Shown: one piece after another, positions 1 through 64,000 of the stretch
Numbering within the stretch: position 1 is the stretch's first letter
Layout of the letters: each line of letters starts with the position of its first letter
From: Candidatus Latescibacterota bacterium
GTDB lineage: Bacteria; Latescibacterota; UBA2968; UBA8231
DNA: 64,000 bases
Assembly: GCA_965208105.1 (NCBI GenBank)
Contig: OZ242318.1
Coordinates: 64,001-128,000, forward strand
Direction: 5' to 3'
The notes under the pieces: generated by a model
What the model saw: only the letters and a program-made list of their open reading frames with translations
Database searches by the model: none
What the model was told of the DNA's origin: nothing
Program-made: the position numbers and the translations under genes

Positions 1-2452
1 TGGACCGTAGATCCTCGGGTTCGAGGCTGTGAATATTGGTCTTGCCGACACCACGCGCCATCATCGATGCCTCTCCGGAACTGGCGGTTAAAAAATTCAG
101 TGCAGATTCGAGGTATTCCTCAATCGTGTAATCCGCCGAAAAATGCATATGGTTGCGGTCGTCAATTCTACCTCCCATGGCCAGGGCGACAGAGACGCTC
201 ATGATCACTGACTGGCAGCCCAATGCAATGGCCTTTGCGGCATCTGTTCCAGACCGTATCCCCCCGAAGTAAACGACGTTGATCTGTTCCTCCATCCTGG
301 AGGTTCGCAGGGACGCGATGGCGTCGCGCAGAACCGTTAAATCGAATCCGCACGCCAGTTCCGGCCATGGTTCTTCCAGCCTTGCGCTTCCATCCAATAC
401 AATTATGTCACAGCCCTGATCGATTGCCCATGGAACTGCGTCACTAATTGTGTCGGAACTTGCCGAGACGCCGAGCAATTGGTCCTCCCTCCCCCGAACC
501 AGATCGGCCCGGGAAGTGGTCTTTCCCAGGGTATATACGAGGCCTGCGGCATCTGCGCTGGGGTCCCCTCCCGACGGGGGGATCAACTGCATCCAGGGAG
601 TCTCGGGGCCAAGTTGCCTTGCACCGAGATAGGCACAGCCGCTTCTTTTTATGGCCTCGGACAGGCCCAGTTTGATTTCTTCCGGTGCGCGGTCAAAACC
701 GGTGATGAGAAAAGGAGATTCAAGCTCAAGCGAATGCCCAATCCTGGTCTGCATCTTGCATGCCTCGCGGTACGGGTCGATGACCAGGCGCGACAAATTG
801 GCGGGCAGCAGATGGATGTCGTCAAGCATGGCGCCTCTGTCCCCGGGAAATGGATTCTGGCGATTGGCCAGGCGCTTGTTCAGCATGGGGACGTGTTTGT
901 GCGCTTGCTCGGGACGCGTTCGGGCCATTATGAATATATCTTCGCGGGTGTTGACGGAATATTCGTGCGTGCCGTTTTCCGCGTCGCACCGTAGACAACG
1001 CGCCGCTTCCTCTCTGGCCTGTGGGAGAGTGTAGGTCGTCTCGATTTCGGGAAATGCGAGGGGATCTTTGCCCAGCCCGTGAAATGGTTGGTCAACCCTG
1101 TTGAAAATTTCCCACTCAGGGTCTTGGGCTACCGGAACCCGCCTGGTGCGATAGGGCGTGCTGTACGGCATCGGGTCGCTTCTACCTTCGAGAAAGGCCT
1201 TGATGTAGTAGGCAGCCCGGTGCCCAAGGTACATGGCATTGACGATGGTCGAAGGTCCGAAGGCTCCGTCTCCGGTGGCAAATACCATGCGGTCCTCAGT
1301 GGCCGTCGTCTCATGGTCTGCACGGATGCGCTCGTTCGCCATGAAGCCCATCTCTTCGAGTTCTTCGTTTTCGGCCTTCTGACCGACCGCGGCAATTACG
1401 AGGCCGCATTCGATGTCGTGTTCGGAACCTTCCACCATAAGGGGTTTTCTTCTACCATCCGCTTCGGGATCACCCATCACCGTCTTCAAGCAGCGGATGG
1501 CGGGAGGAGCATCGCGCCCTGGTATCCCCACCGGTTGAGTATTGTAGATGAACTCCACCTTTTCTTTGACGGCTCCTTCAAGTTCGTCCCGGCGGGCGGG
1601 AATTTCCATGGGGCTGCGACGATAGAGCACTTTTACGTGCCGGCATCCTGGAAGGCGCAGGGCAGCGCGGCAGGCGTCCATTGCCACATCCCCGCCTCCC
1701 ACGACGACCACGGTTTCTGGCATCCGTGGGCGTTCGCCGCTGTTTATTCGCCGCAGAAAGGATACCCCGTCGACTACGCGAGGGCCGCATTCTCCAGGTA
1801 TGCCCATTTTCTTCCCCCACCATGCACCGATTGCAAGGAGGACCGCGTCGTGTTTCGATTTCAATTCTTCCAGGGAGATGTTCTTCCCGAGAGCGTGGTT
1901 GAAATGGACCACTATGCCGGGACAGTGATTCAGTATCCGGTTGATGTCCTCGTCGATGATTCTGGGCGGAAGGCGAAATGCGGGTATCCCCCAGACCATC
2001 ATTCCGCCCAGTCGGTCGGACATTTCGTAGACGTGGACCTCGTACCCGGCCTCGGCAATATCCTGCGCGGCCGTCAGCCCGGCGGGACCGCCTCCGACAA
2101 TGGCCACTGTCTCGTCACGGGTGACTTTAACCGGGGGTAGGTGGAAGTCGGGTCCCAGCTTGTCCATGACGAAGCGCTTCAGGTTGCGAATGGCTATCGG
2201 TCCGTCGCTGTCGGCTCTGCGGCACGCAGGTTCGCAGGGAGCGTCGCAGACGCGTCCGCAAATCGAGCTGAAGGGGTTGGTGGCCGAGATGGCTTCCAGG
2301 GCTCCGACAAAGTTTTCTTCCCAGATATAACCTATGTAGGAAGGTGCATCGGTCCCTATGGGGCACGCTACCTGGCAAGGCGCGGGCACAAAGTGCAGAT
2401 CGGAAGTATCGTCCAGTAGTTCGATGGGAACGAAAGAGGCGGGGGCGCTCAT
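1..2452 (-). CDS. GltD/SudA-like FAD/NAD(P)H Fe-S oxidoreductase fused to a degenerate FMN-binding glutamate-synthase (GlxD/GltB2-like) domain; 3' end runs off the window
   Basis: Translated by hand from the ATG at 2452: ...APCQVACPIG...SICGRVCDAPCEPACRR...VAIVGGGPAGL... Later in the same frame: EEAARCLRC, LDDIHLLPANLSRLVIDPYREAC, GGIRSGTDAAKAIALG, ARGVGKTNIHSLEPEDLR. The ORF track lists no closed ORF in this frame, consistent with no in-frame stop inside the window. Confidence 0.88.
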   Translation of the reverse strand, partial: MSAPASFVPIELLDDTSDLHFVPAPCQVACPIGTDAPSYIGYIWEENFVGALEAISATNPFSSICGRVCDAPCEPACRRADSDGPIAIRNLKRFVMDKLGPDFHLPPVKVTRDETVAIVGGGPAGLTAAQDIAEAGYEVHVYEMSDRLGGMMVWGIPAFRLPPRIIDEDINRILNHCPGIVVHFNHALGKNISLEELKSKHDAVLLAIGAWWGKKMGIPGECGPRVVDGVSFLRRINSGERPRMPETVVVVGGGDVAMDACRAALRLPGCRHVKVLYRRSPMEIPARRDELEGAVKEKVEFIYNTQPVGIPGRDAPPAIRCLKTVMGDPEADGRRKPLMVEGSEHDIECGLVIAAVGQKAENEELEEMGFMANERIRADHETTATEDRMVFATGDGAFGPSTIVNAMYLGHRAAYYIKAFLEGRSDPMPYSTPYRTRRVPVAQDPEWEIFNRVDQPFHGLGKDPLAFPEIETTYTLPQAREEAARCLRCDAENGTHEYSVNTREDIFIMARTRPEQAHKHVPMLNKRLANRQNPFPGDRGAMLDDIHLLPANLSRLVIDPYREACKMQTRIGHSLELESPFLITGFDRAPEEIKLGLSEAIKRSGCAYLGARQLGPETPWMQLIPPSGGDPSADAAGLVYTLGKTTSRADLVRGREDQLLGVSASSDTISDAVPWAIDQGCDIIVLDGSARLEEPWPELACGFDLTVLRDAIASLRTSRMEEQINVVYFGGIRSGTDAAKAIALGCQSVIMSVSVALAMGGRIDDRNHMHFSADYTIEEYLESALNFLTASSGEASMMARGVGKTNIHSLEPEDLRS

Positions 2453-2459
2453 CTTCTCG

Positions 2460-4439
2460 CTAATCGAATCTCTCCGCCAGGAGCGGTTTCAACTCTGTGA
2501 AGGGCTTTGGCTTCCTTCCAAACTCCGGGGAGAAGGGCAGCCGGGTAATTCTTGCTGCCTCTGGGGTAAGAGCCACCAGGTCACGCCGAGAAAGCTGGCG
2601 AAAATCGGCATATCCCAGGCCCTTGACAACGGCGGCCAACTGCCAACGGATATTTTCGAGAAAGTGGTGGATATTTCGGGCTTCGACCGGGATATTGTAG
2701 CGCTTCTCGTGTTGCGGGTCCTGGGTGGCAATTCCCACGACACATGTTCCCACGTGGCACTGCATGCAGGAGATGCATCCTCCGGCGATTATGGCCGCTG
2801 TGCCAACAGCGGTGGCATCCGCCCCCAGGGCCAGTGCCTTGGCAACATCGATGCCGTCCTTGATGCCGCCCATCAGGACGATGGGGAGCTCTCCTGGCCG
2901 CTCGATTTCGGCGAGAGCGTCGACTGCTTCCTGGATTGCGGCCAGGGTCGGTATGCCTACGTATTCCAGGACTTCCGAGCTGGAGGCGCCTGTGGATCCC
3001 TGAGATCCGTCGAGTTCTACGAAGTCGGCGCCTGACTTGAGTGCGATCTTGATGTCGTCGCGCACGCGGCCAGCTCCCATTTTGAGGCTTACGGGCAATT
3101 TATATTCGGTTGCTTCCCTGAATTCTTCAATTTTGATGACCAGGTCGTCCGCCCCGAGGATGTCCGGATGGCGGGACGGGGACCTCAAGTCGATCCCCTG
3201 TGGAATGCCTCGAATGGCCGCCAGCTCCCTGGTGACTTTTTTGGCCATGAGCTGACCCCCGAAACCTGGTTTGGCTCCCTGAGATATATAGATTTCCAGG
3301 GCATTGGCGCGCCGCATGTCATGGATATTCCAGCCCAGCCTTCCGCCGAGGCATTGCATGATGATCTGGTCGGCCTCCCGCCTTTGCTCGTCGGTCAACC
3401 CCCCTTCTCCCGTATTTTCCGACGTGCCGGAAAGCCGCGAGGCAATGGCAAGTGCCACCTTCGTGGACTTGCTCAAGGCGCCATAGCTCATGGGAGCAAT
3501 CATCACCGGCATACTCAGCGACAGGGGGATCGCTCCGTTTTTTTCTCCAATTTGGGTCCTGAGATTGACTTTTTCCAGCAAGTCCGGATCGGTGCCGGCC
3601 TGCGACAGGTCGTGCTTGAAGGCGAGGTCCGAAAAGTGCGGCAGTGGCCGCGATGCGCCGTAGCCGCGGATGCGGTATCGACCGATCTGGGACTTGATGA
3701 ATATGTCCTCTTGAACCTTTCTGTTCCAGTAGTCGGCTTTGCCTGAGAAGGTAAAAAACGGGATCGGCCGGGTGCGTGCTTCGTCTCCCTTATAGCGCAG
3801 TTTTTTGCCGGCGTTCACCACCTTCTTGAATGAACCGGTGAAGGGAATTTCCTGCTCATCCAGAAATTCCAACACCGCGCTGCACTCATCCTCGGAGATT
3901 TCCGCCTGTTTTGCATCCGTGCCCAGCGACTGTATCTTGCCGCCGACGTAAATTTCCCCCCCGTGCATGTCCTCGCCGATCTTCTCTCCCGAATCCCCGA
4001 GGATGATCACTCGTCCTCCATACATCATGTATCCCGCCATGAAGCTGGCGTGGCCGGCGCAGCAGAGAGTTCCGGCCTTCATCACCTGCCCGGCGCGCGA
4101 TCCGAGGTTCCCCTTGACCACAACTGTTGCGCCGCGGATCGCAACGGCGGCAATGGTGCTGGCATTGCCATTGACGACCACCGTGCCTTCATAGACGTTG
4201 TCGGCCAGTCCCCATCCCGCGTTGCCGTCTACTTCAAATCTGGCCTTGTCTGATAGACCTGCACAGAAATAACCGGCGGATCCGCGGATGCGCACGGTAA
4301 TTGGAGAGAGAAGGCCGACGCCGATGTGGTGGCGCGCATCGGGGTTGAGCACTTCGACGTCGTGGCCCAGCGATCCAAGCTCTCTGATCTTCTGGTTGGC
4401 GTCTCTGACGCTCAACTCGGTCAGATCTACTTGGACCAT
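2460..4439 (-). CDS. GXGXG-domain (GlxC/GltB3) + FMN-binding glutamate synthase (GlxD/GltB2) fusion, N-methylglutamate synthase MgsB+MgsC-like
   Basis: N-terminal GXGXG beta-helix repeats (GNAGWG, GNLGSRAG, GDSGEKIG). C-terminal APMSYGALS, SQGAKPGFGG, GGIKDGIDVAKALALGA and the Cys cluster CISCMQCHVGTC. Confidence 0.9.
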   Translation of the reverse strand: MVQVDLTELSVRDANQKIRELGSLGHDVEVLNPDARHHIGVGLLSPITVRIRGSAGYFCAGLSDKARFEVDGNAGWGLADNVYEGTVVVNGNASTIAAVAIRGATVVVKGNLGSRAGQVMKAGTLCCAGHASFMAGYMMYGGRVIILGDSGEKIGEDMHGGEIYVGGKIQSLGTDAKQAEISEDECSAVLEFLDEQEIPFTGSFKKVVNAGKKLRYKGDEARTRPIPFFTFSGKADYWNRKVQEDIFIKSQIGRYRIRGYGASRPLPHFSDLAFKHDLSQAGTDPDLLEKVNLRTQIGEKNGAIPLSLSMPVMIAPMSYGALSKSTKVALAIASRLSGTSENTGEGGLTDEQRREADQIIMQCLGGRLGWNIHDMRRANALEIYISQGAKPGFGGQLMAKKVTRELAAIRGIPQGIDLRSPSRHPDILGADDLVIKIEEFREATEYKLPVSLKMGAGRVRDDIKIALKSGADFVELDGSQGSTGASSSEVLEYVGIPTLAAIQEAVDALAEIERPGELPIVLMGGIKDGIDVAKALALGADATAVGTAAIIAGGCISCMQCHVGTCVVGIATQDPQHEKRYNIPVEARNIHHFLENIRWQLAAVVKGLGYADFRQLSRRDLVALTPEAARITRLPFSPEFGRKPKPFTELKPLLAERFD

Positions 4440-5332
4440 GTAAAGTAGGTTCCTGGCAGAGGCTCGGTGGTGGCGATCATCTCGCCGGGGAACAATCTGT
4501 TCAGCGAGACCTCTTCTGATGCGATAGCGACTAGTTGGTCCGTCTCGTACATCACCATGGGTTTTGCAGCAAGCTGGTCCTTTGCAAAGCCCAGTTCGTT
4601 CCCGGTTGAAACCAGAAAGGAAAAGGTCCCATCGAGTTCCTCGATGCTGGCGGACAGCACTTCCTCCAGAGGCATCCCGCGCGACAATTGCTCGGCCAAA
4701 AATACCGCGATGAGTTCGCTGTCATTGTCGGTTCTGAATTCGAACTCCTTGCTTTCGAGGGCTCGCCTCATTTTCCAGTAGTTGGTTATTTGCCCATTGT
4801 GGACAATGGCGATATCGGCAAAGCCGGTAGCCCAGAAGGGATGGGCGGCCTCGGGTTCGACGTTGGATTCGGTGGCGAGCCTCACGTGGCCGATGCCGTG
4901 GGTTCCGAAGGAGTTCTGCACGTGATAGCGCCTGTCCACCGCGTGTGCGTCGCCGACGTCCTTGATTATTTCCAGACTCGAGCCAATGGAGATGACTTTT
5001 GCAGCTCGTTCCAGAGCATAGGAAAACCTTTGCATGTCGCCAGTAAAGATCACGGTTACCCGGTAATTACTCTCGATGATCTCGTCCCGGACAATGGTGG
5101 CATTGTATTCCCTGAGGACGTTCTGTATGCAGCCGACGGCATCGAGATCCCCATGGCCTTCTCCAATGAGAAACCGGAGTATGTACTGATCGGTTGCAGG
5201 CTCGCCATAGATTGCAAACCCGGTGGAATCCCTGCCCCGATGCTGGCACCCGTAGAGCATCTGAACAAGGGCTTTGCCGACGTCGTGCTTGTCTCTAGCG
5301 CCTTTGTAGAAGATTCCGGCAATGCCACACAT
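4427..5332 (-). CDS. Class II glutamine amidotransferase, GlxB/MgsA/GltB1-like
   Basis: N-terminal nucleophile MCGIAG, QHRG, GHVRLATES, HNGQITN, TDNDSE. Overlaps the downstream GlxCD gene. Confidence 0.9.
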   Translation of the reverse strand: MCGIAGIFYKGARDKHDVGKALVQMLYGCQHRGRDSTGFAIYGEPATDQYILRFLIGEGHGDLDAVGCIQNVLREYNATIVRDEIIESNYRVTVIFTGDMQRFSYALERAAKVISIGSSLEIIKDVGDAHAVDRRYHVQNSFGTHGIGHVRLATESNVEPEAAHPFWATGFADIAIVHNGQITNYWKMRRALESKEFEFRTDNDSELIAVFLAEQLSRGMPLEEVLSASIEELDGTFSFLVSTGNELGFAKDQLAAKPMVMYETDQLVAIASEEVSLNRLFPGEMIATTEPLPGTYFTWSK

Positions 5333-5434
5333 GGTGAATTTTTCAGGAAAGAAAGGTGAGCAATGATTGGGATTTGGAGACTGCCGTTGGTGGCTGAACA
5401 GGCTCCCATCCCCTAACTGTGCATTTCCGGATTT

Positions 5435-5462
5435 AATGTAACAAGGAAACCTCTTCGGGCAA
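5435..5462 (-). promoter_or_regulatory. Possible sigma70 promoter for the glxB operon
   Basis: Minus strand TTGCCC-16 bp-TACATT with an extended -10 TG, about 100 bp upstream of the ATG. Confidence 0.35.
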
Positions 5463-5612
5463 GTCCGTTGCGGTCGAATGGCCCGCTGTCCCTTTCGGAA
5501 GACAGCCGGGTTGTGCGGGGCCGACCGGTCCGCGCCCGGCGCTTTTCAAGGGGGGTTGGACCGGGATATCCCTGGAGGCGGGGAGAGAATTTTCAGGAGA
5601 TCGGTTGGCCTT

Positions 5613-5774
5613 GTGTCCCGTCGCAGAAATATGTTGCCATTATTCCGCCGATCCATCCCGGCTCACGGCGTTGCCTTCATTCGCCGTACACCACTGGTAC
5701 GACTCGCTCAGGCGCCTTGTGAGCCGGGCGCCTCGGCGGCCCAATTTCGTCAACCTATCTCTGCGACGGGACAC
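5613..5774 (+). mobile_element. 162-bp palindromic MITE-like repeat, copy 1
   Basis: Terminal inverted repeats GTGTCCCGTCGCAGA/TCTGCGACGGGACAC. Near-identical copies at 50109-50270 and 62546-62707. Confidence 0.85.
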
Positions 5775-5796
5775 TGATTATGGTTGGATGTCGGAT

Positions 5797-5872
5797 TGGT
5801 GGAGCAGAGCGGGATCGAACCGCCGACCTCAGGCTTGCAAAGCCCGCGCTCTCCCATCTGAGCTACTGCCCC
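5797..5872 (-). tRNA. tRNA-Ala(TGC)
   Basis: GGGGCAGTAGCTCAGATGGGAGAGCG...TTTGCAA...GGTTCGATCCCGCTCTGCTCCACCA; 76 nt, encoded CCA. Confidence 0.97.
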
Positions 5873-6153
5873 ACCTCATTTCACCGGTGGATTTCCGAAT
5901 GTGCCATCCGTACTGGGCGGAAAGGAATTCAAGGATTGGACTTGCCCGCGGCTGGGTGCCGGGGCGGAATTTGTAACCTTCTGAGCAACCTTCTTATGGA
6001 GGCTTCCAATGAGGTAAAAAATAGTTATAATTCAGGACCGAGTCAATTTACTTTGGGGCATGGACACCTGGTTGAGTGGTGTCGGAGTACGCCTGTGGCG
6101 ACCTGCGAAGGAATGAAGGCCGCACTTCCGGACCATGGCGCCGGAAGCGGGAA

Positions 6154-6552
6154 TCAGGCGATTTCCAGATCCTCTTCGAGGGAGTCTTCCACTTCCGTTG
6201 CCGCCTGGCTCTTCTCCAGAAGCTGGAGGCTTCGGACCTGTATTTCAACCAGGGAATGATGACGGTCCTCCTCATCTCTCCAGCTGTGGCTGCGAAGACG
6301 GCCAGCTATGAATACCGCGGTTCCTTTGCGGATGCGTTCGGCGTAGTACTCGGCCATTTTTTGCCAGAGCACTATATTGAAAAAGGAACTCTCTTCCTGC
6401 CACTCGCCATTGCGTTGGCGGTAGGAGCGGTTGACAGCTAGTCGGGCGCTTAGCCTGGCAACCCCATTTTCGGTAAGCCGAAATTCGGGATCCTGGGCCA
6501 GCCGGCCACTGAGAGCGATCTGGTTGATGGTTGGCATGCGCAGTTTGGACAT
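6154..6552 (-). CDS. ssb: Single-stranded DNA-binding protein paralog with a short tail
   Basis: OB-fold motifs INQIALSGRLAQDPEFR, FFNIVLW, GRLRSHSW. Start moved to MSKLRMP at 6552. Acidic tail lacks the DDDxPF motif. Confidence 0.88.
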   Translation of the reverse strand: MSKLRMPTINQIALSGRLAQDPEFRLTENGVARLSARLAVNRSYRQRNGEWQEESSFFNIVLWQKMAEYYAERIRKGTAVFIAGRLRSHSWRDEEDRHHSLVEIQVRSLQLLEKSQAATEVEDSLEEDLEIA

Positions 6553-6749
6553 GATGGGCCTCCAAGGAAAATGGTGACGAACGAGAGTCCGGCCTTCCCC
6601 GTTCCATCCCGGGGCAGCAACCTGGTGGGCAGGAGGCAAGCAGGATCTGTGCCAATTTTTCTGGGAAGCCCCAACACCTTGGAGATAAACGAGTTGAAGG
6701 GACCTCCTCAGGTTGCGGGGAAGGAGAGTGTGAAGGAGAAAAGGCGCTT

Positions 6750-8342
6750 TTGAGTAGCCCGCGACACGCTCTGTCCAACCAGAGAGGTAATGCATCCCTG
6801 GCGCAATTCTTCACCCCCTGCGAATTGGCAAAGTTCATTTGTCAGGCCGCACGGGTCTTCGCGGGAGGGCTTGGAAATCAACCCAGGATCATCGACCCTT
6901 CCGCGGGGAAGGGTGTTTTTCTGGATGCCGCACTGGAACTGGGGATGGTGTCAGCAGACCACGCCTATGGAATCGAAATCGATCCGGAGCTGGAAGCACG
7001 GCGCTCGGAGGGGGCCCGCGGCACCATGTTCTATACAGGTGATGGATTGCTGCAGGAATTTCCCGGTGTGGATTCAGCGAGTTTTGACCTGGTGGTGGGC
7101 AATCCACCGTTCGGACGCCTGGAGGATATTCTTCCCGGGGAATACCTGTGCCAGGTCGGTGACAAGGTTGAAAAATGGAACCGTTTCTCGATTTGGCGTC
7201 TAGGTGGCAATGGCGAACGGCCTGGGTGCAATAAACGGATTTTGCACAAAACGGCCATCGATCTGCTCTTCGTCGAGCGCGCCATTCAACTCGCCAGGCC
7301 AGGAGGGGTGATTGGGTTCATCCTTCCCGAGGGCTTTTTCGCCAATACGAGGCTGCAAAAGGTTCGCGACTGGGTGCTGGAACGCGCGGCGGTGGTCGCT
7401 GTGATGGATTTGCCCGATACGGTATTCCGGCAGTGTTGCGCAACTGCAAAAACGGAGATCCTGTTTTTGCGCAAGCGGGTCAACAGTCGGAACGGGAGCG
7501 ATGAAGTCTTGCTGGTTCCCCGTTCCCGGCCGGCTGGATCCCCGGGAGATTCTTTGAAGGACAAGCTTGAAAAGGTTCTCGCGGTCCTGCGCACCCGAAA
7601 CCCGAAACAGGCGGATGGAATCTTCTTTCTTTCCGAAACCAGACTTCGCGGTGCCCGCTGGGATGTGGAGTTCTGGTCGGAAAAGACCAAGCCGGCGCGG
7701 TTGCCCGGTGGGTTCGCCTTGGACCCCCTGGGTGATTATATCGAACACCTTACCTACGGGCCGATCGTAACGGGGCGGCGGCCCCGGTACGAGGAGGTGG
7801 GGATCCGGGTCATCGGCCAGGGAGATTTTGCCGAAACGGGTCTGCATTTTGAGCGCAGCTTGTACGTCCAGGAGGGCAGTGAGTTCGATCTGATGCGCAG
7901 CCGCGTGCGCTATGGAGACCTGTTGCTGCCACGGTCCGGCGCCGGCACTTTGGGCAAGAATCGCCTTGCGGTCTATCTTGGAAGTGAGCCAGCGAATATC
8001 GGGTGCTTTGTGGATCTCGTCCGCCTGGCCGGGATCAATCCCTTCTTCGTATGGTTCTATTTCAAGTCAAGGCCGGGATGGGCGCAAATCCGCTCCATCA
8101 TCAATGGAGTTGGAACGCCGAACATCAACTTTTCGGAGATTCGCGCCCTGATGGTTCCAGTACTTCCGCTTCAGGAGCAGGAAAATCTGGAAAGGCGTTA
8201 TCTCGAGGAGGTCTGGCCGCTGCACTGCCGCCGAGCCGAGGGAGGGGAGGTGCGCGCTGAAGGTGAATGCCGCTTCAGGCGCATAACCGAGGACCTGGAA
8301 CAGTTTCTGGCAGGAGAGAAAGGAACGACGGAAAAATGTTGA
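6750..8342 (+). CDS. N6-adenine DNA methyltransferase (HsdM-like) fused to one HsdS-like target recognition domain
   Basis: QFFTP, motif I DPSAGKGVFL, motif IV GNPPF, FILPEGF. C-terminal TRD-like GDLLLPRSGAGTLG...GVGTPNINFSEIRAL. Start codon uncertain. Confidence 0.8.
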   Translation: MSSPRHALSNQRGNASLAQFFTPCELAKFICQAARVFAGGLGNQPRIIDPSAGKGVFLDAALELGMVSADHAYGIEIDPELEARRSEGARGTMFYTGDGLLQEFPGVDSASFDLVVGNPPFGRLEDILPGEYLCQVGDKVEKWNRFSIWRLGGNGERPGCNKRILHKTAIDLLFVERAIQLARPGGVIGFILPEGFFANTRLQKVRDWVLERAAVVAVMDLPDTVFRQCCATAKTEILFLRKRVNSRNGSDEVLLVPRSRPAGSPGDSLKDKLEKVLAVLRTRNPKQADGIFFLSETRLRGARWDVEFWSEKTKPARLPGGFALDPLGDYIEHLTYGPIVTGRRPRYEEVGIRVIGQGDFAETGLHFERSLYVQEGSEFDLMRSRVRYGDLLLPRSGAGTLGKNRLAVYLGSEPANIGCFVDLVRLAGINPFFVWFYFKSRPGWAQIRSIINGVGTPNINFSEIRALMVPVLPLQEQENLERRYLEEVWPLHCRRAEGGEVRAEGECRFRRITEDLEQFLAGEKGTTEKC

Positions 8343-8388
8343 TCAAGGGCCAAGTGGCCGCAAATTCCGTATAGAGGACAGGTAATTC

Positions 8389-10461
8389 ATGATTCCTGAA
8401 AAATTCACCAATCGCCTGATCGAGGAGACCAGTCCCTACCTGCGCCAGCACGCTCACAATCCGGTTGACTGGTATCCATGGGGAACGGAGGCAATTGAAC
8501 GTGCGCGGCGGGAAGATCGGCCCATACTGCTGTCAATCGGATATTCGGCCTGCCACTGGTGTCACGTCATGGAGCACGAATCATTCGAGGACGAGAAGAT
8601 TGCCGGGATCATGAACGAGCACTTCGTCAATATCAAGGTGGACAGGGAAGAAAGGCCCGACCTTGACGAGATCTACATGATGGCCGTGCAGAGTTTGACG
8701 GGCGGCGGCGGCTGGCCCATGACGGTATTCCTGGCTCCGGATTTACGGCCCTTCTACGGGGGCACTTACTTCCCGCCGGCCGACCGCCACGGGCAACCCG
8801 GATTTCCCAGGGTCCTGCTGGCCCTGGCGGGGCAATTCCGCGGCAGCCGAGACAGGATCGAGGAGGTAGCTGCCAACCTGACCGAGACCTTGAAGCGCCA
8901 GGCCGACCTGTTGGCCCCTCAGGGGCAGATCGGAGAAGAAATCCTGGAAGGTGCATTCGGCCATTTTCACCGCAGCTTCGACCTGACCCACGGCGGGATG
9001 GGGTCGGCGCCGAAGTTTCCAAATAGCATGGCCCTTTCCCTGCTGTTGCGCAGCTATCGCAGGAGCGGCAACAGAAACGCCCTGGAAATGGTCGAGTTGA
9101 CCTTGAAGAAGATGGCCAACGGGGGAATTTACGATCAGTTGGGAGGGGGATTCCATCGCTACTCGGTCGACCAGCGGTGGCTGGTGCCCCACTTTGAAAA
9201 GATGCTCTACGACAATGCGTTGCTCGTCTGGGTCTACTTGGAGGCCTTTCAGTTGACGGGTGACGGATTTTATCGGCGTGTGGTCGAGGAAGTACTTGGC
9301 TATGTCCTGCGTGAAATGTGCAGTGAAGGGGGCGGCTTTTTCTCCACCCAGGATGCAGACAGCGAAGGAGAGGAAGGCAAGTATTTCGTCTGGGAGCCCG
9401 AGGAGGTAGAGAAGATTCTCGGAGAGGAGGAAGCCCCGCTCTTCATGCGCTATTTCGATGTGACTGCGGAGGGCAACTTTGAACATGGCAAAAGCATCCT
9501 CCACGTGGACAATGAGATCACTGTACTTGCCCGCTTTCTCGATGTGGAAGAGGAAGAATTGAGCAGAGCCGTGGAGGAGGGGAAGAGTAAGCTCCTTGGC
9601 GCCCGCCGGCAGCGCGTGCCTCCGGCGCGGGATGACAAAATTTTGTTGGCCTGGAACGGCATGATGATCAGCGCCTTCGCCCGTGCATATCAGGTTCTGG
9701 GAGTGGATTCCTATCTCCAGGCGGGAGAGTCGGCGGCGAGGTTCGTTTTGGAAAATATGGTGGAAAATGGCTCGCTCCTGCATGTCTACAAGGACGGCCG
9801 GGCGCGCTTGCCGGCCTACCAGGACGATTATGCCTGTATTATCAATGGCCTCATCGATCTCTACGAAGCCAGTTTCGATTTGAGCTGGTTGCGGGCGGCA
9901 AAGGACTGGAACCAGGTGATGGTGGAAAGGTTCTGGGATCGGGAAAAGGGAGGATTTTTCTACACCGAAGAAGGGGCGGGCGATCTGATCGTGCGTACCA
10001 AAAACCCCCTGGACAATGCTACTCCCTCGGGTAATTCAATGGGAGTGCTGGCTTTGCTGCGCATCTCAGCTTTGACCGGCGATTCGAGGCTGAGGGAAAT
10101 GGCGGAGAGGACCTTGCTTTTGTATGGGAACTTGATGAGGCGTTCGCCTTCCTCCTGCGCCCAGATGCTGTGTGCTCTCGATTTCTACCAGGAGCCCGTG
10201 CACGAGGTCGCGGTAGTCGGTCCTCGCAGGGACTGGGCCCCTTTCCTGCACGCGTTGCATGCCCGCTTCCTTCCCAACAAGGTCCTGGTGGGAGGCGACC
10301 CGTCTGCGTGTCCGATGGATTTGGTGGACCATCTTCCTCTATTGAAAGGGAAGGTGGAAGCCGAGGCGGGGCAGGCAAGGGTCTACGTGTGCCGAAACTC
10401 CGTGTGCGACCAGCCTGTGACTACGGTCGAAGGTCTACTTGGCTTGCTGATGGTTGAATGA
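8389..10461 (+). CDS. Thioredoxin domain-containing protein, YyaL/SPATA20 (DUF255) family
   Basis: [42 protein letters not shown]. Confidence 0.95.
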
Positions 10462-10488
10462 AAAGGGATAAAGAGTCCGCTGAATAGC

Positions 10489-11448
10489 ATGGATATCTTG
10501 AAGACAGTAGATACGATATTGGATGCAGTCGGGAGTACGCCGCTGATCCGCCTGCAGCACCTCCTGCCCGGAAACGGCAGCGAAGTCTACGGCAAACTCG
10601 AGGCGAGCAATCCGGCCGGCAGCGTCAAGGATCGCATCGGCTCCAGCATGATCGCGGCCGCCGAGCGGGATGGCTCACTGCGCCAGGGGATGACCATTGT
10701 CGAGCCTACCAGCGGCAATACCGGAATTGCTTTGAGTATGGCCGCAGCCGCCAAGGGGTACAGGCTGATTTTGACCATGCCTGACAGCATGAGCGTGGAA
10801 CGCCGGGCGGTCATGTCCAGCTATGGCGCGGAAATCGTGTTGACACCAGGCGGGGAAGACATGCCGGGAGCCATTCGCAAGGCGGAAGAATTGAAGAGCC
10901 TGGATCCCGCCGGAGTATTCATGCCCCAGCAATTTCGCAACCCGGCCAATCCGCAGGTTCACCGCGAGACCACTGCCCGGGAAATTCTCGCTGAGATGGA
11001 CGGACAATTGGATGCGTTCGTGGCAGGGGTGGGGACCGGTGGCACGATCAGCGGGGTTGGCAGCGTACTCAAATCGGAATTGCCGTCTGTTCACATCGCG
11101 GCAGTGGAGCCAGCGCGTTCGGCGGTGCTCTCGGGGGGCAAGCCCGGTCTGCACGGGATCCAGGGAATCGGCGCCGGATTTGTTCCAGAAGTGCTGCAGC
11201 GCCACCTCATCGATTCGGTTATTGCCGTGGAGGACGAGGTAGCATTCCAATATACCAGGCGGTTGGCGCGCGAGGAGGGAGTACTGGTTGGGCCTTCCTC
11301 GGGCGCGAATGTGGCTGCCGCATTACAATTGGCCGAAGAACTGGGCCCCGGGAAGCGCCTGGTCACGATTTTTTGCGATACTGGTTTCAGGTATTTCAGC
11401 GTCGAAGGATTCACTTGCGGTCTCACGCGGGGTTGCATTGACACCTAG
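10489..11448 (+). CDS. cysK: Cysteine synthase A
   Basis: PLP-lysine motif NPAGSVKDR, EPTSGNTG, GVGTGGT. Confidence 0.93.
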   Translation: MDILKTVDTILDAVGSTPLIRLQHLLPGNGSEVYGKLEASNPAGSVKDRIGSSMIAAAERDGSLRQGMTIVEPTSGNTGIALSMAAAAKGYRLILTMPDSMSVERRAVMSSYGAEIVLTPGGEDMPGAIRKAEELKSLDPAGVFMPQQFRNPANPQVHRETTAREILAEMDGQLDAFVAGVGTGGTISGVGSVLKSELPSVHIAAVEPARSAVLSGGKPGLHGIQGIGAGFVPEVLQRHLIDSVIAVEDEVAFQYTRRLAREEGVLVGPSSGANVAAALQLAEELGPGKRLVTIFCDTGFRYFSVEGFTCGLTRGCIDT

Positions 11449-11491
11449 GATGGCGTTAAGTATATTCATGGAAATATCTTACCATGAATAT
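11438..11491 (+). promoter_or_regulatory. Sigma70 promoter with an overlapping palindromic operator upstream of the MerR-family gene
   Basis: TTGACA (11438-43), 17 bp spacer, TATATT (11461-66). Inverted repeat ATATTCATGG-N10-CCATGAATAT at 11462-11491. Confidence 0.7.
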
Positions 11492-11521
11492 CCACCTGCA
11501 GAAAATCCCGGTTGATCTCCC

Positions 11522-11986
11522 ATGATGCAGATAGGGGATCTGGCTGCAAAAGCTGGTATAACTACCCGTACTATCAGGTATTACGAGGAGCTGGGAATAA
11601 TTGAGCCGGAAAAGCGTTCCCACGGCGGATTCCGACTCTACTCGGAAAACCAGCTGAGGCGCCTCAACATCGTTCAGAACCTCAAGGCGCTGGGGTTTGA
11701 GCTGGAGCGCGCGCGCGAGCTTTTCAACTTGAAGAACTCGTGCGGGACCGGCCGGGAAATTGCCAATGCCATGATCGAGTTGCTCAGCGAGCAGCAAGAG
11801 GAGATTGACAAGAAAATTGGCTCCTACCTGGAAATGAAGGAGCGAAACGCTCAAGCTATCGACATCCTCAAGGGCTGTTTGTTCTGTTCCATAAAGGTTT
11901 TCGAACGCGATTGCCGCAATTGCTCGGTTTATCGTCGGCATGCGGCAGTGCCGGATATCGTTGAATGTTCCGTCTACGAGGTCTGA
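11522..11986 (+). CDS. MerR-family transcriptional regulator with a Cys-rich C-terminus
   Basis: MerR HTH IGDLAAKAGITTRTIRYYEELGII...GGFRLY. C-terminal CLFC-x8-CRNC...C. Confidence 0.9.
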   Translation: MMQIGDLAAKAGITTRTIRYYEELGIIEPEKRSHGGFRLYSENQLRRLNIVQNLKALGFELERARELFNLKNSCGTGREIANAMIELLSEQQEEIDKKIGSYLEMKERNAQAIDILKGCLFCSIKVFERDCRNCSVYRRHAAVPDIVECSVYEV

Positions 11987-12187
11987 GGGTCCAGTCAATA
12001 GTCCCTTGCGGGCATAGAGGACCCGGAATTGTTGCGGGGCGTCCGACTGCCTCGTTCGTTGCTTCGTAACGCATCGTTCCCCCTTCCCTCTGGCGCTTTG
12101 GCCCTGGCGGTCTTCTCATACATGACAACGAAGCGAATTTCAACTGGATGATGTGATATTGAATTGTCGTTTTATGCAGGAGGTCTC

Positions 12188-12511
12188 ATGATAACTGTCA
12201 CGAATGCGGCGGCAGAGAAGATCAGAACCTTGCTGGGAGAGCAGGGCCACCCTCACTACGGTTTACGGGTTGCAGTCAAGGGGGGAGGTTGTTCGGGGTT
12301 CCAGTATAATTTGGAATTCGAAGAAACCGCAGAGGAGATGGACCAGGTTGTCGAGTCCAACGGGGTCAAGGTATTCATTGATATCAAGAGTTGCCTCTAC
12401 CTGAACGGCGTTACACTTGATTTTGACGATGGCCTGATGGGTGCGGGATTCAAGGTCGAAAATCCCAATGCGCGCACGACCTGCGGTTGCGGAGAGTCCT
12501 TCGGCGTCTAG
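12188..12511 (+). CDS. iscA: A-type Fe-S cluster carrier (IscA/ErpA/HesB family)
   Basis: GGGCSGFQY and TCGCGESF. ATG 12188 follows a GGAGG ribosome-binding site. Confidence 0.93.
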   Translation: MITVTNAAAEKIRTLLGEQGHPHYGLRVAVKGGGCSGFQYNLEFEETAEEMDQVVESNGVKVFIDIKSCLYLNGVTLDFDDGLMGAGFKVENPNARTTCGCGESFGV

Positions 12512-12521
12512 CCTCCGAGCA

Positions 12522-13745
12522 ATGGTGCAGACACCAATCTACCTCGACAATTTGGCAAGCACACGCGTCGACCCCCGGGTCCTGGATGCCATGCTTCCAT
12601 ATTTCACCGAACATTTCGGGAATGCGGCGAGCAAGACCCACTCATTCGGCTGGAGTGCTGCCCGGGCGGTGGAACAGGGGCGGTCCGAGGTTGCGTCCCT
12701 GATCGGTGCGTCCTCTGCCAGAGAGATCGTCTTCACCAGCGGAGCAACGGAGGCCATCAATCTGGCTATCAAGGGGGTTGCGGCTGCTTACCATGACCGG
12801 GGCAATCACATAATCACGAGTGCTATCGAGCACAGGGCGGTCCTGGACTGCTGCCGCGGTTTGCAACGCCAAGGTTACGAGATCACCTTTCTTCCGGTCA
12901 ATCGCCATGGTTTGGTCGACCTGGAGCAGTTGCGGAAGGCAATCACACCCCGTACTATCCTGATCTCGATCATGGCGGCCAACAACGAGATCGGCACCGT
13001 TCAGCCGCTGGCTGAGATCGGGGACCTGGCAAAGGAAAGGGGAATCCTGTGGCATTGCGATGCCGCCCAGGCGGTCGGCAAGATCGGGATTGACGTCGGG
13101 GAATTAGGCGTGGACTTGTTATCCGTTTCGGGGCACAAGATTTACGGTCCCAAGGGGATTGGGGTTTTGTATCTGCGCGGACGCCGGCCCAGGGTGAGGC
13201 TCCGGCCACAGATGGAGGGAGGAGGGCAGGAGCGCGGGCTGCGCTCGGGGACGCAGAATGTGCCGGGAATTGTCGGGCTGGGGATGGCATGCAGGTTGTC
13301 TCGGGATCATCTGGAATGCGAGGGGCAGCGGCTCGGTTCGCTGCGCGAGCGTCTCCACCATGGACTCGTTTCCCGCCTCGAAGGGGTCCAGCTCAACGGG
13401 CATCCTCATCAGCGGATTCCTGGATGCTTGAACCTCAGTTTCGACCGGGTCGACGGTGCCGCCCTGGTGACCGCCCTGGGCGATATAGCTGTATCATCGG
13501 GAGCTGCCTGCACTTCGGGGTCTACCAATCCCTCCCACGTGCTCCAGGCAATCGGGCTGGATGACCAATCGGCCTATGCTTCATTGCGCATGGGGGTGGG
13601 CCGCTTCAATTCGGAAGATGAAATCGATTATGTGATCGAGCGCGTCGCAGCTGAAGTGAACCGCTTGCGCGGTCCGGCCACCGCCGAGGTGGCCGATGGA
13701 GAGAGGAAGGGATCGCTGGTCCCCGAGGAGTTGTCCCTGAAATAG
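12522..13745 (+). CDS. iscS: Cysteine desulfurase
   Basis: IYLDNLAST, FTSGATEA, SGHKIYGPKGIG, SSGAACTS. Confidence 0.92.
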   Translation: MVQTPIYLDNLASTRVDPRVLDAMLPYFTEHFGNAASKTHSFGWSAARAVEQGRSEVASLIGASSAREIVFTSGATEAINLAIKGVAAAYHDRGNHIITSAIEHRAVLDCCRGLQRQGYEITFLPVNRHGLVDLEQLRKAITPRTILISIMAANNEIGTVQPLAEIGDLAKERGILWHCDAAQAVGKIGIDVGELGVDLLSVSGHKIYGPKGIGVLYLRGRRPRVRLRPQMEGGGQERGLRSGTQNVPGIVGLGMACRLSRDHLECEGQRLGSLRERLHHGLVSRLEGVQLNGHPHQRIPGCLNLSFDRVDGAALVTALGDIAVSSGAACTSGSTNPSHVLQAIGLDDQSAYASLRMGVGRFNSEDEIDYVIERVAAEVNRLRGPATAEVADGERKGSLVPEELSLK

Positions 13746-13768
13746 CATGGTAAATTGGGGAGGATCTT

Positions 13769-14962
13769 ATGAGCTTGACTTCGAGCCAATTACTCAAAAA
13801 AGTAAAAGAGGAAATTTCAGAGGTTAGCGCGGAAAAGGTCCGCAAGGACCTTGAGGATGGGGATGGGATCCATTTGGTAGATGTGCGCGAGCGCGAGGAG
13901 GTGATGGATGGGTATATCCCGGGTGCCAAGCTTATCCCCCGTGGATTTTTGGAGTTGAGCGTTGAAGAGGACGTGAGCACGGACCGCGGGAGCCCGATCG
14001 TGCTTTACTGTGCCGGAGGAAGCCGCTCCGCATTTGCTGCCCGAGACCTGGGAATGATGGGGTACACCAATGTCAGCTCAATGATTGGGGGAATCAAGGG
14101 TTGGAAGGATGCAGGCTATCCCATCGAGCTGGGTGGTTTGCTCTCCGATGAAGACCTGAGGCGATACGCGCGCCATCTCACCCTTCCGGAAGTAGGGGAG
14201 ACGGGGCAGCAGAAATTGCTCAAGGGAAAGGTTTTGTTGGTTGGTGCGGGAGGCCTGGGTTGTCCGGGTGCGCTTTATCTTGCTGCCGCGGGAGTGGGCA
14301 CAATCGGGCTGGTAGATGCCGATGTAGTCGACAAGAGCAACCTGCAGCGCCAGGTCCTTTTTGGAGAGATGGACGTGGGACGGCCCAAGGTGGAAGCGGC
14401 CAAGGATCGCCTGGAGGATTTGAATCCGGGAATCACCATCCAACCTCACTATGAACTGCTTTCTTCCCACAACGCCATGGAGATTGTCGCGGGCTACGAT
14501 GTGATCGTCAATGGTTGCGACAATTTTCCTACGCGCTACCTGATCAATGACGCTGCGGTACTGACGGGCAAGCCGGTGGTGGACGGCAGCATCTTCCGCT
14601 TCGAGGGCCAGGCGACGGTCTACATGCCGGGCGAGGGCCCTTGTTACCGCTGTCTCTATCCAGAACCTCCGCCCCCGGGAGAGGTCCCCAGCTGTGCTGA
14701 AGGAGGCGTGCTCGGAGTCTTGCCGGGTATTATAGGGTTGATTCAGGCTACCGAGGTCATCAAGCTGATCTTGGGGGAAGGCGATCCCCTGGTCGGGCGC
14801 CTGCTGCTCTACGATGCCCTGGATATGAGGTTTCGGATTCTCAAGCAGCGCCGCAACGCGGAATGTCCGGTATGCGGAGACAATCCTTCCGTGACCGAGC
14901 TGATTGACTACGAGCAGTTCTGCGGTATGCCTCCGACCCCCCAAAGCGAAGCAGCGGGTTGA
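13769..14962 (+). CDS. moeB: MoeB/MoeZ-type sulfur-carrier adenylyltransferase with an N-terminal rhodanese domain
   Basis: Rhodanese motif YCAGGSRS. ThiF motifs GAGGLG, SNLQRQ, CYRC, PSCAEGGVLG, CPVC. Confidence 0.9.
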   Translation: MSLTSSQLLKKVKEEISEVSAEKVRKDLEDGDGIHLVDVREREEVMDGYIPGAKLIPRGFLELSVEEDVSTDRGSPIVLYCAGGSRSAFAARDLGMMGYTNVSSMIGGIKGWKDAGYPIELGGLLSDEDLRRYARHLTLPEVGETGQQKLLKGKVLLVGAGGLGCPGALYLAAAGVGTIGLVDADVVDKSNLQRQVLFGEMDVGRPKVEAAKDRLEDLNPGITIQPHYELLSSHNAMEIVAGYDVIVNGCDNFPTRYLINDAAVLTGKPVVDGSIFRFEGQATVYMPGEGPCYRCLYPEPPPPGEVPSCAEGGVLGVLPGIIGLIQATEVIKLILGEGDPLVGRLLLYDALDMRFRILKQRRNAECPVCGDNPSVTELIDYEQFCGMPPTPQSEAAG

Positions 14963-15050
14963 TTCCATGCCACCATCTCCTGGATAATATCAATGGGGGT
15001 CCGTTCAGCGTCCTTTATTTTATTGGAGACAGGAGGGGGAGGCCCGGAGC

Positions 15051-15638
15051 GTGAGCGAGCTCATACTGGACCTGGACGAGGTCGATGAGAATGATCCCAT
15101 CCTGGACTGGGAGGGGGTTTTCGGCAATGTTCATCCAGTGGAAATCGAGATCGGTTCAGGCAAGGGTCGATTTCTGATCGAGTCTGCTCAACGGCATCCG
15201 AAGGTGAATTATGTCGGGGTCGAATGGGCGAGGAAGTATCTCCGCATAGCCCACGAGAGAAGTCTGAAACGCGAGCTCAGAAACGTTCGCCTGGTCCGCG
15301 CCGAGGCAAGAGAGTTCATCGAGTTTTTCGTGCCGAGTGAGTCCACTCAAGCCTTTCACGTCTACTTTCCCGATCCCTGGCCAAAAAAGAGGCATCACAA
15401 ACGCAGGCTTTTCAACCCGAGGTTTCTCAGGGAGGTCGAGCGAACTTTGGTCCCAGGGGGGTGGCTGTGGTTGGCAACCGACTTCCAAGGATACTTCGAA
15501 GCAATATCAGAGTTGCTTGCCGGTAGTGATTGCCTCCACGAGACCTGCACAGAGTGGGAAGGGACAAAAACCAACTACGAGGAGAAATACCTCGCTCAGG
15601 GCAGGAAAATATATCGCAGGACGATGAAAAAAGCATAA
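15051..15638 (+). CDS. trmB: tRNA (guanine-N7)-methyltransferase
   Basis: EIGSGKGRF and FPDPWPKKRHHKRR. Confidence 0.93.
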   Translation: MSELILDLDEVDENDPILDWEGVFGNVHPVEIEIGSGKGRFLIESAQRHPKVNYVGVEWARKYLRIAHERSLKRELRNVRLVRAEAREFIEFFVPSESTQAFHVYFPDPWPKKRHHKRRLFNPRFLREVERTLVPGGWLWLATDFQGYFEAISELLAGSDCLHETCTEWEGTKTNYEEKYLAQGRKIYRRTMKKA

Positions 15639-15773
15639 GGGCATGGCATTATATGCCAATATCTACGGAGATTCGGTGGCTTCGGCCACAAAATATGGGT
15701 TGATGAGGATTTTGCCTTCCCACCAAATTTCCCTCCCCCCGCAGAGCCCTGTCCGATCCCCTTAAAATTGTGC

Positions 15774-15840
15774 TTGACATACCTTTTTGGCCAGACTATA
15801 CTATGCACTGGTGGTGGAAAATGGTGGAAAATGGTGGAAT
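15774..15840 (+). promoter_or_regulatory. dcw (mraZ) promoter and three MraZ-binding repeats
   Basis: TTGACA (15774-79), 17 bp spacer, TATACT (15797-802). Repeats with a 10-bp period, (g/a)TGGTGGAAA x3, at 15811-15840 match the known MraZ box arrangement. Confidence 0.85.
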
Positions 15841-15864
15841 TGAGAAGCTGAGGGGAGTTTGGCC

Positions 15865-16305
15865 ATGGCCCAGTTCCTGGGTGAGTACCCTGTTCCGGTT
15901 GACGACAAGGGACGCATTTTCGTGCCGGCCGAGATTCGCAGGAAGCTGCCGCCTGAGGCCACAGAGACCTTCGTAGTGGTCCGGGGTTTCGATCACTGCC
16001 TTACCGCCTACCCTCAGAACGTGTGGGAAGAGACCGCGCGCAAGATACTGGAATTGCCGCAGACGGAGCGCAGGGTGAGGGTACTGATCCGTGGCATGCT
16101 CTCCCAGGCTGCCGAAGTCAGGTTGGACCGGCAAGGGAGGGCGAGCATACCCCAGAAGTTGCTGGAGCGAGCCGGCATCGGGGACCAGATGGTCGTCATA
16201 GGGGCATTGAACAAGCTGGAATTCTGGAATCCGGATGATTGGGCACAGTTTATGCAGGAAGCTGACCCAGCTCTGGAAGGGGTCGCCGAAAGCCTGAACA
16301 TTTAG
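15865..16305 (+). CDS. mraZ: Division/cell wall cluster transcriptional repressor MraZ
   Basis: Two DxxGR motifs (VDDKGR, LDRQGR); first gene of the dcw cluster. Confidence 0.93.
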   Translation: MAQFLGEYPVPVDDKGRIFVPAEIRRKLPPEATETFVVVRGFDHCLTAYPQNVWEETARKILELPQTERRVRVLIRGMLSQAAEVRLDRQGRASIPQKLLERAGIGDQMVVIGALNKLEFWNPDDWAQFMQEADPALEGVAESLNI

Positions 16306-16329
16306 CCCGACGGCACATGGGCTGAAAGT

Positions 16330-17250
16330 ATGCAATTTCACAGGCCTGTCATGGTGAGGGAAGTGGTGGCGGGATTGGTTGCAAGCCAGGGCGGCACCTA
16401 TCTCGACGCAACGGTTGGTGGAGGGGGACACAGCGAGGCCATTCTGGAAGCTCTGGGAGCCGGGGGGTACCTGGTCGCCCTCGACCGCGACGGAGAGGCC
16501 GTGGCAAGGGCGCGCCGGAGCCTGGATGAATTTTCCGACCGCGCCGTGATCATACGAGGAAGTTTTGGCGAATTGGAATGCTTGCTGAAAAAGCGGAGGA
16601 TTAGCGAGTTGCAAGGAGCCCTGTTCGACTTGGGAGTGTCCTCACATCAAATTGACGCGCCGGGACGCGGATTCAGCTACCGACAAAACGGCCCCTTGGA
16701 TATGCGGATGGATATCCGTCAGGAAATATCCGCGTCCACCTTGATCGCGCGTTCTTCAGAGGCGGAAATTACCCGAATAATCAAGGAGTACGGCGAGGAG
16801 CGCAAAGCCCGGCCGATCGCCCGATCGATTTGCCGCGGCAGAGGGAGCAGGGGAATGGAAACCACGTTGGAGTTGAGGGAAGCCGTAGAAGCCGCTCGCC
16901 CGCATAACCCCATCAAGACTCTCTCCCGCGTGTTTCAGGCATTTCGCATAGCGGTCAACGATGAATTGGGACAGCTGGAAAAAGGCGTCGATACGGCTGT
17001 TGCTATGTTGGCCTCGGGAGGGCGATTGGCCGTTATCGCCTATCACTCCCTTGAGGACCGGATGGTCAAGACCAAACTCAACAGGCTCGTGCGCGGATGT
17101 ATATGTCCCCGTGATATCCCACAATGCGTCTGTGGAAAGATGCCGACCTTCAGGAAGGTCGGCGGGAAGGTGCTGAGGCCCGGGACCGATGAGATTGCAG
17201 TGAATCAGCGGGCGCGCAGCGCGCGGCTGCGAATTTATGAAAAACTCTAG
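16330..17250 (+). CDS. rsmH: 16S rRNA m4C1402 methyltransferase
   Basis: HRPVM, DATVGGGGHS, DLGVSSHQID, YHSLEDR, RARSARLR. Confidence 0.96.
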   Translation: MQFHRPVMVREVVAGLVASQGGTYLDATVGGGGHSEAILEALGAGGYLVALDRDGEAVARARRSLDEFSDRAVIIRGSFGELECLLKKRRISELQGALFDLGVSSHQIDAPGRGFSYRQNGPLDMRMDIRQEISASTLIARSSEAEITRIIKEYGEERKARPIARSICRGRGSRGMETTLELREAVEAARPHNPIKTLSRVFQAFRIAVNDELGQLEKGVDTAVAMLASGGRLAVIAYHSLEDRMVKTKLNRLVRGCICPRDIPQCVCGKMPTFRKVGGKVLRPGTDEIAVNQRARSARLRIYEKL

Positions 17251-17359
17251 CGTCCCTTTGCAAAGCCATGTTGCCATTTTTCTCCATAGTCGCCCGATTC
17301 CGTCAACCTCTTTCTGCGGCTGAACACAAGGGCACCCACGAAAACGGTGATGCGATCAA

Positions 17360-17677
17360 ATGAACGGCGGAGTTTCACATCGGTCGAGCGTCCCCATGCG
17401 AGCCTGGATCTGCATGTTGGTCGCTCTCGTTGTGCTCACAACCCTGTATGTCTGGAAGAAGGTCGAGCTGATGAGAGTGTCCGGACAGGTGAATGCCTTG
17501 AAGGTCCAGGCGGAGGATCTGCGCGAGGAGCAATCCAGACTGACGGCCACGCTCGATCTCAAGAAACGGCCGGGCGCTATTGTGGATGCGGCCCAGGAGA
17601 AGCTGGGGATGATATATCATCCAGGTAACGCGCCTGAGTTGATTGTAGGGACCGCAGCGAGGGAGGTCCAAAGGTGA
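17360..17677 (+). CDS. ftsL: Cell division protein FtsL
   Basis: One TM helix, then a coiled coil and AQEKLGM; lies between rsmH and ftsI. Confidence 0.8.
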   Translation: MNGGVSHRSSVPMRAWICMLVALVVLTTLYVWKKVELMRVSGQVNALKVQAEDLREEQSRLTATLDLKKRPGAIVDAAQEKLGMIYHPGNAPELIVGTAAREVQR

Positions 17678-19659
17678 CTTCCGGCCGGCAGAAAGACAAT
17701 GTGCGCAGGGAGTACCGGCGCCTCAGTTGGATATTGATAGCAGGGGCCGCCTTTTGGTTGGTGTTGATAGTGCGGTTGGTTCAAGTACAGGGGTTGCAGC
17801 ACGTCGAGTATGCTCTCCGGGCAAAAGAGCAGCACCTCCGCCGGATCGAGTTGAAGGCGACTCGTGGAGGGATTCTCGACCGAAATGGACGCGAATTGGC
17901 CATGGACATCCAGGCCGTTACCTTCTTTGCCAATCCCTCGATGGTGGAACGCCCGGAGGAGGTGGCCAACTATTTCGCCTCCATCGGCAGCCAGAGCCTC
18001 GAGACCCTGGCTGGCCAGCTCAATAGTTCCCGGCGCTTCGTATACCTGGCGCGCCAGGTGGCCGAGGAGACCCTTCAGGAACAGGTGCGCAGCCAAAATT
18101 TCAGCGGTGTGTTCGAATATCCTGAGACCAAGCGCTATTATCCCTACGGGAGTCTGGCCGGCCAATTGTTGGGGCACGCGGATATCGACCACAAAGGCAG
18201 CGAAGGAATTGAAGGTGCCTTCGAGAATCTACTCGGAGGCATCAATGGATTGGCCCTCACCTATGTGGACTCCAGGGGCCGGCAGGTGCCCGGAATGCAG
18301 CAGGAGCACCGGTCTCCGCAAGATGGCCGCAGCCTGTATTTGACCATAGACGCAATCTACCAGACCATTCTCGAGGAGGAATTGGAACGGGCGATAGAAA
18401 ATTCCGACGCCGAGAGTGGTATGGGAATTATAAGCGATCCCAGGAGCGGAGAGATACTGGCATTGGCGAATGTGCCCCAGTATAATCCCAACAACCCTGG
18501 CAGCACTCCCGCGACATTGCGCCGCAATCGGGTCATAACCGATCCGTTCGAGCCGGGCTCTACTTTCAAGATCGTTGCCGCCTCAGCCGTGTTGGAAGAT
18601 GGTTTGGCCGATACCTCCGATTCCATTTTCTGTGGACTGGGAAGGTTGGTTTTGGAGAACGGCGATGTCATAAGGGACGTCCATCCATATGGAACGTTGA
18701 GATTCTCCGAGGTGCTGGCCAAATCGAGCAATATAGGTACGATCAAGCTGGGTAAACGCCTCTCGAGCAATCGATTTTACGAGTATATTCGATGTTTTGG
18801 TTTTGGCACTCGAAGCGGTATCGATTTGCCCGCCGAGAGTCCCGGACTGTTCAAGCCCCTTCGAAAATGGTCCAGCCGGTCCCATGAAACCATCACCATC
18901 GGCCAGGAAATCAGCGTTACTGCGCTGCAGCTGGTGCAGGCATTCGGGTCCATCGCCAACGGGGGAACCCTCATGGCACCGCGGATAGTAAAAGCCATCG
19001 TTGGACCCGATGGCAGGTTGGAGCAAGAAAAACCTCCCCTGCCGATTCGCCAGGTGATATCTCCGGAGACGGCCTCCACCGTGCGCCGCATCCTGGCAGG
19101 TGTGGTCGAAGGAGGAACAGGACGGCGAGCTCACATAGAGGGGTATGCCATCGGGGGAAAGACGGGCACTGCCCAGCAAGTTGCCAAAAACGGCAAGGGC
19201 TACGATCCAAACAGCAACCTCGTTTCCTTTATCGGATTTCTACCGGCTGACAATCCGGAACTCCTATGTCTGATAGCCGTCACCAATCCCCGCAAGGGCA
19301 GGTGGGGTGGGTCCATAGCTGCCCCGGCGTTCAAGAGGGTGGTGGAGCGAGTCTTCAACCTTTCTGATGGAGTTGAGCCGCAGTACTTTGCGGCCGACGA
19401 TGGCATGATGGCTATTGCCGTTCCGGATCTTCGCGGAATGAGGCCCAGCGCTGCCCGGTTCCAGGCCGAACTGCGGGGTGCATCGATTTCCTTCAGCGGG
19501 CAAGGAGAGGTTGTAGTGGAGCAAAACCCGGCTCCAGGGTCGACCAACGAGGATGGCGGCCACATTTTCTGCGTGCTCGGGCCGGTGGAACAATCTCCGT
19601 CCCTGGGAAGGGAAATTGCCTCCTTGCGCCAGGCATTGCTGCTGCAGAACCTGCGATGA
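17674..19659 (+). CDS. ftsI: Class B penicillin-binding protein FtsI with a PASTA domain
   Basis: RGGILDRNG, SxxK (GSTFK), SSN, KTGT, C-terminal VPDLRGM. Confidence 0.93.
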   Translation: MTSGRQKDNVRREYRRLSWILIAGAAFWLVLIVRLVQVQGLQHVEYALRAKEQHLRRIELKATRGGILDRNGRELAMDIQAVTFFANPSMVERPEEVANYFASIGSQSLETLAGQLNSSRRFVYLARQVAEETLQEQVRSQNFSGVFEYPETKRYYPYGSLAGQLLGHADIDHKGSEGIEGAFENLLGGINGLALTYVDSRGRQVPGMQQEHRSPQDGRSLYLTIDAIYQTILEEELERAIENSDAESGMGIISDPRSGEILALANVPQYNPNNPGSTPATLRRNRVITDPFEPGSTFKIVAASAVLEDGLADTSDSIFCGLGRLVLENGDVIRDVHPYGTLRFSEVLAKSSNIGTIKLGKRLSSNRFYEYIRCFGFGTRSGIDLPAESPGLFKPLRKWSSRSHETITIGQEISVTALQLVQAFGSIANGGTLMAPRIVKAIVGPDGRLEQEKPPLPIRQVISPETASTVRRILAGVVEGGTGRRAHIEGYAIGGKTGTAQQVAKNGKGYDPNSNLVSFIGFLPADNPELLCLIAVTNPRKGRWGGSIAAPAFKRVVERVFNLSDGVEPQYFAADDGMMAIAVPDLRGMRPSAARFQAELRGASISFSGQGEVVVEQNPAPGSTNEDGGHIFCVLGPVEQSPSLGREIASLRQALLLQNLR

Positions 19660-19680
19660 CCCTGAACTGGAGAAATTGCG

Positions 19681-21192
19681 GTGCATCTCCGAGAATTGCT
19701 TGGTGTTTTGCAAGGTGCTCGAACCGCGGGACCGGTAGATGTGGAGATCGGGAAAATCGCGTGTGATTCCCGCCGAGTTTGCCAGGGAGATCTCTTCGTG
19801 GCAATTCGCGGCGGTGAGGAACAGGATCGACATCAATTCATTCCAAAGGCCCTCGATAGAGGAGCCGTGGCAATCGTCGCCGAGGAGGAGGTCGACTCCG
19901 GGACCGCGACGCGGATTATCGTCGAGAACTGCAGGCAGGCACTGGCCAGGCTGGCCGCCTGTTTCTACAAATTCCCCGACCGAGAGTTGCTGATGGTAGG
20001 AATAACCGGTACAAATGGAAAGACGACGACAGCCTTTCTGACTCGGCAGATTCTGGAGTCACACGGTGTCCGGTGCGGATCCCTGGGGACTCTCGGTGGC
20101 CTGATCGATTCGAATTGGGAGAAGACGGACAATACTACCCCCGAAGCCGACGACCTGCACCGGATGCTCCGGGGCATGGTCGAGGCCGGCAAGTCAGCGG
20201 CGGTGCTCGAGGTTTCGTCCCACGGGTTGGCCCTTGACCGGGTAGAGGGGATCCAATTCAACGCGGGAGTATTCACCAATTTAACCAGAGATCATCTCGA
20301 CTTTCACCAGACCGAAGAGGAATACTTCAATGCCAAGGCCCGTCTCTTTGAAGGACTGGACGAAGAGAGAGGCAGTAGGGCAATTGTCAATATCGATGAC
20401 GATGCAGCTCCAAGACTGTTGGCGAGGATGGCCGTTCCCGCCGTCACCTTCGGCCGCGGGGAAGATGCCCATGTTCGCCTCCAGACGGTCGAGCGCACTG
20501 AGGGGGGAATGCGCGTCCACCTCCACACACCCGCCGGAGAGGTAGAGGTCGAGACGCACTTGAAGGGGGGGTTCAACTGCTACAATATAATGGCTGCCTT
20601 TTCGGTGGGGCTGGCTCTCGGAATTGAGCGTCAGGCGATCTGCCGAGGGATCGCCGAAGTGGAGAGTGTCCCGGGGCGCTGCGAGCGCATAATGGCCGGA
20701 CAGGGCTTCGAGGTAATTGTAGACTATGCGCATACTCCGGATGCGCTCGAACGGCTCCTGCGCATGGCCAGGGAGACGAGACCCAGGCGCCTGTCCTGCG
20801 TCTTCGGTTGTGGGGGGGATCGAGACCCCGGGAAGAGGCCGTTGATGGGCAGCATTGCTTCAGATTGGGCCGACCAGGTTTACCTCACCTCTGACAATCC
20901 GCGTTCGGAATCTCCCGAGAAAATCATCTCTGATATCGCCCAGGGCATCGGCAAGGAGTGCCAGGCCCGGATAATTGCCGACCGCCGGGAAGCCATCGAG
21001 GAGGCGCTCGGGGAAGCTGTACCCGGGGACCTGGTGGTAATTGCGGGCAAGGGGCATGAATCGGTCCAGGAAGTTGGCGATTCTGTGATCGAGTTTAATG
21101 ATCGCCAGGTGGCGCAGTCCGTTCTGCTTTCATTGGGCTTCGATGGAATGAAATCCGGGGAGCGAGACGCTCAGTGGAAAAGATCGCTTTAG
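19681..21192 (+). CDS. murE: UDP-MurNAc-tripeptide synthetase (meso-DAP type)
   Basis: GTNGKTT, DYAHTPD, and the DAP-specific DNPR motif. Confidence 0.95.
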   Translation: MHLRELLGVLQGARTAGPVDVEIGKIACDSRRVCQGDLFVAIRGGEEQDRHQFIPKALDRGAVAIVAEEEVDSGTATRIIVENCRQALARLAACFYKFPDRELLMVGITGTNGKTTTAFLTRQILESHGVRCGSLGTLGGLIDSNWEKTDNTTPEADDLHRMLRGMVEAGKSAAVLEVSSHGLALDRVEGIQFNAGVFTNLTRDHLDFHQTEEEYFNAKARLFEGLDEERGSRAIVNIDDDAAPRLLARMAVPAVTFGRGEDAHVRLQTVERTEGGMRVHLHTPAGEVEVETHLKGGFNCYNIMAAFSVGLALGIERQAICRGIAEVESVPGRCERIMAGQGFEVIVDYAHTPDALERLLRMARETRPRRLSCVFGCGGDRDPGKRPLMGSIASDWADQVYLTSDNPRSESPEKIISDIAQGIGKECQARIIADRREAIEEALGEAVPGDLVVIAGKGHESVQEVGDSVIEFNDRQVAQSVLLSLGFDGMKSGERDAQWKRSL

Positions 21193-22553
21193 GTGAAATT
21201 CTCCAATGGACGGAAGGTAAGCTGGTGGGTATTTTAGAGCCCTGCAGTCAACCTGCCGGGATTTCTACCGATACCAGGACGATCCGGAAAGAGGATCTCT
21301 TCCTCGCCCTCAAAGGGCAGAGCTTCGATGGCCACAAGTTCGTCGAGCAGGCCTTCCAGCGAGGTGCAATGGCTGCGGTCGTCGAGCGTTCCTGGGGAGA
21401 GCGAAATGGGAAGAGCGCCGCTGGACCTCTGCTCCTGGTCGACTCGCCACAAGCGGCTTTGGGGGTCATTGCAGGACAGTATCGCCGCCGCTTTGCCCTT
21501 CCAGTGGTCGCGGTGGTGGGAAGCTGTGGAAAAACGACCACGAAAGAGATGATCGCCGCCGTCCTCGGTCAGCGCTACAAGGTTCTGAAATCGGCAGGGA
21601 CGGAAAACAACGAGATCGGGATCCCCCAGACCCTTTTGCAGCTTGGGGGCCAACATGGTGCAGTTGTACTGGAGCTGGCGGCGCGAAGGGTAGGAGACAT
21701 TGGTTATTTGTGTTCGATTGCAAACCCCAACATCGGGGTCCTGCTCAACATCGGAACCGCACATCTGGAATTCTTTGAATCTGTAGAGGGAGTGGCCAAG
21801 GCCAAAGGGGAGCTCCTGGACTATCTGGACGAGTCTTCAATGACTCTGGCAAACTTCGATGACTGTGTCGTGGCCAAGGAGGCAAAAAGAACTAAGGGGA
21901 GACTCCTTGGCTTCAGTCTTGAACGAAAGAGTCAGTTTCGTGGGGAGGGACTCGTCATAGATCGGGAGGGCCGCGGCCATTTCTCTCTACAAAAACGTTT
22001 GTTTGACCTGCAGATCCCGGGCCGGCACAATGTTTACAACGCCTTGGCGGCGGTGGCTGTCGGCCGCACCTTGAAAGTGCCCTGGGAGGATATTCGCAGC
22101 GCCCTGAAGGATTTCCAACCCGTTGCCATGCGTTCGGAAACAAGGAGGAATGGTGGCATTCGGATTATCGACGACAGTTATAATGCCAATCCGGGCTCCG
22201 TCAGGGCCGCTCTAGGTCTCCTCAGGGATACGGGTGCTGCCACAAACCGGAAAATTGCGGTCCTGGGGGACATGCTGGAACTGGGACCGCAGAGTGAAAG
22301 GCTGCATTCCGAAATCGGGCGCTATCTTGCCTCCCTGAATATAGACATCCTGCTCGCCGTTGGTCCGCTGAGCGCTCATGTGGTCGAAGCAGCGCGTCGG
22401 CAGGGGATGAAGCCGGAAGTCGCGCAGCACTTTTCCACCAAGGATAAACTCGAGACTCATCTGAACTCCATATTAACAGAAGGGGACGTGGTCCTCGTAA
22501 AAGCGTCTCGCGGAATGGCGCTGGAAGAGATAGCCGGCACACTCTCCCGCTGA
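21174..22553 (+). CDS. murF: UDP-MurNAc-pentapeptide synthetase
   Basis: GSCGKTTTKE, NNEIG, DDSYNANP, LGDMLELG, VKASRG. Confidence 0.95.
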   Translation: MEKIALGEILQWTEGKLVGILEPCSQPAGISTDTRTIRKEDLFLALKGQSFDGHKFVEQAFQRGAMAAVVERSWGERNGKSAAGPLLLVDSPQAALGVIAGQYRRRFALPVVAVVGSCGKTTTKEMIAAVLGQRYKVLKSAGTENNEIGIPQTLLQLGGQHGAVVLELAARRVGDIGYLCSIANPNIGVLLNIGTAHLEFFESVEGVAKAKGELLDYLDESSMTLANFDDCVVAKEAKRTKGRLLGFSLERKSQFRGEGLVIDREGRGHFSLQKRLFDLQIPGRHNVYNALAAVAVGRTLKVPWEDIRSALKDFQPVAMRSETRRNGGIRIIDDSYNANPGSVRAALGLLRDTGAATNRKIAVLGDMLELGPQSERLHSEIGRYLASLNIDILLAVGPLSAHVVEAARRQGMKPEVAQHFSTKDKLETHLNSILTEGDVVLVKASRGMALEEIAGTLSR

Positions 22554-22729
22554 GCGAATCTCCCAGCCCGACCAAGTATCCCCCAGATAGATTGCCTCCC
22601 TGGCAGCACCTCTATCGCTCTTTTCTCTCCTTTACTTGCCGTCTTCCCCATTTGAGGGTTTAACCAGTCCATACCTCGGCCCCTGGTTGCACATTTCCCG
22701 CCGCGATTTGCAGATAGATAGGAAAATGG

Positions 22730-23881
22730 ATGCAGGCAGCCAATAGAGCTAGCATGCAAATGCTGATGATCTCGCTGATATTGGTTGGATTCGGGATCGT
22801 CATGGTCTACAGCTCCAGTTCGGTGTTGGCCAGCGCGCGCTTTGACGACAGCAGCTTCTTCCTGGAAAGACAGATAATTCGAGCCTGCATCGGGCTGGCA
22901 ATCATGCTTGTCCTGTCGCGGGTCCCCCTGGTGCTGTGGTCTCGCCTCGCCGTGCCCATGTTTCTCCTGGGGTTGGTCACCCTGATACTGGTGCTGATCT
23001 TCGGCCGCGGTCCTACCCAGCGCTGGCTGCCTCTGCCGGGGATGTTGTCCGGCTTTTCCTTCCAGCCTTCTGAATTCGTCAAATTGGCCCTGGTACTCTA
23101 TCTGGCGGATGTCCTGGTGCGAAAAGAAGATCTGATCAAGGATTTCAAAAGGGGATTCATGCCCAGGCTGCTGGTCATCGGTGTAGTTCTGGGATTGATT
23201 GCCATCCAGCCCGATCTGGGAACGGCTGTTGCGATCGGCCTGATTGCTGCAGTGATGCTGTGGGTTGGTGGGGCCCGCCTCCTGCACCTTATTTGCACCG
23301 GAGTCCTGGCATTGCCGATCATTGCCTTGTCCCTGTATACCTCTCCTTACCAATGGCAGCGGGTTGTGAATTTTTTCAATGACGCGGACATCCTGAAGGG
23401 AAATTACCAGATTGATCAGTCGCTGCTGGCCCTGGGCAGCGGGGGCATCCTCGGGGTGGGACTGGGGGACAGTATGCAAAAGCAGCACTTTCTGCCCGAG
23501 CCTCACACGGATTTCGTCTTTGCCCTGGTCGGAGAGGAGTTGGGTTTGGCGGGGACCCTGAGCATCACTGCGCTTTTCGTCGCCTTCGCCATTCACGGCT
23601 TCCGCATTGCCAGGGAGGCATCCACCTACTACGGGTTTCTGGTGGCCACGGGCGTTACCGTAATGATTTCGGTCTATGCCCTGCTGAATATTGGCGTCGT
23701 GACCGGAATGCTGCCGACGACAGGACTGCCATTGCCCTTCATCAGCTACGGAGGTTCTTCGCTTCTGTGGAACCTGGCTGGTGTGGGGATCCTGGTTGGG
23801 GTGGGGAGGTCAAACGCTCAAGGGCAGCCCTCCTGGGCCGATGGCAAACCGGACAAGACGTTCGTGCGCAGGCTCCGATGA
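22730..23881 (+). CDS. ftsW: SEDS peptidoglycan polymerase FtsW
   Basis: FQPSEFVK, QPDLGTA, LPEPHTDF, LPFISYGGSS. Confidence 0.94.
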   Translation: MQAANRASMQMLMISLILVGFGIVMVYSSSSVLASARFDDSSFFLERQIIRACIGLAIMLVLSRVPLVLWSRLAVPMFLLGLVTLILVLIFGRGPTQRWLPLPGMLSGFSFQPSEFVKLALVLYLADVLVRKEDLIKDFKRGFMPRLLVIGVVLGLIAIQPDLGTAVAIGLIAAVMLWVGGARLLHLICTGVLALPIIALSLYTSPYQWQRVVNFFNDADILKGNYQIDQSLLALGSGGILGVGLGDSMQKQHFLPEPHTDFVFALVGEELGLAGTLSITALFVAFAIHGFRIAREASTYYGFLVATGVTVMISVYALLNIGVVTGMLPTTGLPLPFISYGGSSLLWNLAGVGILVGVGRSNAQGQPSWADGKPDKTFVRRLR

Positions 23882-25281
23882 AACCCCTCTTCGGCAAGTT
23901 CGAGCGGGTTCACATGGTTGGCATAGGGGGTGTGGGAATGGGCGGGTTGGCGCGGCACCTGGAGGCGCTCGGTTGCCGAATCAGTGGATCGGATATTTCG
24001 ATGTCGCGGGTCGTGGAGGGATTGCGCCAGGAGGGGATTGAAGTGCACCTGGGGCACCGGGCATCGCAGGTGAACGGGGCGGACCTCGTGGTCCATTCCG
24101 CAGCCGTTCCCGCAGACAACGAAGAGTTGGTGGCAGCTCGGCGCCAGGGGATATCCATGATCAGTCGCGCCGAGTTGCTTGCCGAGGTGACGCGATCCCA
24201 TTTTGTAGTCGGAGTAGCAGGCAGCCACGGAAAGACGACGACGGCATCGATGATAGCCAGTATCCTGGAAATGGGAAAGCAGGATGCCTCCACGATGATC
24301 GGCGGCTGGATCCAAGGCCAGGTCCAGGCGCGATCGGGAAGCGGAAAAATATTCGTGGTTGAAGCTGACGAATACGATCGCAGTTTTCTGTATCTCCACC
24401 CGCGCGCGGCGGTTGTAACCAACATCGACGCGGAACACCTGGATTGCTATTCGAACCTGGGGGAGGTACAGGAAGCTTTCTGCCAGTACCTCGGCCGCCT
24501 GCCGTTTTACGGAACCTGCATCCTGGGCTACGACGATCCCGGGGTTCAGGGGATCCTCCCCTCCCTGGAGAGAGAATACTTCACCTATGGATTGGCCGGG
24601 GCATGTGATTTCAGAGCCGAGAGGGTAGAGCTTGGTACCTGGGGAAGTTGCTTCGTGCTTTTTTCAGGCCAGGAGGAAATGGGTCCAGTCAAGTTGCGGG
24701 TTCCGGGCAAGCACAACGTGCGAAATGCTCTGGGAGCGGCAGCACTGACCGGCAGTTTGGGGGTGGATTTCGCTGCTATTGCCGGTGGCTTGGGGGAATT
24801 TGGGGGAATTGAACGGCGGTTCGAGAAGAAGGGTGAAATTGGGGGCATAGTGGTAGTCGATGACTATGCGCATCACCCATCCGAATTGGAAGCCAGCCTG
24901 GCAACGGCGCGTGCAAGCGGTCGTCGCATTTTGGCGGTTTTTCAACCCCATCTCTACTCGCGGACGCAATACTTTGCCGAGGATTTCGCCAAAGCACTCA
25001 TGGTGGCAGACCAGGTATTCCTGGCACCGGTTTACAGCGCCCGGGAGAAGTCGATTCCAGGAGTACACTCGGGCGTGATAGCGCGCGCCATGCGCGAGGC
25101 GGGATTCGCCGAGGTGGAATACATTCCCGATCCAGGCAGGATTTCCGGCCGTCTGGAGCATGCATGTAAAGCCGGAGACATGGTCATTACCATGGGGGCC
25201 GGCGATATAGACAGGGTAGCCGAAGATCTTGTCCGGGCATTGATGTCGAAATACCAGCCGGGGGAGGGCGATGACCCGTAA
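23878..25281 (+). CDS. murC: UDP-MurNAc-L-alanine ligase
   Basis: GIGGVGMG, GSHGKTTT, EADEYD, DDYAHHP, FQPHLYSRT. ATGA overlap with ftsW. Confidence 0.95.
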   Translation: MKPLFGKFERVHMVGIGGVGMGGLARHLEALGCRISGSDISMSRVVEGLRQEGIEVHLGHRASQVNGADLVVHSAAVPADNEELVAARRQGISMISRAELLAEVTRSHFVVGVAGSHGKTTTASMIASILEMGKQDASTMIGGWIQGQVQARSGSGKIFVVEADEYDRSFLYLHPRAAVVTNIDAEHLDCYSNLGEVQEAFCQYLGRLPFYGTCILGYDDPGVQGILPSLEREYFTYGLAGACDFRAERVELGTWGSCFVLFSGQEEMGPVKLRVPGKHNVRNALGAAALTGSLGVDFAAIAGGLGEFGGIERRFEKKGEIGGIVVVDDYAHHPSELEASLATARASGRRILAVFQPHLYSRTQYFAEDFAKALMVADQVFLAPVYSAREKSIPGVHSGVIARAMREAGFAEVEYIPDPGRISGRLEHACKAGDMVITMGAGDIDRVAEDLVRALMSKYQPGEGDDP

Positions 25282-26131
25282 ATTTTCCTTCAAATCGAGC
25301 AAGCGACCCATGGTGGTTCCGATCGGCGCCAGGAGTGAACCTGTCTCCCGGATTTTCCCTATTTGTTGCGTAGTCTGCCTGATTATCATGCTTGCCGCGA
25401 CCGCATCGGTTCTGGCGGGCGGGAGGATCTCGCAACTATTCGCCCAATCACCAGGTTTTACCCTTACCGCCCTGGAAGTGAAGGGATTGCGCCGTCTGAG
25501 CGGTGCCGATATCGGGGCTGCCAGCGGGCTCAAGGTGGGCGACAATATTTTTCAAGTCGACCTCGGGCAAGTGGAAAGCAGGATCGAAAGCCTGCCGTGG
25601 GTGAGAGAGGCGTTCGTCGTGCGCAAACCGCCCGACCGCCTGGTGGTTTCTATCGTCGAACGGCGGAGATTGGCATGGGTCGAGCTGGGGAAAATCTACG
25701 GTGTGGATCTGGAGGGTGTGCTGCTGCCGGCAGCGGGAGAGTCGGCAGAGTCCTTCGGGGAGTTGGACCTGCCCGTTGTCAGTGGCCTGAGCGTGCCGAC
25801 GGATTCACTCCGCATTGGATCGGTTGTGGCCGACTCGGCACTGGTGCAGATATTGAGGTGGTGGAAGGAGGCCAGCGCATACGACGCTGAGCTGTGCATG
25901 AACATTTCCGAAATTCAGCCGTTCAAAATGTCGCTGGGCAACAGCGATATCCGCCTCTTCCTGGTCGGAGATGGACTGGAGGTTCGCCTGCCGGCAGACC
26001 GGGTCCACGAGCGCCTCGAGGTCCTCAAGGTCCTGATGAAGCGCGTCTACCGGGAATGCCCCGACCCGGCATACATTGATTTGAGGTTCGCCGGACAGGT
26101 TGTAGTTGGCAGGATGGAGCGGAGATCCTGA
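25271..26131 (+). CDS. ftsQ: Cell division protein FtsQ/DivIB
   Basis: TM helix, POTRA-like LPWVREAFVVRKPPDRL, C-terminal YIDLRF. Confidence 0.88.
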   Translation: MTRKFSFKSSKRPMVVPIGARSEPVSRIFPICCVVCLIIMLAATASVLAGGRISQLFAQSPGFTLTALEVKGLRRLSGADIGAASGLKVGDNIFQVDLGQVESRIESLPWVREAFVVRKPPDRLVVSIVERRRLAWVELGKIYGVDLEGVLLPAAGESAESFGELDLPVVSGLSVPTDSLRIGSVVADSALVQILRWWKEASAYDAELCMNISEIQPFKMSLGNSDIRLFLVGDGLEVRLPADRVHERLEVLKVLMKRVYRECPDPAYIDLRFAGQVVVGRMERRS

Positions 26132-26152
26132 ATGAATAGGAGGACCCTGAAC

Positions 26153-27403
26153 ATGGCAAAGGAGGGAATAGCGGTCGGTTTGGATCTCGGCACCACCAAA
26201 ATCTGCGCAATCGTTGCCGAAATGACTGAACCAGGCCGTTTGAATGTTCTCGGGGTCGGCAGCTGCCCCTCCGATGGGTTGAGACGGGGTGTGGTGATCG
26301 ACGTTGAGAAATCGGTAAACTCCATCAAGAAGGCGGTGTATCAGGCCGAACTCATGGCCGGGGTCCAGGTTGCCGCGGTATATGCCGGAATAGCCGGCGA
26401 ACACATCAGCAGCTTCGACAGTCGCGGGGTCGTTGCGGTAGACGGGGACAATGGGGCCGTGAGCGCCGCGGACAGGGAGCGCGTGATTGCCGCCGCCCGC
26501 GCGGTTTCCATCCCGGCTGAGCGGGAGATTCTTCATGTTCTTCCCCAGGAATTCATCGTCGATCGGCAGTCGGGCATTCGCGAGCCGGTAGGCATGGTGG
26601 GAGTGCGGCTGGAAGCCAATGTCCACATCGTAACAGGAGCAATCACTTCAGCGCAGAATATCTGCAAGAGCATTCTGCGCGCGGGAATCGAGGTGAGAGA
26701 CATTGTCCTCGAACCCCTGGCTTCGAGTTGTGCCGTGCTGGACGGCGACGAAAAGGACATGGGCGTATGCCTTGTCGATATTGGCGGTGGAACCACCGAC
26801 GTTGCTCTTTTTTACGAGGGTGGCGTGCGCCATACCTCCGTAATCGGACTGGGGGGGCAGAATGTCACCAACGATGTGGCCATCGGCCTGCGCACATCGT
26901 GGCCCTACGCCGAAAAAATCAAATGCACTTGCGGTGCGGCCCTCGTGGATTCTGTCGGAGAAGATGAAATGGTGACCTTGCCGGCCATCGCGGCAAGCGG
27001 TCCCCGGTCGGTTTTGCGCAGGGAGCTGTCGGCAATCATCCAGCCGCGCATGGAAGAAATCTTCACCATGGTGCGCGGGCAACTCGAACGGACGGACTGG
27101 AATTCGATCCCGAGAATCAGCGTCGTCCTGACGGGCGGGGGGGCTTTGCTCGAGGGTGTGGTTGAATTGGCGGAACGGGTGTTTGAGCTGCCCGTGCGGC
27201 TGGGGGTTCCCGGGGGGCACGGGGGAATGAGCGAGAAGGTGATGAGCCCGATTTATGCTACCGCCGTGGGGCTGGTATCCTTCGGCCTGGAGAATCAGAA
27301 GTCGACCAATTCCTCGGTCCATCATCCCCACAAGGGTCTCAGTGAAGGCCGCTTTGACACCGTTCTGAACCGCATGAAGGATTGGTTTCAAGTGTCAATT
27401 TAA
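26153..27403 (+). CDS. ftsA: Cell division protein FtsA (dcw copy)
   Basis: GLDLGTTKI, DIGGGTTD, LTGGGALL, and a C-terminal amphipathic helix VLNRMKDWF. AGGAGG precedes ATG 26153. Confidence 0.95.
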   Translation: MAKEGIAVGLDLGTTKICAIVAEMTEPGRLNVLGVGSCPSDGLRRGVVIDVEKSVNSIKKAVYQAELMAGVQVAAVYAGIAGEHISSFDSRGVVAVDGDNGAVSAADRERVIAAARAVSIPAEREILHVLPQEFIVDRQSGIREPVGMVGVRLEANVHIVTGAITSAQNICKSILRAGIEVRDIVLEPLASSCAVLDGDEKDMGVCLVDIGGGTTDVALFYEGGVRHTSVIGLGGQNVTNDVAIGLRTSWPYAEKIKCTCGAALVDSVGEDEMVTLPAIAASGPRSVLRRELSAIIQPRMEEIFTMVRGQLERTDWNSIPRISVVLTGGGALLEGVVELAERVFELPVRLGVPGGHGGMSEKVMSPIYATAVGLVSFGLENQKSTNSSVHHPHKGLSEGRFDTVLNRMKDWFQVSI

Positions 27404-27452
27404 TGAGTGTTCAATAAACCTCAACCTGCGTTTCTCTCAAAGGGGACGAAAT

Positions 27453-28595
27453 ATGACATTCAGGATAATCAATAGTGAACAAAAAGCGCGAATCAAGGTC
27501 GTCGGCGTGGGCGGTGCCGGCGGCAATGCCATCAACCGGATGGTGGCTTCCGGTATGCATGGTGTTGAATTCATCTCGATCAACACCGATGCCCAGGTCC
27601 TGGAAGCCTCTTCTGCGGACATTTGTATTTGTATTGGCGACAATATCACCCGCGGACTGGGTGCGGGAGCCAATCCGGAGCTGGGGCGTCACGCCATAGA
27701 GGCCGATCGAGAGAACGTAGCCGAAAGGCTTACAGATTCTGATCTCGTCTTCATCACAGCGGGAATGGGTGGCGGAACGGGAACAGGCGCCGCGCCGGTG
27801 GTTGCGGAGATTGCCAGGGATCAGGGTGCTCTGGCCATGGGTATCATTACCGAGCCATTCCAGTTCGAGGGCTTGCCGCGGATGCGCAATGCCATGGTGG
27901 GTACCGCAGAATTGCAGGAAAAGGTCGATACCTTGATCGCGATCAAAAACCAGCGGCTTCTTTCCGTCTGTGGCAGGGACACTACCCTTGAGGAAGCATT
28001 TTTCAAGGCCGACGAAGTACTGATGCAGGCGGTGCGGGGAATTGCCGATTTGATCACCGTTCCGGGAATGATCAACCTGGACTTCAACGATGTGAAGACC
28101 ATCATTTCCGAAGGTGGAGATGCCTTGATGGGCGTGGGGACTCACCGGGGAGAGAATCGTTCCCTCGAGGCGGCCAAGAAGGCGATAATGAGCCCACTGC
28201 TCGAAGATGTCTCGATCGACGGGGCCAAGGGCTTGCTGATAAATATCGCCGCCGACGTCAACCTCACCCTTTTCGAGGTCAACGAGGCTATCTCGGTCAT
28301 CCAGGAGGCTGCCGGACAGGAGGCCAATATCATCTTTGGCACGGTGGTCGATGAAAGCCTCGTAGACGAGATGCGGGTGACGGTGGTGGCCACGGGTTTC
28401 AGCGTCAACAAGGAGGGGAAGATCGAAACTCCGAAGTCCGAAGTAACCCCGGTTGCCGAGCAGGAAGAACTGAACGTCCCCGCGTTCATTCGGAACGGCC
28501 AGGAAATGGATACTGATGGAGTTGAGAAGAAGGAGCAGGTTTCGGCGTCCCAGAACCTGGAGTTTCCGACTTTCCTGCGCCGGAAAACCAGCTGA
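27453..28595 (+). CDS. ftsZ: Cell division protein FtsZ
   Basis: [24 protein letters not shown]. Confidence 0.97.
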
Positions 28596-28691
28596 TCCGC
28601 GAGAAGAAGAAACTTGAACCGGGGCGAATTGGCGGACCGTGGACAAATTTTCAGGGGCGGTCCCGGAGGGATTTGAAGAAAGGAATGGCCA

Positions 28692-29144
28692 GTGGCTGAG
28701 ATTCGCGTAGGTATCATTATGGGCAGCAAGTCTGACCAGGAAGTCATGCGCAAGGGCACCGAAGTCCTGGATGAACTGGGGATTGGATACGAGTTTGTGG
28801 TTTGCTCTGCGCATCGCAACCCCGAACGCACTGCCGCCTATGCCCGAGAGGCCGCCGACCGCGGTCTAAAGGTTATCATCGCCGGTGCCGGACTCGCAGC
28901 AGCCCTTCCCGGGGTCCTGGCAGCGCATACCATCTTGCCGATCATCGGGGTCCCGGTGGCCTCCGGGGCCCTGAATGGGCTCGATTCCCTCTATGCCATT
29001 GTGCAAATGCCGCCTGGAATTCCAGTGGCTACCGTGGGGATCGACAATGCCCGAAACGCCGCCATGCTGGCTGCCCAGATCCTGGCTTTGACGGATTTGG
29101 AAGTAGGGCGGGCCATTCGTGCCTATCGGGAGCAATGGGGCTGA
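28692..29144 (+). CDS. purE: N5-CAIR mutase
   Basis: [27 protein letters not shown]. Confidence 0.95.
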
Positions 29145-29225
29145 GATGGGATTAAGGGGATCGGGTCCTGCCAGGCACTGGATCCCGGTCATTCCCGCGC
29201 GATCCCAATTTTGTGCCGGAGGACA

Positions 29226-30164
29226 CTAGGCAGTCAGCCAGCAGCGATTATCCCTGCCCTGCAGATTTACCCGGACCGGCTGCCCCTGGCGAAGGGACTG
29301 GCGGATGGCGCGCAGCATGCGGTTGTTCAAGTTGAGGGTCGACCAGTCCGCAAGCGGACTACCCCCCCCGCCGAGCTGGCCTAGAAAGTCAGCAAGCCAG
29401 GCAGGTTCGGGGTACTGGTCGGTGTGTGGTTGAAGTTGAATGCCGTTCTCAAGGACGATGGGTGAGGAATTCGACACGCCGTCGCTGAAGAGAAGGCCTC
29501 CGCTTCCAAGCAGGGTGAAATCGTGGTTGATGGGAAGATGGACAGGAGCAATTACCAGCTGGGCGCTGGACTGATTGGCAGCGGATACGGTCAGGACGGC
29601 ATGGTGCCGGCTCCCTTGGCGGGAGGCGGAGACCAGGAGTTCCCGCAGGGGGGCGTCCAGGAGCGTCCTGGCCTGATCCAGGGCTTCACAGGCCGACCAC
29701 CAGGCCGAGAGGAGTCCCTGGCCACCGCCGCGAACCTGGCGCAGGTATACGGGATCCCCGAACCCGGGATTCCGGACCCGGGCGAGGAGTGCCTGATGCA
29801 GCCGGGAGAACCGATATCGATTTCCCCAGGACAAGCGCACCTGATTCTCTCCGGCGCTTTCGCGGAGTTGGTCGAACTGGCGGCGGGAGAGGGGGATGGG
29901 TCCTGCACTGAGGACCTGTACCTTGCGTCTTACAAAGGCGGGCAGCCGCCGGTTCAGAGCTGGAAAGGGGTGCAGGAAGCAACACGTTCCCGAAGCGGTG
30001 CGATCCAGCAGCTCCTCCATATCCCTGAGGACTGGTACAGGGTCGAGGTTCAGGCGGGCGCGGCCAAGGTTGAGAACGGCGTCGATCTCGGTGTAGCGGC
30101 AGATTGAACGCACAACCTCTTCCTGTGCGGCTGCGGCGACCAGGGTGACAGGTTTCCGGTCCAT
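29226..30164 (-). CDS. Divergent Gfo/Idh/MocA-like protein lacking the canonical NAD-binding motif
   Basis: Remnant motifs WGNRYRFS...FGDPVYL and terminal AIRQSLRQGQPVRV. Start MDRKP overlaps the upstream stop codon. Confidence 0.6.
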   Translation of the reverse strand: MDRKPVTLVAAAAQEEVVRSICRYTEIDAVLNLGRARLNLDPVPVLRDMEELLDRTASGTCCFLHPFPALNRRLPAFVRRKVQVLSAGPIPLSRRQFDQLRESAGENQVRLSWGNRYRFSRLHQALLARVRNPGFGDPVYLRQVRGGGQGLLSAWWSACEALDQARTLLDAPLRELLVSASRQGSRHHAVLTVSAANQSSAQLVIAPVHLPINHDFTLLGSGGLLFSDGVSNSSPIVLENGIQLQPHTDQYPEPAWLADFLGQLGGGGSPLADWSTLNLNNRMLRAIRQSLRQGQPVRVNLQGRDNRCWLTA

Positions 30165-31303
30165 CAGTCGGCCTGTCTCCTCAACGGCAGGCGCACCGTC
30201 TCCCCGCACACCACCGACGTGTACCCGGCAATTATAATTTCCATGTGGTCGCGCGCTTCCCTGACCGTATAGGCGGGCTGCCGGTGTTCATCGAGGGCTG
30301 CGACCAAATCCTCCAACCCCATCCATAAGCCGGTCGAATCAGGGGCCAGAGAAGCTGCCTGCGCCGGGGCGGTATGGTGCCACTGCATGGGATCTTCGGG
30401 AGGCAGGCTGTAGTCGGCGCCCGCAATGTCCTCTCGAATATAGGTATTGAGAACCGGCCCTTTGCCATCTACGGCGGCGCTGGCCTTCGCACCGATCAGG
30501 TAGGCTCTTGCAGGACCGCCGTGGGGGTGGGCCGCCATTCCGACGCGCCCTCCGCACACCGTGGCAACCCGCCCGCATTCGTCGGTAAGGTTCAGTGTCC
30601 CGAAGTCATCGGCTCCAAGTGAGGCGTGTTCGTTGAAAAAGTATGCACCCGCCCGGCCATATACGTGGGCGATCCTGCCCAGGCAGTCCTGGACAAGCCC
30701 GATCCCATAGGCTCCCACGCAGAGCAATTCGCGCTTTATTTCCGCGAACTTCCAGCGTCCCGGTGGCAGGAACTCCCTCTCACCTTCGGATATGGGTTGG
30801 GGCCATCCCTTGCCGAACATCACATCCGCGTGTACGCCGAGCAAGGCTCCCAGGCGGCCGCTGGCAATCAGGGTGCGGGCCTGGGCAGCGAGTTCTCCGT
30901 AGACGTAGCTGGGGATAATCGAGTACACCCCGGCCTCCTCGACGGCTGCGACCACCGCGTCGCACTCGTCCAGATTTGCGCCGATGAATTTGTCGATCCA
31001 AAGGTGTTTGCCGGCGGCGGCGGCGCGCAGCGCCAAATGGGCTCGCCGCTCGATCTCGTGGCCGATACTGACGATATGGACGTCTTTCAACTCGAGCGCA
31101 CGGTCGATTCCTTCGATGTAGGGGATGTCCAGCTTGTCCGCCCAGCTCTGGTTGAGAGCTTTCAATTCAGGTTCGATATCGGGTTCGTCGGCAATGGCCA
31201 CAAGGCGAACGCGGGGATGGCTCTGGTACAGTGGAACAAAGCTCGCCTGGTGGCTGTACTTGCTGAAGCTCAGCAGAAGAACTCCATAAGTTTGGTCGGA
31301 CAT
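30164..31303 (-). CDS. Gfo/Idh/MocA family oxidoreductase
   Basis: AGKHLWIDKF, SGRLGAL, EIIIAGYTS...VRLPL. Confidence 0.82.
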   Translation of the reverse strand: MSDQTYGVLLLSFSKYSHQASFVPLYQSHPRVRLVAIADEPDIEPELKALNQSWADKLDIPYIEGIDRALELKDVHIVSIGHEIERRAHLALRAAAAGKHLWIDKFIGANLDECDAVVAAVEEAGVYSIIPSYVYGELAAQARTLIASGRLGALLGVHADVMFGKGWPQPISEGEREFLPPGRWKFAEIKRELLCVGAYGIGLVQDCLGRIAHVYGRAGAYFFNEHASLGADDFGTLNLTDECGRVATVCGGRVGMAAHPHGGPARAYLIGAKASAAVDGKGPVLNTYIREDIAGADYSLPPEDPMQWHHTAPAQAASLAPDSTGLWMGLEDLVAALDEHRQPAYTVREARDHMEIIIAGYTSVVCGETVRLPLRRQAD

Positions 31304-31578
31304 GGTCGAAAAAGCTCCGGGGAGGAACAGCTGCGTCAGGTTTGTGAACTGTAGAAAAAATGGGGTTGAAGAAGATGGCCGAACAGCCTTCGGCGCGCCG
31401 GAAAACTTACTACTTAAAGGGAAAAGAGGGGGGTGTCAAGGATAAATTGACTCCCAGATGACCTGCGAGGCACTATCTGGAGCAGAACCGGACCGGGCGC
31501 ATCGGCTTTGCAGAGGGAGCTTTGGGCGGAAGGGAATCTTGCTCGAAGATGGAGACTTCCCTAGTATTGGGCCAGGCT

Positions 31579-34500
31579 ATGAGATTCTTGTTGCTAGGTT
31601 TGTGGTTTGGATGGCTTGCGGCCAACGGCGCGTCCGCCGCCGAGTCTGGAATAGTTGCCCCGGGCGAGGTTCTCGTGCGGTTGAGCCCCGCAGCAGCCAG
31701 GCCCACAGGAGCCCACCTCAGGGAACTGGATGAGCTCCACAGCCGTTACGGCCTCCTGGAGGAGGCCGACCTTTTCCTTGCCCCCAGCTCCGGCCGCCGC
31801 TTCAAGCCTGCTGGTCGGCTGCCTCTTGGCCGGTGGCGAAGGCTGAGCCTGAACAGCGAATCAGACCCCCGCCTCATTGCGGCAGACTATGCAGACCTGC
31901 AGGTGGTGGAGTTTGCCCAGCCCAACTATCTTCGCCGCTTGGCTTCTTCGCCTGGAGATTCTCTCTACCACCAGCAGTGGAACCTGGCAGCTATTGGCTG
32001 GGGGGAGGAGGCGATCGATGGCTTGGAGGAGATTGTGGTCGGAGTCATCGACTCCGGCCTGGATTACGACCATCCTGACATTGCGGCACAGGTATGGTCC
32101 AACAGGGCGGAGCGGGAAGGGGCGCCGGGGGTAGACGATGACGGCAACGGTTATATAGATGATCTTCTTGGTTGGGACTTCAGCGATGCGCCAGGGTTCG
32201 CGGGTGAAGGAGATTTTCTCGAACGCGACAACGACCCTCGCGATGAGTCGGGTCACGGCACTCACGTGGCTGGAATCATCGCCGCAGCGGTGGGCAACGG
32301 GCGGGGCATCGCAGGGGTGGCGCCGGGCGTTCGCCTGATGCCTCTTCGAGCCGGGTTCAACCTGCCTGAAGGCGGATATCTGGAGGACGACGACCTGGCT
32401 GCCGCCGTGGTGTACGCGGCTGAAAATGGGGCCCGCGTTATCAACATGAGCTGGGGAGACCCCCACTATTCTCCTTTGCTCGAGGACGTGATCCGCTACG
32501 CAGAACAGGCTGGTTGCGTGCTGGTCGCTGCGGCGGGAAACCAGGGTGATGGAGAGGTATTCTATCCCGCGCGTTTCGACCATACCATCGCGGTGGGGGC
32601 GGTCGGCCCGCAACAGAATATCCTCTCCTTCTCCAACTGGGGATTCAGCATGGATTTCGCCGCTCCAGGTCTGGAGATTTTGAGCCTGGCTCCCGGGGGA
32701 AAATACGTCGCGCGCTCAGGCACTTCCATGGCAGCTGCCCACGTCTCCGGACTGGCCGCCCTGGTTCTTGCGAACAACCCCCACTTCACGGCTCTGGAAG
32801 TGCAGGGGGCCCTGGCCCTTTCGGCGCGCGATGTCGGCCCGGAAGGATGGGATTCCTGGTCCGGTGCGGGGATACCGCAGGCCAATGCCCGGCATTATTC
32901 CGATGCTGTAGAGCTGCAGGTCCTGACTCCCGCTTCCGGCGCCGTGCTGGAGGACACCGCGGCTGTTCATCTTCACATTGCCGGCGGAAATTGCCGCGGC
33001 TACGAGTTGAGCTGGGGAGAAGGGAATCAACCGGAGACGTGGCAGATTCTGGCGCGCGGAGAGGGAAGTCCTGAACCTGTAACCTGGCATGTGGCGGATT
33101 TGTCCCAGGGTTCCTACCAGCTCAGGGGACGGAGTCAGTGTCAAGGGCATGTCCTGGAGGACCGGGTCGCGGTGAGAGTACAGCGGCGTAGGCCGGTGGT
33201 GGACTCCGCACGTCTGACCCGGGCATTGGATGGGCCGGAGTGGAAGTACCTGGTCGAATGGCGCACGGACGTGCCTGCCGATGGGAGGATGCGCTTGCTG
33301 CAGCCGGGAAGGGACCCGGTTGTGCGGTGGGTGAGTTCGCAGCGCACCATGCACAGGGCAGTCCTGCCCGGGGACCTGCCGCCTGGGACCTACAAGATCC
33401 AGGTGAGGTCCACCGCTGGAGGGGGGTGGAGCGATCTGCAGGACATCGGGGAAATCGAAGTGGTGCCGGGGTGGATCGAGCAGTGGAATTTCGATCGATT
33501 GGGGGTCATTCCCGGCGGCTTCCTGATGCCGCAACTGGTGGACTTCAACCGGAACGGCAAACCTGAACTGGTGCAAATGGCCCGCGACAGCCGACAGTAC
33601 AGCCCGGGTGATTTTTACGAGTTGGGCGAGGGCGGCGCCGACCTGGTTCATTCTTCTTCCCGTCTCTTCATTCCCTGGAACAGCCACGACCTGGACGCCG
33701 ACGGTAAGTGGGAAATCATGGCGGTGGACGACCGGCGCGTTCGTCTGATGGAGGCAGAGGATGAAGGGCGCTTCCCCGAGAGGGTGATCTGGGACCAGCG
33801 CGATGTATGGGGTGGGGAAGTGGGGGATTTGGACGGGGACGGCACCTTCGAGATGTACCTGCGTTCGAGTCAGGCCAACCTCTTCAAGGTCTTTGAAGGC
33901 ACCGGAGACGACCAGTTTGTGGAGATTGCCACCCTGGCCAACCCCACCGCAGGCACGAACGAACTGAGTGAGCGTCCCATCGTGGGCGACCTGGACGGGG
34001 ACGGACTGGGCGAATTGCTGAGCGGCGATGGAGATGGGGATCTGTTCGCCTACGAGGGCATAGGAAATAACGCTTTTCACCATGTTTGGCGGGAGGAAAC
34101 AAGCTCCGAAGAGGATGGCCGACTGGTGGGCGGAGGTGCCGATCTGGATGGAGACGGCCGGACTGAATTCGTCGTTGCCCGGCTGTTCCGAGACCAGTTC
34201 GAGCTTGAACGGACCCGCTGGGAGGTGACGGCATACCAGGCTGCCGGGGACAATGACTATCGACCCGAGTGGAGGGCGGAGGTCCTCGGGGGAAAATCTC
34301 GAGGCAACGGAATCTCGGCGGCGGACCTGAACGGAAACGGGCAGGTGGAGTTGATCATAGTACTGGTTCCTGACATCTATGTATTCGGATCGGTGGGAGA
34401 GGACGCCTACGAGCCGGTATGGCACATGGTTGCCGGGGATACCAACAGGCCTGCGCTGGGGGATGTGGACGGCGATGGCAAGGTGGATCTGGCCTTCAAC

Positions 34501-35661
34501 TCTGGTGGGAAGGTCCAGATTCATAGCCTGCAATCTCCACCGATGGGACCGGAACCGCCTGATTTCAGGGCCTATGCGCTGGACGAGAGGCGGATCGTGT
34601 TGGAGTGGCAGCCGGTACGCGGCGCTGCGGCCTACCGAGTATACCGGGATGAAACGATCCTGGTGGAGCGCCTGGAAACCACGCATTTCGAGGACGCCGA
34701 CCTGGAGGCGGGACAGACCTACAGCTACGCCGTGGCGGCACTCGACTCGAGTCCCCGGGCGGTCGAAGGCCGGCATACAAGAACCATTTCACTGCAGACT
34801 CAGGCTGCCCCCAGGCTGATTCGAGTGGACCGAATATCGCGCCACCAGCTTGCTCTTGTATTCACCTCGCCCCTGGAGGGCGCGGACCTCGACTTGCTGA
34901 GCTTTCGCGTCGACCCAGAAGTTGGAGTGCCCTCATCCGTGATGGCCGACCGGGGAGGCCGGCGGCTCGTCCTCAGCTTTGCCGCGGCCTTGCCGGATTC
35001 CGGCAGCTTCATTCTCGAGCTGGGAGAGTTGAAGAGCATCCAGGGAACTCCACTGGCCGCGGAGGACCGGCGGGTGAACTTCGACCTGAAGCCGCATGAA
35101 GGTCCGGGGCGCCTGCTCGGAGCCGAAGTCATTACACCTGTTCGAATCGTTCTGAGCTTCAGCGATCCCGTCGTGCTCCCGCCCGATTCGATCTCGGCTT
35201 TTGTCTTCAGGGACAGGAAGATTCAGATTCTCCGGGCCCGGGTCCGGGACGGGAAAAAGGTGATTCTCGAGCTTCGGGAAACTACTCCTCTGCAGGCTGC
35301 GGGGCGTTCCTACGAGATCCTGATTCAGGGCCTGGAGGATGTGTCAGGGGGCAGGATCGATGCACGGGTCTTCGTTCGCTATGCCGCCTCCGACCTGAGC
35401 GCGGTGAAGGTCTTTCCCAATCCCTTCAACCCGGATCGAGGCATGCTGACCTTCGGGGCTCTGACCCCGGAGGCCCAGGTGTACATCTTCGACCTCAGCG
35501 GGCAACTGGTACGGGTGCTCGAAGAGGAGGACGGCGACGGTGGAGTGCAATGGGACGGATTGAATGCGGCTGGGAGGAGACTTGGCTCCGGTGTATATTT
35601 CTTCAAGGCGGTCAACGCCGAACAGGCGAGAACGGGGAAATTCGCCCTGCTCAGGGACTAA
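31579..35661 (+). CDS. Secreted S8 (subtilisin-family) serine protease with FG-GAP repeats, an FN3 domain and a C-terminal FlgD/T9SS-type domain
   Basis: Signal peptide, catalytic triad VIDSG / GHGTHVAG / SGTSMA, repeated GDLDGDG motifs, C-terminal VFPNPFNP...WDG...GSGVYF. Confidence 0.9.
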   Translation: MRFLLLGLWFGWLAANGASAAESGIVAPGEVLVRLSPAAARPTGAHLRELDELHSRYGLLEEADLFLAPSSGRRFKPAGRLPLGRWRRLSLNSESDPRLIAADYADLQVVEFAQPNYLRRLASSPGDSLYHQQWNLAAIGWGEEAIDGLEEIVVGVIDSGLDYDHPDIAAQVWSNRAEREGAPGVDDDGNGYIDDLLGWDFSDAPGFAGEGDFLERDNDPRDESGHGTHVAGIIAAAVGNGRGIAGVAPGVRLMPLRAGFNLPEGGYLEDDDLAAAVVYAAENGARVINMSWGDPHYSPLLEDVIRYAEQAGCVLVAAAGNQGDGEVFYPARFDHTIAVGAVGPQQNILSFSNWGFSMDFAAPGLEILSLAPGGKYVARSGTSMAAAHVSGLAALVLANNPHFTALEVQGALALSARDVGPEGWDSWSGAGIPQANARHYSDAVELQVLTPASGAVLEDTAAVHLHIAGGNCRGYELSWGEGNQPETWQILARGEGSPEPVTWHVADLSQGSYQLRGRSQCQGHVLEDRVAVRVQRRRPVVDSARLTRALDGPEWKYLVEWRTDVPADGRMRLLQPGRDPVVRWVSSQRTMHRAVLPGDLPPGTYKIQVRSTAGGGWSDLQDIGEIEVVPGWIEQWNFDRLGVIPGGFLMPQLVDFNRNGKPELVQMARDSRQYSPGDFYELGEGGADLVHSSSRLFIPWNSHDLDADGKWEIMAVDDRRVRLMEAEDEGRFPERVIWDQRDVWGGEVGDLDGDGTFEMYLRSSQANLFKVFEGTGDDQFVEIATLANPTAGTNELSERPIVGDLDGDGLGELLSGDGDGDLFAYEGIGNNAFHHVWREETSSEEDGRLVGGGADLDGDGRTEFVVARLFRDQFELERTRWEVTAYQAAGDNDYRPEWRAEVLGGKSRGNGISAADLNGNGQVELIIVLVPDIYVFGSVGEDAYEPVWHMVAGDTNRPALGDVDGDGKVDLAFNSGGKVQIHSLQSPPMGPEPPDFRAYALDERRIVLEWQPVRGAAAYRVYRDETILVERLETTHFEDADLEAGQTYSYAVAALDSSPRAVEGRHTRTISLQTQAAPRLIRVDRISRHQLALVFTSPLEGADLDLLSFRVDPEVGVPSSVMADRGGRRLVLSFAAALPDSGSFILELGELKSIQGTPLAAEDRRVNFDLKPHEGPGRLLGAEVITPVRIVLSFSDPVVLPPDSISAFVFRDRKIQILRARVRDGKKVILELRETTPLQAAGRSYEILIQGLEDVSGGRIDARVFVRYAASDLSAVKVFPNPFNPDRGMLTFGALTPEAQVYIFDLSGQLVRVLEEEDGDGGVQWDGLNAAGRRLGSGVYFFKAVNAEQARTGKFALLRD

Positions 35662-35795
35662 TGTCCCGCCGCGAGGCTCCCCGTCTTTGCGAACGGGGCG
35701 CCCCGGCGTGGGTGGACCCCGCATTGCCCTGCATCCGCCGGTTGGGGGCGGGGTGAGGGTCCGGTCCATGCACCCTGGGCCAAAAACGAGGAGGC

Positions 35796-36830
35796 ATGAC
35801 TATGGTCAACATCGGCATCGTTGGCATCGGCTTCATGGGAGTCACCCACTTCAAGGCAATCGAAAAGGTCAAAGGTGGAAGGGTCAAGGCCATCTGCAGC
35901 AGAGACCGAAGGAAATTGAAAGGGGATTGGCGCAAGATACAGGGCAATTTCGGCGGCAGCGGGGGCGTGCAGGACCTGTCGAATGTCACCTGTTACGACC
36001 GCATAGACGATTTGCTCGGCGATCCCGGCATAGACCTGGTGGACATGTGCCTTCCCACCCCGATGCATGCCGAGTGGAGCCTGAGAGCCCTGAGTGCCGG
36101 CAAGCATCTGCTGTTGGAGAAGCCGATAGCTCTGAATCTGAAAGACGCGGACCGGATCGTCTCCACGGCGAAAAAACACGATCGTCAATTCATGGTCGCC
36201 CACGTGTTGCGCTATTTTCCGGAATTCAGACTGATAAAGGACTTGGCCGAAAGCGCGGAGTTCGGTCCCATTCTGGCCGCCCATTTCAAGCGCAATACGT
36301 CGCGGCCATTGTGGCGCGAGCCGGGGGACGTGGAGCGAACCGGAGGTCCCGCCATCGACCTGCATATCCACGACGCCGACTTCATCCAGTTTTTGTTCGG
36401 CATGCCGGATGCAGTCTCCTCCACAGGTTCCCTGAGCCGGGACGGCGTCCTGGAATACTTGAGCACCCACTACCACTATGAAGGCCGGTCCGCGGGCATC
36501 ATTGCCGAAGGCGGCTGGCTATCCCAGCAGGGTTGTCCCTTTGAGCAGAGCTACGAAATCTACTTTGAGGAAGCCACCCTGAAATTTCATTCCTACTGGG
36601 GCCGATCTCCGGTTCTGCTCACCCGGGACGGCAAGACCCGCAGGCCCAGACTATCCCGCAAGGACCCCTTCGTCGCGGAACTGCAGGAAGCGGTGGACAC
36701 AGTGGCCGGGAATCGAGCTTCCCGCATGCTGGACGGCCATAGCGCGCGCAACTCCCTTCTTCTCTGCTTGAAGGAAATTCAGTCCGTGCGCCGCGGCCGC
36801 AGGATCAGGATCAACCCTGCCAGGAGTTGA
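35796..36830 (+). CDS. Gfo/Idh/MocA family oxidoreductase
   Basis: GIVGIGFMG, GKHLLLEKP, DLHIHDAD. Confidence 0.9.
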   Translation: MTMVNIGIVGIGFMGVTHFKAIEKVKGGRVKAICSRDRRKLKGDWRKIQGNFGGSGGVQDLSNVTCYDRIDDLLGDPGIDLVDMCLPTPMHAEWSLRALSAGKHLLLEKPIALNLKDADRIVSTAKKHDRQFMVAHVLRYFPEFRLIKDLAESAEFGPILAAHFKRNTSRPLWREPGDVERTGGPAIDLHIHDADFIQFLFGMPDAVSSTGSLSRDGVLEYLSTHYHYEGRSAGIIAEGGWLSQQGCPFEQSYEIYFEEATLKFHSYWGRSPVLLTRDGKTRRPRLSRKDPFVAELQEAVDTVAGNRASRMLDGHSARNSLLLCLKEIQSVRRGRRIRINPARS

Positions 36831-37113
36831 GGGCGCGGGCGAATTGAATGTCGGACCGCGTAACCGCCTTTTCACTGTGGGTGGTGACCGCGACCGCAAT
36901 GGTCCGCGAGCCCGTATTCAGACTGAAATCGGGGTGATGGTTCATGGAGGTGATGGTTGCGACGAGGTGATTGAGAAATGAAGTGATGTCCTTGAAGGAG
37001 GAGAACGTGAAATCTCGAGAGATGACGACGTCGTCTCTGGTCCAGCCCTCGAGGGTCTTCAATTCCTCGTCGACCTCTGAGGAGGTCAGGATGGTTTTGT
37101 CTTCGACGGCCAT
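36811..37113 (-). CDS. Pterin-4-alpha-carbinolamine dehydratase family protein
   Basis: LEGW, MNHHPD, VTTHS...TRSD. Confidence 0.88.
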   Translation of the reverse strand: MAVEDKTILTSSEVDEELKTLEGWTRDDVVISRDFTFSSFKDITSFLNHLVATITSMNHHPDFSLNTGSRTIAVAVTTHSEKAVTRSDIQFARALNSWQG

Positions 37114-37169
37114 GGGGGTGATTACTCCTCGGATTCCCAGGGGCGATCCTGGTGTGAGTATATTTCAAG

Positions 37170-37208
37170 AGCGGCTATGAGGAAGAAAACATGTTCCTCA
37201 TAGCCGCT
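37170..37208 (-). terminator. Stem-loop downstream of groEL, probable terminator
   Basis: 15-bp perfect stem AGCGGCTATGAGGAA/TTCCTCATAGCCGCT, 35 bp past the groEL stop. Confidence 0.7.
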
Positions 37209-37243
37209 TTCTGCAACGAAGGGTTGGTTGGACCTTCAGGTGG

Positions 37244-38875
<1,632 letters not shown>

Positions 38876-38894
38876 TTATTATTTCCTCCCTGAG

Positions 38895-39191
38895 TTACTC
38901 GACGACGGCCAGAACGTCTTCTTCGCGCATAATCAGATACTCTTCGCCTTCGAGCTTGACTTCCGTCCCCGAGTACTTGCCGATAAGCACCTTGTCCCCT
39001 TCCTTCAACTCCAGGGCGATGCGCTCGCCGTTTTCCAGGCGGCCTGGTCCTACTGCCACCACTTCGGCTTCCTGGGGTTTTTCCTTTGCGGTGTCGGGGA
39101 TGATGATCCCACCGACCTTTTGCTCGTCGTCCTCCTCGAGACGCTTGACCAAGATGCGGTCCGCCAGAGGTCTTATGCTGGTTGTGGCCAT
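38895..39191 (-). CDS. groES: Co-chaperonin GroES
   Basis: [32 protein letters not shown]. Confidence 0.97.
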
Positions 39192-39247
39192 GAGAAGCAA
39201 CTCCTTGTTTGGATGTGAATGAAAAAAGGTTTTACGGAGAATTTCAA

Positions 39248-39263
39248 TGCAATTATTGTGCCA
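39248..39263 (-). promoter_or_regulatory. Sigma54 (-24/-12) promoter of groESL
   Basis: Minus strand TGGCAC-AATAA-TTGCA, an exact match to TGGCAC-N5-TTGCW, 57 bp upstream of groES. Confidence 0.8.
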
Positions 39264-39413
39264 AGGGCAATTGCCATATGCAACATGTGAAATTACAGAT
39301 AGTTGTAATTTATAAACTTGTATCGCAGTCGAGATTCGGTGGAAAAATTTTTCATTATGAGAAAACTGCCGGAGAATTGCCTCCTCTGATTGTTATAACA
39401 TTTTGTTTTTTAT

Positions 39414-39426
39414 TAAGTAGTTGATT
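39414..39426 (-). promoter_or_regulatory. IHF-like binding site in the AT-rich groES upstream region
   Basis: Minus strand AATCAACTACTTA matches WATCAA-N4-TTR. Confidence 0.55.
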
Positions 39427-39682
39427 TATCCAAAACGGGAATGCTTGTTTCTTCCATTTTCATTTTGAGAAATTTTGCGGTGATGGGAGGAAGGCCCCTG
39501 CCTGCCCGACAAAATTCATTTACGGGTCGATTCCCCGTCCCCGAATTTCCTCATCGCCTGTTCCGGCATCCTTCCCCCGGGGTCGGTGGCGGAGCTGGGA
39601 AACGGCCTCCAACTCCCGGCATCCGAAGATCGACTGGTTTTGATTCGGTGGCATCCCGGGCAGCTCGGAGTTCGAGGCGCTG

Positions 39683-40477
39683 ATGCTCGATCTGCGCGAC
39701 AAGGTTGTCCTGGTGACGGGTGCGAGCAGCGGGATTGGCTGGCACCTCAGTTTGCTGTTGGCCAGGAGGGGGGCAAGAGTGGTCGCAACCGCCCGCCGCC
39801 GCCAGCGCCTGGTGGAATTGCAGCGCCGGATTGAAACCGAGGGCGGAGCGGCACCCCTCGTCATTCCCTGTGATGTAAGTGATTCCGACCAGGTTCGGTC
39901 ACTCAGGGACAGCGTACAGTCCCAATACGGGGCGGTCGATGTCCTGGTCAACAACGCCGGCAGGGGTGCCTATGGTCCAATTGAGATGATCAGTACGGAG
40001 CAAGTCAGGTCGATTGTCGGCACGAACCTGCTGGGAGTTATCCATTGCACCCAGGCTTTCTTGCCCGCCATGCTGGAGAGAAAGCGCGGTCATCTGGTAT
40101 TTATCTCCAGCGTGTTGGGCGAATTGCCGGCCTGGCGGCATGCGGTCTACGGATCCACCAAGTTTGCCGTGAGTGGGTTGGCGGAAAACCTAGAATACGA
40201 ACTGGCGCCCAGAGGGATCAAGGTGCTTTTGGTAGAGCCTGGACTGGTGCGGTCGGAGTTCGCCGCGGTAAGTGGCACCCCCCCGGAGCGCTTTGATCAA
40301 ATACCCAGCAAGACGGCTGCGGAAGTAGCCGCCCTGGCTCTGCGCGCAATCGAGTGCGAAAAACGGCGCTATGTAGCCGACGGCTTGTCGAGCCTGGGCA
40401 TTTGCCTCAGGCGCCATTTCCCCAGAGCGACCCGCCTGTTCTTCAAGCTCATTTTCCGGGGCCTGATCAGAAAGTGA
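39683..40477 (+). CDS. SDR family NAD(P)-dependent oxidoreductase
   Basis: TGASSGIG, NNAG, YGSTK. Confidence 0.92.
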   Translation: MLDLRDKVVLVTGASSGIGWHLSLLLARRGARVVATARRRQRLVELQRRIETEGGAAPLVIPCDVSDSDQVRSLRDSVQSQYGAVDVLVNNAGRGAYGPIEMISTEQVRSIVGTNLLGVIHCTQAFLPAMLERKRGHLVFISSVLGELPAWRHAVYGSTKFAVSGLAENLEYELAPRGIKVLLVEPGLVRSEFAAVSGTPPERFDQIPSKTAAEVAALALRAIECEKRRYVADGLSSLGICLRRHFPRATRLFFKLIFRGLIRK

Positions 40478-40488
40478 ATCCGGTCCTG

Positions 40489-40722
40489 CTACTGCTCAGC
40501 CTCCACCATTTCCCGGGCAAGCCTTCCAAGTTCCTCCACCAATTCATCTTTTTCCTCCGTCCTGGCTTTGTTTGTAATTTGCATGGTGATGGCGATCAGG
40601 CCCAGACCAAAGATTCGTTGCCAGCTTTGTGGAGACTCCGGGTCGAGGTCGGGGATCAACTCGCTCAATTTGTCGAGGAGCCGCTTGTGCTCGTCCGATA
40701 TTTCGATGACTTCGAGAGGCAT
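40489..40722 (-). CDS. Small hypothetical protein
   Basis: 77-aa ORF MPLEVIEISDEHKRLL... with helical, charged composition; fills the gap between neighbouring genes. Confidence 0.6.
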   Translation of the reverse strand: MPLEVIEISDEHKRLLDKLSELIPDLDPESPQSWQRIFGLGLIAITMQITNKARTEEKDELVEELGRLAREMVEAEQ

Positions 40723-40974
40723 GATTTCCCCATTCAGAGGCAGTCCTGGCGCAACAAATTCGGGTTTTCCCGCGCAGGGATGCCTCGCCATTCTCCGCCG
40801 ATCCTTCCCGGATCACGGCCTTGCCTTTATTTCCCGTACGGCAGGGGTAAGGTAATTGCCGGCCGGTCCGCTGTCCATAGGCGGGAATGGTGAGTACTGC
40901 CGGGATGGGCGCGGGGGATTCCTTGACTTGGCGGGGCGGTTTTTTACCTTAGCGCAGTCCTAAGGAGTCAATCC

Positions 40975-41427
40975 GTGGAAAAGTGGGACCGCATATTGAG
41001 CGAAAGCCATATTCTGACCGACATGCAATCGAGGCGCAAATTCGACGCCATTCGCGAATTGGCCGGCGTTTTGGGGCAGGACGACGCCATTGGGGATTCC
41101 AAGCGCTTTCTCGCCAATTTGATTCGGCGCGAGAAGCAGGGCTCCACCGGCATCGGCAAAGGGGTCGCGGTGCCGCACGTGCACGAGGACTCCATCAGCC
41201 GCCAGGTACTCGCGGTGGGCATTTCCCGCCAGGGCATCGAGTTTAATGCCATTGACGGCGAACCTGTTCACATTATTGCATTGCTCGCCACTCCCAAAAG
41301 ACACCACAAGCAGCACATGGGCCTGCTGGCTGCCCTGTCGCGGATGTTACAGCAGGGAAAGGTCCGCAGCAGCTTGATAGAGGCCCCCGACGCAGAAAAA
41401 GTCTTGAAGATATTCAAGGAGAGCTGA
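40975..41427 (+). CDS. PTS EIIA domain protein (PtsN/fructose-type)
   Basis: Phospho-His motif REKQGSTGIGKGVAVPH, FNAIDGEPV. TAAGGAG ribosome-binding site. Confidence 0.9.
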   Translation: MEKWDRILSESHILTDMQSRRKFDAIRELAGVLGQDDAIGDSKRFLANLIRREKQGSTGIGKGVAVPHVHEDSISRQVLAVGISRQGIEFNAIDGEPVHIIALLATPKRHHKQHMGLLAALSRMLQQGKVRSSLIEAPDAEKVLKIFKES

Positions 41428-41478
41428 TTTTGCGTCCAGGCGATCGCAGAACCGGGAACTGCCGCCGGGATCGCAGGC

Positions 41479-42869
<1,391 letters not shown>

Positions 42870-42873
<4 letters not shown>

Positions 42874-44204
42874 CCGTGATCACATTCTCCGAATACAGAG
42901 TCTTCGCGGGCACTCCTGACGTTCACCTTCAGAATCCGGTTGGCCGCTTCCGCGGGGGCGGCTAAAAGGACCTTGATGTAGTTGTCGCTCATACCCGTGG
43001 CCAGGCCGGTAGCTTTGTCCCTGCGGCTTTCGACCAGAACCTCCAATTCTTTCCCGAGGAAGCGACGGTGGAAGTCCAGGCGCTTTTGCTCTCCGAGCTG
43101 GATCAGGCGCCTGCTGCGGCGGTTCTTGACCTGGGGAGACAGGTGGTTCCCAAGGCGCTCTGCAGGGGTGTCCGCGCGCAGGGAAAACGGGAAGACGTGG
43201 AGGTAGGTCATGGGCAGGGAGTCGATCAAGGCGCAGGTGTTGTCGAAGTGCTCCTCCCGTTCCCCGGGAAAACCGACCATCACGTCGGCTCCCATGGCGC
43301 AGTCCGGTATCCGGTCCGCGATTTTTTCCACTTTTGCGGCGTATTCGGCAGCCTTGTAGCGGCGGCCCATGCGTCTGAGGACCCTGTCGTCCCCGCTTTG
43401 CAGGGGGATGTGAAAGTGCCGGCAGAACTTGCGCGAAGACGCGGCGTACTCGATCAGGGCGTCGGTGACGCAGGCGGGTTCGATGGAGTTGAGGCGGATG
43501 CGTTCGAGGCCGCCGATTTTTTCCAGTTCCATCAGCAGGAGAACCAAGGCATTGGCCTTGCCCCGGTCCTGCCCGTAGCTACCCGAGTGCACCCCGGTGA
43601 GAGCCAGCTCGCGGTAGCCTGCCTGGACCATGTGCCTGGCCTGCCGCAGAATCTCGGCGAAGGGGCGGCTGACTCCCTCGCCGCGCACGCCGGGGATGAT
43701 GCAATAGGTGCAATGCTCGCTGCAGCCGTCCTGGATCTGCAGGGTGCCCCGCGTCCGCCCGAGCGGAACGGGCCCTTCGATTTGTAAAAATTCGTTGGTC
43801 CGAGGCCGTTCCTCCCGCTGCGTCGAAGCGGCGGCACCGGTCTCGAGGTGAGCCTCCAGGTGTTCCAGCAGGCGGGCCTTGTGCCCGTTGCCCACGACGA
43901 GGTGGGCCCCGGCGGCGCTCAAATCGTCGGGCCGGCGCTGGGCGTAGCAGCCGGTGGCCACCACCGTCGCCGCAGGATTGGCTCGCCTCGCCCGCCGCAC
44001 CACCTTGCGCGAATCCGAATCCCCTGAGTTGGTGACCGTACAGGTATTGACCACGTAGACGTCGGCGGCTGCAGTGAAGGGAACGATCTCGTAGCCGCGG
44101 CGGCCGAAGCCCTCCTTGAGCGCCTCGAGTTCGTAGAGATTGAGCTTGCAGCCAACATTTTCCAGGGCGACGCGAGGCCGCATTTCGTCGGATGTAGCAG
44201 TCAC
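42870..44204 (-). CDS. mtaB: tRNA t6A37 methylthiotransferase
   Basis: GCKLNLYE, NTCTVT, TGCYAQ, QDGCSEHCTYC, HVFPFS. Start is either GTG 44204 or ATG 44183. Confidence 0.88.
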
Positions 44205-44296
44205 GGAAGATTCTTGCCTGTACAAGGGCCTGGATATGGAAAGATTCGATTTACAAGGGAAACTTAAGGGGTGGGAAAGAGTTGCGCAAACCGCGA

Positions 44297-46543
44297 TCAG
44301 GCGGGTTCGAGTTGAGCGTAGGCCACGGCCACCCGCTTGAGTTGGTTGCCTTTGAAGCGGATGGACAGTTTCATGTCCGCGCCGCTGCCCTCGCGGGAAA
44401 CGATTACTCCACGGCCCCAATGTGGGTGAAGGACCCACTTGCCCACCGCGAGGAAGTCGTCCACATATTCGTCAATTCCCGGTTCCAGGTGGGTGACGGA
44501 GGCGGGATCTTCCAATTCGTAGTGCCATCCTTCGCGAACCGGTCCGGGCCTCGAGGCTGCAGTTCTGCGGCTGCCGGAGGATCTGTCCCCGTACCATTCC
44601 GCGCGCAGCTCCGTCTTGCTGGTCAGGTCCTCGGGCACCTCGGCCAGGAAACGGGAGGATTCGGTTTCGATCAGGTTGCCGTAGGCGAAGCGCCGGCAGG
44701 CCCGGAGCAGGTGGAGGCGATTCCGGGCGCGGGTGATGCCCACGTAAAACAGGCGGCGCTCCTCCTCTATCGCCAGGGGATTGTCGCGGCTCTCCTCGAC
44801 CGCTCTGGAGGTGGGGAAGAGCCCCTCCTCCAGGCCGCAGATGAAGACCAGCGGAAACTCCAGCCCCTTGGCGCTGTGCAGGGTCATAAGGGTGAGGGCG
44901 TTGCTGGAATCGGTGGTTTCGTCGACGGGGGACATCAGGGATTTCTCTTCGAGGAAGGCGGACAGGGTTGGGTCCTCGGCGGTTTGACCGAACTCGGCCA
45001 TGTCGGCGAGGAGCTGATCGATGTTCTGCTCCCGCCCTTCTGCTTCGGGGCTGCCCTCGTCCACCAGCATCTTCCGGTATTGGGTGCGCTCGAACACCTC
45101 TTCCCCCAGGGTCGATATATCCACCTCGTCTTTGAGCATGGCGAGTCCATGGAGCAGCGCGCCAAAGGACTCCAGGTTTTTGCGAGACCTGGAGTTGAGC
45201 CCCGGGACCCGGTCGAGCTCAGCAAGAGCGGCGAAGAGGCTTATCCCGCGATGCCGGGCATGCTGTGCCATTCGCTCCATCGAGACAGAGCCGATTCCCC
45301 GCCTGGGGGTGTTGGCTATGCGCACCAGGCTGATGTCGTCGGCCGGGTTGACCAGGAGGCGGAGATAGGCAAGGATGTCCTTGATTTCCTTGCGCTCGTA
45401 GAAGCGCACTCCCCCGATGATAACGTAATCCATGCCGGCTCTTTGCAGCTCTTCCTCGAGAGCCCTGGACTGGGCATTGGTTCGGTAGAGGACGGCGGCG
45501 TCGGCCGGAGCATAGCCTTCCTTCCAGGTCAGGTCGCGCAGGGTGTCCACGACATGGCGCGCCTCGCAACGATCGGTGGAGCACTCTGTGACCTCGATGG
45601 GTTCGCCCAACTCGCTCTCTGTCCACAGGGTTTTGCCCTTGCGGTCGAGGTTGTTGAGAATGACCGCGTTGGCCGCGGCGAGAATGCGCCCCGTGGAGCG
45701 ATAGTTCTGCTCCAGGCGCACCACCCGGGTCTCCGGGTAATCCCGTTCGAAGTCGAGAATGTTCCGTAAATCCGCTCCCCTGAACTGGTAGATGGACTGA
45801 TCGTCGTCCCCTACGCAGCAGATGTTGTGGTGAGTGGCGGCGAGTTGGCGGGAGAGCAGGTACTGCGGACGGTTGGTGTCCTGGTATTCGTCGATCAGAA
45901 TGAATTTGAACCGTTCCTGGTACTTGGCCAGGATATGGCCATGACGCCCGAACTGCTGCACGAGCTTCACGAGCAGATCGTCGAAGTCGAAGGCATGATG
46001 CCGGCGCAACTCGGCTTCGTAGGCCGCGTAGATTTCGGCTACTCGCTTCTCGTGCGGGGAACTCTCCTCCCGGGCAAAGTGCTCCGGATCGATCATGGCG
46101 TTCTTTGCCCGGCTGATTCGGGAGATCAGAGCGCGCGGCGCCAGGTCTTCTTCGGCGATGTCGAGGGCCTTCAACAGGCGGCGCATCAACGCCCGCCTGT
46201 CGTCCTCGTCGTAGATGCTGAAATCGGCTTCGATTCCGAAACCATTTGCTTCAAAGCGAAGGAGACGGGCACAGATGGAGTGAAAGGTGCCCATCCAGAT
46301 GGATGTTGCCGCACTGCCGACCAGTTGCTCCACGCGCTCGCGCATCTCTCCGGCTGCCTTGTTGGTAAAGGTCACGGCCAGGATGTTCCATGGAGGGACG
46401 CCGATTTCTTCGACCAGGTAGGCTATGCGATGGGTGAGGACCCGGGTTTTTCCGGCGCCGGCCCCGGCCAGGACGAGGAGTGGGCCGTCCACAATTTCGG
46501 CAGCCTGGCGCTGGGCGTTATTGAGCCTGTCGAGGATGGCCAT
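44297..46543 (-). CDS. pcrA: ATP-dependent DNA helicase PcrA/UvrD
   Basis: LAGAGAGKT, TFTNKAA, DEYQD, LEQNYRS, HSAKGLEF, C-terminal Tudor-like domain. Confidence 0.93.
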   Translation of the reverse strand: MAILDRLNNAQRQAAEIVDGPLLVLAGAGAGKTRVLTHRIAYLVEEIGVPPWNILAVTFTNKAAGEMRERVEQLVGSAATSIWMGTFHSICARLLRFEANGFGIEADFSIYDEDDRRALMRRLLKALDIAEEDLAPRALISRISRAKNAMIDPEHFAREESSPHEKRVAEIYAAYEAELRRHHAFDFDDLLVKLVQQFGRHGHILAKYQERFKFILIDEYQDTNRPQYLLSRQLAATHHNICCVGDDDQSIYQFRGADLRNILDFERDYPETRVVRLEQNYRSTGRILAAANAVILNNLDRKGKTLWTESELGEPIEVTECSTDRCEARHVVDTLRDLTWKEGYAPADAAVLYRTNAQSRALEEELQRAGMDYVIIGGVRFYERKEIKDILAYLRLLVNPADDISLVRIANTPRRGIGSVSMERMAQHARHRGISLFAALAELDRVPGLNSRSRKNLESFGALLHGLAMLKDEVDISTLGEEVFERTQYRKMLVDEGSPEAEGREQNIDQLLADMAEFGQTAEDPTLSAFLEEKSLMSPVDETTDSSNALTLMTLHSAKGLEFPLVFICGLEEGLFPTSRAVEESRDNPLAIEEERRLFYVGITRARNRLHLLRACRRFAYGNLIETESSRFLAEVPEDLTSKTELRAEWYGDRSSGSRRTAASRPGPVREGWHYELEDPASVTHLEPGIDEYVDDFLAVGKWVLHPHWGRGVIVSREGSGADMKLSIRFKGNQLKRVAVAYAQLEPA

Positions 46544-46567
46544 GGAGGATTTCCGTTGGAGATGGAT

Positions 46568-47599
46568 TCAGGGAGTCTGCCGCGACGGGGCGCGCCTCCC
46601 CGCGAACCTCAGGCTGCGTTTGGCCCGCTCGTGTTCTTCGTTCGTGCGGCTGAAGATGTGTTCGCCGTCGCCGCGGGCCACGAAGTAAAGGTAGTCGGTC
46701 TCTGCCGGATAGAGGATCGCCAGAATGGAGGCCAGGCCGGGGTTGCTTATGGGGCCGGGGGGAAGGCCGTGGTGGCGGTAGGTATTGAAGGGAGAATCCA
46801 CCAGCAGATCCGCATTGGTGAGTCTCTTCTTGCGCACGCCGAGGGCATATTCGATGGTGGCGCAGGATTCGAGGCGGCGGTTGTAGGCGAGGCGGCGCTG
46901 GAAGACGGCTGAAATGAGGGGTCTTTCCGCCTCCACCCTGGCCTCGCGCTCGACGATGGAAGCCAGGATGACAACCTCTTGGAGGGTAAGCTCGAGGCGG
47001 TCCAGCCGAACGTGGAAGGAGTCGGCGAAGACCTTGTTGAACTCCTCGACCATCAGCCTGATTGCGTCTGCTTCGGTGATTTCCACATCGAAGAAATAGG
47101 TCTCGGGAAACAGATAGCCTTCGAGGGAGGGCGCATTAATGCCGAGATGCCGAATGAGATTCTGATCCTGGCTGAGGGCGACGAAGCGGGCGGAATCGAG
47201 CCCCGCGTCGCGCTGCAGCAGGCCGGCCACCTCTCGGCGGGTCAGACCTTCGGGAATGGTGATGCGCTGAAACCGGACAGGCGCCTCGAGCAATTCCCTG
47301 ATGATCCCGAACACGTCGCTGGTTCCGCTGAGGTGGTAGGTACCTGCCTCGAGATGGTGGGCATGGCCCTTCAGCCGGGCGGTCCATTCGAAGACGCGAG
47401 CGCTGCGGATGATACCTTCGCCTTCCAGCAGGGCGCCGATCCGCCTCGCGCTCATGCCGGGTTGAATATTGATCTCCCGGGTGGCGGAATTGTGGGTAGG
47501 CCGGGTCAGGGACCACCAGGCCGCGGCTGGAGCGAGCAGAAGAAAAAGAGAGGCGAGGCCGAAGTACAGGAGACGGGTGAAGGAAGGGATGGCAGCCAT
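46568..47599 (-). CDS. mltG: Endolytic transglycosylase MltG
   Basis: LEGYLFPETY, LASIVERE, SPFNTY...GLPPGPISNPG, YLYFV. Confidence 0.93.
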   Translation of the reverse strand: MAAIPSFTRLLYFGLASLFLLLAPAAAWWSLTRPTHNSATREINIQPGMSARRIGALLEGEGIIRSARVFEWTARLKGHAHHLEAGTYHLSGTSDVFGIIRELLEAPVRFQRITIPEGLTRREVAGLLQRDAGLDSARFVALSQDQNLIRHLGINAPSLEGYLFPETYFFDVEITEADAIRLMVEEFNKVFADSFHVRLDRLELTLQEVVILASIVEREARVEAERPLISAVFQRRLAYNRRLESCATIEYALGVRKKRLTNADLLVDSPFNTYRHHGLPPGPISNPGLASILAILYPAETDYLYFVARGDGEHIFSRTNEEHERAKRSLRFAGRRAPSRQTP

Positions 47600-47786
47600 G
47601 AATATCCTTGAAGTAATGGGGAGCCCGGGATGGTGTCAACCCTTGCCGGGGGCGTTGCGCTTGGCAGCCGTATGTTCTTGACGGAATTGGGGATTACATC
47701 TATTTTGGCTCCGTTGTCCCGCCAATCCCGCTCACCGCGCACGCGAACGGCCCGATCCACTTCCTCCCAGGCCAGCCGAGGCGACC

Positions 47787-48749
47787 TTGTCCGATCCCCA
47801 GGCTCTCATAAGCATCTCCCGAATCTCCCACACCTTTCCCGGAACCAGAAAGGTGCCTCCGCGCAAAGCATTGGAGGATGTCAGTCTGGCTATTGGCGAG
47901 GGTGAAGCAGTGGCCTTTCTCGGCCCTAACGGCAGCGGCAAGTCGACCCTGTTGAAGATCCTCACGACCTCCCTGCGGCCAACCTCCGGCTCGGTCAGGG
48001 TCGGCAGCCTGAAATTGCCCGGGGACAGCCTGGCGGTGCGCCGTCTCCTCGGAGTGGTGTTCCAAAAGCCGGCCCTGGATATTCGCATGACCGTGGCCGA
48101 GAACCTGATGGCGGCCGGGTTGCTCCACGGCATGTCCCTCGCCAGGGCGAGGAATGCCATGGAGAGGATCCTGGTGGAGGTAGAACTTCTCGAGCGCCGC
48201 GACGAACGGGTGGGGAAGCTGTCGAGCGGGTTGGCGAGGCGGGTGGAGCTGGCCAAGGCCCTGTTGCCCGGGCCACGGATTCTCGTGCTGGACGAACCCA
48301 CGGCCGGGTTGGATCCAGTGGCCAGGAATGAGTTCTGGGGGCGGCTGGAGCGGTTGAGGGAGCTCCAGAAACTTACGGTCGTGGCCTCTACCCACCTCAT
48401 GGACGAGGCGGAACGCTGCAACCGGGTAGCTGTCCTTCACCGCGGTGAGCTGCTGGCCTTCGACAGCCCCGAGAGGCTGCAGAGCGCGCTGGGAAGGCAG
48501 GTGCTGGTCATTCGCGCCGATGATCTGGAGCAGCTGCAGAGGGACCTGCGCGCCTTCTCGGGAAACGAAGGCCGGATCGCGGGCAATGCCCTGCGGCTGA
48601 CTCTGACCGAGCCTATCAGTCTCGACCCCCTGCTGGACCGGTTCAGGGACCGCATCAGCGCGCTCACCTTGTCCCATCCCTCCCTGGACGACGTTTTCGT
48701 TCACTATACCGGTGAACATCTCAATTCGCGCCAAGGCAAGTCCTCGTGA
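47787..48749 (+). CDS. ABC-2 type transporter ATP-binding protein
   Basis: GPNGSGKST, LSSG, LDEPTAGLD. Confidence 0.9.
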   Translation: MSDPQALISISRISHTFPGTRKVPPRKALEDVSLAIGEGEAVAFLGPNGSGKSTLLKILTTSLRPTSGSVRVGSLKLPGDSLAVRRLLGVVFQKPALDIRMTVAENLMAAGLLHGMSLARARNAMERILVEVELLERRDERVGKLSSGLARRVELAKALLPGPRILVLDEPTAGLDPVARNEFWGRLERLRELQKLTVVASTHLMDEAERCNRVAVLHRGELLAFDSPERLQSALGRQVLVIRADDLEQLQRDLRAFSGNEGRIAGNALRLTLTEPISLDPLLDRFRDRISALTLSHPSLDDVFVHYTGEHLNSRQGKSS

Positions 48750-49510
48750 CGGGAATGGTCGTCCTGGCCTGGCGCGAACTGTTGCATTTCTTCCGCCAAC
48801 CACTCCGCCTCCTGGGTAGCCTGGCCCAGCCGCTCATGCTCTGGCTGCTGATGGGGTCGGGATTTGCCGAGAGCTTCAGGCCGGCGAGCGATGACCTGAA
48901 CTACAGCGAGTTCTTCTATCCCGGCATCGTGCTGATGCTTCTGCTTTTTGCGGGGATATTCTCCACCATCACCCTGATAGAAGATCGCAGTGCAGGTTTC
49001 CTCCAGGGAGTCATGGTGGCACCTGTATCGAGCCTTAGCCTGGTGCTGGGAAAGCTGGTCGGCGGGTCCGCCATCGCCCTGATACAGTCCATCATCTTTC
49101 TGCTGCTGGCGCCGCTTGCAGGTTTCGACCTCAGCCTCGACATGGTCCTGCACCTGGTCCTGCTGTTTGCTCTGGTCGGACTGGGGTTTACCGGGTTCGG
49201 ATTCATCGTGGCCTGGACCATGGAGACCGTGGCAGGATACCACGCGGTCATGAGTGTGGTGATGATACCGCTGTGGTTGCTGTCAGGGGCCTTGTTTCCG
49301 CTCGAAAGCTCCTCGGCATGGCTGCGGTTGGTGATGCTCTTCAATCCGATCACCTATACGATGCAGACGATCAGGGGTGCTTTCTACGAGCCGCTCTCCG
49401 TCCTCTACAGCAGTCCCGATTTTCTCTTCGCCTTGGCGGTCACCGCAATGTGGACCCTGATCTGCATCGCGGTGGCGGTGGGGATCGCGGCGAAAAGGGC
49501 GCCGGCCTGA
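48746..49510 (+). CDS. ABC-2 type transporter permease
   Basis: Six TM segments, FFYPG, LSGALFP, NPITY. Confidence 0.9.
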   Translation: MTGMVVLAWRELLHFFRQPLRLLGSLAQPLMLWLLMGSGFAESFRPASDDLNYSEFFYPGIVLMLLLFAGIFSTITLIEDRSAGFLQGVMVAPVSSLSLVLGKLVGGSAIALIQSIIFLLLAPLAGFDLSLDMVLHLVLLFALVGLGFTGFGFIVAWTMETVAGYHAVMSVVMIPLWLLSGALFPLESSSAWLRLVMLFNPITYTMQTIRGAFYEPLSVLYSSPDFLFALAVTAMWTLICIAVAVGIAAKRAPA

Positions 49511-49512
49511 TC

Positions 49513-49935
49513 CTACAAGTGATAGAGCATGATGTAGATGACCACCCCACTGCAGGAGACGAACATCCACACGGGCCAGACCCAGCGGGTCAGACGCTTG
49601 TGCTTGTCGAATGCTTTCCGCCAGGCGTGCCAGACGGCCGCGAGGATGAAGGGGCCCATGACCGCGGCCAGGACGATGTGCGGAATGAGGATGGCGAAGT
49701 AGAGAGGGCGGGTCCAGTCGTGGCGGGAATAGGGGACGGATCCGACCGAGTAGTGATAGGCGAGATAGGAAATCAGGAAGAGCGCCGAGAAGGACAGTGC
49801 GGTCACCATGCAGCGCCTGTGGCCAATGAAATCGTCCCTGCGGATGCGCAGGTAGCCCAGGATCAGAAAGAGGGCCGCAAGGAGGTTCAGGCAGGCGTTC
49901 AGGGCAGGTAGTTGAGATAGAATTGCTGTTTGCAA
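49513..49935 (-). CDS. DUF420 membrane protein
   Basis: LPALNACLN, HRRCM, LFLISYLAYH, HIVLAA, HKRL. Confidence 0.88.
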   Translation of the reverse strand: MQTAILSQLPALNACLNLLAALFLILGYLRIRRDDFIGHRRCMVTALSFSALFLISYLAYHYSVGSVPYSRHDWTRPLYFAILIPHIVLAAVMGPFILAAVWHAWRKAFDKHKRLTRWVWPVWMFVSCSGVVIYIMLYHL

Positions 49936-50108
49936 AATCGCGAGTGGAATTCCTCCGGGATCGGGAATATTTGGCTCGAGGCCGCCAAAAGATAGCCAAA
50001 CGCGGTCAAAGGGCCAGAGGATTGGTCAAGGCGCGGAATGATTGGCAGGCTTGAGAACGGCAGGGGTAGGGGAGAAATCGCTTCCAGGGGAGAGGCGGCG
50101 GTCCCCTA

Positions 50109-50270
50109 GTGTCCCGTCGCAGAAATATGTCGCCATTATTCCGCCGATCCATCCCGGCTCACGGCGTTGCCTTCACTCGCCGTACACCACTGGTACGACT
50201 TGCTCAGGCGCCTTGTGAGCCGGGCGCCTCGGCGGCCCAATTTCGTCAACCTATCTCTGCGACGGAACAC
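50109..50270 (+). mobile_element. 162-bp palindromic MITE-like repeat, copy 2
   Basis: Four substitutions relative to copy 1. Flanks read ctaG...Ctat. Confidence 0.85.
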
Positions 50271-50281
50271 TATATCAAGAG

Positions 50282-51478
50282 GTGCTTTTGAAGAATCCAA
50301 TATCCGAGTGGAATCGCGACTTTCGCCTGCTGGCCCTCGCGGTTGCTTCCCAGGGCGTCTTTTTCGGCGTGCAGTTGACCTTGTTCAACAACTTCGTCGT
50401 CGATCGCCTGGGCATTGGAGCCCGGGAACTCGGATATGTGGAAGGCCTGCGCGAAGTCCCCGGTTTCATGAATGCGTTTTTCGTCGCCCTTATGGTGCGG
50501 TTCGCTCCACCCGCGGTCGCCGCGGTTTCTCTGATGGTGATGGGCGTTGGCATCATGGCCTATGCCGACGTCGATTCGGTCTTCCTGCTGGCGCTGTATT
50601 CTCTTGTGTGGAGCGTGGGATTCCATTGCTGGATCCCGATGGAGCAGTCGATGGCCCTGCTGTTTTCACCCCGGGGGAGGAAGGGGAAATGGTTGGGTCA
50701 GCTGCGCAGCGTGAACAGCGTTGCATGGCTGTTTTCCATCGTGATCTGCAGGCTGGTCTACGATTTCATCGGTTACAACGGACTCTTCCTCCTGGCTGGC
50801 GCGGCGACCTTCGCCGGGGGGTTCGCAATTTATTTCGCATCGAACAGGCGCCCCTCGAGGGAGCGTGGATTCGTGTTCAAGCGCCGCTACGGCCTCTACT
50901 ACCTGCTGAATTTTCTCCAGGGCCTGCGCAAGCAGATGTTCATTACCTTCGCGATTTTCGCCCTTGTGAAGGTCCACGGAATGCCCGTGCACACCACCAT
51001 GGTCCTCGTGTTCGTCAACCAGGTCCTGATCACCCTTACAGCTCCCGCCGTGGGAAGAATGATCGACCTTTACGGCGAACGCCGGGCCCTTTCGTGCAGC
51101 TATATCGGCCTGGCCTGCGTGTTTTTCGGATACGCGGTGGTGACTCATCGCCCTACCCTTTACGCGCTCTACTGCATAGACAATATCCTCTTCTTCGGCG
51201 GCATCGCCCTGACGACCTATCTGCACAAGATTGCTCCGGAGGAAGACCTCAAACCGACCATTGCCATGGGGGTGACGATGAACCACGTCGCCTCGGTGGC
51301 CGCTCCTCTCCTGGGAGGAATCGCCTGGCACTTGTTCGGCTACAGGGTGATTTTCTTCGCAGGAGCAGTCCTGGCGCTCATCTCGCTGGTAGTGAGTCAA
51401 TGGATCGACCCTGAAGGCCGGCGCCAGGGCGGGAATGGTGAGGTTTTCAAGCGGGTGCCGGGGAGGCCGAGTCCTTGA
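50282..51478 (+). CDS. MFS transporter
   Basis: About 12 hydrophobic segments and the loop motif GRMIDLYGERR. Start may be TTG 50288. Confidence 0.88.
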   Translation: MLLKNPISEWNRDFRLLALAVASQGVFFGVQLTLFNNFVVDRLGIGARELGYVEGLREVPGFMNAFFVALMVRFAPPAVAAVSLMVMGVGIMAYADVDSVFLLALYSLVWSVGFHCWIPMEQSMALLFSPRGRKGKWLGQLRSVNSVAWLFSIVICRLVYDFIGYNGLFLLAGAATFAGGFAIYFASNRRPSRERGFVFKRRYGLYYLLNFLQGLRKQMFITFAIFALVKVHGMPVHTTMVLVFVNQVLITLTAPAVGRMIDLYGERRALSCSYIGLACVFFGYAVVTHRPTLYALYCIDNILFFGGIALTTYLHKIAPEEDLKPTIAMGVTMNHVASVAAPLLGGIAWHLFGYRVIFFAGAVLALISLVVSQWIDPEGRRQGGNGEVFKRVPGRPSP

Positions 51479-51528
51479 GGACCCGACCGCGAGTGCAGCG
51501 GCGGTCCCTTCTGCGGCAGGCGAAGTTC

Positions 51529-52647
51529 TCACCAGTCCTGCACGGAACCATCTTCCCGCCGCAGGTGTGTGTTTTCCCTGGGCGCGTAGGGGTGGGCGGC
51601 GGCGGCTTCTTCGTCCAGGTCGACCCCCAGTCCAGGTGAATCCGAAGGAATCAGATATCCTCCCTCCACCTGGTAGTCGTGCGGAGTTACATCATCCATC
51701 CAGCTCGGGGGAGGTCCATACTCCTGCACGGCGCAGTTGGGAATGGACATGTTCAGGTGCAGCATGGCCGCCGTGCCCACGTGGCTTCCGGTAAAGTGGG
51801 TGGCGAGTTCCTGGTAATGCACCTCCCCCATGGCAGCAATCTTTTTTCCCTCGGTGATCCCTCCGCTGTGGCAGATATCGACGCGGATATAGTCGATGAG
51901 CTCGGACTCGATGAGCTCGCGGAACGCCCACTTGGTCGGCAGTTGCTCGCCGGTGCCTATGGGGACGCTGGTTTGCCGCCTGAGGGTTGCAAACGAGGCC
52001 GGGTTTTCGGAGCGGATGGGGTCTTCGACGAAGAACGGGTGAAACTCTTCAACCGATCTGCACAGCTCGACCGCGCGGGGAGGAGACAGCCTGGTGTGCA
52101 CTTCGAGGATGACCTCGGGTTCGTCTCCTATTGCGCGGCGCAAGGCTCCGAGGTGCTCTATCCCGCGGCGGACCGCCTGTTGGGGATTGAAGCCTCCCTC
52201 GCAGCGAATCGGCGAGATGCGCAGAACCCGCCATCCATCGTCCATGAGGCGGTGAGCATCGTCGATCAGGCGCTCCGGAGGGCCTCCGCTGGTATGCCGG
52301 TAGCCCAGGACCTTGTCCCGGGCCGCTCCTCCCAGCAGGCGGTAGGTGGGCACGCCCAGGGCCCTTCCGGCAAGGTCCCATAGCGCGATATCGATCCCTG
52401 CCAGGGCGGACTGCAGCACGGGGCCGCCACGCCAGAAGGTGCCGCGGAAGACATCCTGCCAGATGAACTCGATGCGCGTGGCGTCCTGTCCTACCAACAG
52501 GGGCTCGATGTGTTTAAGCGCTTCGACCACCGCCATCGACCGGCCACTCAGGGATGCCTCGCCGATTCCGTGAATTCCTTCATCGGTGAGGATCTTTACG
52601 AAGACGAACTGGCCGACCGGAAAAATTCTGAGAGCTGAGATTTTCAT
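51529..52647 (-). CDS. Mandelate racemase/galactonate dehydratase-like enolase-superfamily enzyme
   Basis: GIDIALWDL, FFVEDP, TGEQL, PGLGVDLDE, REDGSVQDW. Confidence 0.88.
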   Translation of the reverse strand: MKISALRIFPVGQFVFVKILTDEGIHGIGEASLSGRSMAVVEALKHIEPLLVGQDATRIEFIWQDVFRGTFWRGGPVLQSALAGIDIALWDLAGRALGVPTYRLLGGAARDKVLGYRHTSGGPPERLIDDAHRLMDDGWRVLRISPIRCEGGFNPQQAVRRGIEHLGALRRAIGDEPEVILEVHTRLSPPRAVELCRSVEEFHPFFVEDPIRSENPASFATLRRQTSVPIGTGEQLPTKWAFRELIESELIDYIRVDICHSGGITEGKKIAAMGEVHYQELATHFTGSHVGTAAMLHLNMSIPNCAVQEYGPPPSWMDDVTPHDYQVEGGYLIPSDSPGLGVDLDEEAAAAHPYAPRENTHLRREDGSVQDW

Positions 52648-52750
52648 GCCTGCTCCTGTACTCTGCGCCCCAGTGCCCCGGCTGGAGGACCGGCGGCTCA
52701 ATCTCTTGTGAAAAGTCCTCCCCCGGGGCGGGCAGGTGCGCCGAATCGGC

Positions 52751-53686
52751 CTACTGCAGTTGGGTGCGCCAGAACTCGAGAGCGCGGTCGAAGGTCGCGG
52801 CGGGAAGGGGGGGACCCTCCGCTGCGGAGAGGACCTCGTCCACCTGCTCTGCCGTACTCATGCCGGTAATGAGGCACGCGACGGCAGGGGAGGCCAGCAG
52901 GGCGCGCAGGGCGAAACCGGTCAGGGAGGTTCCGATCTCGTCGGCAAAGAATTCCTCGATTCTCCTGCGCTTTTCGTACTCGCCGCGGTAGAACTCGTTG
53001 TTGCGCCGGTCCCCGCTTTCCAGGGAGGGGAAGCTCCTGTGCCTGTCCGTCAGGATTCCGCCGTGAAGGGGACTGAATCCGAGGAAGGCCATATTGCGCT
53101 TCTCCAATTGCGGACAGTGGGAGGCGTAGTCCAGGCGGGCGAGGCTGCAAGGACCAATCAGGCCCGAGAAACGGCCGGTGGCGATGGCCGCGGATTTGCA
53201 CGAGGCGGGTGGAAAGGTCATCAGGCAGCCTGCCTTGCCCTCGGCGCGAAGCTGCTCGAAGGTGTCCACGACATCGTCGATGATCCGCCGCATGAGGGAC
53301 AGGGGATCTTCCCCGCTGCCCGGAGCGATGCGCCACATATACTGCAGAATGTGAATGCAGTCGGTCCGCAGCGCCCGCAGGTGGTCTTCGACGCGGCGGC
53401 GGAATTTCGACGCGGAGAAGAGGTTGTCGTCGTCGTGGTTGGGCACGTCCATCTTGATGATGTGCACCAGCTCCCTGCGCTGGGGCCACTCATCCAGCAC
53501 GCTGGCAAGCACGGGCCAGGTTCCATATTCAACGCAGGAGTGAATACAGGTCACCCCGCTCTCCAGGGCGCGCCTGAGGGCCCGTGCCTTCAGGGACGGG
53601 TCCTTGCGGGCATCGCTGCCGTACATCATCCCGAAGGAGATTGCCGAAACGTCGAGGTCGCTGCCCGGTATGCGGCGGTATTCCAT
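52751..53686 (-). CDS. Aldo/keto reductase family protein
   Basis: MEYRRIPGSDLDVSAISFG, LRALRTDCI, FSPLHGGILT. Confidence 0.85.
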   Translation of the reverse strand: MEYRRIPGSDLDVSAISFGMMYGSDARKDPSLKARALRRALESGVTCIHSCVEYGTWPVLASVLDEWPQRRELVHIIKMDVPNHDDDNLFSASKFRRRVEDHLRALRTDCIHILQYMWRIAPGSGEDPLSLMRRIIDDVVDTFEQLRAEGKAGCLMTFPPASCKSAAIATGRFSGLIGPCSLARLDYASHCPQLEKRNMAFLGFSPLHGGILTDRHRSFPSLESGDRRNNEFYRGEYEKRRRIEEFFADEIGTSLTGFALRALLASPAVACLITGMSTAEQVDEVLSAAEGPPLPAATFDRALEFWRTQLQ

Positions 53687-53702
53687 GCGAGGCTCTCCAG
53701 GT

Positions 53703-54578
53703 CTATGCGGGAAAGAAAGGTTGGCTCCAGCCCCGCTTGACGCCGCAGCCGGCCTCGACGCGGAAGTAGGCCAGGGCGGGCTGAGTGCGCCATTCCATGA
53801 CATTGTCTTCCACCTGGTGCAGCAGGCGCCCGTGGGGACCTATGACGCGGAGCTTATCGACTCGGGAATGGGCGAGAACGCGAAGTGTGTCTCCGTCGAG
53901 TACGATTTCCTCGAAACCCGGGGAGGTGGTGGCAAAGAAAGCGCCCGCCTTGAGCTGTTGGACGATCAGTTGCCAGGACAGGACCTCCTCCTCCTCAGAC
54001 ACCTGCACGCAGACCCAGCCGTGGCCGGGGGTGATGAAAGCGAAGTGGAAATCATCGGTGGCGATCCCCCAGATGCGGACACCGGCGGTCAGGATTTCGT
54101 CCCAAAGCGCGATATTGGCCGCCTCGTCGCATCCCCGCATCTCGCGCAGGCCGTTGAAGATCTCGATTGCATGCAGCTCGCCTGCAGCAGTGCGCACATT
54201 GGCGGGCCCGTTTGCGTACTGCTGCGGATGGCATGCGGCGACAAATCCTCCGTTCTTCCGCAGTGCCCTGGCGCGGCCCGCGAATGAATCCATGGGAGTC
54301 GGAGCTACCTTGTGCACGCCGATTTCGAGGATGTGGTCCGTTTCCCCGTTCTCCTCGCCGGGAACGAGAATCAGCCCGGCTTGTTCCTGCCAGGTCCGCC
54401 ACTGCTTCTCATCAGGAGCCATGTTGTGGTCCGTAACCGCCAGGAAGTCGTACCCGAAGCGGGAGAAAATTGGACCGCTCTCCGCAACGTCCATGAATCC
54501 ACTGCAGCAGGTATGGGCATGGAGGTTGCCGCGCAGCCAGCGCCTGGATGAAGAGTAGGGACTGAGGTACTCGCTCAT
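53703..54578 (-). CDS. PHP-domain metallohydrolase (CehA/McbA-like)
   Basis: GNLHAHT, AVTDHN, ATDDFH. Confidence 0.85.
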   Translation of the reverse strand: MSEYLSPYSSSRRWLRGNLHAHTCCSGFMDVAESGPIFSRFGYDFLAVTDHNMAPDEKQWRTWQEQAGLILVPGEENGETDHILEIGVHKVAPTPMDSFAGRARALRKNGGFVAACHPQQYANGPANVRTAAGELHAIEIFNGLREMRGCDEAANIALWDEILTAGVRIWGIATDDFHFAFITPGHGWVCVQVSEEEEVLSWQLIVQQLKAGAFFATTSPGFEEIVLDGDTLRVLAHSRVDKLRVIGPHGRLLHQVEDNVMEWRTQPALAYFRVEAGCGVKRGWSQPFFPA

Positions 54579-54705
54579 TGCGGGTAGATTCGCCGTGGTG
54601 GAGATGGCCTCGAGGGCTGCAGGTGGAAAGGGATTGCCGATGGCAGTTCCGGTTCAGGGGAGAACCGGCTGCGGTCATCGACCCTGTGGGCAGGGGAGGG
54701 CAGAA

Positions 54706-55500
54706 TCAGTATCCCGCCAGCAGGCCGCGGAGGTATCTGGCGGCCTTGCGCACCTGCTCGACCCGGTCTTCAGCTTCGCCTTCGTAGACGATGGAAATGC
54801 ACCCGTTGTAGTCGATCTTCTTCAGAATGGGCACGATGCGGTCGTAGTCCAGCCACTCCTCCGTGCCACTTTCAATTCTGTAGAACTTTGCCCGGACGTA
54901 CATCGAGTAGGGGGCGACCTGCTCCATGAAATGGTAAAAATCGACCTCGGACTGTCCTTCAACCTCCCTGTACGAGCCGGGGGACCCTATCCATTGCCCG
55001 GTGTCCATGATGAAGTTGAAGTTTTCCCTGTTTGTCTCCCGCCGGATGCGCAGCATTTCGTCGCCCGTGGAAGGATGGTTCTGGAGTCCAACGGCGATTC
55101 CTTTGGCCGCGGCGCAATCTGCAACCTCCTGATAGCAGGCGATCATGGGAGGCCAGGGATCGTCGCCATCGCCGTTTTTGGCGGGAATAATCCCACAGAA
55201 CACGCGGATGATGGGCGATCCAATAAATGCGGCGATTTCCACCGCGTCTTTGCACAGGTCGACGCAATCCTGCCGCTCCTCCGCGGTCCCGGTAAATCCG
55301 ACGCTGCAGCCGATGTAGCCCACCGGCAGCCCGCGGGAAAGGCACATGTACTTGATATTGCTGAGGTATTGGGGATCCTTCGAGGTGAATCCGCGGTAGT
55401 GAAAGTCGACGCAGTCCAGCCTCAACGACGCCGCGGTCTGAATGAAGTCCTCGATACTTGTATTCTTGAGACTGAGGAGATTGGAGCCGATCTTTATCAT
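54706..55500 (-). CDS. Sugar phosphate isomerase/epimerase (xylose isomerase-like TIM barrel)
   Basis: IRVFCG, GLQNH, MDTGQW, YNGCISIVYEG. Confidence 0.85.
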   Translation of the reverse strand: MIKIGSNLLSLKNTSIEDFIQTAASLRLDCVDFHYRGFTSKDPQYLSNIKYMCLSRGLPVGYIGCSVGFTGTAEERQDCVDLCKDAVEIAAFIGSPIIRVFCGIIPAKNGDGDDPWPPMIACYQEVADCAAAKGIAVGLQNHPSTGDEMLRIRRETNRENFNFIMDTGQWIGSPGSYREVEGQSEVDFYHFMEQVAPYSMYVRAKFYRIESGTEEWLDYDRIVPILKKIDYNGCISIVYEGEAEDRVEQVRKAARYLRGLLAGY

Positions 55501-55575
55501 TGCTTCCGTTCCTTGGAGTTGTACAGGTGAATGACCCTGAGGTATCCGCAGCCGATGAAGCCGGCCTTGACGAGT

Positions 55576-56535
55576 CTATCGGTCAGATTGTCTTCCCTCC
55601 TCCGCTCTCACCCGGTCCTGCTGGTTCTGGCCGCCGTAGTTGAATCCCCGCACGTTGTCGCTGCAGTGGACCCCGCGAAATAATGACTGCCGCTTTGGCG
55701 CCATTTTCTCTACCAGCTCCCGGGGGGGTTGCCAGTTGCTCCAGCGCGAACCAACGCTGTTGTAGAGATTGAAAATCGCCACCCTGCCGTTCTCCTCGTT
55801 GGTCCAAGGGGAGGTGCTGTGAGCCAGCGCTTCGGTGAAAAACAGAACCGACCCGGCGGGGCATTCGTAGGTGTCCCACACTTCGGAGTGGGGATCCCAG
55901 ATCGCCTCCGGAGCAGTGTAGGCGGCCTTGTGGCTTCCAGTGGCAAGCAGGGTTCCCCCCTGACCCTTCTTTACCGGCGCCAGTTCCCATACCACCCGGG
56001 TCAGGCCGCTGAATGCCTTGCCCGGTATGCACTGGTAGTGGTGGGAGTCCACCGCAAAGCGGAAAAACCCGCTGCCGTTGTGCGGCTTGAAGGTGCCTTC
56101 CCTGCCGGGCGTGGCATCGGGGTCGCGGAGACCGCTGCCCTCCATGCGGAACCCGTAGCAGGAGGGACTGGAAAGGTGGGGGTGGGCTAAAAATTCGTTG
56201 AGGAAGCCTATGACCACCGGGTGGTCGATGAGCTTTTCCAGCGGCCCGGCCACGTAGCAGCGATCGGACTCGGGAAGGGACTCCGGCTGTCGTCGCACCC
56301 GGAGGGCGAAATCGCGCATTACCCCGACTTCGGCCTGGTCCAGGAGACCGGGTACCAGGAGCCAGCCCCGGGTGTCGAAGAGGTACTTCTGCTCCTGGGT
56401 CGGCTCCACCACCGGGTCCCCGTCGGCATTGGTCTCGGGCAGATCGCCGGGCTCCAGGACCAGCTTCCTGCCCAGATTCTTGTCGACCACGAAGGTGTCG
56501 TTATTCGCTGTTACAACTGATGAAGGGGCGTCCAT
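55576..56535 (-). CDS. Phytanoyl-CoA dioxygenase (PhyH)-family Fe/2OG enzyme
   Basis: QKYLFDTRGWL, GGTL..GSHK, PAGSVLFFTEALAHST...R. Confidence 0.82.
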   Translation of the reverse strand: MDAPSSVVTANNDTFVVDKNLGRKLVLEPGDLPETNADGDPVVEPTQEQKYLFDTRGWLLVPGLLDQAEVGVMRDFALRVRRQPESLPESDRCYVAGPLEKLIDHPVVIGFLNEFLAHPHLSSPSCYGFRMEGSGLRDPDATPGREGTFKPHNGSGFFRFAVDSHHYQCIPGKAFSGLTRVVWELAPVKKGQGGTLLATGSHKAAYTAPEAIWDPHSEVWDTYECPAGSVLFFTEALAHSTSPWTNEENGRVAIFNLYNSVGSRWSNWQPPRELVEKMAPKRQSLFRGVHCSDNVRGFNYGGQNQQDRVRAEEGRQSDR

Positions 56536-56681
56536 CCTTGCTCCTGTGCCAAGGCGGCTCCAAACGGGATGAGATTGCTGAATCGACCAGGGAGAACAAT
56601 CAGGCCATTCTATGAAATTATCGCAAGGGCATCAAGGGAGGTCCCCGGAGATGGTTCGAGCATGCCGAGTCCGCCTCCCGG

Positions 56682-57416
56682 CTACTTCCCTGGAGGGCCT
56701 GGCGGAAGTTCGATCTCCAGCTCCCTGAGCTGTTTCTCGACCTGCCGCGCCCAGCCTCGATTGGCTGCGGGGTTGGCGGGGCTGGGATGGAGGATACCGC
56801 CTACCTTGAAGCGGTCCTCGAGGAGGGCTCCAGCGCGCAGCTGGGAAAATTTACCGATTCCCAGTACCTGCTCCGGAGCCATGAAGTCCACCAGACGCAT
56901 CAGGGCGCGGTCGCAGACCTCGTAAAGCGGGCCGCGTTCACCGGTGGGCAGCTTGTCCGGGGTGCGGTTGCGGCCGGATTCCTCCAGGAAGGCAAGCGGG
57001 CAGTAGTTCCACACGAAGAACCGCTCGAAGAAGACCTGCGGCGATTTGAAGCGGTCCCGGGCCCATCCCCACAGGCGCCGTCCGCTGACCTCGCTGCGGG
57101 CGCAGTCGAACCCGTCGATGGGACGCTTGGGATGCTCGATTCCGGGCTTTTCGACCCTGGCGGAAATACCCAGCCAGTCGCGGACCATGGACACCTCGCC
57201 GAAGGGCACCCCCGTCTGAACCATGCCCCAGGGACCGGGATTCATCCCCACCAAAAGCACCTGCGCACCTTTGCGGCAATATCGTTCCAGGTATTGGCGG
57301 TGGGCGGCGCCGGCGTAGTGCAGGGGGTTGTAGACGAAGGCGACCGGGGGAGCGAAGCGGAGGCGGCCGCAAGACTGCGCCAGTGTGCGGGCGATGGTCA
57401 GGGGAAGATTGGACAT
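56682..57416 (-). CDS. SMUG1-family single-strand-selective uracil-DNA glycosylase
   Basis: VYNPL.YA, GMNPGPWGMVQTGVPFG, SEVSGRRLW, NYCPL, HPSPANP. Confidence 0.93.
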   Translation of the reverse strand: MSNLPLTIARTLAQSCGRLRFAPPVAFVYNPLHYAGAAHRQYLERYCRKGAQVLLVGMNPGPWGMVQTGVPFGEVSMVRDWLGISARVEKPGIEHPKRPIDGFDCARSEVSGRRLWGWARDRFKSPQVFFERFFVWNYCPLAFLEESGRNRTPDKLPTGERGPLYEVCDRALMRLVDFMAPEQVLGIGKFSQLRAGALLEDRFKVGGILHPSPANPAANRGWARQVEKQLRELEIELPPGPPGK

Positions 57417-57505
57417 GTGGCTGATTCCCGGTTGTAAAAAAAGCCTGGTATGGTAAATTAGTGCAATGCCCGGAAAAAGGAATGTCGCGATGGAGAGAGG
57501 GTGCA

Positions 57506-57982
57506 ATGGCAGTCAAATACTGGCTCGTGAAATGTGAACCCAGGGAGTGCTCCTTCACCGACCTGAAGAAGCGGCCGGGGAGGAAGGGATACTGGCGCGG
57601 TGTTCGCAACTACCAGGCAAGAAATTTCATCCGGGACCAAATGGCCAGGGGGGATCTCGCCTTCTTCTACCATTCCAGCTGCGAGGAACCCGGAATCGCC
57701 GGGATCGTCGAGATCGTCCGCGCAGGCTATCCGGACCCAAGCCAGTTCGACGAGGAGGACCGCTACTACGATGAGAACTCCCCATCGGACGATCCCCGCT
57801 GGTACTCCTTCGACGTAAAATGGAAGCGGGAGATGATAAACTATCTCCACCTCCAGGACCTCAAGGCCAACCGGAAGCTAACCGCCATGAAGGTCGTGCA
57901 GCGCGGGCAAAGGCTCTCCATTCAGCCGGTGACCGCGGGTGAATGGAAAGCGGTGTGCAGGATGGGCGGCTTGCCGGCCTGA
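57506..57982 (+). CDS. EVE domain-containing protein
   Basis: YWLVKCEP, WRGVRNYQARN, FFYHS, RLSIQPVT..EW. Confidence 0.93.
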   Translation: MAVKYWLVKCEPRECSFTDLKKRPGRKGYWRGVRNYQARNFIRDQMARGDLAFFYHSSCEEPGIAGIVEIVRAGYPDPSQFDEEDRYYDENSPSDDPRWYSFDVKWKREMINYLHLQDLKANRKLTAMKVVQRGQRLSIQPVTAGEWKAVCRMGGLPA

Positions 57983-58232
57983 TCCCCTCCCCGGCAACCC
58001 CGCCGGAAAATACACGCCACAGCGAAATCCCCCGGATGCAAGGGCTCCCCTGGTTTGCCCAGTGAGTTCCCCCACCAGAATCCCCTCTCCCACCCTGGCT
58101 GCCGTCGCCCAGGCGGCGCTCCTGTCAGGCCCCTTCGAGGAGATGAGGCCTCTGCTTCCAGACTGTTTCCGCAAGGTTCGATAGTCATGTCCATTCCGGA
58201 AAGGAAGATTCCCTCATGAGACGGGGTAGACC

Positions 58233-59162
58233 GTGATAGATGGCAGCAGGGTAACCGAACGGCTGGGGAGGCTGGTTGATTCCGGCAGGTTTCAACACGG
58301 GATCCTCGCGGTAATCGTGCTGGCGGCGGTCCTGGTGGGGCTGGAAACCTCGCGGGGCCTGGTGCAGCGCCACGGGAATCTGCTGCACGCCCTTGACCTG
58401 GCGGTCCTGGTGATTTTCTCCGTCGAGGTGGCGCTCAAGATCGGGCGCCACGGCCGTCATTGGTACCGCTATTTCAGCGATGCCTGGAACGTCTTCGACT
58501 TTCTCATCGTGGCCGTCTGCCTTCTCCCCGTGGGAGGCCAGTACGCGGCGGTGCTCAGGCTGGCGAGGATCCTGCGCGCCCTGCGGCTGGTGACGGCGGT
58601 CCCGAAGCTGCAGCTGCTGGTCGGTTCCCTCCTCAAGTCGATCCCTTCCCTGGGTTACGTCGGACTGCTGCTGGGCGTGCTGTTCTACGTCTACGCGGTA
58701 CTGGGCGTTTTCATGTTTCGCGGCAACGATCCGGTCCATTTCCAGGATCTGTCCACCGCCCTGCTGACCCTTTTCCGGGTCGTCACCCTGGAGGACTGGA
58801 CCGACGTGATGTACATCCAGGTGTACGGCAGCGATGCCTACCCCAACTACGCTGAATTCGCCCAGGCCCATCTGCGCGAAGCTTCCAGGAGCATGCCGGT
58901 GCTCGGGGCGCTGTTCTTCGTTTCCTTCGTATTGCTGGGAACGATGATAATGCTGAACCTTTTCATCGGGGTGATCATCAACTCCATGGCCGAGGCGGAG
59001 GCCGAAAAGGAGGCGGAGGAGCGCCGCCGGCACATGGAGCGCGACGGCGAGATCAGCATCGGAGACGAAATCCGCCTGATCGAAACAGAGATGGAGAGGC
59101 TGTCGCGGCGTCTGGGGGAGTTGAGACGGAGGACCCGCGGAGACGGCCGATTGGAAGGCTGA
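58233..59162 (+). CDS. Prokaryotic voltage-gated cation channel (BacNav/AnclNav-like)
   Basis: WNVFDF, S4 helix LRLARILRALRL, selectivity filter TLEDWTD, S6 NLFIGVII, C-terminal coiled coil. Confidence 0.92.
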   Translation: MIDGSRVTERLGRLVDSGRFQHGILAVIVLAAVLVGLETSRGLVQRHGNLLHALDLAVLVIFSVEVALKIGRHGRHWYRYFSDAWNVFDFLIVAVCLLPVGGQYAAVLRLARILRALRLVTAVPKLQLLVGSLLKSIPSLGYVGLLLGVLFYVYAVLGVFMFRGNDPVHFQDLSTALLTLFRVVTLEDWTDVMYIQVYGSDAYPNYAEFAQAHLREASRSMPVLGALFFVSFVLLGTMIMLNLFIGVIINSMAEAEAEKEAEERRRHMERDGEISIGDEIRLIETEMERLSRRLGELRRRTRGDGRLEG

Positions 59163-59301
59163 GGGAACCTGCAGATAAACAGGTCCCGCATGCTCTATCG
59201 GCTGCCTGTGGCTGGTCTTGGATTGGCAGGGTCGGGATGGCGGCCAAGCGGCCCGGGCAGGACGATCGCATCCTGCCGGGCAGGGCTCTACAAGGGAGGG
59301 A

Positions 59302-59377
59302 TGGAGCCACCCGCCGGATTCGAACCGGCGACCTGCTCATTACGAGTGAGCTGCTCTACCAACTGAGCTAGGGTGGC
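59302..59377 (-). tRNA. tRNA-Thr(CGT)
   Basis: GCCACCCTAGCTCAGTTGGTAGAGC...CTCGTAA...GGTTCGAATCCGGCGGGTGGCTCCA; 76 nt. Confidence 0.97.
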
Positions 59378-59485
59378 TTAACTTTTTGTGTAACAGCTAG
59401 TTGAATTGAGACGGAAAGGTCAAAGATAGACCTGCGGCGGAAGGATGTCAAATCTGGCGGGGGCCACGGCACCGGGGCTACATGG

Positions 59486-60700
59486 CTACATAAAGCTGAA
59501 GAGTTTGGCGATCTTTTGACCCAGACTTTCGTTTTCCGGGACGAGGGATTGTATATGTCCCTCCTGGGCGTGTTCGTCCAGGGCGAACCGGAGCAGTCCG
59601 ATGGCGGTGGTGAAGCGGGGATTGTGAGCAGAGTTTGAAGCGATGATGTTCTGAGGAGCTCCGATGCGCACGGGCATTCCCAGGATTTCCTCGCCCAATT
59701 GAGCTATATTCCCCAGCAGGGCGCCGCCGCCGGTGAGGATGATCCCCGCGGCCAGCATCTGGCCATAGCGGTTTTGTTCCAGTTCCCCGCGGACGAATTC
59801 AAGGGTTTCCTGTTGCCGGGCCTCGATTATTTCGCTCAATTGTTGCCGCGTGAGCGTATAGACCCGCCCCGCGGTTGTGCGAAACGAGACTGCCTCCTCG
59901 GAGCGCTCGGGCTCGCAGCGGACGCAGCCGTAATCCCGTTTGAGCTGCTCGGCCTCACGCGGAGAGATATTGAGGACCACCGACAGGTCCTTGGTGATAT
60001 CGTCCCCTCCGAAAGGTATCTCCGCAGCATGGCGAAGTGGACCGCAGAAAATTGCCAGATCGGATGTCCCGGCTCCGATATCGAGGATGCCCACGCCCAT
60101 TTCGCGCTCATCGAGGGTGGCGATGGTGGAAGCCGAGGCCACGGTTTCCAGAATAAACCCTGCAATTTCAACACCGGCTTCTTCGGTCGCCCTGAGCAGG
60201 GTCGTGCGCACCTGACTCGAGGCTGTGATGCTCAGGGTTTCAATTTCCAGTTTGTTGCCGTGGAGCCAGAGGGGGTTCTGGACCATCTCCCCGTCGATAG
60301 CATAGCTTTGCACAAAGCGGTGGAGCACGGTTTGGGATCCGGAGGGGGCGCTTTGTTCCGCGGCGGTCAGCGCGCGCTGCACGTCGTCTTCGTCGATGGG
60401 GTTGGAGGTTCCCGAAATGGCTACGGCGCTGCGGCTGGTCCGGGTGGATACGTCTTCTCCCGCTATGCCAACGAAGGCCCCGGTAATTTTCAGGCCGGCC
60501 GAGCGTTCGGCTTTGCCCACCGCGCTCCGGATGGAATCGACAACCTTGGGCATGTCGATCACCGCGCTGCGGCGAAGTCCCGCGCAGGGACTGTTGCCAA
60601 TGCCCAGGACTTTGAGCCTTCCCTCGGCCTGCATCTCGCCCACGAGGCAGAGGACCTTGGAAGCACCAATATCGAGAACTACAACGGGAGAGCCAGCCAT
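59486..60700 (-). CDS. ftsA: Second, stand-alone FtsA paralog
   Basis: LDIGASKV, DIGAGTSD, GGDDITKDL, LTGGGALL, and a C-terminal amphipathic GQKIAKLFSFM. Confidence 0.9.
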   Translation of the reverse strand: MAGSPVVVLDIGASKVLCLVGEMQAEGRLKVLGIGNSPCAGLRRSAVIDMPKVVDSIRSAVGKAERSAGLKITGAFVGIAGEDVSTRTSRSAVAISGTSNPIDEDDVQRALTAAEQSAPSGSQTVLHRFVQSYAIDGEMVQNPLWLHGNKLEIETLSITASSQVRTTLLRATEEAGVEIAGFILETVASASTIATLDEREMGVGILDIGAGTSDLAIFCGPLRHAAEIPFGGDDITKDLSVVLNISPREAEQLKRDYGCVRCEPERSEEAVSFRTTAGRVYTLTRQQLSEIIEARQQETLEFVRGELEQNRYGQMLAAGIILTGGGALLGNIAQLGEEILGMPVRIGAPQNIIASNSAHNPRFTTAIGLLRFALDEHAQEGHIQSLVPENESLGQKIAKLFSFM

Positions 60701-61172
60701 AGTCGATTCTCCGGATGAGATGCAAGTGGCGAAGGCAAATTGGCCTTCGCCACTTGAGGGGCGATGAACCGCCCTGATTTTGCTGTTAGAAGGATGGATC
60801 GGGGGAGGGGATGAAAGAAATCGTCCGCAGCCTGAATGTGGCGTTGAGGACTACCGGACGAAATGGAAAATCTCTGATTTCCGCTGGTAATTCTGATTCA
60901 AGGTCTCCAGGAGGGCGGGGGAACCATCCTGCAGGCTTTTATTAGGATAAGGACGGGATCGCAGAAAGTCAAGGAGGTTTGGAATGGGGAAGCTGGATAT
61001 CGCCGGCATCCGGAAATTCGAGAACATGCAGTCCTTCGGGGTGGACAGAAGAGAGGTTTGCATTCAGCAACGGCGAGGCACCGCCCCCATTTGGATGACC
61101 GCGAACCCGGGCCGCGGCCGTTGACCTTCGTCCGCAGATAAATTTGCCCAACAATTTTCTGGAGCCTTCCAT

Positions 61173-62393
61173 TTGGACCGTGCAGATTTCATCGGGGACC
61201 TGATCGGTTTTCGCGAGTTTCGGAGGTCCACTCGTATAGAAAATTTTTCATCTCCGCCAGTGGAGCTTCCCGTATACGTCAACGAATTCTGGACCTCGAA
61301 GCAGAGGGCCGCGAGCTCTCTTCACGAGATCTCCTACCGAGCCTGCTTCAAACCTCAGTTGCCTCGCTTCTTCATCAGCCGCCTGACCGGGAAGGGCGGC
61401 GTTGTCTACGATCCATTCATGGGTCGGGGGACCACCCTTCTCGAGGCCGCCCTGTTGGGGCGATACGGGGTGGGCTGCGATATAAATCCCCTCAGCAGAG
61501 TCCTTCTCGCTCCCAGACTGTCGCCGCCCGACACGGCTGCAGTCGAGCACCGCCTGCAGGGCCTCGACCTTGATAGACCGGTCGAGGTTCCGGAGGAATT
61601 GCTCGTGTTCTATCACCCGGATACCTTGCATGAGCTCTGTTCCCTGCGCGCATATTTGCTTGAACGGGAATCCGCCGGCCATCTGGACGAAGTGGACGCA
61701 TGGATTCGGATGGTGGCGACGATTCGCCTGACCGGGCATTCATCCGGGTTCTTCTCGGTCTATACCCTCCCACCAAACCAGGCGGTCTCGGCGGATGCGC
61801 AGCGGAAGATCAACGAAAGGCTCTGCCAGATCCCTCCCCGTCGGGATGTAAAATGGATTATTCTCAGGAAGAGCCGCTCGCTGATGCGCAGTGTGTCCCG
61901 GGCCGAGGTTCGCACCCTGCGCGAGGCAGGCCCAGGATCGAAGATTATTATCGGTAGTTCCGACAACACTCCCGAGATCGACAGCTGCTCCGTGGATCTG
62001 GCGGTTACCTCGCCCCCTTTTTTCGATGTGGTGAATTACCGGAAAGACAACTGGCTGAGGTGTTGGTTCAACGGAACGGACTCGAAGCGGATTCCCATTT
62101 GGCAGATCAGGCGGCAGGAGGATTGGAGTGCGGCGATGGCGGCAGTCTTCTCTGAACTTCGCCGGGTGCTCAAGCCCGATGGATACGTCGCTTTTGAGGT
62201 TGGTGAGGTCCGCGGAGGACGCATCATGATGGAAGCCCTCGTGGCCCCGATCGCCGCCGAGGCCGGACTCGCCCCCTGTCTGGTCATGATAAACGACCAG
62301 GTATTCACCAAGACGGCAAACTGCTGGGGCATCGCCAACTCCAGCAAGGGGACCAACACCAACCGGATAATCCTGCTGCAAAAGCGAGGCTGA
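61173..62393 (+). CDS. Orphan amino (N4-C/N6-A) DNA methyltransferase
   Basis: Motif I DPFMGRGTT near the N-terminus and motif IV VTSPPF near the C-terminus. No restriction endonuclease adjacent. Confidence 0.82.
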   Translation: MDRADFIGDLIGFREFRRSTRIENFSSPPVELPVYVNEFWTSKQRAASSLHEISYRACFKPQLPRFFISRLTGKGGVVYDPFMGRGTTLLEAALLGRYGVGCDINPLSRVLLAPRLSPPDTAAVEHRLQGLDLDRPVEVPEELLVFYHPDTLHELCSLRAYLLERESAGHLDEVDAWIRMVATIRLTGHSSGFFSVYTLPPNQAVSADAQRKINERLCQIPPRRDVKWIILRKSRSLMRSVSRAEVRTLREAGPGSKIIIGSSDNTPEIDSCSVDLAVTSPPFFDVVNYRKDNWLRCWFNGTDSKRIPIWQIRRQEDWSAAMAAVFSELRRVLKPDGYVAFEVGEVRGGRIMMEALVAPIAAEAGLAPCLVMINDQVFTKTANCWGIANSSKGTNTNRIILLQKRG

Positions 62394-62499
62394 CCTGCCT
62401 TTGTTGCGGCCAATCCCGAGTGACCTGGGCAGCGAAGGTATCCGCGCCTCAGCCCCTGGGAGGGTGACCTTCGCACCGGTTGTCAGCGAGGGGACAGCC

Positions 62500-62528
62500 T
62501 TGACTGAGCAAGGGAATAAGCATAAGAT
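62500..62528 (+). promoter_or_regulatory. Putative sigma70 promoter upstream of MITE copy 3 and ssb
   Basis: TTGACT, 17 bp spacer, TAAGAT. Confidence 0.55.
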
Positions 62529-62545
62529 AATACCACTGTCGCCAA

Positions 62546-62707
62546 GTGTCCCGTCGCAGAAATAGGTCGCCATTATTCCGCCGATCCATCCCGGCTCACG
62601 GCGTTGCCTTCACTCGCCGTACACCACTGGTACGACTCGCTCAGGCGCCTTGTGAGCCGGGCGCCTCGGCGGCCCAATTTCGTCAACCTATCTCTGCGAC
62701 GGGACAT
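62546..62707 (+). mobile_element. 162-bp palindromic MITE-like repeat, copy 3
   Basis: Four substitutions relative to each of the other copies. Flanks read caaG...Ttag. Confidence 0.85.
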
Positions 62708-62775
62708 TAGGACAGAATCTTCACCAATCCTACACATATTCAAATTTTGAGATTATCCCGGGAAGGAGTGCCCAA

Positions 62776-63219
62776 ATGTCGCGTGGGGGAGTCAACAAGG
62801 TCATCCTGATCGGCAATCTGGGATCGGATCCAGAGGTGAAGTACACCACAAACGGGGTACCGGTTGCCAACATCAGCCTGGCGACCTCGGAATCCTGGAC
62901 CGACCGGAACGGAGAGCGTCAGGAGCGCACCGAATGGCACCGACTGGTGCTGTGGCGCAAGGTGGCAGAGATCGCCGGCCAGTACCTCAAGAAGGGCAGC
63001 AAGATCTATGTCGAGGGCAGGCTGCAGACGCGGTCCTGGGACGACCAGAGCGGGCAGAAACGCTATACCACGGAGGTCGACGTCAGAGACATGCAAATGC
63101 TCGATTCGCGGGGAGAGGCTCCGGATGCCGGGGGCAGGATGAGCGGCGATCCCGGTCCCGCCGCTAGCCAGGCGCCGATGCCGGCAGGCTCGGAAGAAGA
63201 CGACGATCTCCCGTTCTAG
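62776..63219 (+). CDS. ssb: Single-stranded DNA-binding protein (canonical)
   Basis: [30 protein letters not shown]-terminal EDDDLPF. Confidence 0.96.
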
Positions 63220-63248
63220 CCCCGCAGAAGAGCAGGAGCAGGTTTGGC

Positions 63249-64000
63249 TTGGCTGGTAGTTTCTTCCATCTATTGTTGGCGCGGCAGGCCTTCTCCCTCA
63301 TAGATCCCCAATCGCGGCAACGGTCAGCCGAAACCCTCAGGTGGAGGGCATTTCTGGCCGGATCCCTGGCTCCGGACCTGGGGTTCTTTCCCGGCGGACC
63401 GCGCCGTCTCTCCGAGCGCATCCACCACGAGTACACCGGCGATTTCCTGCGGGCCCTCAGGGAAGAGGCGGAAGACGAGATCGATGCCGCCTTTGCCGCC
63501 GGGTGGGCTCTTCACCTGTACACCGATTGTGCCGTCCATCCCTGGGTGAACTCCCGAGTCGAAGCCCTTTTTAGCGAAGGGGACGGGCCTGCCGTCCCCA
63601 ATCGGGACCTCTGGCACATGCGCCTGGAGTGGGGACTGGACTGCCGCCTGCTCGAGCAGGATCAAAACCGCTTTCTCTGGGAAGCTGTCCTGAATTTCCC
63701 GGGCAGCAGCTCCACTCCGGGTCCCTTGACCCGGGCCGCGGAAAAATTTTACGGGGAAAACGCCGCCAGGGATGATATCTCCCGCGGAGAGGAAGCCCTG
63801 AAGAAATGGACGCGGCTGCTTCCGCGGATCTTTCTCTGGTGCGGAAATACCAGACCCAAATTCAAACTGGCCTTTCCCGCCCTGGCTCCCATAGTGAAAC
63901 TGACCACCGGGACGGTCTCGGGAGATTGGCTGGCCACCGTAAATGGTTGGCAGAATGCGGCGGCCGTCGCCAGGCCCTGGCGCCAGAACGATGCAGATTT
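63249..64000 (+). CDS. Zinc-dependent phospholipase C family protein, partial (runs off the right edge)
   Basis: Translated by hand from TTG 63249: MAGSFFHLLLA...AFLAGSLAPDLGFF...IHH...GWALHLYTDCAVHPWVN...WHMRLEWGLD. Confidence 0.72.
   Translation, partial: MAGSFFHLLLARQAFSLIDPQSRQRSAETLRWRAFLAGSLAPDLGFFPGGPRRLSERIHHEYTGDFLRALREEAEDEIDAAFAAGWALHLYTDCAVHPWVNSRVEALFSEGDGPAVPNRDLWHMRLEWGLDCRLLEQDQNRFLWEAVLNFPGSSSTPGPLTRAAEKFYGENAARDDISRGEEALKKWTRLLPRIFLWCGNTRPKFKLAFPALAPIVKLTTGTVSGDWLATVNGWQNAAAVARPWRQNDAD

Follow-up and report, generated by a model that had tools for sequence, protein, structure and literature searches.

Gene content and integrity of the locus

At the left end of the window, by which we mean the whole analysed stretch of 64,000 nucleotides from a Candidatus Latescibacterota bacterium, three tightly packed genes lie on the minus strand, here named A, CD and Rb. 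Gene A (4427..5332) encodes a GlxB/MgsA-like class-II (Ntn) glutamine-amidotransferase-like subunit of 301 aa that starts with MCGIAG and matches Pfam GATase_6/7. It is 36% identical, end to end, to the annotated GlxB of three classical operons, and the alignment with these shows that the Cys following the initiator Met is retained. The gene overlaps by 13 bases with the start of CD (2460..4439, 659 aa), a fusion of a GXGXG beta-helix domain and a catalytic FMN barrel (GlxC::GlxD, MgsB::MgsC-like), and 7 bases separate the CD stop from Rb, a GltD-like reductase joined to a stripped barrel (b). Pfam thereby bears out the GlxB and GlxC::GlxD neighbours (4427-5332 and 2460-4439) named in an earlier, sequence-only reading of this DNA. 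The upstream non-coding region (5333..5477) was read for a sigma-54-like site and none was found.

In CD, the GXGXG domain occupies residues 32-175 (3915..4346; PF01493, 57.8 bits) and the catalytic barrel residues 280-610 (2610..3602; PF01645 Glu_synthase, 315 bits, E 8.5e-94). In an alignment that includes classical GlxD and GltB from this genome, the barrel shows the motifs APMSYGALS, NTGEGG, QGAKPGFGGQ and GGIKDGID as well as a four-cysteine Fe-S motif (C555, C558, C561 and C566; C-x2-C-x2-C-x4-C; 2742..2777), which is invariant in 21/21 CD sequences and lines up with the cluster sites in GltB and in short glutamate synthases fused to ferredoxin. Residues 2-637 match the adjacent glxC and glxD of classical operons at 37-40% identity, and mean column identity in the CD family alignment is 81%.

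The Rb frame (1..2452) runs left past the window edge. The open reading frame of more than 817 codons that had been claimed from 2452 to beyond position 1 is present, with 817 codons inside the window, and closes 17 codons further on to give a protein of 834 aa; these last codons and the stop lie at 63948-64000 of the genome (G000). Read through in the whole genome, the frame contains no in-frame stop. Of 80 fetched loci, 71 show the GltD-barrel fusion as well, and a 27.9-kb contig from an independent metagenome run covers all 5400 bases with 82 substitutions and no indels; the fusion is therefore no assembly artefact. In Pfam scans Fer4_20 covers residues 24-98 and Pyr_redox_2 residues 115-408, and residues 708-764 give a Glu_synthase match that barely clears the threshold (20.5 bits against 20.4). 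The motifs quoted for Rb are all found in the translation: GGGPAG (120-125), EAARCLRC (482-489), GGIRSGTDAAKAIALG, ARGVGKTNIHSLEPEDL, TGFDRAP and GGRIDDRNHMH. Current annotation labels Rb just as 'FAD-dependent oxidoreductase', and the Rb form can serve as a marker.

The GltD-like module spans residues 24-495 (968..2383; Fer4_20, 83 bits; Pyr_redox_2, 104 bits) and is laid out like the GltD-like NAD(P)H oxidoreductase modules sensu Vanoni, with a Fer4_20 Fe-S region at the N-terminus and then an adrenodoxin-reductase-like FAD/NAD(P)H domain. It carries Fe-S cysteines C26/C30 and C65/C69/C73/C77, the FAD site GGGPAG and a second Rossmann motif GGGDVAMD...YRR, while C486/C489 of EAARCLRC sit past the nucleotide domains. 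The closest solved chains are 9bov_A (aligned residues 24-491) and NfnA 9n5u_A, along with 4ylf_B; Azospirillum brasilense GltD matches with 218 bits over residues 26-426. The best NCBIfam matches are PRK12771 (388 bits, cut-off 516) and PRK12814 (387 bits, cut-off 916), and Rb does not reach the curated cut-offs of the GltD types TIGR01317 (183 bits, cut-off 447.7) and TIGR01318 (249 bits, cut-off 483).

The stripped barrel and its predicted partner

The second barrel, b, spans residues 500-817 in the window (2..955), and continues to residue 834 beyond it. Its homology to the Glu_synthase barrel (PF01645) is indicated by Pfam, by its TIM-barrel model and by profile-profile alignment (hhalign) of the b and CD families, which pairs b with CD residues 230-639 (probability 99.6%, E 1.2e-23, 327 columns). 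The AlphaFold2 model (pLDDT 89.8) gives VIA Z scores of 21-22 to FMN alpha-hydroxy-acid oxidases and type-2 IPP isomerase and 19.4 to A. brasilense GltS. No match to the PF04898 central domain was found in A, CD or Rb at E up to 0.01; the VIA match of b to 6s6s_A (270 aligned residues) spans chain residues 487-1189, a span that includes both the central and the FMN domains.

The profile-profile alignment agrees with the earlier description of b as having lost the APMSYGALS motif and the Fe-S cysteines, all four of which are gone, and speaks against the converse case of a second barrel retaining all FMN/Fe-S ligands. About 100 residues around the NTGEGG, QGAKPGFGGQ and RSPSRHPD loops are missing, as is the GSQGSTGA motif; each member of the catalytic set (APMS(F/Y)GALS, NTGEGG, the QGAKPGxGGQ loop, GxxGGTGA and the Fe-S cysteines) is absent or replaced in the alignment, and the sole remaining motif, a GGxRSGxD phosphate-loop-like one, falls in the predicted interface with CD. 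Judged by its sequence, b is homologous to the FMN barrel from end to end, minus the substrate loops and Fe-S cysteines, and is probably non-catalytic, as had been proposed.

Docking of b on the CD subunit, also part of the earlier proposal, is predicted by the complex model, with an ipSAE of 0.83 against 0.00 for the best of three controls, contact agreement between runs of at least 89% and partner pLDDT of at least 85. Among solved complexes 116/157 attain the ipSAE mark, against 2/215 among mismatched pairs, counts that hold only roughly here because the alignments were self-made, and the score is a model confidence that could reflect remembered likeness, since both barrels resemble solved oligomer-forming FMN barrels. 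Predicted-interface residues of b are better conserved than the remainder (0.68 vs 0.47). The invariant EPED motif of b, however, lies outside the confident interface, which counts against the pairing.

Two motifs are distributed between the barrels in a complementary way. The b modules (4/4) retain an N-motif, LSRxxIDxYRExC, and a C-motif, NLEPEDL, both of which are lost in 4/4 D barrels that have a b partner; b-less D barrels keep both in 6/7 cases, and in the exception (P0274) ASI replaces LSR of the N-motif and the C-motif reads KFSTDDL. The four-cysteine site is kept in all b-associated D barrels and lost in alphaproteobacterial classical GlxD. Because b retains two motifs that are gone from its catalytic partner, it looks like half of a former homo-oligomer. 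The view of b as a docking module that tethers the reductase holds in part: predicted docking on CD and naturally occurring fusions in one chain, namely CD+R+b (P0126) and CD+b (P0139, L099), agree with it, but b also occurs without the reductase, as a separate gene (L095) or fused to CD at loci lacking the GltD-like module (L099, P0139). Hence b is more than a tether, and would represent, if the model is right, a clean natural case of a pseudo-enzyme paralogue kept as a structural partner.

Distribution and genomic neighbours

The Rb family is widespread, being found in 533 species-level genomes, from which 80 loci, all from MAGs, were retained; the operon of this bacterium recurs in sponge and marine metagenomes. 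Where the sequence reaches 3.1 kb or more upstream of Rb (51 loci), A and CD were both called in 41, CD alone in 4 and neither in 6, at least three of the last being shadow-ORF or fused-gene cases. A glutamine synthetase (GS)-like gene is present at 20/80 loci, directly downstream of Rb in 13/62, Amt at 14/80 and SoxB/A/D-like genes at 6/5/4 of 80. The GS-like neighbours are 37-49% identical mutually and to annotated glnT. Neighbours elsewhere comprise GS-III-like, Amt, Sox/Mgd-like and MttB genes and an XRE-cupin regulator, in contexts that include an MttB-family methyltransferase (L094), glycyl-radical enzymes with a URO-D/MtbA-like gene (L095), a TRAP transporter (L099) and ABC transporters.

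In the present genome the operon is surrounded by housekeeping genes (UbiA, RRF, EF-Ts and SSB), and no gmaS, amt or sox gene was found within 12 kb of it, both of which count against a role in methylamine use. A soxB-D-A-G-like plus GS-like (gmaS-like) operon lies at 1.118-1.125 Mb, 1.05 Mb away, with the GS-like gene (42-45% protein identity to annotated glnT) directly behind the SoxBDAG-like set, which is the gmaS-mgdABCD arrangement. The gmaS/mgd/sox neighbours that the sequence-only reading proposed to look for were not found in the window; such genes are present elsewhere in the genome, and a GS-like, Amt or SoxB/A/D-like gene is found at 29/80 related loci. Canonical gltB with an adjacent gltD is present elsewhere in this genome; classical GlxC/GlxD (mgsABC) was not found in it.

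Among 61 relatives, 16 have Rb, and 16/16 of these carry the GS-like orthologue (at least 72% identity); Rb was found in 0/38 relatives without that orthologue. Seven relatives have the orthologue without Rb, and 5/5 of those checked have split GlxC/GlxD-like genes 5-9 kb from the orthologue. Five Rb-bearing relatives were checked likewise: 5/5 have the fused CD and a canonical 1500-aa-class GltB, and 0/5 have split GlxC/GlxD. Rb and classical GlxC/GlxD are mutually exclusive across these 10 relatives, although the co-occurrence counts are not independent events because the relatives are kin. A type-III-GS-like gene (41-74% identity) was also found in 9 of 10 further Rb-bearing genomes reached via the loci, one of which is the same genome as a relative (G014).

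Proposed function and relation to known systems

All modules of the A, CD and Rb complex are present and intact in sequence. We consider it probable (roughly 0.55) that the three proteins form one NAD(P)H-coupled complex of N-methylglutamate-synthase (NMGS) type, belonging to the short GlxBCD/MgsABC branch of glutamate synthases and having a pseudo-barrel partner. The steps proposed below are drawn by analogy with NADPH-glutamate synthase. A would hydrolyse a gamma-glutamyl amide, most likely gamma-glutamylmethylamide from the GmaS-like ligase whose gene lies at the distant sox-like operon; the freed amine would pass to the FMN barrel of CD and be added to 2-oxoglutarate, and the imine would be reduced by FMNH2. 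Electrons from NAD(P)H would pass through the GltD-like module, by way of its FAD and Fe-S clusters, to the four-cysteine cluster of CD and re-reduce the FMN. The products would be glutamate and N-methylglutamate, the latter then oxidised by the SoxBDAG-like dehydrogenase. The barrel b would perform no chemistry, forming a pseudo-symmetric heterodimer with the catalytic barrel that descended from a homo-oligomeric GlxD, and in the Rb form may also bring the reductase to the cluster side of CD.

Other assignments of the same modules were weighed. A second ordinary NAD(P)H-dependent glutamate synthase, assembled from split and re-fused parts with b replacing the GltB central domain, would account for the presence of every NADPH-GOGAT module bar that domain (Cys-1 amidotransferase, FMN barrel with QGAKPGxGGQ loop, Fe-S cysteines, GXGXG, GltD-like), for the likeness of the GltB central domain, a degraded barrel beside the catalytic one, to a stripped barrel packed on the catalytic face, and for the lack of adjacent methylamine genes in the window. 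It appears rather unlikely, given that canonical GltB already exists here and in 5/5 of the Rb-bearing relatives checked, that Rb among the relatives occurs only in genomes with a gmaS-like orthologue (16/16) and is mutually exclusive with classical GlxC/GlxD in the 10 checked, and that the genes next to it elsewhere are of GS-III-like, Amt, Sox/Mgd-like and MttB type; furthermore, Pfam gives no Glu_syn_central match and a fold search with b does not single out the central domain. Also improbable is a reductive gamma-glutamyl-amine (or free amine):2-oxoglutarate aminotransferase that acts on an amine other than methylamine, such as ethylamine, another alkylamine or choline or betaine breakdown products, yielding a different N-alkylglutamate. 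The low identity among GS-like neighbours (37-49%), the varied contexts of L094, L095, L099 and the loci with ABC transporters, and the separate position of the CD clade from characterised-type GlxD would fit such a substrate, but the GS-like gene of this genome follows a SoxBDAG-like set as in gmaS-mgdABCD, the same orthologue adjoins classical GlxC/D in relatives, and Amt-type transporters and Sox-like oxidases recur.

GltD-like modules in Nfn-type enzymes run both ways, and the closest solved relatives of the module (9bov_A, 9n5u_A, 4ylf_B) are such bidirectional enzymes; some b-containing systems lack the module altogether. It could be an electron outlet or redox sensor, not a supply, with oxidation of glutamate or N-methylglutamate and reduction of NAD(P)+, or with a regulatory role. 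We regard this as very unlikely: the four-cysteine site of all b-associated D barrels, unlike alphaproteobacterial GlxD, fits electron input to FMN, and the Cys-1 amidotransferase suggests amide-nitrogen transfer in the synthetic direction.

The NAD(P)H-coupled NMGS-type complex has, as its most likely role, the middle step in the use of methylamine by bacteria. More tentatively, it could represent a new activity, an NAD(P)H-dependent gamma-glutamylmethylamide:2-oxoglutarate methylaminotransferase with an obligate heterodimer of catalytic and pseudo-enzyme barrels, the electron donor of NMGS being lineage-specific. If so, GmaS and this methylaminotransferase would form a GS/GOGAT-like cycle that brings methylamine nitrogen straight into glutamate without free ammonia. 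A homo-oligomeric GlxD would then be the origin of both barrels through complementary loss, in which one copy, the catalytic one, shed the N- and C-terminal partner motifs and the other shed the chemistry and gained a reductase; alphaproteobacterial NMGS without Fe-S cysteines would be redox-neutral and cluster-bearing enzymes externally reduced. Methylamine is a major marine nitrogen and C1 compound, and the N-methylglutamate pathway's middle enzyme is, to our knowledge, yet to be resolved. About 23% of surface-ocean microbial genomes are stated to carry gmaS (PMC7948447).

The architecture, a reductase and a stripped barrel on a GlxBCD-type core, is an unstudied relative of glutamate synthase, and a full-text literature search found no paper describing it. 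MgsABC (= GlxBCD; EC 2.1.1.21) is the N-methylglutamate synthase of Methylobacterium extorquens and Methyloversatilis universalis, with putative glxBCD in SAR11. Classical NMGS is described as redox-neutral (methylamine + glutamate), so the textbook reaction needs no reductase, which counts against a reductase-coupled reading. The present system shares three modules with MgsABC, arranged alike (amidotransferase, GXGXG, FMN barrel; 36-40% identity), and five classical operons with annotated glxB and glxC+glxD further contain glnT (type III GS), Amt, XRE regulators and sox-like genes, neighbour types (type III GS/GmaS, Amt, XRE-cupin regulator, Sox/Mgd-like) shared with Rb loci in other genomes; among relatives the two systems are distributed in complementary fashion. 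It differs in the fusion of GlxC and GlxD, in a third gene that adds the GltD-like FAD/Fe-S reductase and stripped second barrel, in the lack from CD of the LSRxxxDxYRExC and NLEPEDL motifs that classical GlxD has, in the four Fe-S cysteines missing from alphaproteobacterial GlxD, and in not adjoining gmaS or mgd in this genome. The 24 rows of CD barrels group in a separate clade beside and outside that of classical GlxD (SH-aLRT 100, stem 1.29 changes per column) in a quick tree search of 36 rows with few outgroups, so the tree gives no orthology of CD to characterised MgsC. Mindt et al. 2018 (PMC6237917) describe the redox cofactor of NMGS as unidentified; a widespread form with the reductase built in offers a directly testable system for that question.

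With GltB/GltD of A. brasilense (PDB 6S6S/6S6X) the system shares the Cys-1 amidotransferase, the FMN barrel with Fe-S site, the GXGXG beta-helix and a GltD-like subunit with Fer4_20 and FAD/NAD(P)H domains, and GltB also has a second degraded barrel next to the catalytic one, the central domain (PMC8097209). In contrast, the modules here are spread over three genes in another order, the degraded barrel is joined to the reductase and not to the synthase, b is a full-length FMN-barrel homologue rather than the PF04898 central domain, the Rb module falls below every NCBIfam cut-off and has an RCxxC pair past the nucleotide domains, and the genome also has canonical GltBD. Short 'archaeal-type' glutamate synthases (e.g. 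P0274) similarly bear a C-x2-C-x2-C-x4-C site on a short FMN barrel, with amidotransferase and GXGXG as separate parts, but have no stripped barrel, keep the N- and C-motifs on their own barrel and receive electrons via a fused 2x[4Fe-4S] ferredoxin domain instead of a GltD-like flavoprotein. Dihydropyrimidine dehydrogenase (DPD, PDB 1GT8/1H7X) resembles Rb in having a GltD-like module N-terminal to an FMN-type TIM barrel in one chain (Z 14.6 to 1gt8_A 530-939), although its barrel is catalytic, FMN-binding and of DHODH type, followed by a ferredoxin domain, whereas that of Rb is of glutamate-synthase type with the catalytic loops stripped.

The operon and its degenerate second barrel

The minus strand of window positions 1-5332 carries three tightly packed genes. 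Gene A (4427-5332) encodes a 301-aa class-II amidotransferase of the GlxB/MgsA type, recognized by Pfam and NCBIfam and starting with MCGIAG, and its end overlaps the start of gene CD (2460-4439) by 13 bases. The 659-aa CD protein is a GlxC::GlxD fusion, with GXGXG at residues 32-175 and the catalytic FMN barrel (Glu_synthase, 315 bits in Pfam) at residues 280-610. Seven bases separate the CD stop from the start of Rb at 2452, which runs past the left edge of the window; in the whole genome its frame closes 17 codons beyond that edge and encodes 834 aa. Rb comprises a GltD-like reductase (Pfam Fer4_20 at residues 24-98 and Pyr_redox_2 at 115-408) and a second barrel, b (residues 500-834), in which Glu_synthase is matched at residues 708-764 just above threshold (20.5 bits against a cut-off of 20.4). 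The GltD-like portion stays under every NCBIfam cut-off, the best scores being 388 bits for PRK12771 (cut-off 516) and 387 bits for PRK12814 (cut-off 916). The segment VLYRRSPMEIPARRDE, which follows the second Rossmann glycine motif of Rb, resembles the NADPH-type site seen in GltD and related proteins, with support from the 9bov_A alignment only; NADPH as the nucleotide preference of Rb is a guess.

An AlphaFold2 model of b from a 25-row alignment is a TIM barrel (pLDDT 89.8, pTM 0.86), and the top hits in a structure search were FMN-dependent alpha-hydroxy-acid oxidases and type-2 IPP isomerase (VIA Z 21-22, about 245 aligned residues, rmsd about 3 A); Azospirillum brasilense glutamate synthase (6s6s_A, chain residues 487-1189) matched with a VIA Z of 19.4. 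Profile-profile alignment with the CD family covers the entire catalytic barrel (CD 230-639, probability 99.6%) and shows what b has lost: APMSYGALS, GSQGSTGA, the four cysteines, and a stretch of about 100 residues with NTGEGG, QGAKPGFGGQ and RSPSRHPD. Retained are the GGIRSGTD loop and two strongly conserved motifs, LLPANLSRLVIDPYRE preceding the barrel and GK...NLEPEDLR...GIPL at its end. With the catalytic motifs and Fe-S cysteines gone and the loop and two motifs kept, the description of b as a degenerate barrel in the sequence-only reading holds at the level of sequence, and every motif quoted there was found.

The operon finding is real. The operon recurs at about 98.5% identity in sponge and marine metagenome contigs from several studies; one of these contigs, X7, shows 82 substitutions over 5400 bases with no indel, and the sole listed indel, in contig X13 at position 5339, is non-coding. 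This fits a set of Rb, CD and A genes that is intact and under selection, and the organism may be sponge-associated. Short contigs (48-285 bases, about 91-98% identity) from one marine metatranscriptome library match Rb and CD; since these come from a relative and could reflect DNA carry-over, they are no proof of expression, and the stretches that they leave uncovered carry no meaning.

Predicted pairing of the two barrels

Complex prediction with ESMFold2, using CD (659 aa, alignment A2 of 21 sequences) and b (335 aa, alignment A1), gave ipSAE values of 0.81, 0.84 and 0.83, and 0.00 in all three controls. The predicted complex has about 300 contacts, a contact agreement between runs of at least 89% and a partner pLDDT of at least 85. 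Of 157 solved complexes 116 attain the score mark used, as do 2 of 215 mismatched pairs; these counts hold only roughly here because we used our own alignments. The prediction supports binding of CD to b, and likeness to solved oligomeric FMN barrels could contribute to the score. The modelled interface looks pseudo-symmetric: each chain offers an arm preceding its barrel (b residues 3-63, CD residues 237-285), the GGI(R/K)xG loop (b 232-237, CD 527-530), a late helix and the C-terminal tail, and CD adds the K390 loop and residues 548-557, which adjoin the cluster cysteines. From position 40 of b onwards, predicted-interface positions are more conserved than the rest (majority-residue fraction 0.68 vs. 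0.47; one-sided Mann-Whitney p 2e-8, with neighbouring positions and related rows not independent). The invariant G-K...E-P-E-D...R of b (Rb 803-816, window about 5-46, minus strand) lies mostly outside the confident predicted CD contact; G803 and R816 are its only listed CD contacts, and K804 and E811-D814 are not among them.

Motif distribution among barrels with and without a b partner bears on how the pair may have arisen. We compared four catalytic D barrels that have a b partner (our CD; L094; L095, with a separate b gene; and L099, a C::D::b fusion), seven that have none (four classical GlxD, the representatives P0221 and P0274, and L100) and four b modules. The N-terminal motif (L/I)xxLSRxxIDxYRExC is present in 4/4 b modules, in 6/7 D barrels without b and in 0/4 with it; P0274 retains YRESC with ASI in place of LSR. 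The C-terminal motif NLE(P/R/K)EDL is distributed in the same way, weakly in P0274 (KFSTDDL), and partnered D barrels have LSRxDL. We infer that an ancestral GlxD formed a homo-oligomer and that, after duplication, one copy would have kept the chemistry and the other the partner motifs, fusion of the reductase to the non-catalytic copy having come later.

The proposal that b is a non-catalytic docking module tethering an NAD(P)H input to GlxCD is thus right only in part. Its docking element agrees with the predicted CD-b pairing; as a mere tether b is underdescribed, given the motif trade-off and its occurrence without any GltD-like gene at the metagenome loci L099 and L095. A 2021 review (PMC8097209) describes the central domain of GltB as a shortened barrel that forms the wall of the ammonia tunnel and that may have arisen by duplication of the FMN barrel; by this analogy a tunnel-forming role for b is plausible. 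Homology of b to that domain found no support: PF04898 was unmatched, the top Foldseek and VIA hits were generic FMN TIM barrels, and the VIA match to 6s6s_A (270 aligned residues) does not tell the central domain from the FMN domain. The likeness is used as a functional analogy only.

Distribution and genomic context

A word-indexed search with b alone as query found 1081 proteins among 8000 scored candidates; among the 120 matches listed most have 830-860 aa, and those that carry a name are annotated as "FAD-dependent oxidoreductase" or as "glutamate synthase beta subunit-like". When 50%-identity representatives were searched exhaustively, 388 matched at E <=0.001 and 50 at E <=1e-30, including a 1486-aa chain with GXGXG, Glu_synthase, Fer4_20, Pyr_redox_2 and b (P0126) and a 1031-aa chain with GXGXG, Glu_synthase and b and without the reductase (P0139). 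Relatives are encoded in 533 stretches, at one genome per species. The best 80 of these are MAGs throughout, labelled Alpha- and Gammaproteobacteria, Planctomycetota, Lentisphaeria, Acidimicrobiia, Thermodesulfobacteriota, Opitutales and others, and our own crude ORF caller found the Rb fusion in 71 of the 80. Where at least 3.1 kb lay upstream of Rb (51 loci), A and CD were called in 41, CD only in 4 and neither in 6; in at least three of the latter the cause is a long shadow ORF on the opposite strand (L046 and L080, with A called in each) or a fused CD-Rb gene (L057).

Neighbours at these best 80 loci include a Gln-synt_C-only protein of about 437 aa (20/80; directly downstream of Rb in 13/62), an Amt transporter (14/80), an HTH-cupin regulator (9/80) and SoxB-, SoxA- and SoxD-like genes (6, 5 and 4 of 80); at least one of GS, Amt and Sox occurs in 29/80. 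Variant operons place an MttB-family methyltransferase before A, CD, a divergent Rb and a GS-like gene (L094, 969-9487), an HTH-cupin regulator before A, the C::D::b triple fusion and a GS with an N-terminal domain (L099, 3092-9842), and two glycyl-radical enzymes before A, C, D, a stand-alone b and a URO-D-family protein (L095, 1-8738). L095 holds the only clear separate b gene among the "stand-alone" b representatives followed up; of the other candidates, at least P0163 was dismissed when its relatives proved to belong to a divergent Rb (L094).

Rb occurs in 16 of 61 genomes searched (that of the window plus 60 relatives): in the window's own, in 15 of the 36 others in its family and in none of the 24 from three other families. 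A GS-like orthologue (at least 72% identity) occurs in 23 of the 61, including all 16 with Rb; these are counts among kin and not independent trials. Rb is missing from all 38 genomes that lack the orthologue, and 12 of these have a paralogue only, at 45-51% identity. Seven genomes have the orthologue without Rb, and in all five checked (G012 and G029 were left aside) split GlxC- and GlxD-like genes, 40-46% identical to CD, lie 5-9 kb from the GS-like gene. Five of the 15 other Rb-bearing relatives were checked, ten being left aside: each has a fused CD at 71-91% identity together with a canonical GltB-like frame, none has split GlxC/GlxD, and G008 has an extra paralogue with a 538-aa frame. 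Genus g18 holds both states, G018 with Rb and a 72% orthologue, and G027 and G033 without either. The CD match in G018 (C1:2683423-2685375, 71% identity) contains one in-frame TGA inside a 1230-aa open frame, which could reflect the boundary between two genes, an error in the sequence or a disrupted copy. In ten further Rb-bearing genomes reached through their loci, one of them the relative G014, a type-III-GS-like gene is present in nine (41-74% identity). The pattern suggests that the Rb system and classical GlxC/GlxD are alternative partners for the same ligase and dehydrogenase set.

In the window's own genome the operon is flanked by UbiA, RRF, EF-Ts, S9, L13, IspDF, SSB and a DNA methylase; with housekeeping genes on its flanks, the gmaS, mgd and sox neighbours that had been anticipated are not at the operon. 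To its right lie SSB (6154-6795, minus), an N6_Mtase/Eco57I-type DNA methylase (6750-8342, plus) and a DUF255 thioredoxin-domain protein (8389-10461, plus). A scan for sigma-54 sites (TGGCAC-N5-TTGCW, up to two mismatches) gave 29 matches in the window vs. 28.5 expected and none upstream of the operon (5333-5800); the sole zero-mismatch match, a perfect -24/-12 consensus TGGCAC-N5-TTGCA, is at 39248-39263 (minus).

Elsewhere in the genome, a 444-aa GS-like gene directly follows a soxB-soxD-soxA-soxG-like set (C1 1,118,092-1,124,688; L087 10092-16688), with no mgsABC beside it. Its product shares 42-45% identity with annotated glnT and 47-49% with the GS-like genes found behind Rb in other genomes. 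Another soxBDA-like set is located at about 1.760-1.765 Mb, and the assignment of the two SoxB copies with respect to Mgd is ambiguous, set 1 being nearest to the copy at locus L013 (51%) and set 2 to that of Rhizobium (55%). The genome also has a canonical GltB (1555-aa frame) with an adjoining GltD-like gene, and no classical GlxC/GlxD pair. A third Glu_synthase match, a 293-aa barrel ORF at about 2,547,200-2,548,100 (L004 1534-2415; profile positions 94-367), was rejected as a classical mgs system since it is 5'-truncated and has no GlxB or GlxC beside it; it carries a GltB-like cysteine motif, adjoins unusual ORFs rich in arginine and alanine, and resembles the remnant of a gene. If the organism runs the N-methylglutamate pathway, the window operon is the sole candidate for the synthase step.

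A candidate methylamine route and comparison with classical GlxBCD

In the proposed working, a GmaS-like ligase would convert methylamine, glutamate and ATP to gamma-glutamylmethylamide, from which A would free methylamine; CD would condense it with 2-oxoglutarate and reduce the imine by FMNH2. Rb would re-reduce the FMN, with electrons from NAD(P)H travelling by way of FAD, two [4Fe-4S] clusters and finally the CD cluster, and the Sox-like dehydrogenase would split N-methylglutamate into glutamate and a C1 unit, the net effect being entry of methylamine nitrogen into glutamate without free ammonia. From context and distribution we give this methylamine assignment a probability of about 0.55. 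The same GS/GOGAT analogy is drawn for GMAS/NMGS in a passage of Mindt et al. 2018 (PMC6237917), which describes the NMGS redox cofactor as unidentified, and the relevant part of Sun et al. 2011 (PMC3160333) assigns SAR11 glxBCD-glnT-soxBDAG to the N-methylglutamate pathway.

A, CD and Rb together are a distinct, widespread and uncharacterised variant within the GlxBCD/MgsABC branch of glutamate synthases, one that has a reductase of its own and a pseudo-enzyme barrel. Full-text literature searches, subscription journals aside, yielded no account of an N-methylglutamate-synthase-like enzyme that is fused to GltD or has a duplicated barrel; the GltD-like proteins treated in the relevant part of the 2021 review (PMC8097209) are GltS, DPD, Nfn/SudA and AegA/YgfT.

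Classical glxB-glxC-glxD-glnT operons on five plasmids have the same kinds of neighbours as the Rb loci (XRE regulator, Amt, type III GS, sox-like genes); CD is 37-40% identical to the adjacent classical glxC and glxD products over residues 2-637, and A is 36% identical to classical GlxB. A quick maximum-likelihood tree was built from 36 barrels: 24 from CD (every second one of the 46 whose length was suitable), 5 from classical GlxD, 6 from representatives without a name and, as outgroup, that of the GltB in this genome. In it CD barrels form one clade (SH-aLRT 100, stem 1.29 changes per column) and classical GlxD a clade apart from it (SH-aLRT 99), both within the short glutamate synthases. 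By this separation the CD family, with 81% mean column identity across 21 sequences from several phyla, is placed as sister to classical GlxD and not as a member.

CD also differs from alphaproteobacterial-type classical GlxD at the Fe-S site. C-x2-C-x2-C-x4-C is invariant in 21/21 CD sequences and is likewise retained in P0221 and in P0274, a ferredoxin-fused short synthase, whereas all four alphaproteobacterial-type classical GlxD examined (Paracoccus, Rhizobium, Ponticoccus and L096; rows L088, L090, L092 and L096) have no cysteine there, and the two betaproteobacterial GlxD (L089, L091) have four cysteines around an insertion of about 25-34 residues. Presence of these cysteines may separate externally reduced from redox-neutral N-methylglutamate synthases. 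The cluster of GltS relays electrons from GltD to FMN, as stated in a section of PMC8097209, and by analogy the combination of a cluster in CD with a GltD-like module points to external reduction of the CD FMN.
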